A stretch of 63,641 nucleotides of DNA, the filler included, from Basidioascus undulatus (Eukaryota): the NCBI GenBank assembly GCA_000826855.1. It is 7 parts of 7 records of this genome, joined end to end, with 100 filler letters (N's around TTAATTAATTAA, not from the genome) between each part and the next. Parts side by side here need not be neighbours in the genome. Positions count along the whole stretch, not along the records: positions 36,669 to 60,521 come from JTLS01000254.1; 6 more parts are not named here. One strand, 5' to 3'. The translations under genes were made by a program, and so were the position numbers. This document shows positions 1 through 63,641 of the stretch, one piece after another. The number at the start of each line of letters is the position of its first letter. The stretch's first letter is position 1. Below the pieces are notes generated by a model. The model saw nothing but the letters and a program-made list of their open reading frames with translations. It was not told where the DNA came from and did no database searches.

Positions 1-36
1 TTGACGGTCCTCTTTTCCGCCGTCGAGTGCTTTCAG

Positions 37-773
37 GCACTCGTATTGTCAATAGTTCTTACGGCGGCCACGGAATCTCCATCGGTTCCATCAAAACCGG
101 CAAGACTGTGAGCGACGTGACGATTTCGGGCAACACGGTCGTATGTACCTTCAGTCAAACAATTGTTTAAATTCGCAACTGTATGGTTTTTCGGTGCACA
201 GACGGACTCCGATAATGGCCTGCGCATCAAGACCGTCTACGACGCAACGGACGCTTCAGTCACCAATGTCGTTTACGAGTAAGGATATCGCAGCCCGACT
301 TTTCTGTCAATCAAGCAGTGCTGATGTCGAGCACGTTCACCAGCGGTAACACTGTGTCTGGCATCAACAAGTACGGCATTGTCATCGAGCAGGACTACGA
401 GGTGAGAAAGCAGACCCCTTCTTTCGAATCTACCTCTCGGATGTCAGCACAACGTCTGATCTGTCCTTTGGATCACAGAACGGCAACCCAACTGGTACCC
501 CTCCAACGGCGTTACACTTGGCCCCGTCACCTTCAGCGGCGCGAAGACCACTGTCAGTGTCAACTCCGGCGCCAAGGAGGTCTACGTCCTCTGCGGCTCC
601 AAGTGTACCGGCACCTGGGACTGGTCCCAGCTCACCACCAGCGGCGGGGATGCTGGCAGCAGCAACTTCGATGGCATCACCGGTGAGTGCTACAAATGGT
701 TCTTTGATGGTTCTACTCTGGCAAGACACAAGCTGTAGTGACATGCTCTTTCGCTATAGGCTACGCGGTCTGA
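37..773 (+). CDS. Endopolygalacturonase (GH28), 3' part, multi-exon
   Basis: Spliced exons give GGHGISIGSIKTGKTVSDVTISGNTV, DSDNGLRIKTVYDA and GINKYGIVIEQDYE, containing the GH28 GHG and RIKT motifs. Stop TGA at 771-773. The 5' end lies outside the window. Confidence 0.88.
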
Positions 774-2566
774 TCCCTCGATATTTGCCTTGCTCTGCAG
801 GATTGCAGCAGCTGTTCTATTTTCTTATCCACACGTTCATTAATTTGATGTTCAAACTGGGAACTATGTGCATTATGGGCCGTGTGAATACCTGAAATCA
901 ACATGCTTACACCTCTTCACGCACACAATCCCTCGCCAAAGTCCAGTGCAGCCGTACGTCGTATTCGGACGCGGCGGGCGGTTCGCTGGGTAGATAGTCG
1001 AGGGGGTTTTCGAGCGAAAAACAATTATCTCCGAACAATTGCGCGAGATGGTATAGAACTGAGAATTTTCCCGCTGGCTGCGTGCTCGCTGCTCTGCGTC
1101 CTGCACGCGCTCTTCGGCAGGTCGCAGATCACAGCCGCACCGTACCGCGGAAAGCAGATCATCCTCGTTAAGTAAATATTTTCCAGGGCTAGAGGGGCGG
1201 GACGTATGGCTGGTTCAGGAGGAACGTAACACACAACGCAGCGTCCGGAGGAGACTCGAAGCAGACATTTCCAGTCCAACCGCTGAGATGGTTCACCGGA
1301 AGCAGTCAAATATTAGAAAATGCTCCCTGTCGATCGTTCTGCAGATACTAAATATTGATGGGTTCAGTAAGCATGTCTGTATACGCTGAAAGTTTCATCA
1401 AATTGCGCGAAGGCGTGCTCTCAGACTGCGTTGCAACGAGAGCCTGCCACACCTCACAACGGTACTAGCAGAGCCAGGTCTCCGATAACTTATATCCCAT
1501 ATGCCAATCCATCAAAATGCGGCAACAGCAGAGGCGCTTCACCAAAAATCAGCGCGATGATCAATAGGAGCAGGCGAACCTGAACAACACTGAGAGCTCC
1601 CCCGCTCACGACAGTCATTCGATCGCCATGATGCTTCGACGACGACCCACTACACCTGAGCAGCAGTGGGCAGGGTCTCCTTGTATATGCTGAAGCACGC
1701 AATCTAATTACTTTTCTGAAATAAACAAGGGCAACGGCATGGCTCTTCCTGCGGCTACGGTGACCCTCGCTTCCATACCCAACCATCTACGGATAGAAGG
1801 AGTGCGGCTGGCACACACCCTTATGGATGAATAAGAAATGAGCCTGTCTACAGGCTCATCACGAACAAATATTGAGCATGGATAGTGCAAGATCCAATGC
1901 CCTCCGCGACATTATTGGCCAGGAGGGGAGACACCGGCAGAAGGAAGCCGGCCGTATGCGCGCGCCTGCGATAAATTGTGTGAGTGAATAGAAAACGTAA
2001 TGAAGGCGTAATGATGAATAATATTGAACCGCGGAGGCGCAGGCGATGGACCGGCGAATTGTGAAAAGCGGCCGTGTGAGTGGTCGGACTCGTCGGGTCA
2101 ACGCAACGCCGGCGACAGGTCAGGCGGCGCCGCTTCGCCCGATCGTGTCACTCGTTCGAGATCTTCCGCTCCCATTCTTCCTCCTCCTCTTTGCCCTCAC
2201 TCCCCCCCGCGCCCACACGACCACCACCTTTCCCTCTTACTTCCATTCTCTCCGTGGCCGACTCGCCCATTTTAAGGTGACATCTTGAGGTAATCTGTCG
2301 GTGAGTTTCGGTGTCACTTTTTCATGAGCGAAGGGGCAGAGGCGGGCGAGGTCGGGGGCTGCCTTTTCACTGCGGCGACGGGGAATCTGAACCTCACCGC
2401 GAGCGACTTAGTTGTGGTGTGGTGGTTTGGATGCACATATGTTGTATATGGCTTGCCTAAATGGCTTTTCGGCACCCGCTGCTAGCGTTCGCAGGCTGTT
2501 CACTCTCCCTTGACGCTCCACGGTCCACAAAAGGCAGCCAGCTCACACTCACATGTACCCACAGCA

Positions 2567-4879
2567 ATGCTTAACATCTCCAACATCGCTCGGTACAAGA
2601 GCCAGTGCCCCTTCCTGGGTCGCACCTCGTCCCACACGCTCCGCGCTCTCTCGACGTCTCTCGCGCCCTCGCCCGCATCGCCATCGGGCGTCGCCTCGCG
2701 CCTGACCGTCCAGGCGGAGCAGTGCCCAATCATGGGCCCAGCCCTCGCCACGCGCACCGAGGAGCTCAAGCGCTGCCCCGTCGCGCACCACGGCCAGCAG
2801 CAGAAGCGCGGCTACGCGAGCGTCGCCGGCCGCAAGGAGGTCGACGAGATCCACAAGAAGGAGGGCGTCACCGTCGGGAAGGGCGGCGTTTGCCCCCACG
2901 CTGCCGCTGGCCTCGCTGCCGCCAAGGCTGCTGAGGCCGCTGCCGCCAAGGCTGCTGAGGCCGCTGCCGCCATCGCGACCGAGAAGAAGTCACAGTCGGT
3001 GAAGCGCAAGGGGTACCACTACGAGAAGTTCTATGCGGACCAGTTGCAGAAGAAGCACGACGACGCGTCCTGTACGCCTTCTCTCCTCTTTTACCTCGTT
3101 TTCCTCGACTGGAACGTCAATCTGACGTTGCTTCGCTTGCAGACCGCTACTTCAACAACATCAACCGCCTCGCGCAAAAGTTCCCCGTCGCGCACACTGG
3201 CCGCGTCGAGGAGGAGGTCACCGTCTGGTGTTCGAACGACTACCTCGGCATGAGCAAGAACGAGGTCGTCACCAACACGATGAAGTGAGTCGTCTATCAC
3301 ATTAATCGTCCTCCGATCACGCATTCTGACGTTGCCTTTTCCCTTCAGGCGTACCCTCGACCGCTACGGTGCTGGTGCGGGCGGCACGCGCAACATCGCC
3401 GGCAACGGCGCGCTGCACCTCGCGCTCGAGGCCGAGCTCGCGAGCCTACACCGCAAAGACGCCGCGCTCGTCTTCTCCTCGTGCTTCGTCGCGAACGACG
3501 CGACGCTCGCCACCCTCGGCTCCAAGCTCCCCGGCTGCGTCATCTTCTCCGACTCGATGAACCACGCTTCGATGATTCAGGGCATCAAGCACTCGGGCGC
3601 GAAGAAGGTCATCTTCAAGCATAACGACATGAAGGACCTCGAGGAGAAGCTCAAGCAATTCCCCTTCGAGACGCCCAAGGTTCGTGCCGCGTCGTCTTGC
3701 ATGCACACCACCGCTGGATGGTTCGCTAACGCGTCATTCCTTATCGAACAGATCATCGCGTTTGAGTCCGTCTACTCGATGTGCGGCTCCGTCGGTCCGA
3801 TCCGTGAGATCTGCGATCTTGCGGACAAGTACGGCGCGATCACCTTCAACGACGAGGTGCACGCCGTCGGCATGTACGGCCCCCGCGGCGCGGGCGTCGC
3901 CGAGCACCTCGATTACGCTGCGCACGCCGCCGCGGGCGAGTCGCCCGACGCGATCAAGGGCACGGTCATGGACCGGTGCGACATCATCACGGGCACGCTC
4001 GGCAAGGCATGGGGCGTCGTCGGCGGCTACATCGCGGGCTCGGCCGACCTCGTCGACATGATCCGCTCGTACGCGCCCGGCTTCATCTTCACCACGTCCC
4101 TCCCGCCCGCGATCGCCGCCGGCGCGCAGGCCAGCATCGCGTACCAGAAGAACTACCGCGGCGACCGCCAGCTGCAGCAGATCAACACCCGCATGCTGAA
4201 GGACAAGCTTGCGGCGATCGACATCCCCGTCGTGTACGTTTCGTCGCCCTTAGCGTCTTCTTCATCGTGCACAAGTTGACTTGCCATCTCCCCTCTCTAG
4301 TCCCGGGCCCTCCCACATCGTCCCCGTCCTCATCGGCGACGCTGCGCTTGCCAAGGCCGCCTCCGACTCGCTCCTCGCCGACCATGGTCTGTACATGCAA
4401 GCCCTGAACTACCCCACCGTTGCCGTTGGTGAGGAGAGGCTCCGGGTGCGTTTCTCACCGTTGATCTGACGACGACCTGAGCCTTAACTGACGACGTGCC
4501 CGTACTTCTCTTCCCTCAGATCACCCCGACGCCGGGTCACTCACTCGCCGCGATGGACACGCTAGTCGCCGCGATCGACGAAGTCTTCACGCGCCTCAAC
4601 ATCCCACGTCAGTCGGAGTGGGCCTGCCGCGGCGGCCACGCCGGCGTCGGTGTCCCCGACGCGAAGCCCATCGAGCCGATTTGGTCCGATGCGCAGCTCG
4701 GCCTGCTCGACGGCACGGCGCCCAAGCCGCTCGAGGGCGTGAGCACGTCCATCGCCGACCGCATCGCGAGCGCCATCGCCCACGACCGCCTCACCCACCT
4801 CCTCGGCCCCTACGAGCCTGCTGCCGACGAGGCGACCCGCGTGGAGGGCGCCGAGGCTGCGCCTGTCCCGTCGGCATAA
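2567..4879 (+). CDS. HEM1: 5-aminolevulinate synthase, mitochondrial
   Basis: Motifs [55 protein letters not shown] (PLP lysine) and [16 protein letters not shown]-terminal presequence carries Cys-Pro motifs. Confidence 0.96.
2916..2969 (+). repeat. Tandem 24-nt coding repeat (AAAKAAEA x2) in the HEM1 N-terminal linker
   Basis: gctgccgccaaggctgctgaggcc occurs twice in tandem. Confidence 0.8.
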
Positions 4880-5398
4880 GCGGGGTAGTTACCTGGTGAT
4901 ACTTGTGGTTGAAAAGCATGTTTGGCTTTGGATGCAGCTCTTGCATACTACTCTTTGCCTGTCTGCCTTGTGCCTCGTTAGCAATGAGTCAATTCAGATT
5001 GACAAAACGATCAATACCTGAATCAGAATCCCGGACAGAAGGACTTGAGTGATCGAGCCATGCGAGTCGATGCGGGCGACGCTGATGTGCGGCAAGTCTT
5101 GTACCCTACAAGTGGACCCATAGTCATCCACCACACTTCAACAACTTCCAGGAAAGTTCAGCCGCCTTCGGATCACGGTGAGTTCTAGCGTGGTTCAAAA
5201 TGCCTCGGGCCACAGAGCAAACAAGGCAGGCGGGGAAGTCTTTTGTCACAACGTCCAACGACGTCCAACGAGACATCGTGGTGTGCTCTCCTTGGCTTAG
5301 AGATGCGACGAGAGTGTACAAATGCGAGAACAGGACATGTCACAACCAGCTATTCACAGCCCCATTGGGCGCTCCGCCCGAATGCGAGGATTCGCGGC

Positions 5399-6360
5399 CT
5401 AGTACGGCGCACCACGACCCCTGGAGTGAGACGGGAACACTGTCAGTCGGCACGCCCAAGAGCAGAGCGGACAGGATCAGACGCGAAGCTGGACGTACCT
5501 GTAGCCGCCGCGACCACGCGGGTAGTAGCCTCCCCGACCACCACGGTATCCGCCCCGACCACGACCGCGCCCGCGCGACGCCTTCATCCCCGGGATGTTG
5601 GTGCGTTTGGGAACGACCTGCCGAAGGACATGTGAGCGGGTCGTGACGTTCGCTCTGAGCGCCCAGACAATACACACCTTGATCAGTCGGCCCCGGAACA
5701 GGCTCTCGTTCAGGACCATCGCGTTTTGCACGAGCGACGGGTCCGCGAACTCGACGTACGCGTACCTAAGGGTGGAAAGAACTCGAGTCAGCTAGGCAGG
5801 ACATACAGACGCCACGAAGAGACGCGTACCCCTTAGGGTGACCGGTGAACTTGTCACACAGAATGGTGACGCGATTGATGGTGCCACATGCGGCAAAGTG
5901 CTGCTGAACCTCCTCCGGAGTCGCCGCGTAGTCCACCTGTACTTCCTTCGTCAGCTCCACATCACCTGCTACCAACGGACGAAGGGAAGCGCAACGTACG
6001 TTGCCGACATAGATACTCCGCGCATCGATCGCCTCCTTCTCCTCCTCCGCACCCAGCACGCCCTCCATGCCCGACCCCGCGGCGCTCCCTGACGGGCCGG
6101 CGCTCGCCTCCCGCTCCGCCTCGGCCTGCATCTCGCGCAGCTTCGCCGCCTCCGCCTCCATCTCCTTCACGCGCTGCTTCATCATCTCGAGCTCCTGATC
6201 ATCCCAGAAGTACCGTCAGTATTGGACTGGAAGCAGGCGGAGTTCAAGTGCGAAGTTGATGCACCTTCTCCTCGTCCTCCTCCTCGAAGGTCGGCTCGTC
6301 CGCCGCCGGAGTCTCAGCGGGGGGAGCGGCGGCGGCGGCGGAAGCAGCAACGTCGGACAT
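5399..6360 (-). CDS. PAB2: Nuclear poly(A)-binding protein 2 (PABPN1/Pab2 family)
   Basis: Coiled coil [34 protein letters not shown]...[49 protein letters not shown], then an RGG tail ending GRGAPY*. Confidence 0.93.
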
Positions 6361-6819
6361 GATGGAGGTGGTGTTTTAGGTTGAGAAGGTATGGGCGGGC
6401 TGAAACGAAGCAAGAGGAAATAAGTCGATGGGGGAGCGAAGCAAGAGCACAAGGTGAGAAGGGAGGGAAGGAGAGCGCAGGTTAAGCGGGGCGTTACGTA
6501 ATGCGATGCCTGGTCTCCTCCAGCTCTTTTCCGCTTTCAGCACGCTGTCTGGTTCCCTCGTCCTCGAGGTATTTCCTAATGCAAATCCTTCAAGTCCACC
6601 GCTTAAACCTACAACGTTTCCTACGGATTTGGGAAAGCGCCTACCGATCAAGACGGTGTCCCTCACAGTCTCCCTCCTGAAAGCCTCACATCTGGCCTCA
6701 ACTTGTTGTATCTTATGTCTTATGAATGCAATAAAGGCCTTTGTGGTACATGTAAGGCTGTTTGATAAAGTATGGGGGTGTCTTGCATGGGTTCTTCTTT
6801 CCACAATGTTAAAAACATC

Positions 6820-6891
6820 TCCTCGTTGGTGTAGTGGCTAACATCGGGTGTTCTCACCGCCCAGCCCCGGGTTCGATTCCCGGACGGGGAA
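6820..6891 (+). tRNA. tRNA-Glu(CTC), intronless
   Basis: Cloverleaf: acceptor TCCTCGT/ACGGGGA, D arm GTGT..ACAT, anticodon stem GGGTG/CGCCC with loop TTCTCAC, T arm CCGGG-TTCGATT-CCCGG. T-run about 10 nt downstream. Confidence 0.96.
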
Positions 6892-7149
6892 TCAATACTC
6901 TTTTGCTTGCCTTTCCATCGGTGCAATGTGAAGGGCCGTCTTTCTTTTTACCACAATCAGCGGGCCAGTTTTTTGTATAGTTGACCGCTTTGGTCTCCTC
7001 GTCCTCAGTGGAAACCCCCAAATGCAAATCTGTACTTCCTTGCACTTTTACGCAGGTATTTTGTCAGGCAGCAAATAGGGAAAATTTCTCAATCAGCATT
7101 GCAATTGCATGGTATCACTTCAGAGCTACCAGGCGCCCCTGAATGCTGT

Positions 7150-7834
7150 GTACCTCGTTCTCGCCCGTCAGGTCAGGGCCGCCCGGGTTCTCTTCGTACG
7201 GCATGGCATGCTGCAGCTTGCCCTCAACCAAACTGTTGATGTCGAGCGTGCCTGTGCTAATCTTGAGGGATAGTACGTCAGCGAGTGAAGGTTCATTGAG
7301 ATGGCTGGTGACCTACCCAGGGAGTTCGGGCGCCAAGCGCAAGCTCGCAGAGGACAACGTTGACGCCGGCAGACTCAAGGCGCGACCGCTCGCCTGCATG
7401 CTGTACCCTCCTGGAAGAAACGAATAGGCCTCGTTCTGTCAACCTCTTTACGAATCATTACCGCAAAAGATACCGTCAATGCACGTACTCTTGGTTCGTC
7501 ACCCTCGCGCAAGGCGTCTGCCGGCAGCGGTACGCCGTCGAGCTCGCGCCAGATCGGAGTCTCGCGCAGGACGCCGTCGAAGAAAGTCTGCGGGCGCCAT
7601 GAGATTGACCGATGCTAGTAACGCGGCCGTGGTTGGATCCGGCGTGTCTGCGGACGGGGATGTTCAATGTCCATCTGAGAGGCAACCAGGAAATGGAAAG
7701 ACATACTCGACATGGTGCCCGGTAATAACACGCTTAATCGGATCGGGTGCGCTGGCGCCAGTCGCGGGCGGGGTGGACTGAGAAGCAGTCGCCCCCTCAG
7801 AGGTCTTCTGGCGCTTGGAGGTCGGAGAGCTCAT
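7150..7834 (-). pseudogene. Probable degenerate cupin-domain gene
   Basis: Fragments IKRVITGHH, GVNVVLCELALGARTPL and STGTLDINSLVEGKL resemble fungal cupin_2 proteins (RRxxTGH...LxPGxxTPMH.T.SLD.G.V.EG). I could not build a clean frame-consistent spliced model, and the metal-binding His residues look altered. Confidence 0.35.
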
Positions 7835-10800
7835 GTCGACGATGATGGTCGGAAACGAAGAGGCAGTGTGTTGAGAGCGCGCGACTCGAAGCGCACTTTG
7901 GAAAAAGCTCCGCGGCATCCTGTACGCGCTCCAGTGCACCGATTTTGCCTCATAGCACACAATATTCATGTGGCTTTTCAGGTGAGATAATTTAATGGAG
8001 CAGGACGCCGAACGCATGGCGGTGCGCGCAATGATCTTGGGGGATCTGGTCAATCAGGGGAGAGCCCTCGTGCTCGTGCAGGACCAAGCGACCTTGACCC
8101 CCTGCACATGCTGCGCCTTCACACGCCCGCTCAGCATCGGGTTGCTAAAGGCCGCGAAGAGCTCGTCAAGCAGGGTGCAAGGTAGCGAGGAGAGAGGCGA
8201 GCTTGTTGAGGTTTGATGGCTGGGAGTGGGGTGGGGGTAGGGACATCGTGGTCTGGGAATAAGGGCTGAAGGTGCGTTGGTACCTCAAGGAAGAGGGACG
8301 AGCAGGTGAAGGTCGGAAGGCAAGCGCGACGCGACGAGCCTGAGCGCGGCGAGCGCGGAAAGAAAGCCGAAGCGGCTCCAACGTCGCTCCACCGCATAGC
8401 CGCAAAACGATACATCACAGGCGACAGCGTCAAAGTACATTACATATTTCGTGCCTGCTGCGCAGTCAATCACTGCCTCGAATATAATCTAGCAACGTCT
8501 GAGGCAACCAACTACTGCTCTGCCTTATGAAACTGAGGCAGCACACGTCCGGCTCGTACAGCCGTACACAATATGGGGACAACAATGGGGGGCGTACACA
8601 TCCTCCTGTGATGGTTTGTCAATCTCATGTACTCTTGAAACACAGGGCCGCATGGTCCATATACAACGCGCCGTTTGGCCGTCGTTAAGCAAGAAAACAT
8701 GCGTGAAAAGAAATTCGTTGTCCACCAACAACGACCTCTCCGTACGATTGACACACCACTCATTGAGTTCTTGTGAGACAAAATGTACAATAGAAAGTGT
8801 GGAAAAAGTACAGGACAGAGGTAAATGAGAGGGAGGAGAGCGGGTCGCTCCGCTGCTGACTGCCAGTGACAACGTAGCGGCAGCCATGTCGAAGTCTACG
8901 AGGACAGTGGGGGTACCAAGCAGCCCGTTGGGAAACCCATTGGCATAAAACATAGGCAACCATATCCAAGAGAAGGATATCGTCTCTGAAAGTATCACAA
9001 GGCACGCGCTGCGTCTCGGACAGACCTCAGTCGAGCCTGCGGACGACTTCTCAACCCTGCTCACTCCTTGCCTTCTTAGGCCTTTTCCCCACTCTAAATT
9101 ATAGTGTTTGTTCATTCCTCCCAAGACATACTTCTTCGGACGCATAGCCATGCGCTCACAAGGCTAGGATGGTGCGCGCACGCATGCGATGTTCGCCTGC
9201 TCGCGCCGCTGAACTAGTGCAGCAAATATCCTGTAAATGCTTTATCAAGGCAGGAGCAGCCGGCAACGAGACGATCAAGGTGCGTAGTAAGTATTTAAGA
9301 AAATTGATGGAGACTTTGAGACTCTCGGTATCTCTTCCCAAACATCTTTTCCACGAGGCGGAAGCAGCATGGCCACCGCTGCGTTCTGTGAACGTTCGGA
9401 CGCAGTCGCCTGTGGCTTATTGTCTCATGCTATGCTCTTCGCCATTTTGCTACACCATTCAAGGGACTCCTTAGCGCCTGTGTCTCAGTCCGCATAGCAA
9501 ACCCTCCCATTTGATACCTTTGGAATGATCATCTTCGGCATCCGCGGCAAGTTTCGCGAGTTGTGGTACTGGTGGAAGTACGGCGAGTGCGTGTCTCATC
9601 TGGAGATTGACCGAAGTCTGTACTACAAACCTGACATTTCGATGAACAGCGACGCGAAGTACGAGCTCTACGACCGGGGCTGGGCCCGAGAGCGGGAGGG
9701 GAGGATGATCTGGTGGCAATGAGGGGCAGGGTGCAATTGTGGCACGGACGTGCGTTCGACTGCAAACAGACCAGTAATGTGTGGGGATACATTATCCTTT
9801 ACAATATATGGGAGCTGTGTGCCTTCTATTCAAGAGGCAGAGGCTTGGTTCGCAAGGCCCAGCAAGCATGTCTCATCCTGCGGTTAGTCACCTTTCGCGG
9901 GCACGGCACGGGCATGGGGAACTCTCCAGGCAGAATAAGAGGAACACAATCCTCACCCCGGAACAATGGAATGAAGCGTTCCGATGGTCAAAACCACAGA
10001 TTTGCGCAGGTTGCGAGTCCTCTTTGCGCCAATCTTCACAGTCGCAACGGGCCTTGAATCTAACGCCACTACCCGCACCATTCAGCTCACCATGCCCGAT
10101 CTCGAGATGCTTCTACGCCGCCTGTTTTGCGGTATATGCCCGGGCGAGTAAGTGTCGAGCTTGCGCGTACTTCAGCGGGCATTAGCGGTTGAAAGAAGTC
10201 GGAGCCTCCACAGCTTGGCGTTCTACCAGCGACGACGCCCGCAGTGGAATCAAGGGATAAGGCCTAAGCCATCGACATGGCCATATGGGCCGAGATGGCC
10301 ATCGGGTTAAGGGTGGATTGAGGAAGGCAGGGCGAAGGGCAAGCGAGAGGGAGTAGAGGGCGGGGGTTATGAGCGGATGGGGATCGAGGCAGCGTGGTCG
10401 CAGCAAGGTCATGAGCATGGCATGAGCATGGCATGTGAGACGAGGGTCGATAGACCGAAGGCAATCAGCATTGAAAGGACGTTGTACGATCAGATGGGGG
10501 ACCGAGAAGGCGACAGCTGCGTCGGCAGTGCAAGTCGACCGCCTTGGAGGGGCAGGCTATCGGCAAGTCCAGCGGGCTGGCCAGCGCGATGAGACAAAGG
10601 AGACAGGCAGGACGGACTGCGAAATCTGAAGTGCTGTGAGCTTTGTCGCCGGACTCCCTCCCTTCCGTAGCACCGTGCCAAATCCAGCACACTCTGCAGC
10701 CTCCGGCAGGCGACCAGCGCTTGATCTGCCCATAACCCACCCTCTACGGCACCCATTCAAACCAAATTGTCCGTACCTCAGCCTCCAGCTCCCGACCTCC

Positions 10801-10888
10801 TCCCAGATCTCATCCAGTCGAGCCCCAGTCCCTCCCGGTCCCCCTATCCCGGTCCTCCCCTCCCCCTTTCCAGTCCGCCGTGCCCGCC

Positions 10889-11038
10889 CTATTGCGCTTT
10901 CGCAGCAGGCCTCAAAGCCGCGAGAGGCTGTTGTGTGTACTTGGCGTTGACATCGACGAAGTGGTAGGCGATGATGAGGAGCATGGTCGCGACGCCGAGC
11001 GAGTTGGCGAGATTCGCCAGGCCGATGTCGGTGATCAT
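10889..11038 (-). CDS. OST4: Oligosaccharyltransferase subunit 4 (49 aa)
   Basis: MITDIGLANLANSLGVATMLLIIAYHFVDVNAK... matches the OST4 pattern MITDxxLxxxANxLGxxxxxLxxxYHxxxVN. Below the ORF-track size cutoff. Probable 5'UTR intron at about 11049-11114. Confidence 0.9.
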   Translation of the reverse strand: MITDIGLANLANSLGVATMLLIIAYHFVDVNAKYTQQPLAALRPAAKAQ

Positions 11039-11291
11039 CTTCGGCTCGCTATCACGCCACAAAAGTGCTTAGCGTCGGATATGGCATACAGGAATACCAT
11101 TTCCGATAACGTACATGTAGACTCCTAGAAGCCGCAAAAGCCTAGAAATGCGAGGAGCACGAGAGGCTGGTGATGGTGATGGTCAATGGGGAACGAGCTG
11201 TGACGCGCGTGGCAGTCGTGTGTCCAGGAGGTCGGCGCGTCTTCCGGCTTGGACCGTACCCCCATCTCCTCTATCTCTCTTCCCGGCAAGG

Positions 11292-14200
11292 ATGCGATGG
11301 GCGCTACGGTCTTTACCAGTATGGCTTCTGTTGTGTACCCTGGGCCTTCTTGAGCCAGCGGCGGCGATGTCTGAGAAGCGGCTTGAGGGTCTGCGGTGAG
11401 CTCGCTGTTCCCTCCGTCGGTCCTTGGTCGTTTGGCGACATTGCTTAACGAACGGGGGTTATAGCGAGGACACCAAGCGACTCTTCTTCCACGGCTGGGA
11501 CGCTTATAAAAGCAACGCATACCCCGCGGACGAGCTCCGACCGCTGTCCTGTCGTGGGCAGGGACATTCGCCGTCCACGCCTTTTGATCTCTATGTGAAC
11601 GACGTCCTGGGAGACTGTACGACCTTTCCATGCCGCTTTGCCAAAAAAAATGCTGAAGATTTATCCCCGTAGACGTGCTCACCGTCGTCGACACACTCGA
11701 TACTCTTGCGCTCCTGCGCGAGCCCGCGCTCTTCCGGCGCACAGTCGAGGAGCTCATCCCCATCCTGCACGTTGACAACAACGCCACCGTGCAGGTCTTC
11801 GAGAGCACGATCCGCGTGCTCGGGGGTCTGCTGTCCGGCCACTTGGCGGCGCTGGATGTGGATAGGGAAGGGGAGTGGTACAAAGGCGAGCTGTTGGAGA
11901 AAGCGAGGGACTTGGGCGAGCGGTTGCTGCCGGCTTTCCAAATGAGTTTGACGGGGATTCCTTTCGCTCGGGTGAGTCCTATACAGTATGGATTTAGGGA
12001 GATGCGGGGAAATGCTCAAGATTCATCTCAGGTCAACCTTCGCTACGGGCTTCCGCGCCGGTCGTCGACCGAGACCTGCACCGCAGGCGCCACGTCGCTT
12101 GTTCTCGAGTTCGCGACTCTGGGGCGATTGACGAGGGAGCAGAAGTTCGAGGTGAGGCTTCCCTTGGTATACATCGTTTCTTGCAATGGTCATACTGATG
12201 GATGTGTCGACCAGGAAGCTGCCAAAAAGGCCTTCTATGCCGTCTGGGGCCGGCGCTCTGATAAAGGCTTGCTTGGGAACGCTATCAACCTCATGACCGG
12301 GGTGCGTCCGCGCGGATGGCTTTCCCTTCCCCACAGATTCGCTGAGACGCACTCGCAGGTCTGGATGACACCTCTCATGTCCTCCATCGGCGCAGGCATT
12401 GATTCGTTCTTCGAGTACGCCCTCAAAACGTACATCCTTCTTGGTGCGTCTTGTCCTCCACAGTGTCCGCACGTCCGCGCTGATAACCTTTATCCCATCG
12501 CTCCAGGCGAGGATCAATTCTACGACGTGTTCTCCGAGTCATACGGCGCGGCGATGCGCTTCATGCGAAGCGATGACGGATTTTGGGTGAGTGCAAGCTC
12601 TAAACCTTTGCAGCGTCTCTCATCAACGACTGAAACTTGTGCATGCTATCAGATGCGCGGCGTCAACATGCAGACTGGTCAGCTGGCTACGTTGATGGTC
12701 GATTCACTTTCAGCGTTCTGGCCTGGGCTTCAGGTAAGCGTCGACGTTTTGAGGCAGCCCGGGCATTATTGACAATTATAGCGTGTCATCAGGTCCTGGC
12801 TGGGGACGTACCAAACGCTATTCAATCCCACCTAGCGTGCACGTACCATCTTTGTCGCACGACGTCCGCGAGCGCTTGGCTGACTACAGCAATGTCCCGT
12901 AGACTACAACCTCTGGCGGCGCTACTCTGCCATGCCCGAACGGTTCAATACCCTGACGAAGACTGCTGAAGGGCTGGAGTATCCGCTGCGCCCTGGTATG
13001 TGTGCCGAGACGCCCGCATGCTAGGGGTTCGCTGATCGCCATCCGGTGACAGAGTTCGTCGAGTCCAACTATTTCCTCTACCTTGCAACGAAGGACGACT
13101 TCTACCTCGAGGTCGCCGAGCGCATTCTGCGCGACATCGAAAAGCGCATGAAGGTCGACTGCGGCCTTGCGTCGATGAAGAACATCGTCACCGGCGAGCT
13201 GGAAGACCGAATGGAGAGTTTCGGTGCGTCTTGCTTGAAAGGGCATGGCCGCGGTTCGAGCAATAAATGTACATCTATGGTGGCAATCAGCTCTCAGTGA
13301 AACGCTCAAATACCTATACCTCACTTTCGACGTCTCCAACCCCATCAACTCCCTCGATGCCGCCAGTGTCTTCACGACCGAGGGTCACAACCTCGCTCTC
13401 CCGCCTTCGCTCCTCCGCCCGCCATCGGACGTCCACCGCCTCCTCCGCCGGGGCGAGGTGCGCACCTGTCCGGCGTACTTCCCGCCCGAGGAAAACGGCA
13501 TCGTGCTCGGTGTGCGCGGCAGGCGGGATTGGGACTATGCGCGCGAGCTGAGCGGGCTGCGCGTGGAGGACGTGGAAGCCGAGGACCGCAGGACGCTGTG
13601 GAGGCCGGATGGCGTGTGCGAGAAGCCAGTTACGGATCCTTTTGTGAGTACTTCCCCTCCGCTCCTGTTCCCAATCGAGGCTGAGTTCTGCTGTGCTTAC
13701 AGGTCATGGAGATGTGCGGCAATCCCTTCGCGTGTACTTTGCTATGGCCGTAACTGATGGCTGTCATTCCCTCAGACTCTTTACCAATGGCGTTCCTGAG
13801 AATAAGACACCGACCGCAGATCAAGTCGAGCCTATCGAGCGAGGCTTCCTCGTCAAGCAGATCGGTGGACTTCGCCTGCAGATCACGAAGCGTTTCGACG
13901 GTGCAGGATATGACGTCTCGAAGAGTGCGGAGCCGACCCTCTCTCATTAAACCGTCTTGCTGCGTAATTGACGCACGCCTTTGCAGTCGGTCCTTACCGG
14001 GTCGTTCACGGCCAGACCGTCGTCCTCGCAGACCCGCAGCTGCTGGTTCAGTGGTCGCATAGCGAAGCGCCAGAGCCGCTCGCTGATCTTCCGCCCGAAC
14101 ACGTCGTCCTCCGCTTCACGCTGCGTCCGGGCGGCGGCAAGGAGACCGCATCGGTCAACCTCGTCGCCGCCACGTCGACGTTCGGGCCCTCCGTATACCC

Positions 14201-14717
14201 CGATCCGCTAACGAGCAACGCCTCGTCCTCGGACTTCGCGCTCCTTTCTGAACCCTTCACCGTCTCCGTCATACCCTCCAACGCGTTCTCCTGCACCTCG
14301 CACCACCCGCGGCGCTCGGACGACCCGCCTGCGGTCCTCGTCGCCACCCGCGGGCAGTGTACGTTCTACGAGAAGGCGGTGCACGCGCAGCGCGCGGGCT
14401 ACGCAGGCGTAATCACGCTCTCGGACGAGCCGAGCCTGATCCGGCCCTCGGTCGACCCCGTCGACGAGGCGGGCGAGCCCGTGACGATACCCGTGCTGGT
14501 GCTGCCGAGCGACGGGGCACAGGAGGTTTTGGGGTTGCTGGATGAGACGGTGGAGGGCGAGGTGCAGGTGCAGGTTGTGAAGGACGAGAACTTGTTGAAC
14601 AGGGTCGAGCATGAGGGGAGGGGCGACCAGCATGGGCAGGCGGCGGAGGACGCTCAGGGACGCATTCTTACTCTTAATGGTTTCGCAATCTTGAATACGG
14701 TGATAGAAATACCATAG
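11292..14717 (+). CDS. ER degradation-enhancing alpha-1,2-mannosidase (GH47, EDEM/Mnl1-like) with C-terminal PA domain
   Basis: Signal peptide MRWALRSLPVWLLLCTLGLL. GH47 motifs AYPADELRPLSC, VQVFESTIRVLGGLLSGH, IGAGIDSFFEY, YPLRPEFVES, SETLKYLYL and FTTEGH. PA motif VATRGQCTFYEKAVHAQRAGYAGVI. Confidence 0.92.
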
Positions 14718-15055
14718 ATATATTCATGCGTTTGGATGATATGCCGCCCTGTCGTGTTCATCATTAGGCTCGTGGGTAGGTACTCTACGCTGACCGGGAT
14801 TTGGCCGGAATCCTCAGGATGAAACTGCCGCTGAATTGCTTTTCAAACACGCTCTCGATTTCCGGCAAGCGGTACCCTCTCGGTAGCGCACTGGTCTCGT
14901 CTTCTGGCACGCGCGGCATTCAAAAGCAGAACCAATTCTATGGGTCTGAAGCTACAGCTCCTGCCGAGATCCCGGAGGTAGAAAAAGAAAGAAGCGGAAA
15001 AGGCAAACAACAATGTACAAATTGAGATCTAGAATGGGCTGGGGTGCGCACACGC

Positions 15056-15965
15056 TTAGTCCTCCGCGGCGAGGACAGCGTACGAGGGGGCGTCGAGCTT
15101 CCCGCGGCCACCGAGGAAGGGCAGGTCGACGATGAAGAGGTACTCGAGCACCTTGGCGCCGAGCTTGGAGATGAGCTGGCCGGCAGCGGAGGCAGAGCCA
15201 CCTGGGAGGAGGAACGAAGGCGTGAGGTTGGGAACGTCTGTAGCTGAGCGTAGAGCGCGTAGACAGAAGAGGTGTCGGATAAAACGGGGATAGAGAAACC
15301 GTACCAGTCGCAATCAGGTCATCGATGACGAGCACGTTCTGGCCCGCCTTCACCGAGTCCGCCTGAATCTCGAAGACGTCCTGTCCAAGGTCAAACTCCT
15401 GCGTCAGCCACACGAGGACAGATACGAGGCAAAGAACAACGTGCTAACCTTCCCGTACTCCAGGCTGTACTCCACCCGCTCTGTCTTGCCAGGGAGCTTC
15501 CCCCCCTTGCGGACGGGCACGAAGGCCGCGCCGAGCCTGAGTGCGAGCACGGGGCCGAGGAGGAAGCCGCGCGCGTCAAGGCCGACGATCACGTCGATCT
15601 TCTTGTTCTCTGCGGGCGCGAGCTCGGGCAGGGTGTGGGAGGTGATGTGGTGCAGGAGGTGCGTGATGAGCGTCTCGAACGCGAGAGGGTCCCGGAGGAT
15701 CGGGCTGGCCGAGGGGAAGGGGAAGATGGAGGTAAGCCTTCGGGAGTGGAACGGGGGAATGAGAGAGGGATACTGACAAGATGTCGAGGAAAGTGATGCC
15801 CTGCTCGTATCAATGCCAGAGGGATCCTCCGTGAGCGGTGCAGTTCTACGGGCGAGGAACAGGAGAGCAGGTTAACAAAAGACCTCGACTCACCTCCTTA
15901 GGAAAGCCAGGGTGAACGCCGAGCGTCTTCTTGATAAGCTGAACGTCAGCGGCCTCGGTGGACAT
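15056..15965 (-). CDS. APT1: Adenine phosphoribosyltransferase
   Basis: [45 protein letters not shown], and the PRPP loop [14 protein letters not shown]. Confidence 0.96.
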
Positions 15966-16970
15966 GCTATGGAGTTCGATGAAGGCAGGGAGGGTAAGGC
16001 GTCAGCAACGAAACCCTCGCATGAGGACCGTGCCGGCCGGCCCAGTGTCCCGGATAATGAACGCGCTGCACTGCGGTAGCGCCTCCACCGTGCTTCCTGT
16101 CGGTACTCCTCATGAAAACAGAGCTGCTTGCACGTACATGATGTGAAATCAACTGGAAATGACGGTGAAAGAGCACCGCGAAGGAGAAGACAAGATTCCG
16201 CCTAACCGCCTCGGCCGTGGGAAAAGCAGACATGAGCAGGCGGCGTTAAGGTTGCCGGCAGTCCGTCGCGTTTCAACGAGCGTACAGCACAACGCGACTT
16301 GACTGAGGATCATGACCTGCAGATGGGTTAAGATTGCGGTAAGTGATGTATTGCAAGAAAACACTCTCGAGATTGACTCCAGCAAAGGGTCAAGGTGTCG
16401 CGGTCCTCGTGCTGTTGAAGCCACTGGATGCACGAATAGCACTGCATTGGACACTGTGAACGAAAGCGGTCATTGTTCTGGGGTCCACGAACAATAGCCA
16501 GTATTCTAATTGAGAGCATAGGAGAACAAACATGGTGGGAGATAGAGCCGGTGGCCAGGGTACTCATACCGTCACACTTGCGCATGCACGCTCAACACGC
16601 AAATACCTGCTTTCCCCAACTCGTGCATCGGAAAGATCACAGGGCATCCTAGGGGGCCTTAGGACGTTGGAGGCAGGCTAGGTGCGGTGAGACGCTGAGA
16701 AAGTAGGTCAAACAAATTCTCGGTAGGGTGCTTTTTTGCATATCTCGCTGTAGTCAGCCAATCTTTGCCTCTCTCTGCAGTCCCGCACAACGTTATTCTT
16801 GAAATATGGATAAATTTTTCTGGATTCATCCAAGTCCACAAGATATACAAGCATGCCCGCCCAAGCGACTATGCCGTCGCCGCGCTAACCAGGCAATGTC
16901 AAAAGTCAGCAAGTTTCGATGAACGTAACTTTATGGACAGGGGGGAAGACTCACCCGAAGTGTATCTCCA

Positions 16971-18171
16971 TCAAGAGTAAGCTTGGACAATCCGCTCATA
17001 CTCGGCGCCAGTAAGAGGCAGGACGGTGCCATGCCTCGGACGAGCAGGCAGCGAGTACTTCGCCGCCCTCGTCCAGTTGTCGGTCGCGATATCGTTAGTC
17101 ACGAACGGGACGTAGCCCGCGCCTCCATACTCGTCGATGAATAGGTAATACGTCTCCTCCTCATTGTTGCTCCTGAACGCAGTCGGCCCCTCGCCACGGG
17201 CAATCGAGCCGTACCCAACGCCCTCCGCGTCGAGCGTCCACGCTCCGAGCACGCTGCCGGAGCTCGACTCCTGCGTGACGAATTTGGCGTACGGAAGACT
17301 CGAGGTCGGGTCGCGCTCGTCTTTGTTGAAGCGGTAGAGCCGGCCGTCGGAGGCGCGCAGGAAAGTTGTGTCGATGACGGACCAGCCGTCTGCAAACGTT
17401 GTTAGCAGCTCACGAGTGTGGCGGAAGGAGAAACAGAGGGTAACTCACAGTCGATGTACACTTGAGGCTCAGAGAACGTCATAAAGTCGGTCGTTGTTGC
17501 ATAGCTAGCAACCAAATAAATCAGCCACTCTTGCAATGCTCGAAACAGTTCAGAAAAGCCACTCACAGGATGCGGTTATACGAGTCCCCCTCGTGCGCCT
17601 TGTCGTTTCATACAGCTTGCTCGCCCAAGCAACGATGTAGAGCCCCTCCTCCGGGTCCCACACCGCCTCAGGCGCCCATGTATTCCCCGCCTCGGGTGGG
17701 CAGACCTCGACGAGCCGCTGCTCGGACCAACTGACGAGGTCCTTCGACTCCCAGATCGCGAGCGCGCGGCTGCCGTGTCGCTGCGCGGCATTCCAATCCC
17801 CGTTGCCGTAGATCTTGAGATCCGTACCGAGGAGGTAGAAGGCGTCTCCCGCGGGGGCGCGCACGATCGAAGGGTCGCGAACGCCGGTCGTGCCTAGCGT
17901 CGAGTTGAGTACGGGGAACCCGCCGTTGAGCTGCGTCCAGTGGAGGGGGTCGTTCCCGACCGACGCGCCGAAGTATATTTGCTCGCCGGAAGGGTATCTC
18001 TCGCCGGTGAAGTAGGCGAACAGGTACCCTTCGTACTGCTCTTACGATCAGTGCCCTGCAGCCGGCTGAAGTAGAAATGCATGCGCGTACAGTGTCTGCC
18101 CCCTTTCGTGACAGGGCGAGTCCCTCAACGAGTAGAGGTAGCACAGCAACGGCGAAGAGTCCGGGCTTCAT
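16971..18171 (-). CDS. Secreted GH43-family glycoside hydrolase (arabinanase/arabinofuranosidase-like)
   Basis: Signal peptide MKPGLFAVAVLPLL. Motifs GYLFAYFTGE, GVRDPSIVR, FYLLGTDLKI, NTWAPEAVWD, SVIDTT, GEGPTAF, YLFIDEYGG and RPRHGTVLP. Confidence 0.88.
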
Positions 18172-18979
18172 TATTTTGTGGTAGCTTGCAAGGGGTTGAA
18201 AGAGAGCTAGACTAGGCAAATTCTGTAAGTACTGCATGCACTGCAGGAGAAGCAGGCCGGACCGGCAGTGCCGTAACGACTTCGCAACATGATTACCCCT
18301 TTTGGGCGGCTTGTGTTGATCATGTGGTATGGTGTTCGACGTAATTTAAGATGCGGACCTGTCTGTACCGCAAAGCGCGGCGGGCCCTTCCGAAAAGCAA
18401 GAGTTCAAGAGCTGCCGCTGTAGGGCTGAAGACGAAGTGAACGCACTGTCGGACACCTCCCTCCCTTTCACTTCTTTACAATCGGGTCATGTCACCGGGC
18501 GAAAATTCCGATAGCATTATAGCCTCAAAAACGAACGAGCGACTCGAACATCTCGACTGTAGACATTTTGTTGTATCCAGGTAGGTTTCAATTCACATCA
18601 TTTCTCCGATTATACCTTCTGTGGGAGCGTGCAGTGGGCGTGTTATATTTGTTATATACAATGTCCACAGAACAGTCTTAAAAGGTTTAATGCCGTCGCT
18701 TTCACTTTCTGCTTTCCTTTCATGAAGAGCGCTCAGGAGCAGATCGGCACTCTCCACACTAGGTCAAATCCGAACGGTGTGTAAATGCGAATGTAGAGTC
18801 CAGGTTCTTTCTTGCAAATGTAAAATTCATTTCGTTCGTGTGCGTCCTGTTGAACAGCGAAAGAAGATTAAGACCAAACATCCTCTCAGACAGTCAGCCT
18901 GTGATCCTCGATGACGAGCGAGCAGGGAATCGCTACCCACATAGAGCGTGAAAGTATACAGGAAAACCCCCTCAGGCAA

Positions 18980-20701
18980 TCAGGGGAACTTGCGGTTGTA
19001 CTGATCCGTCAGCGGAGAGACCTCCTCTTTGGAGCACCCGGGGTTCGCGAGCGGCTTGCGAGCGAAGCGGTCCCGAATCCACTCGAACCACACCGGCTGG
19101 CTGGCATCGAGCGTCGGGCTGTGGGCAAGGCCGGGATAGATGATGAGGTGGGCGTCGGACTCTGGGTACGCCTCGCAAAGCTCCTCGTGGCTGTCCACCG
19201 CAACGAAGTCGTAGCAGGCCTCGTCCTCCGTGCCTTGGATGATGAGCAAGGGCTTCGCGAGCTGCGACACGGTGAAATTTGTAGACGTATGCTGCGGAAA
19301 AGCGGAAAAATCTCACCTTCTTCGATGATGCGCTGAGCACATTCTCCTGCCAGTCGAGGGCTTCCGGCGACTTCACCCACGAAGTGTTCTTGAAAAGCTC
19401 ATCGACGGTCAAGGTTCCGTGAAGGACGTAAGCGACTTCGTAGCAACCTGTATGCGAAAAATGGAATGCGCAAGGCCGAGTGGTGTCAGTAATGTTTCGG
19501 GCTTGAGGATCGGGTGCAGCTTGGCTACGGCACGTACCAGTGTACGAGAGGTTGAAACGGGCGAGACCGAGCGGCGTGAGGTAGTCCTCGGGGTTGATGG
19601 TAGGGTACAGCTTGGCGACCATCGCGAGGGCGTACGGCGCGTACGGGTCGTTCGTCTGCCCGCTCGCTGCGAGCTCCCAGGCGTGCGGGATGTAGGTCAG
19701 CGGCTTCAGCGCCGGCGCGACTGCCACGGAGCCGAGGAAGCCCTCGGATGGGTGCTGCGCCAGGTACTCGTTCGTCTTCCACACAGTGGCGCCGCCCTCT
19801 GTATTGGAAGCGTGGTGAGCTATCGCCACTTCAGGCACTGGAGAGACAGCGTGGAAGAGGACTGTGGGGGTTCATGACGCACCGCTGTGGCCGATGAGGA
19901 CCCATTGCCTGCTGAGCAGGTCGCCGAGGGCTTTTTGGGCTGTCTCGACGGAGTACGTAACATCGGCGGCGTGGGAGATGTACGAGACGTAGTGGTTCTC
20001 GACGTGGCTACCCAGGCCCGCGTAATCGGGCGCAACGACAGCGAAGCCCTGGCTGGCGAGCGCAAACGGCGCCTCCCCGATATGTAACACACCGCAATCT
20101 CGTCAGTCACAGCCGCGCTGACATGAAAGTGAAACAAGGACGTTACAGTTGAGTAGAGGTCCTTGAGGTTGCTCGGGGCGCAGAACTTCGCCAGGCCGGC
20201 GGTACCGTGAGCCCAAGCGACGAGGTCGAATGTGCCGTTCACGGGCGCCTTGTACGGGAGGAGGACGAACGCTGACGCGAGCACGCTGACCGACTGGTTG
20301 TTGGTGTCGACCGAGACGTACAGGAGGCGCCAGAGGTTCATCCCGGCGGGGACGGACGAGTTGCGGAGCGTCTCGGCGTCGACCTGGTCGAACTTGAGGA
20401 CGTCGCCGGGCGAGTAGAGCGAGAAATTCGAGGGCGTCGCATAGAACGGGTCAGTCCAGGGGTCGCCCCACTGGAGAGCTTGCTCGCCGGCGAGCGCGGG
20501 CTGGTACGGCTCCTGGCAGTCTGGGTCGCAGGCTTCGACTTCGCACGACGAGTCGTTGTTCCGAACGTTTGTGGAACGTGCAGTGTGGTTGAGCTTCGAC
20601 ATGGGATGGTGATATAGAACGCATTTTCTCTCACCTAAAGCCAGCGAAGCGACAGTTGTAGCCAACAGCGTTTTGGCGAAAGCCGCCTGCAGTCCTTTCA
20701 T
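18980..20701 (-). CDS. Secreted lipase/esterase (LIP / secretory lipase family, alpha/beta hydrolase)
   Basis: Signal peptide. VAWAHGTAGLAKFCAPS, VVAPDYAGLG, nucleophile GHSEGG (split by an intron), LIIQGTEDE and YPGLAH. Confidence 0.85.
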
Positions 20702-21486
20702 GATGGGGACGAGTGTGCTCGAGGAGGGATGGAGGGATGAAGGGCAAGATGCAACTTGCGAAACGTGCCCCTACCCAGTTGCATTGATAGACAACAACAC
20801 TGAGGCTTGCTGAGGCCGATGTTGGACGTCAGCGATGTCACACGATTCGGTCGGCTTGCATCGTCCGGGAGCAGTAACGCAAGTGGTTGTATGTATGTGG
20901 AGAAAGCCGCGCGGGTGCGCGCGGGACGCATAATAGCCTTGTAAGTTCGCTTCCAAGGGCGCAGTGGCTGATAAGAAGCGTCGCAGTGACAGACGATGTT
21001 GTCTAATCGGCTCGGAGAGGGGATGCCTGCTGCCTGCGAGCACGTTGCATGGCATCATGCAGCCGACTTGTTCATCCAGTTCAGTCGGAGTAAAGCCAGG
21101 ATAGTAATATACAAAGGTCGAGTGTATACCGGAGAAATAGACAAATGAAGAGCTGTAAGAAGCATCTGACAGGGCGAGGTTGGTCCTGCAACGGAACGCG
21201 GAGGAATCAGATCATGATCACGCCCATGGACGAAGACATCAAGCTTTAAACCACAGTGCATTGTTAGAGCTGGCGCTGCTCAAAACGAGAGCCTCATGCC
21301 TCATTCGAGATAAGTAGCCGCATAGCCAGGAGGCAGCCAGCTTGTTGTCCGTACACCGAGAGAACCCAACAAGAGGAGACCGCGCGGGCGGCAACTGCCG
21401 GAGCAGGCCTCGCTTGCCTCCCTCAGCAAACACACGAATGATCCTGATAGGATAAGATGAATTAGGGGTAGGATAGGATGTGTAGA

Positions 21487-22929
21487 TTAAGGTTTCGCGA
21501 GCGCTTTGACATGCTTGTCGTAGAGCTTCGCAGTACTGCGATTTGGACCTCAGATCAGCATCGCCTCGAGTAAGAAGATGTTCCGGTTGGACGCACCTGA
21601 TGACGCCCGCGAGCCAGCCGCTGACCGCCTGGTTTCCCTCTGCTCTCCAAGTCCATCCGAACACGTCGTACGCTGTTGTCCACCTCATTCATGAGTCCGC
21701 GTGCTAGGAAAGAGCCCAGCCAAAGAGGCGGAAAGGTCGGACCCACAGGAGAAGACGAAGTCGCACAACAGCTTGACCCAGCTCACACGCACCCACCACA
21801 GCTTCTCCCGCAGGCGGACAAGGTCCGACTCGTGCTGGACGAGCTCGGCGTGCGCCGCATCCGACGGCGCGTGAAAGATACGGCGCTCGAGGCGCGCGAT
21901 GTCCGCTTGCACGGCGCGGCTGTCGAGCCAGCCCTTCTGCAGCCTGTCGACCGCACCCTTCCCGTCAGCTGAAATCCTCGGAAAGCGTCGCAAGGATAAA
22001 ATAAGGAAGGGAGGGAAAGAAAACGTACTGCACGACAGTGTCCGCCCACCAGCACCAGTTCGACCACCACTCTGCGCGCTCGCCCAGCTCCTTCCCGATC
22101 AGCCCCAAGCGGTACGCGCAGAAGAAGTCGTCCGCGATCGCATTGGGCACGGTGACTACTGCGCTGAGGAAGCTCAGGCGGTATCGCATGCGCTCAGATA
22201 GGGATGCGGAGGGCGGAGGAGGCTTCTCTTTGCCGGTGAGGAAGTCGAGCAGCTCCGGGATGGCCGACCGCCAAGCGAAGAGGATCAGGCATTTCCTGGG
22301 GACGTGCGGGTGAACGGAGCGGGGTGTGGTGTTTGAGTGTGGGTGCGCACCTTGTTAGAGAGAGACCAGATGCGGTTGATTTCAGGTGAGGCACCCAGGC
22401 GCTCGGCTTGGTGCCTGCTCGGCGGGCATGAAGGAGGTGTCGCCAGAGGTAGATCTTGATAGAGTATTGGAAGAGTTTCTGTAGAGACGAAGCTCCGCTG
22501 AGCACGCATCCCTATCCCCTAATCCCCCGAGAAGGAGAAGACTCACGAAGATCTTATCCCGCCCAGCATCGGTCTGCAGCAAGCGATCCCAGACTGCCCG
22601 TCCCCTCCTGTCACTCAGGACCTTCCCGCGCCCCGATCTCCGCTCTGAGCCTCACCATCACGCTTCCTGACCCTTGCCGTAACGGGTACCGCAGCAGGAA
22701 TGAGTTTGCTGTTGGGCGTGAGGGGCACGCCCGCGCGTTTGGCGTCTTCGGTGTGCGTGGGGGAGCCGGGGACGGGCGTGCGCGAGGACATGTCGCGCGG
22801 TGCGGGTCCGGGATCGAGGGGCGAGATCCAGAAGTCCGGGCTCCGGACGGCAGAGGGTGAGCGCAGGTTGAAGGAGGCGGAGGGTATCAGGAGAGGGCGG
22901 CGATGCGACTGGGGCGAGGACGAGGACAT
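21487..22929 (-). CDS. PEX11-family peroxisomal membrane protein with low-complexity N-terminus
   Basis: LQTDAGRDKIFKLFQYSIK (GRDK..R..QY type motif), SGLSLTRKCLIL, ADDFFCAYRLGLI, WVKLLCDFVFSAYDVF, ending KALAKP*. Confidence 0.72.
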
Positions 22930-23457
22930 AGAAGGTCGGCAAGGGGCTCAGCGGGCATCGATTTCGGACGCGCTGTGCTGTCAACGCGAGATTGTGAGAT
23001 GCATGTCGCCGCCGGCGAGGTTGCAGCCGGTAACTTATCAGTTCTGCTTGCAGGTCTGGCATCCTTGTGCTTGAGAATGCCTGATTTTATTTCGATTATT
23101 GCAGATATTGGGGGTGTACATTCAGCTAACTTTCAGCTGGTCCACAGCGCCTCTGCCGACACTCAATGACACGCCGCCTTGCGGCTTTTTCCCCTCATGT
23201 CAGCTTCTGTACGCATTTGACTTCATCCTTGAAAGTTTCAGACCATATAACAGCACGAAGACCACATGCGTTTCAATCAAGAAGCGACGGTGGACGTTTG
23301 ACCCTGCGTGTCACGTCAAAGCCCGGCTGTCAGACGGCCCTTACCCCCGATAGCCAGCCTACAAACGCCGACAGGTGTCCAGAAGTTCGCCTTGCCTGCC
23401 TTCGCTCTCCCTCACCCCCTCACCCTCACTCTCACGCTCCCCGCCACTCTCATCGCC

Positions 23458-23915
23458 ATGTCCATGCCCAACGGCGCCAACCCGTACACCACTGGCGGAG
23501 GCGCGCAGATGAGCGCGGCCATGAAGTACATTTGCGCCGGTGCGCCCTCTCGCCTTCTCCGGACCCGTCGCCATTCCAGTCCGAGGCTGATCTTGCTCCT
23601 GTGGATGTGTGAATGCTGGTCGGGGTGGTTTCGGGACGGACACAGACTGTGGTGCGCAGAATGAGATTCGGCCTAGGGAACCAATCCGGTGCAGGGAGTG
23701 CGGGCACCGCATCATGTACAAGATGCGGACCAAGCGGAGTGAGTTTCGCTTTCCCTGCCGATTAGCGCTTTCACGTGGAGCAAGTGTCGGTGTTAGGATC
23801 TGGAGGATCTGGGGACGTCGGGTGGGGAGTCCAGGCATTCGAAGTGGGCACCCTTGAGTGGCGTTACTGACTTCCCTCCTCCCTACTTACAGTGGTCCAA
23901 TTCGAAGCGCGGTGA
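23458..23915 (+). CDS. RPB12: RNA polymerase I/II/III shared subunit ABC4 (Rpb12)
   Basis: Spliced [44 protein letters not shown]. Confidence 0.96.
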
Positions 23916-23934
23916 TCGCTGTCCTCCCCCCCCC

Positions 23935-24034
23935 NNNNNNNNNNNNNNNNNNNNNNNNNNNNNNNNNNNNNNNNNNNNTTAATTAATTAANNNNNNNNNN
24001 NNNNNNNNNNNNNNNNNNNNNNNNNNNNNNNNNN
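23935..24034. other. Artificial contig spacer (N44-TTAATTAATTAA-N44)
   Basis: Identical 100-nt linker with stops in all six frames. Confidence 0.97.
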
Positions 24035-24263
24035 CCAACCCAGCAATGTCCCTCCCACCCAGGAACTACGAGTATCCGCCCCCGCTCCCGAATCAACCGC
24101 CTCCCGAAAGCGGAACAAGAAGTCCAAGCCCGCCTCTTCGTTGTCCGAGCTGCTCGCGCGCAACAAGGCGCGCGAGGCGGACAAGGCGCGGCGGGAGAAG
24201 GAGGAGGGGGAGAAGGTCGGGGGGACGGGGTTGAGGGCTTTTTTGGGGGGGCTGGATCTGTAA
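24035..24263 (+). CDS. 3' end of a truncated gene (basic C-terminus; possibly Rpr2/Rpp21-like)
   Basis: Open frame ...RKRNKKSKPASSLSELLARNKAREADKARREKEEGEKVGGTGLRAFLGGLDL* with coding-like codon use. The family call is weak. Confidence 0.4.
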
Positions 24264-27098
24264 AAGGTGTAGAGGGTGAGCGTGGGACAGGGGAAGGGGG
24301 AGGGGTGCGTGCAGAGGTGTTGCGCTTGGGTGGAAGAGGGACGGATGGATCGTGATCTTCGACGCAGTAGCGTGATGGCTTTAACCTGTCGGACACAGCG
24401 CTCGAAGCGCCTGAAGTTGCACCTGGTCCGCGCCGACATCCGGTTTACGGATGACGCTCAGACATTTTTCTGGATTGCTCTCAGGGGTCCAAAAGACCCA
24501 CCAGTGGCGTTCACATCCAGACCCGCGAAATTGCGATGCCGGATGGCCGGGGCAGCCATGCTCGTAGCCGGTCACGGCTTGTTGGACTGCTCAGTTCAAC
24601 TCCTTCTTCTTCTCTGCCTTGTCGTATGATCCTGGTTGAGGGGACGGACACTGTTGTCTCGTGAGTAAAGCGACTCGCGAGCTCGCTCGCACTCACTTCT
24701 GTTCACGAACTGTTCGGAAGTGCAGCACAAAGAACCGGCCCACTGCTTAGGATTATAATTCGAACATAGACTTGAAAAATTTCAGCAGCACTGGTGCAAC
24801 GCGCGGGGGAAGTACAGAGCGCTCCCATCGACATCAGGCTTCCGCAGCGGCTACGGAAATTTGCTGTCTGGGGTCGGCTGGGGCACACACAGCGTTTGTC
24901 ACCTCACCTTTTTATGGGATTCTAACGTCCACTTTGTCTTCCAGTCTCATGGAGGAGTCGTTCTGGCCGCCTGTAAAGAGGGTGTCGCACAGGAGGTTGT
25001 ATATTAACCGTGGCGTGAAGAACCTACACGCATACACAAACAACCAAAAGGACGCCATGGCCGTTCTACCAGGGGGGGTTGGTTTATAGCTATGTCACTT
25101 GTAGAGTGAGTGAGTGTGCCCTAGACCATATCAGTTGCGGCGGGTCCAAAGGGCCGAGGAGGTAGGCTCACTCGGACTCAATGCGATGAGTATGCGCAAT
25201 CGGAACGTATCCCGTTGGTTGTATCGGTAAGCGAGCAGTACGAAAAAGCAGGAGAATAGCCTGCCGGCGCTTTGTCGCTGCACGAGGCTGCTAGCAGCAC
25301 GAGCGCCCCGTCATTTATCGGACATTGACAATGTGGGAGAAGACCTGATGTATTAGTGCAGATCAATCAGAAACAGAAGCGAGTGAGTCCGTCCTTCCAG
25401 CGTACGGCAGCGCTCACACAGCGGTGAAAGCCTGTCTGCCGAACATGCCTTAACTGCATGAGAGATAGAGGAACACGATGGACGGACTCGCTTCCACAAG
25501 AATCTAATTTGAATGAATGTGTGAGCTTACTTAGGATGACGGAAAGAACGTTAGACTGTAGCTCAAAGTATATGAGCAGCGTTTCCAGATTCAATTTACC
25601 TACATAGTTTCCAAAGATCCAAGTGTACCTATGCATTTCGGAGTGCCGAGGAAAAAGAAAGTAAGTGCGATTGCAAGGAGCAGCTTGGGCCAGTGTTTGT
25701 CATGCTGCGCAACTTATCGCTGAAAACTATACAATTGAGTATGATTCAAGAAGATCCGAGTTTTTTTGTCGTGGCGTGGCAGAGCCTCACACAGTAGTTG
25801 AGCACAGCGCGATCGACTGGGAGCGGTGCAGGTGGGGGGAGGGTTCAATCGACGCGAGGAAGGGGAGAGTTGGCGGAGAGCTGCCTGAGACCTTTTATAC
25901 AAATGTGGATATGGCATTTGAAGGAGAGTCTTGGATAATGGTTGAGAAGTGTGTGCGAAAGCAACAGGTGGAGTGCATCCGACGTGTGGTTGTGCACGAG
26001 CGGGTGACCGAGCTCGGTAAGAAGCGTGGTGCTGTAGCACGATCAAGGGTCCCTGGAAAAGCGGCAATGCAGGCAATTTGGGATTAACCAATCTACCAGG
26101 AAGAGGGAAATTTCGGACACTATAGAGCTCTGATGGGTCGCTGCGGAGTGGATGGGTCTAAAAGCATTGAGGGTGTCGGTACCTGCGCTTCGATGGGGAG
26201 GTATCCATTTGTACACCATCTGACTCTGCGTAGCATAGCAGTCAGAGCATCATTTACTATCAAGTCCGACGAAACCAACAGTTTCCAGCTGGAAGGTGCG
26301 TTGGGTGCTGCAGCACCGCGACATTAGCCGCTCAATGCTACAGCGTCGCTGATTGCCGCGATGTCGAGGTATCGAGAAATTATTTTGAGGTAGTATACTA
26401 TTGATCTCATACGTTTTACAATCTGGTCGCGTTTCTGTAAGACGTTCATGGCTGTGCCCACTGACCCCACGAAGCCCTGCAGCGCTGGTCGCAGCCTACG
26501 CCGAAGTATGGCCTTCCTCTTGACAAGGAGTTAGAATCACGCCTTCCCCCCCCTTTCCCTCGTCCCCCGGCCACAACACTTGATGTAAATATTGGGGTAG
26601 GATTGGAACGCCAAGGCCTGTGTTGTTATGCAGCGTGAGTTGTCGGTCACTAATGGGTGTCAACATGCAAGCTGCGAATCCTGCACATGCTCTTACAATG
26701 CGCTTGAAGTGCTAACAGCATGTTTGATTGAGATTTTAGAGTCTTCCGGTGTAGATCTGTTGAGACCTAAGATTGTACAGGCGCTTAAGAGGAAAAGAGA
26801 AGGTGTGAAAATTGAGTGACGTGACAGCAAAAACATGACTGACAGCTGACAGGCGCGCAGACTATATAGGGCTCGAGCTGGCGCGGTCTGATTCCCCTCT
26901 TTCATCCTGGCTGGTGCTCGCCTCAGCACCCACCTTGCTCGTCCTCCCCTTCGCCCTCCTCCCGCCCCATCGCACGGCCAGTCCGCGTAGAATCCACCGC
27001 AGTCCACCTCCCATATTCTGCATTTGCCGAGTTCCCTTCACTGGCCGACTCGACAAACCCCATACCCACCCGCCTTCGCCACCCGCCCCTCCGCCCAC

Positions 27099-27198
27099 NN
27101 NNNNNNNNNNNNNNNNNNNNNNNNNNNNNNNNNNNNNNNNNNTTAATTAATTAANNNNNNNNNNNNNNNNNNNNNNNNNNNNNNNNNNNNNNNNNNNN
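27099..27198. other. Artificial contig spacer
   Basis: N44-TTAATTAATTAA-N44. Confidence 0.97.
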
Positions 27199-28618
27199 CC
27201 CCTGCGGTGCGCCTCCCCACCCACCACCGCCCGGCGCCCCGTTCGGCCCGCCGTCAAACACCGGTTCTTGCAGGCCCTCGGGCGGCGCCGCTTCGCCCGA
27301 CTCCTCGTTGATCGCGAGCACCACAGACGCGAGCTTTGTTTGGAGCTCGGTCAACCCCTACGCGGACACATCATAGTCAGAGCCTGCGCGCGGGAGAAGT
27401 GGGGAGGGGGGAGGAGATGGAAGAACGCACCTGCATGACGACCTCCTGCGGCGCGAGGCTCCCCACCGTCTCGACCTCAAAGTAGAACTTGTCCGGCTTG
27501 GCATGGAAGTTGAACGGCGCGCCCTCCTCGGGCGGCGCCTCCTCCGCGGCGTTCGCAGACAGCGGCCACTCGTCCTTCTCGGACGTCTCGAACCAATACG
27601 ACGTGTGCCGCAGCTTGTTGTGCGGGTCGTACTCGAACGAGACTGCCGAGGTGGGCGCCCACTTGGCGTGCTCCTTGGACGTGCCCTGTGCGGCGGAGGG
27701 AGGACGAGTCAGTGAGCCGGTTGAGTGGCAGGTGTGAGGGAGGGAACAGGGAGACTTGGAACGGAGTTACCTTCTTCGCAATGCAGTTGACCTTGATCTC
27801 CTGGCCCTTGCGGAGCTTGCAGATGAGGATAGGCTCGGCTGCCGCGTCGTCTGAGCGCGAGGGAGGGTCAGCCAAGGTGCGACTGTGCGAGGAGCCACGC
27901 TACGAGGGCTTCAACACGCCATGCTCCACGCAGCCCTCCGCTCTCCGCCCATTTCCTGAGACACCGAGCAACCCCGCGACTCCCACTCTCCACCTTTGTC
28001 CACCGCCAGCTGAGAACGGGCAACTCACCACTGCCAACGGGCCACCCGAAGCGCTCTGGTAAGCCGGCCGGAGGCTGCACGGGCAAGTTGTTGATGTCGC
28101 GCGCATCCTGCGCCTTGACGGTCAGGTGCCGGCTCGTGACGTGCAGCGTGCGGTCGTCGGTGCACTTCATGTCGAGCTCGAGCTCGACCGAGCATTTGGG
28201 GCAGTTGGTGAGGCATGTACATTCCTGGATCCCACCCCAGGCTCGTCAGTCGCTGTGGTGAATTCTTCGGAGTTCTGTGGGGTAGATGAAAGGGCCGCGT
28301 ACCCGGTTATACGCGATCAGCTGGTCGCACTTGGAGCTGATGAGCGGAATCATGCCGAGACGGTGTGCAAGGAACTCGTCGACGAGGACACTGCTGTTGG
28401 TGTCGACGCGGACGATGTCGATCGCCATCGTCGGCAAGTCCGCGATGAGCGTTCGTCGGAGGGCGTTGGCGGTGCTGGCGAGGAAAGCGGATGAGCGCAA
28501 GGCATCGCGAGAGGAGCGTGGGACGGTTCGAGAGCAGGAGGACCCACGCCAGATCGACGCCCTCCAGGACAAAGTTGACCCTGTCGGGCTTGAGACCGCG
28601 GATTCGGACGCCGACCAT
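27199..28618 (-). CDS. RPB3: RNA polymerase II subunit 3, 3' end cut by the gap
   Basis: [86 protein letters not shown] and [11 protein letters not shown]. Confidence 0.95.
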
Positions 28619-29077
28619 GGTGAGAAAAGGCGAGCGGGAGGAAGGAAGACGCGAGGACGGCGGGACGAAGGGAGGCGAGGCAAGGCAGAGAGCGATGAGG
28701 GAGTCTCGCGAGAAGGCAGCGGCTACGCGGTCGGTATGCGCGCTGGACCGATATTGAGCGTGGCGTGGAGATTAGAGTGCGGAGGAATAAAGATACGGTA
28801 TGCAGCGGCGCGGAGAGAGCGAAGGCGGCAAGTGCAGTGACCGTTGGAAGGCAAGCTCACACTCTGTTCGAGTCTTCGACGCGATCCTCGGATGACTAAG
28901 CGAAGGCACTTGTGGCTCCCTGGGCGCTCGCCAGACGGAGTCTTCGACTCAATATGGACCAGTGATGTGTTCGCTATTAATTTATGGGAAAACAAACGGC
29001 AAACCTAGGATCTCTGTCATTAAGCTGTAGTGCAAGATTGTCTTAGCAAGTTTATTTCACAGGGAAACCTCAGTATC

Positions 29078-29149
29078 TCCTCGTTGGTGTAGTGGCTAAC
29101 ATCGGGTGTTCTCACCGCCCAGCCCCGGGTTCGATTCCCGGACGGGGAA
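29078..29149 (+). tRNA. tRNA-Glu(CTC), identical to the copy at 6820-6891
   Basis: Same 72-nt sequence with different flanks. T6 run downstream. Confidence 0.96.
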
Positions 29150-29925
29150 AACAACTTGTACTTGAAGTGGTCAATTTTTTGCACTGGGCCGACTACACTC
29201 CAATTCCATCGATTGCGCCTGTAGAGCCAGCTGGTGTTGTGTTCAAGCTTGTCAGTGGCAGGTGACCCTTTCAGCAGCGGTTGTCATCAAATGTGAGTGC
29301 AAAATGTTGTTTTGTCAATTTTGTACAAAGGGTAACTCAGTAAAGCTAGCGACCACTACTGGTGTACTTCTAGACGAGGCGGTTGGTGAATGGCACGCAG
29401 TGTGCTCCCAAGGAATTTGTCCAGCGCCTAGCCTAGGCCAGTTCCTATGGCTCTTTCGAATAACCAATTTTGTGATGGCTTTATGCAGTCAGCGTGAATG
29501 GCGCGGACTACGAAAGTACAATGCACTCGCTTGGAGGTACAACGAACTGCAGTTGCCCATGCTCCGCCGGCTTCTCGACCCCACCTTCCATGCCAACTTA
29601 TGCTGTCGAACGAGCCTAAAAAAACTGCAAGCATTGATCCCAAATAAAGTCATATGGACAATCATTTCCCTACTGGTGCGTTGGGCTGCGACCATACTTC
29701 TCTCTGGACCATTGCGCTTCAGACTGGCTGCCTCTACTTCCGCCTCGCTTCCGCCCACAGACGTTCTCGCTTCTGTCCCTCGACTACGCTCAGTGTGACA
29801 TATCCTCCATCTATGTACCTCTATTCCATTCAGTCCTCGGCGTCGAAGAGCGAGCCTACCCTGAACAACTCTCGCTCACTCACTCCCGTTCTCCCTTCCT
29901 AACTCACTTCACCACTACACCAACC

Positions 29926-30255
29926 AGCTCTATCAAGAGTTCCCCATCACCATCCTCCGCTACTTCATTCCCCGCCCCATACGCACCGAGCTCCACGCTA
30001 TCGTGGCACTCGTGAGCGAGTTCCTCCCCCTCCGCTATCTTTCGTCGTTCGCCGCGCAGATCGACTCCAGGATCGTCGAGCCCTCGGGGAGAATTAGGGT
30101 GAGTTGAACCGCGCTCTCCTGATTTCTTTCCCTCTCCGACGGTTCTCTGACTAGCTTGTTCTTTCACACAGCGGCCCGCGATGGACTGGGACGAGGTCGT
30201 CCGCATCCTGGAGCCTCAGGTCAACGACCCGGCATTCCAGGCCGAGTGGGCTTGG
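29926..30255 (+). CDS. Hypothetical protein exons, cut by the gap
   Basis: Exon-like LYQEFPITILRYFIPRPIRTELHAIVALVSEFLPLRYLSS... and RPAMDWDEVVRILEPQVNDPAFQAEWAW, bounded by GTGAGT donors and a CAG acceptor. No family recognised. Confidence 0.4.
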
Positions 30256-30262
30256 GTGAGTC

Positions 30263-30362
30263 NNNNNNNNNNNNNNNNNNNNNNNNNNNNNNNNNNNNNN
30301 NNNNNNTTAATTAATTAANNNNNNNNNNNNNNNNNNNNNNNNNNNNNNNNNNNNNNNNNNNN
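30263..30362. other. Artificial contig spacer
   Basis: N44-TTAATTAATTAA-N44. Confidence 0.97.
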
Positions 30363-31014
30363 GGAGAGGAGGAGGGAGAGTGGGAACTGGAGGGAAAAGA
30401 AAAGCGGAAGGAGGGAGGGGAGGGGAGAGGAGGGCAGAAGGGGAAGACGGACGGCGGTGTCGATGGGCGGGAGGGGCCCGGTCCCCGCGGGGATGGGCTG
30501 CACGCGGCGGAGGGCGCGGAAGGAGGGGTGCCTGCCATTCCTCTCCAGTCAGTATTCCGGTGTGTGGGGAGTTGGTGAGGGAGGGAGGGAAGGTGTACAT
30601 TGTGATGGATAGCGAGAGCGAGGAGGAGGAGGAAGACGCGGGATGAGGGCAAGCGACCAGGCGAGACGAGCCGCGCGCCGGGAAGAGAAGGCTGCACGGC
30701 GATTCGCGGACCTGAATCTGGCTGCAGCGTTTCCGCTTGCGGTCGGTCTGTGTTGGAATAAAGTAACTTGGTGTTCAGAGGTTGGGAAAATACAGTCTGG
30801 CCATTATTTTGCGGAAGAGACCGAAGGGCAAATGGGCTTTGATATTGTTTGGCGATACGCACATGAGAATTCGACTCAGGCTTACCCTGTGAGCTCACCT
30901 GCACCTGCATGCTGCACCCTCCATATATCCTTCCAACCAGCACTAGTTAGAACACCTTTCACTCCTGCATCACCCACGCCCAACATTCGCCCCACCACCA
31001 CCTTCCTCTCCCTC

Positions 31015-31419
31015 ATGGCCCGCTTCAAGCTAATCTACTACGTCCCGCGGACGCACACGTCCCTCACGAAAGCCGCCGTCTTCCGCACCGGTGCCGGGTC
31101 GATCGGGGCGTACGCCAACTGCGCCTTCACGGTGCCAGGGACTGGCGAGTTCGTACCCTTAGCGAACGCCAATCCCGCGATTGGGAAGGCGGGCGGGGAG
31201 CGGGAGGAGGTGCTGGAGGACCGCGTGGAGGTGCTTTGCGAGGGGGCGGAACAGACGAGGGAGGCGGTAAAGGCCTTGAGGGAGGCACATCCGTATGAGG
31301 AGGTACGTGGTTGCTTGAAATTTCTTGGGTAAGGAGACGGTGGGGATGCTTAGGATCGCTGCGGTTGGCGGGCGATGTAGGTCGCGTATGAGGTATACAG
31401 GCTTGAAGACGGATTCTGA
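31015..31419 (+). CDS. Stand-alone NIF3/YqfO PII-like domain protein (~108 aa)
   Basis: MARFKLIYYVP...GAGSIGAYANCAFTVPGTGEFVPLANANPAIG...EDRVEV...ALREAHPYEE|VAYEVYRLEDGF*, the HPYEExAYEV signature. Confidence 0.88.
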
Positions 31420-32081
31420 GCGGGGCGGCCCTGGAGCGCACGAGTCGGGGAGGGACGATGATTTGGGCACGGTCCATCCTAGAGCAGTCAGGGCAACGTA
31501 TCTGCGAGTTTCCTTATGGATCCGAAGGTGCTGGAGCACGACGACACTGGGGAAAAGACACTGTACAGGCGGTGCTGAAATGGACATTTTCTCCTTGTGA
31601 GTCGGGATGAGCAATCAGAGGTCTTCATACATTATTGTCCCAAGTCTGCATACAACCTCTTATATGACAGATAATGTCACGAAGGCCAAGATCTTCCCAG
31701 GAAGACGTGCTGGGCAGCGAGCTATGCCAACCGTCAACCTCGTCAACCCAACCCAAGTCAACCTACGCCTTCCGTCCTCGTTGCATCCGCCTCGTTCTTT
31801 TTCTTTCTTCCCGATTCCCGTCATTTCTCTATCCACGTTTTACTGGAAGATAGAACCAGATCGAAAGAACACCCAGCACAGTACATCCGTCTCCCCAGAA
31901 TCTTGTTTGCCGCTCCGAAGCACAGGATTGTTCACCCCAAACAACTTGCGTCATAAACGGCCGGGCCGTCTCTTGTTCGCACAGCATTCCGCAGATCCCA
32001 GCATTGCTCAGCACTGTATCCCACCACCATCCCTTCCGTCTCTCTCCCCCTCTTTCCCTCCCACCACCATCATCCACCAAC

Positions 32082-33419
32082 ATGTCCAACCCCGCCACGA
32101 CGACCGCCTCCGCCTCCGAAGCACAGAACCCGCAGGCGACGGCGCCCAAGCTCGCCGGCGGGTTCTTCTCGAGCCTCACGGCGCGCGTACAGAGTGCGTT
32201 GCCCGCGAGCTTGAATGAGAGTCTGAGCGGGTTCAAGGACTCGAGTATTCATAACCAGATCCGCGGGGTGCGTCCACTGTCATGCCTGGGATAAGGAGGC
32301 GAATGTGAAGCTGACTTCGGACGGGGGAAACGGAAAGGCTGTGAACACGTTTACGGGGCCCGCGCCGATCCGGCCTATCCAGGGGCTGATCACTGCGCTC
32401 AAGGTGTGTTCATTGTGGATTTGAGAAGCTGTGGATCTGGGGACTGAGAGGAGGGAGATGGGAATAGGGCGTCGGTATCTCCTCCGAGTCTGCTGGAGCA
32501 CAGCACAAGCTCGTCTCCAAGCGACTCGTCGACTGGGGGCAGCACGAACATGCCGACCTGGACGATAGTATGCCCTCCCTTCCCCATCCCCTTTCCCACA
32601 TCCTCTTCTTCTCACCCCCTTCCCCCACACAGTAACCGACCGCCTGGCCCAAATCCACTACCTAATCGCGGAGGTTTACTCCGCGCACGCGTCGAAACTC
32701 ATCGCCGCCCGAGCGCACGTCAAAGAGCTGCGCGACCTCGAGGCGTCGCTCCTCCCGCGGCGGCGCGCGCGCGACAACCTGCACGAGCAGATTGCGCGGG
32801 AGAAGAACGAGGGGGTCAAGGCGAAGCTGAGGGAGGACTTGGAGCGCCTGACGAGGCAGGATGAGAAGGACGAGAGGGAGATCGAGGTCCTTAAGCGCCG
32901 CGCGGTGAGGGCCACTTGGGAGGCGGAGTTTGCGGCGGTTAAGGAGGTGCGTTGGTTGTTCTTTCTGATTCCTCTGACCCTCTTCCTGGCGCTGACGCAA
33001 GTTGGTGCAATCACACGCAGTTCGGCCAGAAGCTCGTCCTCGCCGCCGACCACGGGACCTCGCTCGTCTCGCTCCTCTCTGCGGACCCGCCGACGTCCGC
33101 GAACCCGTACGCATCAAAGGACCGCGCCGCCTCGCTCGTCACCTCCCTCGAAACGTCCCTGCACGTATGGCGCCCCTCCCTGTCCGTCGACATCCCGCAC
33201 AGCGAGTCCACCTCCGCCGCCGCGCCGGAGCGCAAGCTCTCCTTCAAAGACTCGCACGCCGCGCAGCTTAACGACCTCAGCTCGGTTCACCCGGCCGGGA
33301 CAGCGTCCAACCCCCCTCCCCCGGCGCACGCCACCTCCTCGTTCGCCCTCCCCACGTCCTCCCAGCCTCCCGGGGCGTACCAGCAAGCCCCGCCCGTCGG
33401 ACCGTCCGCGGCGGCCGCC
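32082..33419 (+). CDS. Eisosome Pil1/Lsp1-like BAR-domain protein, 3' end cut by the gap
   Basis: IQGLITALK, SKRLVDWGQHEHADLDD..DRLAQI, ARAHVKELRDLEASLLPRRRARDNL and LKRRAVRATWEAEFAAVKEFGQKLVL follow the Pil1-family pattern. Confidence 0.65.
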
Positions 33420-33519
33420 NNNNNNNNNNNNNNNNNNNNNNNNNNNNNNNNNNNNNNNNNNNNTTAATTAATTAANNNNNNNNNNNNNNNNNNNNNNNNN
33501 NNNNNNNNNNNNNNNNNNN
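33420..33519. other. Artificial contig spacer
   Basis: N44-TTAATTAATTAA-N44. Confidence 0.97.
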
Positions 33520-34502
33520 GGCGTGGCTGGGGGGTGGGGGAGGCAATAGAAGGCGGGAGAGAAGGCGCACCTCCGCCGACCAGTCGCGCACGAACTGCTT
33601 GAGCGTGGAGAGGAGCTTGTCCATTTGCGAGGCGGGGGGGAGGGCGTTGGAGGATGGGCTAGGGCTAGAGGTGTGGGGGTGGGAGGAGTGGGAGTGTCTG
33701 TGGACCGATTGTCAGTGCCAGTGCCCGTCGGCGAAAGCGTGCAGCGAAAGGAAGAAGACGCACGAGTGGGAGGGGTCGGAGTGGTCATGCCCGTGGTCGT
33801 CTCCATGTCTTTCCAGCCCCTCCGTCAGCCCACGCTATCGATGGAAGAAGGTGTGAAACGCACTGCGCCTGCGCCTGCTGCTGCTGCATCCGCTCGAGCG
33901 CAGCGGCGATCCCCGCCTCGGAGCGGTCGGAGGTGAACATCCCTTCTGGGAGAGAGAGTGCGTCGTCTGTTCCCAGAAGAGGAGAAGGAACAAAGGAGGA
34001 GTGTAAGTGAGTGAGGACGGGGGCGGGGGAGGGTCACTGACGCGAATTCGAGTGGTTGTGCGAGTGGTCATGCGAATGCGAGTGCGAGTGTCCGCCGTCG
34101 GAATGATCATGTCCGCACCCAAGCCTGGCAAACTTCTCGAGCTCTGCACCCTCCGAGCAGGTTAACATACATGCGTACCCCCGCGGCAAAAGAAACACAA
34201 AAGAGCGACGCACCCCTCTCCTCCTCCTCCTCCTCCTCCATGCCCTGCAAGAACCCCGTTCCCTCCTCCCTAATGCCCCTCACGACCTTCTCATTCGCCC
34301 TCACAGCGTCCTCCATCGTCCGCAGGCGATCCTTGTACCCGACGGCCTCCAGCAGGCGGCGCTGCTCGGCGGGTAGGGCGTGGAACGCGCCCAGGCACGC
34401 GCGGAGGTGGCCGAGCGCGTACTGCGCGTACAGGTCGAAGGAGCGCAGGATCGACGCAAAGTGCTCGCGCTCTTTTTGGGCGTCTTCCGGGGTGGACGGC
34501 AT
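33520..34502 (-). CDS. Carnosine N-methyltransferase (N2227/CARNMT1 family), 5' part
   Basis: EREHFASILRSFDLYAQYA...GYKDRLRTMEDAVRANEKVV and MDKLLSTLKQFVRDWSAE, the N2227 hallmark. Confidence 0.85.
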
Positions 34503-34665
34503 TGTGACGGTGGGGAAGCAAGCAGCTGGCTCCTGGGCTGTTGGAACGAAAGGTAGCGTTCGGAGTGAGCGTCGAAATCTCTTAGGTAAGCTAAATTGTA
34601 GGATGTGCGAATTCCAGAGTGCCTTCTTGCCTTGCGCGCTCACCATCACCATCTCAAGTACGCTC

Positions 34666-36568
34666 ATGATGACGCTGAGCATCGCCGAGCTATTCGAGAA
34701 CGGGACTCTCTCCCGCCCCGGGCTGCTCCCGCGCGCCGGCGACGCACCGATCAAGCAAGAGTGCGTCCCTGGCTCCCACCGACACACCCAGTCTTCTCTC
34801 TTCCCACACCCGCTCACCCTCCGCCAACAGATACCTCGTCCCCGCTCCCGTGCGGCTCCACTCGCACGCCGTCGAGTCCCGCTCTAGGAAGGAGCAAGAC
34901 GCTGTGGCCGCCGCAGTGTCCACCTCCACGCCCACCGCCGACGACCGCGCCGAGACCCTCCTGAACCCTTCCGACCCGCGCCCCTCAACCTCGCTCACCA
35001 TCGACTCCCCCACCGCCGCTACGGATCCGTCCCCGACCCCCGCGCTCGAGGACCAGCGGGACGGAGGGGATGGCGAGCCGCCCGCGAAGAAGGTCAAGCT
35101 TTCTGGCGCGCAGCGCAAGAAGCTCGCGAAGGCAGAGCGCGCGGCGCGCGAGAAGGAGCGGAAAGCCCAGGGAGGCGGGAGTCAGAATAAGGGGAGAAAG
35201 TTTGATAAGGTCCGGGATGAGGTGCGGATTTGTGGGGGGCTCGCGCAGAAGGGGGTGTGCGACTTTGGGGAGGGGTCAGTCCGGTTCTCTTCCATCTTCC
35301 CATCTACGTCTTATCATCCCGAGAGTGCTCTTGCTGATGTTGAACTGACATGATCCGCTCCGGACAGCTGCAAATACTCGCACGACCTCCCCGCCTACCT
35401 GTCCACCAAGCCGCCCTCCATCCACTTCCCCACCAAACCCGCCTCTTCCTCCCCCCCGTTCTTCCCCTCCCTCACCTCCACCGATCCCACCACCACCTCC
35501 GACTCCTCTGCCCCTTCTACCGACTCCACCTCCTCCGCACCCGCATACTGCCCCGTCTTCGCCCTCCGCGGCTTCTGCCCCCAAGGCCTGAAGTGCCGCT
35601 TCCTCGACGCGCACGTCGTGCGCCTCGCCTCCGAATCCGGGGAGGGCGAGAGCGGGATCGGCGGGAGTGGGCTTGAGCTGGTGCGGGACGAGGGGAAGGC
35701 TGCGGCGTGGGTCCCTGAGCGTGGGGGGGTCGGCGTGGAGGGAGGGATGAAGTTGCTTAGGACTCGGAAGGTGCGTTGGCGCGGCGATGGGGGAAAGGGG
35801 AAGAGGAAGGGAGAGAGGCTGATGGGGGAGGAGAGGACAGTACCGCTTCCCGCTTTCGGACGCGTACCTTAAGGAACTGGAAGAGAAGGAGAAGGCTGAG
35901 CAGGAGGCGATCAAGGCGCGCAAGGCTGCGCAGGCCGCCGCGCAAGCTGCCGCGCTGGAGGCTGCTGCTGCTCCGCCTGCCGACACTTCTGCTCCCACTC
36001 ACCTCCAATCCACCACCGAACCCACCGAATCCGCTGCGCCTGCCCCCGCCGAAGCAGTCGCAGAGAAGACGGAGACGGACGTCAGCGTGGAGGCAGAGAA
36101 GGACACGCCGGACGTCCCCCTCCGCGCGCAGGAGAAGCGCCGCCTCGACTGGCGCGGGCAGGTGTACCTCGCGCCGCTCACTACTGTTGGTGCGTCCTTC
36201 TTCTTCCTCTCCACACCCACTTCTTTTCTCCACCTCTCTTCCCTTCCGATCCCTTCCATTCTTGCTCGTTCCTGACACTGCTGCTGGGTTACAGGCAACC
36301 TCGTGCGTCTTACGTCCTCGTAGCCAAGAAGTCCAGCGTGCAGGGCCCAGGAAGCTGACTATTAAAACAGCCCTTCCGCCGCCTCTGCGTCGACCTCGGC
36401 GCGGACATCACCTGCTCCGAGATGGGCCTCGCCGCATCCTTCCTGCAAGGTCCGTCCTCCCTCTCCTCCTCCTCCCTCTTCCCTTTCCCCCCTCCTCCTA
36501 TCCTCCACCATCCTCCCTTCCCCCACATCCCTCTGATCCCCCCCCACCCCCCCACAGGTTCGCAAGAA
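34666..36568 (+). CDS. DUS3: tRNA-dihydrouridine(47) synthase, 5' part
   Basis: GDAPIKQEYL, two CCCH-type fingers (ICGGLAQKGVCDFGEG..CKYSHD; YCPVFALRGFCPQGLKCRFLDAH), and [41 protein letters not shown]. Confidence 0.93.
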
Positions 36569-36668
36569 NNNNNNNNNNNNNNNNNNNNNNNNNNNNNNNN
36601 NNNNNNNNNNNNTTAATTAATTAANNNNNNNNNNNNNNNNNNNNNNNNNNNNNNNNNNNNNNNNNNNN
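36569..36668. other. Artificial contig spacer
   Basis: N44-TTAATTAATTAA-N44. Confidence 0.97.
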
Positions 36669-37809
36669 AGAAGAAGAAGGGGAAGGAAGAAGGGGGATGG
36701 CGCACGGTGATGAAAAGCGAGACGTAGCGGGCGTTGTCGAGCGGGAGGAGCGAGGAGAGGATGGACGTGCTGTAGTACAGCACCGCGTTGATGCCGCTTG
36801 CCTTTCCACTCTCCGTCTTCAATAACCGAAGCATCGAACACAGGGTGAACGAAGAGGGTACGCACCTGTTGCGCGATCATAATCACCGCCGCGAGGATGA
36901 CAGCGGGCCTGTACCGCCTATTCCCTAAGAGCTCGCGCAGCCCGCCCGCAGTCGGCTGGCTCTTGACCGTCTCGTCCTGCTGCTGCTCTCCGAGGAGGGC
37001 CTGCGACTCTGCTGCTGCTCCATCCCGCCCGCCCTCGTCCCTGACGACCTTGACTCCCCAGACCCTGCGCCCGTCGCCGGGTCCCTCTTCCACCGCGTCC
37101 TTCGGCAAGCCCACCAGCCCCTGAGCCGCGCTGAGCAGGGCAGAGAGGAGCGGGATGATCCGCCAGTACCCCGGGCGGGAGAGGAAGAGCCCAAGGGACT
37201 GGGCGAAGAGGATGCCGAGCGTGATGCTGATCTGCGTGAGGAGGCCGAGGGAGCTCGCTTTCCTCTCTGCCCCTGCGCGCGGGGGGGTGAGCTGCGCGAG
37301 GTACAAGGGCACGGTAGTGATTGCCAGACCGGCGTGCACGCCTACGAGAAGCCGCCCGAGGAGGAGCGGCGGGACGGACGGCGCGAGGGTGATCAGGAGC
37401 GAGCCCGCTGCGCCGAGCGCGCTGCCGAGGAGGAGCGTCCCGCGCTTGAGCAGCGTGGGGAGGGTGTATGAGGAGAGGAGCGAGCCGAACAGGCCGCCGA
37501 GGCTGAAGGTCGCTGTGACGAGGCCGAAGGTCGAGGATGACATGGGGATGCAGGAGGGCAGGGGTGCGGCGTGCGAGGTGGATGGGGAGGCGGCGCAGGT
37601 GAGCGCGGATTGCGGCGCGTTGAGTGCGCTGATGTGGAAACCGTACTGGGGTCGGGGTAGGTGGTTAGTAGGGTGGGGGATGGGGTCAGGAGGGATGGGA
37701 TACGGACGAGGAAGGTGGAGAGCGAGAGCCAGGAGAGGAGGAAGATCAGGTACGGCGTGTGGTGCGCTGGGGAACCTGCAGTCGGAGGGGGAGACAGGTC
37801 GGACGGCAT
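36669..37809 (-). CDS. MFS sugar transporter (Vps73/YBR241C-like), 3' end cut by the gap
   Basis: YGFHISALNAPQ, FGLVTATFSLGGLFGSL, GRLLVGV...VPLYLAQLTP, TQISITLGIL and AQQ.SGINAVLYYSTSIL. Confidence 0.85.
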
Positions 37810-38524
37810 CCTGTACTGGTTTTCAGCGGAATAACGAGAGGACAATCAATGGGAGGCGATGGTGGCAGGAGGAGAAGCATGGGAAGAAGCAAGGACGGCC
37901 AGTGAGATAAGGTCGGGAAGCTGCACGTGGGTTGCACGTGCTTGTCTGACGCGTTTCCTTAGGTCAAATCTCTTTTAAGGCTCAAGCGAGGACGGTGCTC
38001 AAAAACAAGCTGGAATGTATGCTGTGGGTGTAGATGCTGCTGTGGTGCTGCTGAAAGTACGAGTGTGTGCACGTCCGGGATTCCCGCCGGCCGCCCCTCG
38101 CACCCCACTGGCGTTCGGAAGTGTCTGTCAAGATGTCCATTCCCCAACGCAGCACCTGCGGATCCTCCTCTAATACACCTCCCAGCCCCATATCCAAACT
38201 TTTCTCCAAATATCCGCCAAAGGCGAGGCGAAGCCTCTGTCCGAAGAAGCCAGAAAGTCAAAAAGAAAGTAAGACACCCTCCAGCCGCCAGCGAGCGCGC
38301 AGCGCGACGCGACTCAAAGCGAGCGAGTGGGGCGCACGAAGCTCGCACTGCCCCTGTGTCCTGTGTCCTGCTGTCGTCGGACTACTCGCTCGTGCGCTCA
38401 CGCTCCGCCTCAGCCTCTGCTTCTCCCATAACCCTTGCTCCCATATTCACCCACACACTCGCTCACCCTCGCTGAGGTGTCAATCGCTGGCTGAACCACA
38501 CAACCCGGCCAGCAGCAGCGCAGC

Positions 38525-40937
<2,413 letters not shown>

Positions 40938-41745
40938 ACGACCGCGCCGCGCTCCCTCCCTCCCTTCCTCTGTCCCGTTCCGCTCTTCTCCTTCCCACCC
41001 GCCCCGCGCCCATCATGCACGCTTCAGCAAGCACATCATCATTGCACGCTTGACACACTTTATTCCCCTTGGCAACCAACTCCCCTCATCCACCGCCTAC
41101 CAAATTCGCTTTTCCCCGCTTGTTTCTACTCTTTTCATCCCTCGCACATCTTGATAATGCCGCTCTTCTCTCTATCGCTCGCCTCGCTTATGTTTCCGAC
41201 ATTCCGACTCTGGCTTTGACTGGACTTCGCTTGATATTGAAAATTGACATGCGAGCGCCCCAATCTTCCCCGTCCCCTTGTGCGACACCCCGTCGTCGCG
41301 TTCTTCAATCGCTTTACGGAATCCCACCTCCTACGCCCCCATCCCTCATAGCTCCTTCTCACCCCTTCTTAGTTCGTAGTACTTTGTCCTATCCCGTCCG
41401 ATCGCACACACTTGCAACGCCCCCTCCGCCACCGCACACAGCCACAGCCCTCGTTCGCCCGCTCGTTTGCTCGTTTGCTGGAATGCATGCACGAACCCCC
41501 TTCTTGCTCGGGTGCGCGCACGTTTGCTATGTCAAGCTACGACGTTCGGGGCCGCATGCGCCAATTTGACAAGCGGAAATATCAGACAGAACAAGAGCGC
41601 GTGCTTCAAGCTGAGCCTGACGCAGTGATACGCTACCCAAGCTACGCACTTTCAGCACCTCCTCCACACTAGCCACATCTGATGCGTAGACTCATGTAGA
41701 AGAAAATGTGATGCATCAGCGCCATGGAGGGGGGACGGAAGCTAG

Positions 41746-44426
41746 CTAGCTGACGCCCCGCTTCTTGCCGCTGCCGCGCTTTTCGAGCTCGTCGCGGAGG
41801 TAGGTGAAGATGCGTTGGGCGCGTTCGCCGGTGGGCTAACCATCAGAAAATGCGGGTGTGTATATCAGCATCGAGTCAAGCTAGGGTTCTCGATAGGGGA
41901 GGAGAAAGCCGCACCTCTTGCAAGCAGGCGATGAGCTTTTCGAATAGCTGTGAGGGGGCCAGAGGCGTCAGACGGGAAAGAGTGGTAGCGAAACGGCAAC
42001 CTACAGAATTATGATACCGCTCCTCGTTCTCCAAGCTTTTCCTAAACCGCGCGCTCTGTGCCCCCAAGCACCCCGAAATCAGCCCGCGCTCATGCGCCCC
42101 CACGACGCAAGAGGAGATAGCCTACCTCCTCCGCCATACCCTCCGCCAGCCCCTCCGCTTCCTCAGAGCGCGCTTTGGCGAGGAGGACCTCGAGCTCCTT
42201 CGAGCGCAGCACGGCCTCGAAGTGGCGCTCCCGGAGCTCGTACTGCCGCAGGACTTCCTTCAGGCGCTGTCGGACGCTGTTGAGCAAGCGAACGATGTGG
42301 ACAGGTGAGCGAGGCCCTGCTAAGCAAGGGAGAATAATGGCAGGAAGGAAACGTGCACGATATCGAACCGCTTATTCAGGCGCGTTTGGGTTCTGTGAAG
42401 GAAAACGCGTCAGTCAGGGCGCGCTTGGAAGCACGCAAGCCAGACCAACTCTGAGAAGCTTGCCAGTAGCGCATCAATGTCGAAGTTATTCGGACCGAGC
42501 ATATCCTGGCTAACGTGATCCTGCATTCGACGCGAGTATGAGCGCAGGGCCGAAGCGCATGTCGAGCAACAGGAGGTCATACCATAGCCTCACGCGCCGA
42601 CGCCCCGCTCGAAGCGCACAGTCTGCGAAGCTTCGAAACGACGCGCAGCTGCTCTGTCGTCCAATCCGACTACGAAGGGAGAACGGGCATGAGATGATCT
42701 GTTCGAAAACAGACATTACGGATAGTTGCGTACGGGCGTAGGATCGCGCTTGAACTCGCTCTGGAGGACAGAGCGGGTCGTGTTAATCGACTTGAGCGTC
42801 TGGACTTCCGAGTGGGTGAGGTCGTCCTGGGAGTGCATACACCGTCAGCCGAGCTCAGCAGCTATGATCTGCAGATATGCAACGCACCTCGTACGGCGCT
42901 GAAGTCAGGTCGAGCTCCTCAGTCGCGATGATCTCGTCCCCCTCCTCCATGCCGAGCATGTCCGGCGTCTGCACGGGCGAGATGAACCTTCCCGCATTGA
43001 GGAACAAGAACCCGGTCGGCGGCGGGGGCTCCCTCTTCTCCAACTCCGGCTCGTCCGCGCTCTCCTCGCCGTCCGCGTCCTCACCCGCCGCGTCAGCAGC
43101 GGGCGCAGGCGCGGCAGGCGCCGCTGCTGCCGGCGTGGGAGGCGCCATGCGCTCGCTGTACACCGAGAAGAGCCGCGCGAGCGTGCTCGACTTGCGGACT
43201 TTGAACCAGAGGTCCGCGCGGCCCTTGGACGTCACCTTCACGCGGATCTCAGCGCCCGCGCTGCTTGAGGTAGAGGTCGACGCGGTAGATGGGACGCGGG
43301 AGGAGGCAGTGTGCGAGGGTGGGGGGAGGTGCGCTTTGCGTTCCATCTCCGACCTGATCGATTCAAGGTCCGCGCGCGCGGCTTCAACTGACTCTTCCAG
43401 CCGGCGCATCTCGTCCTGTTTGGCCGAAATTTCGGGATGAGCTGCTGCGATGCGAGCGGGAAATTCACATTCAGGACCTTCAGCCGCTTATTCTCCTGTA
43501 AACACGCCAGACACACTCAGCATTGTTGTGGACTGAGAAGGAAAAAGCGAGACGCACCTTCTGCAGCTCCCTCGCGAGCGACTCAAGCTTAGTCCGAGTA
43601 GAATTGGCCTTCTTCTCGTTGCCCTTAGCTATATCGCCAGGACGATCAAGTCAAATCTCGCCGTGACCCGCATCGCATCGCTGATCGTGCGCACCAAGGT
43701 CCTTGTCCTTCAACAGCTTCTGGCGCTCCTTTGTGTGCTCACGCTCCAGCCGCTTCATCTCCTGAAACTGCATCCCCCATCCTATTCAGTCTGCCTGCCA
43801 TCTGCGCTTTCAGGCCGTTCAAGTGGAACAGGACAGACGAGGTCGAGATACTTGCTCTCCATGACCGACAGTGGGTCGTTCTGCTCGCGAGCGGCTGTAC
43901 TAAGCTCCCTCGCAGCGTCCCGAGCCTGCTTGGCTGTCGTTCACCATCAAAGGGAAGTCAGCGCGCTTCTCTCGGGGACAGCAGCCTGCTGCGCTACCCC
44001 GCCCTGGCTCCCCACCGCGCCTTCGCCCCCGCCTCGCGCACTCCGGACTGCATCCGTGCTATTGTATCCACGCGCCTGCACCTGTGACTCACCGATGTTC
44101 CTCTCCTCCTCCTCCTCCACCTGTCCTTCGTTCTCGAGCGCGGCAATCCTGTCAAGCCCGACACCTGACCCCATCAACCACCCCGTCCCATCGCGGCCTG
44201 CTCAGATGCGCCCGCACCTGCTCTGGATGCCCTCCAGTACGCTCGCAGGATCAGGCGGCGGCGCCTTTTCCTTCTCCGCCGCCACGTCCTTCTTCTTCCC
44301 CGCGGTTCTGCGTGGGGTGCCGGGCGTGCTGGGGCGCCCGTTAGGAATGACCGGCGAGCCGGACGGAGTAGAAGTCGTGGAAGCGGCGGGGACGGATTGG
44401 GTGTTGTTGGTGTTGGTGGGTGTCAT
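41746..44426 (-). CDS. Taxilin-like coiled-coil protein with internal SUMO-like/ubiquitin-like domain
   Basis: Taxilin-type segments RTKLESLARELQKENKRLK and LKEVLRQYELRERHFEAVLRSKELEVLLAKAR flank IRVKVTSKGRADLWFKVRKSSTLARLFSVYSER...FLFLNAGRFISPVQTPDMLGMEEGDEIIA. Confidence 0.8.
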
Positions 44427-45051
44427 CTTCTCTTCAGCTCAACATGTCAGTCTTGATCCCAGCTCACTCGCCGCAAGCATTGGCCGGTGCGAGCTCGCTC
44501 GGGACTGGCGAGGTGCAGTGGCCACTCACGGTCTTGTGCGGATGCGAGCTGCTATATGCTGGGATATAATCTGAGTGCTATTATTGTCGTCAAATTGCGG
44601 CAAAAAGCATGTCCAAGGGAATCGTAGGCTGCGCGGTTTCGGTGAGAGAAGCAGAGAAGACAGGGCAAACGAGCAGGGCAAACTCTGGGAGACGGCCATC
44701 TGAGTGTTCTTACGTCAGCATTGCCGACCTTTGTGAAACAAGAAACAGTGCAGTCGAAACACTTGAAGTTCAGGATGCCGATATCGAGCATTTTTTTTCG
44801 CATTGGTACTAGCTGTAGAGATGCAGCTACGAAGGCTGTTGTATGCGAAAGACGGCTGCACTTCAGTCCTGTTGCTCGAACCTGCCACGGTCGCTTCGGT
44901 TTGCTTCGGTGCTACCGCACACAATATATGTTTCGATGTCGAGTTGCTCTAACAAGAAATTGGAAGATCTCGACCGGTATTCTTTGTTCCAGTCCGGCAG
45001 TCGACCAGAATGCACAAACTCAGCCTGCATCTTACCCGCACACTCACGCTT

Positions 45052-47134
45052 TCACCGATACTCGGCCCCGCAATCCCCAATGCTCTCCCACATCCGCCTC
45101 CCTTGGCTCCTCTCCAACACAGCTTCAATAGCTTCCCGATCCGCTTCGTCCAGCGCGAACTCAAACACCCGGTGATTGTCATCCGCGTTGGAAGACACGC
45201 CGAGACGGGCACCTAATCTGCCGTATCAGCGACTGCAGCACTGGGAAACCCGGAAGAACAAAAAGAAGGTGGACAAAGACGAACCGATGATGACTGCCCC
45301 GACGGCCTTCTGGTCGAGCACCCATCGCGTCGCGACATTCGCGACGCTCATGCGGTGCTTCTTCGCGATGCCGGACAGCGTCGCGAGGAGGTCTTGGAAA
45401 AGGGACCACCCGCCCCAGGCGAGGATCATGTCGTAGTACTGAGCGCACCCTCACATCAGCGTTTCTTTCTCGTCGAAAGCTGCGAAGGCAAATGCGGGCG
45501 CACTTTGCGTTGGGAAGGCGTAATCGTGCTGCTGTACGTGTCTGGCTCGAGGCGGCCGACCCACTTGTCGGAGAGGAAACCGCCACACTGCAAAGGAAGA
45601 CAGCGTGATGCGTCAGAAAGGAAGCATGGGTATTGAACGAGATGCATCGCAAGAACTGGGAAGACTCACCAGAGTGCCGTAGGTCAGCAGCTTGACGCCG
45701 TGCTTCTCGCAGAGGTCGCACATCGCGTACAGCGGTCGAGTATCAATGAGCGAGAACTGTGCAAGATCACGGTAGATCAGATCAGCACTACTTCAACTTC
45801 AGGCCGACCCCATGACACGCTATACCTGAATCTGGTTCGACGCAATCGACCCGGCCGGCAATGCCTCGCAAACCTCCTCCGTCGTGCGCGAGTCGAAGTT
45901 ACACAGTCCCACTGCGCCGATAACTCCCTCCTCACGAAGGGTAAGAAGGTGTTGCAATGCAGGAATGTACTGCTTGTCGGAGTACTGTGCGCGAAATCTT
46001 GCCTGTCAGATGCAACAGATCGGGGTGCGGTCATAGGGAAAGGGGAGCGCACATCTTGCCAGTGGAACTGGAGTAGCTCTACTGAGCGTGCGCTGAGGCG
46101 CGAGAGACGCTCTTGCACGGCGGAGAGGACGGAATCCAGTGTGATCGACATGGGTCGGAAGACACACCATTTCGTCGCGCCGAGGACGGAGGAAGGCGTT
46201 TGAAGGGTGGATCGGTAGATGCCCTGCTCGTCATTTCGCATGAAATTCAGCTTTTCCGAGCTTCGATAACACTGCGTACTAAGAGAAGTTCAGCGTCGCC
46301 ATAGTGATCGCTGCAGGGGAAGAAGACAAGTCCGGGTAAGTCCTGAGCCACAGTGATTGGTCTGTAAGAGAACACGGAACGCACGCCATGTCAAATGCTG
46401 TATATCCCTTGTCCACGCTCTCCTTCAGAGCATGGACGACCTCACGCTCGGACGCCGTGCCCCACGAAGCGCTGCTGAGCTGCCAAAGACCGAGGAACAG
46501 CCTCGGAGGGGTGAAAGGCCCGAGCGCGAACGTCGGCAAATGTGTCGATTTGACGATCGAAAGCGAGTTAGAAGCCGTCGGGGTAGGAAGAGGCGGCATA
46601 GGCGGAGCCGGTGCGAAAGCGGGCGAGTACGAGAAAGCAGCGAGGAGGGCCCTCGGGAAAGCGAAGTCCTGACGATTCCTTTCCAGAGCCTCCGCCAGCG
46701 CATCCCGCAATTGCCCCAGCACCTGCGCAGCCTCCCTCTCGCGCGCCGCGTCGCCCTCCAGCCCACTCTCCTTCAGGCTCTGCAGCACCTGGACGACGTC
46801 GTGGTCGGCGCGCTTCTCGTCCGCCTCGTCCAGGCCGTGCGGGATGACCTGGAGGGCAAGCAAGCGGAGCGCCTGGAGCGGCTGGCCCGCGCACGAGAGG
46901 CACCCCGCCCGAAGGAGAGCGTCGCTCGGCGTCCGCGGGGAGTATGGGCGCGAGAGACGGGCTCGAGCGAGAGAGGCGAAAAGAGACGGGTTCGAGGGGT
47001 GCCCTTGGGCGAAGAGGGCCCGGACGAGCGCTCGCAGGTCATCCGCTGGGAGGTTTGCGATGAGGGTGTCGTGCACTAAAGAGAAAGAAATGAGTTATCG
47101 CAGAGTATGCGTGCAATGATACTCTCGCACTCAT
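45052..47134 (-). CDS. Aldo/keto reductase with ~150-aa N-terminal extra domain
   Basis: PRLFLGLWQLSS, FDMADHYGDAE (Asp/Tyr), ATKWC (Lys), LLQFHWQDY (His), GLCNFD, SNQIQFSLIDTRP, LLTYGTLCGGFLS, TPSQRKY and GDCGAEYR*. Confidence 0.9.
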
Positions 47135-47546
47135 GGAAACATGTCCCAGTGCTGGCGCATTGGAGCGCACGCCTTCCGGTTTAGTAGGTGAGCCCATCGT
47201 CAAGACCGATTAACGATCGATCTGTCAGAGTGAAGATGAGAAGAAGGAAGCCTTTGAGATGATTGTGATCAGTGTTGAAGAGACCCGCATGGTCGATCGG
47301 CACCAGTAATGTAGCGGGCGAACAAAGCGTTTCAAGTCGACGATGCGGGGGCATGCGAACTCGGCATGTGCGGCGGTGCAGCGGCAAGTCCCTGCAGGTT
47401 ACGCAAGTTCACCGCGGCTGCCGAACTTGCACTGTCTTCTCTCGCCACAGTCGCGTTGCCTGGGGGAAAATGTAGGCATTCCGGGTTCTCGTGAGTGGGA
47501 TGATATCTTATACCACCTTGACTCTCGGAGAGCAGCTTCCACAACG

Positions 47547-48050
47547 ATGGCCAAGTCGAAGATTGAGACCTCTGCCCCGTCGCCGCCCTCGCTCGCCGCG
47601 GACGAGTTTCAGCTTTACGATCTCCGCGTTGAGGTCGTTTGTCCTCCGGGACAGCGTATAATGTGTAAGTGAACACCGAGGATCTTGCGGTGGTTCCCGA
47701 TACTGACCTCCTTTTGCTGACACCTGAGGCGGAGCCAAGCCGGGTGACTGCTTCGAGCTTCGAGGCGAAATGCTGCACCTCCCTCCCGGTCAAGGATTCT
47801 CCATCTACTCCTTGGGTATATCAAATTTTGAGAGTCTACCAACGTGATATACTCACACCGCGCACTTGCAGGTGCTCTACTACCCTTGCTTGCTGCCAAG
47901 CAGCGACCGACAGCTCGAGCCGACTGGATGTCGACAGACTCGATCATCGCGTGTCCTGACCCCGAGTGTCCGAGCCAGTTCCGAATAGTCCGGAGGGGTT
48001 TGAGGACCTTCAAGCACAGCGATACCACGAAGGTACCTATCCCTGAATAG
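47547..48050 (+). CDS. TIGR04076-like Cys-containing small protein (~127 aa, 3 exons)
   Basis: Spliced DEFQLYDLRVEVVCPPGQRIMCGAKPGDCFELRGEMLHLPPGQGFSIYSLGALLPLLAAKQR...DWMSTDSIIACPDPECP. The C..K.GD.F and ACPDP pattern is recognised as the mainly prokaryotic TIGR04076 family. Confidence 0.78.
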
Positions 48051-48171
48051 CTCGATGGACACGCATAAAGTTTTCCTGTTGTCCTTGCGCAGTCTGCAGG
48101 TCTGCCTGAAGTGCAACGCGACCAAATAGATCGTGAAGAGCTGGAGCCAGATGGCAACAAAGTCTATAAAC

Positions 48172-49952
48172 CTATACCCTATCGTCTCCATCCCTAAGCT
48201 GCCGCGTGCTCTTATCGTCCCCAGCACTCTCCCCCTCCTCCGCCTTGTAGCCGTACGCAGCTGGGCTCGGCAGCCTGCCGAGGGCTTTGACGTCGACACT
48301 CTCCCGTCCGCTCTCCACATAGACGTCGTGGGCGGTATCGACCTGAATGGCCGTCCGAGATGGAAGTTGAATCTCGTCCCGGATCTGCATCACATACGTC
48401 AGGTGGGTGGGCTTGGGGACAACATCGCCGCTAGGAGAACCGGGGAACGCACAGTTTTGCGGCCGTGCGACTTGGACCGAGAGCGATCCCGTCCCCACGA
48501 AGCGGAGTTGGACCCGGACGGTGCACCGGCGCGGGCAAGGACGGTGCGAAGGTCTACACGGGAGAGAAGGGTGACGAGCACGCAGCTGCAGAAAGATTGC
48601 GTCAGCACGGGGTGGACACAGCGTCGCACGTCGACTGACTGTGAGTAGATTTTGGACAGGTTGAGCTCGAAGACTGGTGAAAGGCACGCGGTCAGTCTTC
48701 TTGACATAACACGATGCTGGGTAGGATGTCGTACCGACGGTGAGTGCGGATGTTTTCCAAGTCACTCCGTATGCGATAACGGCAGCGAGAGCTAATGCAA
48801 GGACGTCAGCATTGTAGGCAGGCCCTCCGTCAAACCCGGGTCGCTAAGACGTACCCCAGACAACAGTCATTCCGCAGGTCTCGAATGTAAGGATGAGGAT
48901 TTTCTTGATGACTTGATCCTACAGTTCGTTCCACTGATGAGACTCGAGTCAGCGCAACTTCGAAAAGTGGAAAAGCTCACAGTCGCTGCGAAGCCGCTCT
49001 TGCGACGACTCAAGTACCACACAGAGATGGCCGCAATAATAATATCCGCCCCCGCAGCACCAGCCAGGAACAAGACCGCAAAGGTCTGAAGGTGGGATTT
49101 ATCCGTGGTTGCACTGAGCTATCAAAATTAGTCGCGGGCTACAGGTTGGTCTGGACGCATGAACACGTACCCGCTTCCGAGCCGTATTTGCTCAATCGCG
49201 TATCTATAGAGATACGTCTGAGTGAGTGTACTACACAATGGGTAGGTGTCAAGTCCTGTATCATGCGTACCCGAAACCCCCTGCGAACGAGGTGAGCATA
49301 GCAAGGACAGCGAGCACGAGGACGAGCTTCGAAGTTGCGAGTCGGTACGCCCGGTTAACGAAAAAGAACTGGGCAATTATGCCCGCCAGGGCTGACTTAA
49401 AGTTGACAGAAGTTAGATGACCCTAGAATCGGCAAATGGTCCTAACTAACAATCAATGGCTCGATCCTAGCGCCCGAGCACGATCAATATTACTTTCATG
49501 ACCATGAGCCGAAGGAGGAAGCACGCACCAGTACGTGGCAGGTTGTCTTCGGTAGTCGTTGAAAAACTCCGTATCTCCATAGCCTGTCACGAATGCTTTG
49601 TAAAGAAGCTCTCTGAAAACCACACCTGGTCAATAGAAAGGTAAGGTGTCGCCATGCGTAGGGGAAAACACCTACACGCAGCATGCCGCCTGGAACACCC
49701 CAATCGCGGCGAGCGCAGCGACGATTGTTTTGTTGATTTTGTTGTCGCGCGGGAACATATGGAAGTAGTCCCAGCATTGCTTCATCAGAACGCCCTGTTC
49801 TCCGTTCCTCTTCAGATGCGTCCACCAGCTGACGAGGTACTCGAGGCAGGACTCACATTGAAATTCTGCTGGAGCAAGACTGCCATGAGGTACGGCCCAT
49901 TGACCGGGACCAGAGCCCGCGCGTAGCTTTCCGCGGTGCTTGATACGCTCAT
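48172..49952 (-). CDS. Multi-pass membrane protein (basidiomycete DUF6534-like)
   Basis: GPYLMAVLLQ..GVLMKQCWDYFHMFPRD, IAQFFFVNRAYRL, ADIIIAAISVWYLSRRKSGFAATDQVIKKILILTFET, and a hydrophilic C-terminal tail. Confidence 0.65.
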
Positions 49953-51034
49953 TCTGATCGTCCAGCTGGCTGCGCTGCAGGCACCCAGAGGAAAGCGACG
50001 AGGTGGTGAGGGGCGAGTTGCTGGAGAAGTTGCGGGAGCCGCAGCAGGAACTCCGCCCCATTTCCGAGTCGGCGTCGGTACAATGATGGGATACAGGGGA
50101 TCGTCGGGGCTTGTGCATGTTGCGCGTTGGTCAGCTTCGACAGCGTGCAACACATCAACTTTTTCTGCGAACTATTGGCCATCCGGAGCTAGCAGTCGCA
50201 GATCGGCACCATCAGCATGTGTTCTCCGAGCTTAATAAGACCTTCTACAGTAATCCTGATGCTAAATATTGTGGGGCAAGCTTCGCAACCTCTAGTTCGT
50301 ACCTGCAGGGTGCCACACAGGAGAGCAAAGGAGCCGGGATGCAGGCACACATTGCGACGCTAAAGCCCATATGCACCGTCTATCTGCACAGCATAACAGG
50401 TGACATGACGTTCTTCCACACCATTTTTGTGACTGCACTTACAGCCTCAATACAGCCTCAGAGAAGCTCCCGGCACTTCAGCAAATCGGACACGCACACA
50501 CACGACGAGCCGTGCCAGCTTGGAGACAACATGGGAGAGCTCTTTTCTCGGAACTGCCAAGGCCACCAGTATTCTTTTGCATTGCACTTGTTCCACTAGA
50601 CGGATCAATGATGATCAAGTTAACATCCACAATGCGCTTGTACCCCGCATCTTGACTGCATCCTTCCTGCAAGGGACCCTGGGCACGGCCCTCGTCGCAT
50701 CCACCTTGCGTCGTCGAAAATCTAGCGGAGTCTGTCGCATCATGATCGTGCCGGTATCTATATACTTAGTGCTTCGGTAGAAATTGCGCCTTCATTGTGC
50801 ACATGCTCTGCACATGCAAAGATATCCGAATTTGTGGAACATTGAGAGGGAGATCAGGGGCCGCAGGCACGATGCCGAACTGCGTTCCTTCTGCGTGGTA
50901 AGCCGAAGGCCGAGCGACTGTGTGAGCTGTGCGAGGCACCGACCGGGTACGTTCTGACTACCTGCCACCATCTCTTCTTCATCGAGAGGAGATTTGGAGA
51001 CGTTCTCTCGTTACCCTCCTCTCTGTAAGGAGAC

Positions 51035-54000
51035 ATGCCCTCATCAACCAGCGATGCTGCTTCCCTGAAGGAAGCAGACGTTTCCGCGCTCGATCTGGAG
51101 GGGCTGCCTCCTTCCTACGAAGGGAATGATGACGGTGAGTGGTATACCCTGAGAGAAGCCAGGTAGAGGTACTGATTTAGATGCTTACCACCTTCGCAGG
51201 TCGACCTCGTCTGAGCGCGAGGCACCTTCAGTTCATTTCGATAGCGGGGATGTGAGCAGGCATTTTCCCTAGTACCTCGCTGGCCCGTGTACTGACTTGA
51301 TGCCTATGTGCAGGATCGGAACTGTACGTTGCACTTTGCCCAAGACTAGGGACTTGGCTCACCTTCCTTCTCCTAGGGTCTCTTCCTATCTTCGGGAAGC
51401 GCTTTGTCTACGGCCGGACCTCTTGGTGCGCTTTTGGGCTATATGCTGGTGAGATTCAGTGGAGCTGCGTGGAAAAAGAAAAGAAGCTTTAGCTTATATT
51501 TCTTCCTGCGCGGCAGATGGGCGTTATTACGGCTGCGGTAATTCTCCGTGCAGTGTCCCCTTTTGCGAGATAACAGCTAACGCTGTAAGTGGGTAGGTGT
51601 CCGTCACCGCTGGAGAAATGTCGAGCTTCATGCCCGTCAGCGCGGGTTTCGTACGGCATGCGACGAAGTTCGTGGGTCCTGCCGTGTACGTGCTCGCTCG
51701 GTCTGTGTCCTGTGGCGCTGCTAAAGCTGTTCGCGCAGAGGGGCCGCGACCGGATTCAACTTCTGGTACTCGATTGCAATCCAGATTGGAGTCGAGGTCA
51801 CTGCCTCCGCCATCTTGAGTTCGTCGGGACGGCATCAAGTTCGCAGACGCAATGCTGATCTACAATTGCCGAACAGTCTCGTACTGGAACGCCGACATCA
51901 ACAACGCCGTCTGTGAGTGTCGGCTACGAATCCCTGCTAGGAACAGTTTCTGACAGTCTCAACAGGGATTACAATCCTTGTAAGGGGAACTGACAATGGC
52001 CTTCAGTTGGCACCCTCTGACCAGAACTTTGTACGCAGCTCATTCCCATCTTTATCCTCAATCTGGTGGACGTCCGCTTCTTGTGAGTCTTGTCCCAATA
52101 GTCGAAGAGCTCCCCCAATGAAAATCTTTGACCTATTTTGCTACTTATCAAGCGGAGAAGCCGAGTTCGGGTTTGCTGCCCTCAAAATCTTGTAAGAAAT
52201 GTACCGGAATGCTGTGTATTCAAAGGCTGACCTGACACTACAAAGACTGGTTATCATCTTAATCATTGGGGCAAGTCTTCCTCTACTGTGCGCGAAGAAA
52301 TGGCGAAGTCCTAATTTGTTCTGCAGGGGTTGGTCGTGGATCTCGGAGGTGCGGCTGCCGCGAATCTACAATGCGTCTCGAGCTAACGCGTGCCACACAT
52401 AACAGGAGGACCGAACGGCGACAGAATTGGTTTCCGCTTCTGGAATGATCCTGGTGCGAGCGCTTGCCTTTTCGAGGAACCGCGGTAGCTGATTCACCTA
52501 CAATAAACCTCAGGCGCGATGAACAGCTACCTCGTTCCGGGTGCTTCTGGGCGTTTCCTGGGCTTCTGGTCCACTCTGACCAACGCAGCGTAAGAGGGAA
52601 AGCCTGTCCAGAGTGCAAGTAGCACGCTCATTGGGACTTTTGCTCTTCAGGTTCGCATACGGTAACGTCCAAATTGTTGCCATTGCGGGTGCAGAGACTT
52701 CCGATCCGCGTCGAGCCATTCCTAAGGCTGTCCGTCGCACGTACGTTAATGGTTTCCTTTCATTTAAAATCACACTTGTTTTGATAGTGATATTCCTTGC
52801 CACACCAGTTGGGTTCGTGTGGTGTTGTTCTATGTTTTGAGCATCCTCATCGTGGGCATGATCGTGCGGTCGGAGTACGCACACCACACTTTCTCTTCTC
52901 TTGTGAAGAGCTGACATCTCTTTGCAGCGATCCGAACTTGAACGATGGTAGCGGTACCGCCACTCAGTCGCCCTTCGTAGTGGCTTTCAACCGAGCGGGC
53001 ATTACAGTGCGTCGACAGCTATTTCACTTGTTCTGTTCATTCGCTAAACGTCTTGAGCCTTCTTCGTCTTCCAGGGATTCGCTCACTTCGTCAATGCGGT
53101 CGTTCTCACCGTAACTAACATTGAAGCCAACATTTCAGCGTCTGAGGCTGAGACTCTCTTTCTGGCAGTCTGCTTTTTCGTCCGGCAACTCGTGCCTGTT
53201 CATCTCCTCCCGCACGCTCGTTGGTCTTGCGGTGGACGGCCTTGCCCCCAAGCTCTTTACCCGCCGGAACCGTTTTGGATCGCCGTGGGTCGCCGTCTGC
53301 GGATCGGCCTGGCTCGGGTTGTTCGCCTACATGAGCTTGCAGTCGACCGCATTCGAGGTCTTCAACTGGCTCATCAACCTCTCGGCCATCGCTAGGTATG
53401 GGCAGTCTCTTGTTCCGGTTACCTTCGAGTGCATCGACTGAAATAAACTGGTTGACAATGTAGCTTGATCAGCTGGGCGATTCTGTGCTTTACTTACTTG
53501 CGCTTCCACCGCGGTCTGACAGTCCAGGGCCTCTCTCGGAATGGTGCGCAGTACAGCTCCTTGATGTCATGCGCAACGGTCTGACAGACTCTTGTATCTG
53601 TAGACCTGCCCTACAAGAGCCCTTTGCAGCCTTACACTGCCTTTTTTGGCTTCTTCATGTGCATTGTCATCACGTTCTTCTCTGGCTTTGCCGTCTTCTT
53701 CCCAGACAACTGGTCGGCGTCTGCGTTCTTTTCGTGCGTATCCGTCTTTCTCAGCTACCTTCTACTGTCCCCCATTGCTGACACTGAAAATGAGGCACTC
53801 GTAGGAACTATCTGAACGTCTTCGTCATCATCGTACTCTTCGCGATCGCTAAATTCGCCATATGGTGGTCCGACGGATTCATCCGGACTCGGAACTGGCT
53901 GGGGATGTGGAGCTTTGCCGGGGTTATTCCGGCTCGCGAAATGGACTTCTCAGAATTCGAGGCGATCCGGAAGGAGAACGAGAGTCGAGTCGAGAAGCCC

Positions 54001-54036
54001 CTGCGTGGGTGGACACGGTTATGGGATCTTATTTAG
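51035..54036 (+). CDS. Amino-acid permease (APC superfamily, YAT family), about 20 introns
   Basis: LSARHLQFISIAGMIGTGLFLSSG, GEMSSFMPVSAGF, GEAEFGFAALKI, IGFRFWNDPG, AGAETSDPRRAIPKAV, SPFVVAF, SSGNSCLFISSRTL and LPYKSPLQPY. Confidence 0.92.
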
Positions 54037-54822
54037 TCGAAGCGTACGAGGGCATGAATGATGCTATCTTTGTGAACTGTCCTGTTTCCGTTTCGGAATA
54101 GTATTTGGTGTGGGTATCAAAATCCCATGATATCGTTTAAGGGGCTGTTGTGATTTCCGAGGTGCACTGAAACGATGAGACAAAAAATGGAGTCATTGCG
54201 TTGTAAGGATTACAGTCAGTCTAATTACCCCGGTTAGAACTTGGTTGCCAAAGCCTCAAAAGCGGATTTCAGCGAGTGTTCTTCACAGTTCAAACAGTAA
54301 CAGGAGTAAAGCACCAGCGTTCTCGAGGGTGGGTGGCCAGCTCTGATAGGCCACGAAAATGTGGCCGCAGAGACGCGAGGAACTTAAGCATGTCGGAGAC
54401 AAGGAGCGCTGCACGTCGCAGTAAACCCGCAGCTGCTTGTGAGGTGGGCTTGCCGCAAATATCTGCTTCAATATCCCTACTGCTACGTTGGGAGTCTAAA
54501 TCCCAAAAATCGTTTTGGACAGTTAAGGGGGGCTTGCAGCTCAAGGGACGCAGATGGGAGGGGATGCTCGGTAGCGTATGTGTGAAATGTTGGTTCACGA
54601 ATCCCCTGCGCCATCTGTATTGTGAACATAGCGCTGGCCTAAACAAGAGCGTAAAATGGGCTGCTCCTCGCAAACTGCGGCATACACAGCCTTTCCGAGT
54701 GCTGCATTGCGTGAGTGCCTCGCATGAAGGAACGCCAACACACGCTGTTCAAACCATGCAGGAAGTCTCACAAAGTTGCATAAATTAATGTTCATCAAGC
54801 TCCGTTCGACGTGCTTCGGACA

Positions 54823-57309
54823 CTACTCGCTCATAGACGACAGCTTGCTCTCCTCGCCCAACATGACCCGCTGCGCCTTCACCTTCTCCACTTGCACCGA
54901 ACTACCCTTCACCGTGGCCTTCCTGCCCTTCCTCTTCTTCGCCGGGGTTTCCGCCACCTTCACTTCCGCCCCGTCCTCGGCCTTTCCACGCTTCCTCACC
55001 GGCCGCGCAGCCTCCGGGACCTCCTCCACTGGCTCATGGTCGTCCTCGTCCGGCTCGCCAGGGTCGATCCCCGCCTCAACGGCGGCGGATCCGTCGACTG
55101 CTTCTTCGGCCTTCTTCTTCCGCGGTGTGCGAGACTTCCGCCCATTCGTCTGCAGCGTCTCCACGTCGGCGGGCGGACGCAAGCTCTGCTCTCCACCGGT
55201 AGATGTGTGAGCAGCGCAGTTGCGGATGTTACTGTAGTGTGATACCGCACGCACCTCGTAGATGACTGGATGTAAGTTGTATATCCTGTAGAGCTCCAGA
55301 ACGGCCTGCTCCTTGTCTTTCGCCTGTCCCACAAAAGTCATCACAACATGTGTCAGCGATGCAGCTCGAAACTCGAAAACACGCCGAGGGGATGTACCTC
55401 AATCATAAGGTCTACTTCCACGCCGTCGGAGCAGAAACCCTCGGGTAGGCTCTTGCACCGATCCGAGTGAGTGCGCTTCTCCATCACGGTCTGTAGCAAG
55501 CAGCAAGCTATCATCAGCCGACCGACGGTCTTTCCTATGGTTTCAAATTCAACAAAAGAAGCTCTTACCTCGGCACCCGGACGAGGTTCGGAGAGATGTT
55601 GTTTCGGCTTGATGCCGCGCTTGGCCCACAGCGCGTTGATGCGGGGCAGCAGCTGCACCGGCGATAGCGAGGATGGATTGATCCAGTCGTGATCTGCCAA
55701 GAACATCGTGTTAGAATCAGACATCTCCTTCAAAGTACCCCCAGAAGAACTCACGCCAATCCAGGATGATGGGAATCCCGAGCTCTTCGCAGACGGGCAG
55801 GATGTCGTCGAGGTTGTAACAGATCTTTGCGGGACACTCGATAAGACAGCTGCGATCAGCAAGGTGTGTTGTCGCTAGCGCGCACCTCATCGTTTTCCAG
55901 GACCAGCCTATCCTTGACGTCCTGGCTGAGGCGAGTCTTCCAGTTCTCCTTGAAGCGCTCGATGGCCGCCTGCTTGTCGCCGTACACGCCGCCCATGTGT
56001 AGGATCATGACGGACTCTGGGCCGAGACCCTGTAAGACGCAGTTTCAGTCATAAAACTTGACAAACGCATCTCGAAAGTGCTCTTACCATCCGTCGCATG
56101 ATTTCCGCATGGTACTCGAGGTCCCGTACCGATGCATCGATGACATCGGGCTTTGGAGAGCCGAGCTGCGTGAACTGTGCCACATTGACTAGTAAGTACT
56201 TTGACTTTGAACTGAAGAAATACAGAGCTGTTGCGAGGACGAACTTGACCGGGATGTATGGTCAGCCTGTGGCCGTGCGCCTTGGCGTATTCGCCGACAG
56301 CCTGCCAAAGTAACTGCGATCAGCAACCCTACGAGCAGATAGCAAACAAGCGTACCTTCAGCTCTTCTTCCGCATACGCAAGCGTGTACCCATGGACCTT
56401 ATGGCTCGCGAAGGGGAACATCTCCGAGCTCATCCGCATGAACTTGATGCCGTTCGCCTTGTTCCACTGCGAGCAAGCGAAAGCGCGGCGTTAGCTTTCG
56501 AAACCGATTACGCATCGTGTGTCATGTAGTCGTACCTTGCAGAGCTCGAGGAGGTCCTTCACGTTCTGACTGCCCAGCTCTTTGGCGAAGTCGATGCCTT
56601 TTTCTGCGATGGTGGCGAGGCGGCAGGTGCTGAATTGAGGCAGCGAGACTGTGAGCAGGTGCGACGGCGCATCGCAGCCGCGGAGGCTGAAGACTACTCA
56701 CCGAGAGCAAAAGATTGGGTCGGGTTTCTTCTTTCGCAGTATCGTGTTGAGGCAGGCCTGCGCAGTCCCAGCGCTATGTCAGACACAGTAAGACCCAGCC
56801 GTTTCGCGGAGAGCTCACGTAGCCGAGCCGTCCTGTGTCCCCGCAGGCCGGTTAGCAAGCGCCCAAGCGAGAGAGGACAAAGAATGCAAAATCGCACCCT
56901 TCCACTCCGTCTTCTTCTTCATCTCCTCAGGTATAGGCGAAATGTTGTACACGGGCTCAGGCTTAGGCGCCCTCTTCTTGCGCGGCTTCTTCGCGGGCGT
57001 CTCAACGATCTCGCCATCCTTCTGGGGCCCGACCTCCTGCACCTCCTCCAGCGCCGCACCACCCGCCTTCTTCTCCCTCCCCCCACCCCGCTTCTTCTTC
57101 TCCAGCTCCGCTTCCCAGGGCTCGCCGGCAGGCTCCGCGGCCTCCCGCTTCTTGCCTCTCCCCTTCTTCGGTGTCGCCGCTTGGAGCGCCTCTTCAATGA
57201 CCTCCCTGCTGACGAACTCAACCTTCTCGTCGAGCGTGAGCTCGTGCGACGGGTCTTCGCGGAGCTTGGAGGAGGCTGCGACGGCGGCGGCGCGGGAGGG
57301 GCGAGGCAT
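54823..57309 (-). CDS. UVE1: UV-damage endonuclease (UvdE/Uve1)
   Basis: WKGRLGYACLNT, FCSRTCRL, FMRMSSEMFPFASH, HRLTIHPGQFTQLGSP, ILHMGGVYGDK, RLVLENDE, PKQHLSE, HSDR and DLMIEAKDKEQAV. Confidence 0.95.
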
Positions 57310-57934
57310 GCTGGGTGTGACGGCGCGGCGGAGGGTGTGCGTGAATGGGGTGCGCGTGTGGAGTGTTGAGGTTTGGCGTATGAATAGGCGGGAGGGAATG
57401 AGCGTGAACGGAGGCGATGAGAGTATCAAGGTGAAAGGCCGTCGAGCCTGAAGACGGGGGCGTCGATCTGCGAGCGAGCGAACGAAACGACGTCATGAAG
57501 CCAAGTCGAAAGCATCGGCAGTCTTGCCTTGTACTTGATACCCGCTTCTGTTCAAAGTCGTCAGGAATTTGCCTGATGTGAAATGGAAGCTGTATGTGGT
57601 TGTGAACAACACTCATCTTCCCGGCTTCCGTCGTGACATTGCCTGTCTGAGCAGCGCACTACAGCCTCCGCCCACTCCCAATCATTTCACAACGGCCGCA
57701 CCCTCCAATTCAAGACACCGTAACGTACGCAAGGCGCAGCACCATTTCAAAACGAATCATGCTCGAGCTCAAAGCAAATCGCAAGCACCCCTCTCATCTT
57801 CTCCCCATCCAAAGTCTACAGATTACTCATCCCGTTCCACCTCCCTTTCCCTCTCACATTCCTTCCCTCTCTTCTCTCTTCTCATCTCTTCATCACCTCT
57901 CCTCTCACCCCCTCCAACACTCCTAAAAGCGTAC

Positions 57935-60057
57935 TCAGAACTGTTGCCCGTCGCCCCGGAAGTCAGTCCTACGAACACCGGCAAATCGAAAACGGAGACG
58001 TCGAGAGGGGGCGGCGAAAGTGGGGGGAAGGGGGAAAGAGCAAGGTGGGAAAATGTGGACGAACCTTGAACACCTGCTCGCTCGAGTACCCGAGCTCCTT
58101 GAGCGCGCCCGCGAGCTCGCCCTGCTCGCCCTTCTTGGTCTTGGTGCCTGAGACGGCCTTCATCTGGCCGGGGGGCCCGCAGACCTGCGTGTGTGCGGTC
58201 AATTGATTAGCACAGGAAGGAAAGCAGGGTCGGGGAGGGGAAGGAGGGGGAAGAGGAAGGGGAAGGGAAGACGCACAAAGTTCTTGACCTTCTCGCCCTT
58301 GGACGGGTTGGGCAGGTGCTTCTTCAGGGTGTCGGCGTCGAGGTAGCCGGTGATGCCTGTGCCCCCGAGCGCCCACCGCAGATTCATCAGTTCCGAATCC
58401 CACTTGCCATTTCCCCTTCCCCATGCACACTGGGGAAACACAAGAGGAAGAGGGAGAGGGAGGTGGGGAAAAGACGCACCAGTCCACGTGTCCGGCGCCT
58501 TGTCGAGCGCGTACACGACCTTGAACCGGTCCGGGTGGTCCTTCGCGAACTGGTCAAACTCCTCGCGGAGGAGGATATCCGCCTCGGACTTGTTTGCGAA
58601 GAGCAAGGTGAGCTTCGTCTTATCCTCGGGGTTGCCCAGGGCGGTCTCGATAATCTCTGTTCAGACGCGCGCGCGTGTGAGTGTGTGCTAGGCTAGGTGC
58701 TGGGAGAAGAGAGGAGGTAGAAGAGGGAGGAAGGAGGAGGTGGGAGGAGGTGAGAGGTGGGAGGGGGGAAGGGGAGGGACGGACGGTAGAGCGGCGTACT
58801 GCGGTGCGGGCGGGGGGTTAGTGTGAGGAACCAGAGGACGAGGGATGAGGGGGAGAAGAACGCACATCCCCGAGCCACCGCCGATCAGGCCGATCTCCTC
58901 CCACTGGTTCGGCTTATATTGGACTGTTTCCCGTCACACACACTGCAGTTTAAGCTAACCTTTTTCTCCGGGGAAAGAAGGGGAATGAGGGGGAAGGACG
59001 ACCCACTCTTCTGGATCGGGCCCTTGATCGCGAGCTCATCGCCGGGCTTGAGGTTGTGGAAGTAGGGCTGTCGAGGGCGGGAGGAGGTGATCAGAGCAGA
59101 TCAAGGAGGGTTAGGGCAGGGGCGGGACACGCACGGTGAACTTCCCGTCGTCGTACTTCTTTACGAGGAAGACGAGCTTGCCGCGCTCGTCCTTGATGGG
59201 CTATTGTCCGCGGATTCCCGATCAGCAATCATCCAAGCCAGAAAGCAGATAGAAGGGGGAGGGGAAGGGACGGAAAGGGACGGAGGGGGAAGACGCACAG
59301 TGTAAGGCCGGATGACGGGCTTGCCGTTGTCGCCCTTCACCGCGTCGTCCGCGGACTTGACGACGACGAGCGAGGCGGTCTGGAGGCCGGAGACGGAGTT
59401 GCCCGGGAGCTATGCTCGGGGGGAGGAAGTGAGTGAGTAAATTTGCGTGGTGAGAGAGACTGGGGAAGGGAAGGGAGGGGCGAGGAGGGAAGACAAACCT
59501 CAAACTCGAAGATGGACGAGTCGTGGTTGTATGGGGTGACCTTCTTGAGCTTGAAGTTCTTGAAGGCCTCCTGTTCACGCCCATCCAAAAAAAAGGTGAG
59601 AGGGAGTAGAAGGAGAGGGTGAGGAGTGGGATATGGAGAAAGGGGAAGAGGGAAAGGAAGACGGACCTTGTCGAGCGCGACCTGGGCCGGGAACTTGCCC
59701 TCGATCGCGCGGTCCGCGTGCGGGGTGGACGCAGGGATGGGCCCGGCGGAGGAGCCCTTGTTGAGGTAGAGGTACCCCGCTGCAAGCGCCGCGGCGGTGC
59801 CGGCGCTGTTCACCCGCCCATCTCACTCTGTCAACGGCGAAGGAGATGGTGAGGGAAGGGAGGGAGAGACACGCACGCGCCGAGGAGGAGCGTGTTGGAG
59901 TTGTCCTTTTTGGGGGTCGCGGCAGAGTAGTTGCGGACCTGTTTCGTGCCGCGGAGACGCGTTGAGTGCGAGGGGAAGGGGAAGAGAAAGGGGAAGGAAG
60001 ACGCACCGAGCAGCGGGTCGCCTGGCGGAAGACGGGGGCGGCGCGGAGGAAGGACAT
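57935..60057 (-). CDS. MCR1: Mitochondrial NADH-cytochrome b5 reductase 2
   Basis: Presequence [73 protein letters not shown] and [14 protein letters not shown]. Confidence 0.94.
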
Positions 60058-60521
60058 GGCTGATGTGTGTGAGTCTAGGTGTGGAGATGCGTTGGTGGTG
60101 GTGGTGATGGAGAAGAGGCAAGAAGCAGGAGTGAGGGTGGTTGGAGCGATGGCAGCCCGTCGGCGGTGGTGTAAGCACCAGCGGGCGAAGACGGCGCTTG
60201 ACATTTCGCTGATGACGCATTTCCGGAGGCGCAGCTTGCGATCGCAAAGGGCGCGTTGGCTGCGTGTGTACTCGTGGTTTATTTGAGTACATGTTGCATG
60301 AAAGAAACAAATGCGGTATTCTGAGACAATTTCTGGTGCACTCGGGTGCGTGTAAGGGTCTTGTTTGGCGCTGTGAAAAAGTGAGTGATACTCACGACGC
60401 TGCGATCTTGACCTCATCTCGCTCGCTTCCCTTCCCATCCCACCGTCTTCCTCCTTCTCTTTCCCTCCTCCCGCTCTTCCCGCTTTAACCACCCCACCAT
60501 GCCCGCGCGCCCCCCTCTCCC

Positions 60522-60621
60522 NNNNNNNNNNNNNNNNNNNNNNNNNNNNNNNNNNNNNNNNNNNNTTAATTAATTAANNNNNNNNNNNNNNNNNNNNNNN
60601 NNNNNNNNNNNNNNNNNNNNN
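60522..60621. other. Artificial contig spacer
   Basis: N44-TTAATTAATTAA-N44. Confidence 0.97.
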
Positions 60622-60703
60622 AGCTCCAGCGTGCCTCGCCTGATGACCCAATGGACACAATCTCACCATTATCTCTACGCCCCCCCAGACATCCTTCGAC
60701 GCC

Positions 60704-61251
60704 ATGCCCCCTTCGCCCTTCCGCACCCTCGCCCTCTCCACCCTCTCCACCCTGACCTCCCACCGGCGCGCTACGCTCCCGGCGCCGCCTCCCCCAACGC
60801 TCCCCAAGCCCGACCCAGAGCCACTGCCGAGCAAGTTTGTCCTTCACCAGCGCCTCCCGCACGGGGACTATTTCACCTCGGCGAGCACGACCTCGGACCT
60901 CGACGCACGCCACGCCGCAGCGCTCGTTACCGCCCAGGCGACCGCGGTCGAGGTTCACGCTGCGCCGAGCGTAGGCGTCCCCCGCGAGGACGCGCCGACG
61001 CTGGGCGACGTGCTGGGGAAGCAGCCGTCCAGGACGGAACGGAAGAGGATCGCGAGGTCGGCGACGAAGGAGTTTGGGGGTAAGTTTTCCTTCCCATCCA
61101 TCCCTCATTCAACCAATCTAATGTCCTTTCTCTCTCCTCTTCCACAGTCGCCAACCTCTACTACGGCCCATACTCCTCCTTCGCGCCAACTTATGATTCC
61201 GCCTTAAAAGAGACTGTGTTGCGCATTATTTTTCGTCGCCAACGCTCTTGA
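60704..61251 (+). CDS. Partial or truncated gene with BRD7/9 DUF3512-like motif
   Basis: After the intron at 61080-61147 the frame reads VANLYYGPYSSFAPTYDS, similar to the LxYGPYSSxAPxYDS motif. Composition changes abruptly at 61204 and a stop follows at 61249-61251. Confidence 0.45.
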
Positions 61252-63211
61252 TTGCCAGAGCCAAGCTGGCTTCATTTCCATTATCGTACGACGTTTCATC
61301 CAAATGATCATGAGCTCCATGCAATCTAGGTGAAGATGATTCCCCCCCCGCCGAATGCGAACCTGAACTGATTCAGACGGGATACTACAGCGTACAGCCT
61401 AGCAGTCGAGCTACTCAATGACATCGTTGATAAACCGGAAGCACAGCACGAACGAAAGATCATCAGTCCCCACTCTTCCACATGGTAAATCTCGTAGCTT
61501 GAATGATCGTCTTCGATTTCGGTACCGGGCGCTGAGGAATGGGCGTCTCAATTGGCTTGCTCGTGAAATGTGCACCTCTCACGCTGGGACAAGAAGAGAC
61601 TGCGAGGTGCTTTCAAACCCTTGGTGGCTTAGGGTTCTGATAACTGGAGGCAAAGCTGTTAGTAGCCGGATGGGTATTGAGCGAATTGGACCGCAGCGGC
61701 GTCGCCGAGCGATAGTCTGAAGGACGCGGAAGGAATCAGTATAAGGTGAGGAGATGGCAGATGGTTATCCGTTGAGATAGAAAAGTCATTGAAGACCTAG
61801 TTGTAGCGATTCATGCTAAGAAGAATGCGACGAGCAGTCTCGCTGTGCTGCGTCCGGCAGGCTCGAGCGTGCGGATTCATAGGCACCGACGCAGCACGGG
61901 AAGCCACACTATGAAAGAGTCTCCTCAAACAGAGGTGTGAAGTCTCTTGTAAGCCTAGAAAGCAGGACGTCATTGCGAATGTCCCACTGTGATAGCATGA
62001 AGAGTGCCACTTGGGCGACATAGAACATTGCGCTCTGTGTTGTGAAAGTAAACGTGACTTCACTGAAAGTTCGGCCTGGGAGCTGGGGCAGGCGGCCCGT
62101 ACATTCGAAAGAGCAGCTGAACGACTTCGTGTGTCGCGTCGGGCCTCACGGTTGAGTTGCCTTCATGGGTGATAAGTTTGTGGTACGATGAGTTGAATAC
62201 TTATCTTTGTTCTCCACTTCCTGATCACTGACGGGGCCAGAAAACGAGCGCGGGTATGAGGTTCATGATGGCTGGGCGCACTTCAGTGAAATTCTGGGCA
62301 GGCCATATAGAGGCTGTTTCTCGGTCTGTTTAATTTTCGCAGTCTCTCTCTTTCTGAGAATCATTTGGATTTATCGAAGGCCGTATACGCCTTCACTGCG
62401 CTAGCTTTGCGAGGCAAAGGGGTGCGTAGGCGCTGTTTCGCGGCAGCGAGCGGACCTTTCGTCCGTCCCATTGGACAATTTGTTCGCCGGTTCTTTTTCG
62501 GTGCAGGTGTCATTCAGGTGGTTTATTTCAAGCCAGATTCCTGAGTATGTACAGCCAGTCAAATCGAACCAAGGACCGCCGGTGAAGTGCAAGAGGGAGG
62601 CACAGGCCGACGGCGCTGTCGGTCGCCGGCGAGCCGCCGACGACATCGGTTGAGCGAAGCGCAGCACGGCGTCTCGCCTCGAGCTCATCATCCTCGCCGT
62701 CGTTCACACCGCCGTTGCCAGGCGCTGAGCTCACTGGCACTATCGTCCTCCTCAGCTTGCACTCCTACCATCATCATCCCCAAGACCCACCCCGACGCCC
62801 CTCGGCGGTCCCCCTGAGTCGATTGATATAGGCGGCTGCGCGACACCCGCTGCCCCTGCGCCCTGCTTGGCCATACGCACACCTGGTCATTCGCGGTGCC
62901 TAGTTGGCGGCTTGTCGCTGGGTTATTGAAGCTTTCAAGGCGGAAGGACTACTGGATTGTTCGAACGAGCGCACGGGAGCGCGGGTATTGTGCAGGTGAG
63001 TCGGCGGTGGTCTTCTCTCGTGCTGTACGAGTGCCTGGGAGGCTCGGAGGGGGTGGCGTATTCTCCACCGCCTACTGCCCGGATATTGGCATTTTCTAGC
63101 CTAAATTTATCATTTTCCTCATTCACACACAGCGCAATCGCGGCGATCCGGCACAGCGGGTTTACGTCTACTTCTGACACTTCCCTGTGCTCTCCCCTCG
63201 CCTTGACAGAA

Positions 63212-63641
63212 ATGTCCTCCAGTCCGCCCCTTCCCCCTCCGCCGCCACTGCCGTCCAAGCCGAGCGCATACGCCTCCTCCTCGCCCTCCTCCTCGCGCCC
63301 ACTCCCGCCTGTGCGCCAGGACTCGTCCGACGTCCGCCTCGAGTCGCACTTTGCAGACGTGTACGCGACGCTTGACACCCTCGGAGGAGGAGGCAGGGAC
63401 ACGCCGGTGTCGCTCGCGGATCGGAGGGAGAGCGTGGACCCGCTTGATATCTACGCGCTGTACGCCAGGGGCGTCGACGGAGGAAGGATGAGCTTCGTAG
63501 AGCCCCCGCAACCTCCTCAGCAGCAGCCGAGGCGGGGCCTGCCGCTTCCCCCGGGGGCAGCACCCGTCGGTCTCCCACCTTCCCCGAGGCCGTACGTGCC
63601 AGGCGAGCATCTCCACAACGGGCACGGGCACGGGCACGCAC
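63212..63641 (+). CDS. Hypothetical Pro/Ser-rich protein, 5' part
   Basis: ATG just after an intron-like CTGAC...CAG, open to the window end ([18 protein letters not shown]...SVDPLDIYALY...), with GC-rich coding-like codons. Confidence 0.55.
   Translation, partial: MSSSPPLPPPPPLPSKPSAYASSSPSSSRPLPPVRQDSSDVRLESHFADVYATLDTLGGGGRDTPVSLADRRESVDPLDIYALYARGVDGGRMSFVEPPQPPQQQPRRGLPLPPGAAPVGLPPSPRPYVPGEHLHNGHGHGHA

Follow-up and report, generated by a model that had tools for sequence, protein, structure and literature searches.

In Basidioascus undulatus, a gene for an AKR and a gene for a small protein of the TIGR04076 family are arranged head-to-head, and members of the same two families adjoin each other in every one of 80 bacterial loci. 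These proteobacterial loci are the top 80 of 555 by TIGR04076 similarity, so that the counts given here describe this subfamily, not all TIGR04076 genes. Given this adjacency in bacteria, coincidence is a poor explanation for the spacing of ∼350 bp seen in the fungus, where the linkage is represented by one locus, that of the stretch of 63,641 nucleotides analyzed here (the window). Coupling of the AKR and the TIGR04076 protein is strongly supported by these sequence comparisons, and the two gene products probably work together in a pathway so far undescribed. On balance, we favor the view that they constitute a two-gene functional module, made up of an AKR from a separate clade, corresponding to a bacterial AKR with a GDCGxEYR tail (AKR2, see below), and a Cys3-His protein of ∼115–130 aa, which would share a promoter of ∼350 bp in the window and form the core of a small-molecule utilization cluster in Proteobacteria.

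Gene models and profile searches of the window revealed two divergent gene pairs inside 9 kb, with unrelated genes on either side (Table 1). The original prediction, made from the DNA alone, had placed an AKR gene on the minus strand head-to-head with a small cysteine-containing gene on the plus strand, followed on the contig by a multi-TM gene and a YAT permease gene; all four were recovered in this arrangement (45052–47197 and 47547–48050 for the first pair; minus and plus strand, respectively, for the second). Its distance of ∼410 bp between the two start codons holds when the AKR begins at the ATG at 47134 (413 bp), but not when it begins at the upstream in-frame ATG at 47197 (350 bp), which restores an N-terminal motif conserved in the Pezizomycotina orthologues. 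Likewise, of the housekeeping-type flanks, the UVE1 side stood (UvdE, 51.5 bits), while the taxilin side was weak (19 bits versus a cut-off of 30.3). The 349-bp shared promoter contained no HGATAR site (window mean, 0.47 per 349 bp), a count that gives no hint of nitrogen control by a GATA factor, and no gene for a pathway-specific transcription factor was seen within the block. Reading the block as a secondary-metabolite cluster was rejected, because it contains no backbone enzyme and because the bacterial context is one of uptake and regulation.

Table 1. Coordinates of the genes and gene parts in the block, counted along the window.
Feature	Position	Strand	Basis or remarks
AKR exons 1 and 2	exon 1 47197-47131; intron 47130-47076; exon 2 47075-46385	-	gene model
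AKR exons 3-5	46310-46280, 46223-46053, 45984-45826	-	gene model
AKR exons 6-9	45756-45670, 45587-45504, 45438-45285, 45212-45052	-	gene model
AKR N-terminal all-helical extension (predicted), ~185-205 aa	46525..47197	-	exon 1 + 5' part of exon 2
AKR catalytic domain	45052..46524	-	3' part of exon 2 + exons 3-9; gene model, collinear PF00248 pieces
Shared divergent promoter region, AKR/TIGR04076 genes	47198..47546	.	limits from gene models, 349-bp spacer
TIGR04076-family small protein gene, 127 aa	47547..48050	+	exons 47547-47664, 47729-47815, 47872-48050
Multi-TM membrane protein gene	48172..49952 (approximate limits)	-	ORF pieces, hydrophobic 19-mers
YAT-type amino-acid permease gene, many short exons	51035..54036 (start approximate)	+	PF00324 + TIGR00913

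The assignment of the small protein to TIGR04076, which the original prediction had already proposed, was borne out in three ways. Exon 3 alone matched the profile with 27 bits (E 4.8e-6; profile positions 46–88 of 91), a single-exon score to be read against a cut-off of 33 bits, whereas exons 1 and 2, submitted singly, gave no match; the window protein was 57–77% identical to its named fungal homologues; and the seven fungal homologues that were scanned, of which six belong to the set compared for identity, all exceeded the cut-off (45.7–58.8 bits). The homologue from Mesorhizobium loti also did so (63.1 bits). As the product of all three exons aligned over its full length with TIGR04076 homologues, the window protein is, by its sequence, a member of the family; its median identity to the proteins of the bacterial loci was 66%. 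Three cysteines and one histidine were conserved as invariant or nearly invariant columns in an alignment of 117 sequences, corresponding to C40, C96, C101, and H117 of the window protein. Neither the model structure (Foldseek, no PDB match at E ≤ 0.001; best 0.15) nor the family profile (E 0.94, a chance-level match) pointed to a relative among PDB entries, and the ESM Atlas returned clusters of the family itself only, one of them automatically named “putative 4Fe-4S binding.” No functional study of TIGR04076 was found in the literature searched, nor any mention of DUF3830 or of IPR023811/CHP04076, and such functional remarks as were found there amount to conjecture: a Bilophila cluster table (PMC8667426) gives “redox or iron cluster metabolism,” and another article (PMC12487256) “putative fimbriae-associated.” The 10 fungal TIGR04076 names listed span few genera.

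The AKR gene consists of nine exons separated by GT-AG introns of 55–82 nt, with the stop codon ending at 45052. Membership in PF00248 was evident from exon 8 (29.5 bits versus a cut-off of 24), and four further exon pieces matched the same profile collinearly, albeit below threshold; an orthologue (P0121) scored 135.3 bits. The four sequence motifs predicted for this AKR subtype (GxWQL, ADHYG, LLxYGTLCGGFL, and GDCGxEYR) were all present in the gene model, and they occur also in the AKR2 of M. loti. The D, Y, K, and H residues within FDMADHYG, ATKW, and QFHW, which would be the catalytic tetrad expected for the superfamily, were invariant or nearly invariant in the AKR alignment. The protein begins with an extension encoded in the same ORF as the beginning of the AKR domain; from residue 1 onward, this extension can be aligned with Pezizomycotina proteins of ∼540–560 aa. 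A structure prediction (pLDDT 80.1) suggested this N-domain to be helical over residues 1–150. No Pfam family was found for it, Foldseek retrieved from the PDB nothing but generic helical repeats, none of them at E ≤ 0.001 (best 0.25), and every match in the ESM Atlas was <0.9. A search with exon 2 yielded one match among longer proteins and, among representative sequences, 184 matches at E ≤ 0.001, mostly fragments; every match listed in the latter search extended into or near the start of the AKR, which is consistent with a fixed fusion of the helical N-domain to the AKR barrel. Because this two-domain form is widespread in Pezizomycotina, the window AKR is, as far as sequence distribution tells, not a patchy import.

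In the bacterial loci, the AKR HSP started 0–55 nt downstream of the TIGR04076 HSP and on the same strand in every case; in one locus (L043), 10 nt separate the TIGR04076 stop codon from the AKR start codon. The adjoining AKR belongs to the same broad subfamily as that of the window, so the predicted linkage of TIGR04076 homologues to this AKR subtype held in 80 of 80 loci at the level of the broad subfamily. Usually, the genes for a GntR/FCD regulator, TIGR04076, the adjoining AKR (AKR1), and a LivK-like binding protein share one strand, and those for LivG, LivF, LivH, LivM, and a second AKR (AKR2) are transcribed divergently from them. Among the 80 loci, LivK was found in 69, LivG in 72, LivF in 71, LivH in 64, LivM in 63, GntR/FCD in 57, AKR2 in 40, and RidA in six; in L043, AKR2 and a RidA domain share one ORF. 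All-against-all clustering of the ORFs from 25 loci disclosed no further widely conserved cluster member. Variant loci keep the TIGR04076–AKR adjacency while their transporters are exchanged for SSF, MFS, or TonB-dependent receptors, and also contain a DAO-family oxidase, an M20 peptidase, or a family-3 solute-binding protein. The window AKR is more similar to AKR2 (37–47% identity) than to the adjacent AKR1 (31–38%). Since the bacterial neighbor of TIGR04076 is AKR1 whereas the fungal one is of the AKR2 type, the pairing is one of subfamilies and not of strict orthologues.

What the module might do is suggested by this context. A transporter would bring in a small molecule that contains nitrogen, for instance an amino-acid-like compound: a LIV-type ABC system in bacteria and, possibly, the neighboring YAT permease in the fungus. 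The AKR, presumably NAD(P)H-dependent, would then reduce a carbonyl intermediate or catalyze the reverse oxidation, a step for which the help of the TIGR04076 protein would be indispensable; the latter is most probably a small redox or accessory protein that binds a metal (Zn or Fe). We infer that the two genes are co-regulated. A module for transport and transformation of an amino-acid-like compound is plausible, and the idea gains indirect support from the LIV-type importer genes (63–72 of 80 loci), from RidA, and from the DAO-family oxidase and M20 peptidase of the variant loci. The nearest solved relatives of the LIV-type binding protein are Leu/Ile/Val binders at no more than 84 bits, so that they constrain the substrate class only weakly. 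A complex prediction for AKR1 and the TIGR04076 protein of L043 scored 0.00 against a mark of 0.34 and was returned as “no answer,” which speaks neither for nor against binding.

Whether the other two genes of the block belong to the module is a separate question. The multi-TM gene is convergent with the small gene and divergent from the permease gene; four of its six candidate pieces contained a hydrophobic 19-mer (Kyte-Doolittle ≥1.6). One of the six resembled DUF6534 (16.3 bits versus a cut-off of 28.2), and the gene was not filed there, this sub-threshold score being a lead only. For the permease, six of 10 plus-strand pieces matched PF00324 in collinear order (best 60 bits versus 24.6), and TIGR00913 (2A0310, YAT family) was the top NCBIfam model for all three pieces compared, which were single pieces measured against a whole-protein cut-off of 578.7 bits; by its profile matches, the permease is of the YAT family. 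That all four genes form a strict fungal catabolic cluster, with the permease and the multi-TM protein as dedicated, co-regulated parts, was the full model of the original prediction. It is possible but doubtful: it fits the arrangement of the genes as two divergent pairs that occupy 9 kb and have unrelated neighbors, as well as the transporter of the bacterial analogue, but permeases are common, one within 3 kb is not rare, and neither membrane gene has a counterpart in the bacterial loci, since the tblastn matches obtained with all bacterial ORFs fell at 44–48 kb of the window only.

Alternatively, the AKR and the TIGR04076 protein could serve the detoxification of carbonyl or redox stress, for example, by reducing reactive aldehydes, rather than catabolism, the permease and the membrane gene being unrelated neighbors. 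Annotations of COG0667-type AKRs frequently read “aryl-alcohol dehydrogenase-like” or “general stress protein,” the nearest solved chain is itself “General stress protein 69,” the permease is missing from the bacterial loci, and the fungal AKR has a wide distribution in Pezizomycotina while the listed TIGR04076 names cover few genera. Such a role nevertheless appears unlikely, because in most loci the bacterial pair lies together with an uptake system and a regulator of its own, and because some transporter stays nearby even when its type changes, which is typical of utilization clusters and not of stress genes. That the two genes are functionally independent and lie head-to-head by chance is very improbable: a single fungal locus was seen, but the adjacency recurs in all the bacterial loci, and the nearest non-fungal relatives of both genes reside in the same type of bacterial cluster.

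The two-gene module also raises the question of its origin. In an AKR tree built with a careful tree search (74 rows), the window sequence and 24 fungal sequences formed one clade (100/99), which joined 19 of 20 AKR2 rows and one further, non-adjacent AKR (100/100); only the AKR2 row of L040 lay outside this group. The fungal and AKR2 clades together fell among AKR1-type rows, in a tree whose root is unreliable. In the TIGR04076 tree, a single split (100/93) separated 11 fungal from 46 bacterial rows. With bacterial sampling drawn from the 80 loci for both trees, the fungal clades were sister to the sampled bacterial clades and not nested inside them, and a broad literature search on horizontal transfer and AKRs found nothing relevant among the entries inspected. 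A single ancient passage of the pair between Proteobacteria and the ancestor of Dikarya, with linkage persisting in at least one fungal lineage, would fit into a more ambitious picture, in which a Cys3-His metalloprotein, its fold lacking a solved relative, is the obligate partner of a distinct AKR clade and takes part in an undescribed catabolic step acting on a common nitrogen-containing compound; this picture as a whole is speculative and somewhat unlikely.

For TIGR04076, a widespread family without known function, the partnership with an AKR clade would provide the first concrete, testable functional context. It spans the 80 bacterial loci (best 80 of 555) and persists in one fungus as two divergently transcribed genes, and the bacterial clusters offer an experimental route to the substrate, the answer being transferable to the fungal genes. 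In addition, a two-domain fungal AKR (predicted helical N-domain plus barrel), uncharacterized though widespread in Pezizomycotina, is now described.

The proline (prn) cluster of Aspergillus nidulans is a fungal nutrient-utilization cluster with a permease and divergent promoters. The layout of the present block is alike, with putative catabolic enzyme genes on a bidirectional promoter and an adjoining YAT permease, but unlike in such clusters, a gene for a pathway-specific transcription factor is not visible. Among the solved chains of the AKR superfamily, the fungal type is nearest to GSP69 from B. subtilis (1pz1) and the bacterial AKR1 to MtmW (6ovq), all solved AKRs being distant from this type (66–73 bits at most). 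The C-terminal GDCGxEYR tail common to the fungal AKR and bacterial AKR2 is distinct from them, and the fungal form adds to the AKR fold an apparently all-helical N-terminal domain of ∼200 aa that has neither a Pfam family nor a PDB fold match. Compared with the 91 positions of the TIGR04076 model, the proteobacterial and fungal branch studied here is longer (∼112–130 aa), extremely conserved, and tied to an AKR. Its bacterial members mostly reside in clusters of the LIV/HAAT-type ABC kind with GntR/FCD, containing LivK-, LivG-, LivF-, LivH-, and LivM-like genes and the regulator, whereas the fungal window contains none of these genes; should the fungal module include uptake, this would proceed via an unrelated permease of the APC/YAT type.

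The small plus-strand gene, suspected from sequence alone to encode a TIGR04076-family protein, indeed does so. Exon 3 by itself matched the TIGR04076 model (27 bits, E 4.8e-6; a single exon scored against a whole-protein cut-off of 33 bits), and all seven fungal homologues scanned passed it with 45.7–58.8 bits; the Mesorhizobium loti protein reached 63.1 bits. A homologue search with exon 3 yielded 649 proteins at E ≤ 0.001. The best 120 of these, examined by name, included 10 named fungal proteins (Aspergillus species, Auricularia, Dendrothele, Gloeopeniophorella, Mucidula, Multifurca) and six named proteobacterial ones, and several named homologues among them already carried the TIGR04076 label. 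Both intron positions were confirmed by homologue alignment. Three cysteines and one histidine occupy invariant or near-invariant columns of a 117-sequence alignment, corresponding to C40, C96, C101, and H117 of the protein encoded in the window. The AlphaFold model of one fungal member was confident (pLDDT 86.8, pTM 0.77); it had no neighbor in the PDB at E ≤ 0.001, and the family profile found no relative among solved sequences. In one published gene table, a role of TIGR04076 in redox or iron-cluster processes is guessed (PMC8667426); a passage elsewhere calls it strain-specific and guesses that its role is fimbrial (PMC12487256). The literature searched contained nothing on IPR023811/CHP04076 and no description of an aldo-keto reductase (AKR) paired with TIGR04076.

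Three-frame reading and GT-AG splice logic resolved the AKR gene into nine exons on the minus strand, ending at 45052, with eight introns of 55–82 nt. Dense introns, short and GC-rich, were seen across 45–54 kb of the window. The exon pieces matched PF00248 collinearly (exon 8 with 29.5 bits; cut-off 24), and the motifs that the original prediction had listed for the AKR subtype (GLWQL, ADHYG, LLTYGTLCGGFL, and GDCGAEYR) are all present in the gene model. The AKR domain of ∼330 aa is preceded by ∼185–205 aa of extra sequence. Because a single exon (47075–46385) contains both this sequence and the beginning of the AKR domain, this genome does encode a genuine fusion. For the N-terminal domain, a Pfam search gave no family; its residues 1–150 were predicted to be all-helical (pLDDT 80.1), and the model found no match at E ≤ 0.001 in a PDB fold search. 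In a representative search, all listed matches to this domain reach the start of the AKR, or end a few residues short of it. Along its entire length, the product can be aligned with 120 fungal proteins, most of them ∼540–560 aa long; identity to fungal proteins is 38–46% over this length and reaches 56% within the AKR domain. The distance of ∼410 bp initially proposed between the divergent start codons fits ATG 47134. An in-frame ATG further upstream, 47197, opens a first exon of 67 nt (47131–47197, minus strand), and the resulting N-terminus, ending in GHVSM followed by MHDT, resembles the AHVNMMTDT conserved in orthologues from Pezizomycotina. Because of this resemblance, ATG 47197 is probably the actual start, which shortens the distance to 350 bp. 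The shared promoter (47198–47546) contains no HGATAR (GATA-factor) site, the window-wide mean being 0.47 per 349 bp.

Features of the window and of bacterial loci L015 and L017
Feature	Location	Strand	Remark
N-terminal AKR domain, ∼200 aa	46525–47197	minus	conserved from the window to Pezizomycotina
Small gene, 127 aa	47547–48050 (exons 47547–47664, 47729–47815, 47872–48050)	plus	three-exon model
Multi-TM gene	∼48172–49952	minus	4/6 pieces with a strongly hydrophobic 19-mer
Amino-acid permease	∼51035–54036	plus	many exons; PF00324, TIGR00913
Inserted cluster genes (DUF3830, SnoaL/DUF4440-like)	L017 9151–9981, 11394–11822; L015 11397–11801		

When bacteria and archaea were scanned with one genome per species, 555 relatives were recovered, of which the best 80 loci, picked through TIGR04076, were taken. 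They belong mainly to Alphaproteobacteria, with some Burkholderiales, one Steroidobacteraceae, and one Myxococcaceae. In every one of these 80 best loci of 555, an AKR homologue on the same strand began 0–55 nt after the TIGR04076 match (in M. loti, 10 nt separate the TIGR04076 stop from the AKR ATG), which substantiates the bacterial link that had been proposed. Typically, one arm of the cluster encodes on a single strand a GntR/FCD regulator, TIGR04076, this first AKR (AKR1), and a LivK-like binding protein, and a divergent arm encodes the LIV-type ABC importer components LivG, LivF, LivH, and LivM and a second AKR (AKR2). Over the 80 loci, LivK was counted 69 times, LivG 72, LivF 71, LivH 64, LivM 63, GntR 57, and RidA 6; AKR2 was present in 40. 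The AKR subtype motifs, including the GDCGDEYR tail, occur in AKR2 and are absent from AKR1. In M. loti (locus L043, 4185–5777, minus strand), AKR2 is a single 530-codon ORF comprising an AKR (residues 63–356) and a RidA/L-PSP domain (416–528); RidA-like sequence adjoins AKR2 in 6/80 loci. A DUF3830 gene, on which a literature search found nothing, lies between regulator and TIGR04076 in L017, and a SnoaL/DUF4440-like gene follows AKR1 in L015 and L017. When all bacterial ORFs with a length of 70 aa or more were compared with the window, matches came solely from AKR and TIGR04076 ORFs, all at 44–48 kb.

The trees, whose bacterial sampling was the 80 loci selected via TIGR04076, fit a single old fungal origin of both genes, related to the same type of bacterial cluster. 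The window AKR is 37–47% identical to AKR2 and 31–38% to AKR1. A careful maximum-likelihood search on 74 rows, with two very long outgroup rows left out, placed it with 24 sequences from Pezizomycotina (100/99), as a branch outside all of them, and joined this fungal clade to 19 of the 20 AKR2-labelled rows and one more non-adjacent AKR (100/100). A quick tree retaining the two long rows gave the same grouping. In the TIGR04076 tree, 11 fungal and 46 bacterial rows were split (100/93; bootstrap not fully settled). The window protein is closest to basidiomycete sequences (75% identity to that of Mucidula), and its identity to bacterial proteins (42–75%, median 66%) is as high as that among fungi; thus, the protein evolves very slowly. 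Taken with the dense, short introns, its closeness to basidiomycetes and the position of the AKR outside all sampled Pezizomycotina suggest a fungus from outside that group, possibly a basidiomycete. Since each fungal clade is the sister of a bacterial one and not nested within it, the trees give no direction of transfer.

The remaining members of the proposed block were likewise recovered. The multi-TM protein is evident from its hydrophobic pieces (DUF6534 scored 16.3 bits, below the cut-off of 28.2). Six of 10 permease pieces matched PF00324 collinearly (best 60 bits), and TIGR00913, the YAT family, was the top model in 3/3 pieces. From the strands of the AKR and small gene and of the multi-TM gene and permease, the block consists of two divergent gene pairs. 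As for the housekeeping-type flanks, UVE1 held up (UvdE, 51.5 bits), and the taxilin-like gene gave a weak match (19 bits). The ORF adjoining the latter (42858–43487, minus strand) was borderline for Rad60-SLD, a SUMO-like domain (23.5 bits; cut-off 23.8).

Mechanistically, a compound would be imported and its carbonyl or alcohol group reduced or oxidized by the AKR, and the TIGR04076 protein would perhaps assist in a metal-dependent manner through its Cys3-His site. That this compound would be amino-acid-like is suggested by the LIV-type binding protein (closest relatives with solved structures: Leu/Ile/Val binders, ≤84 bits), the RidA fusions, and the DAO and M20 neighbors. Four of the loci that lack the full Liv set were scanned (L066, L054, L076, and L075; ∼6–15 kb). 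There, the pair lies beside an SSF or MFS transporter or a TonB-dependent receptor, and further neighbors are a DAO-family oxidase, an M20 peptidase, a family-3 solute-binding protein, and an opine-oxidase-like flavoprotein. What stays constant is thus the pair, and the transporter can be exchanged, which makes the YAT permease, by which uptake in the fungus would proceed, a reasonable, if unproven, stand-in. A four-gene uptake-and-transformation cluster in the fungus is a reasonable hypothesis. The coupling of AKR and TIGR04076 itself is real and conserved across domains, from one fungal locus to 80 bacterial loci.
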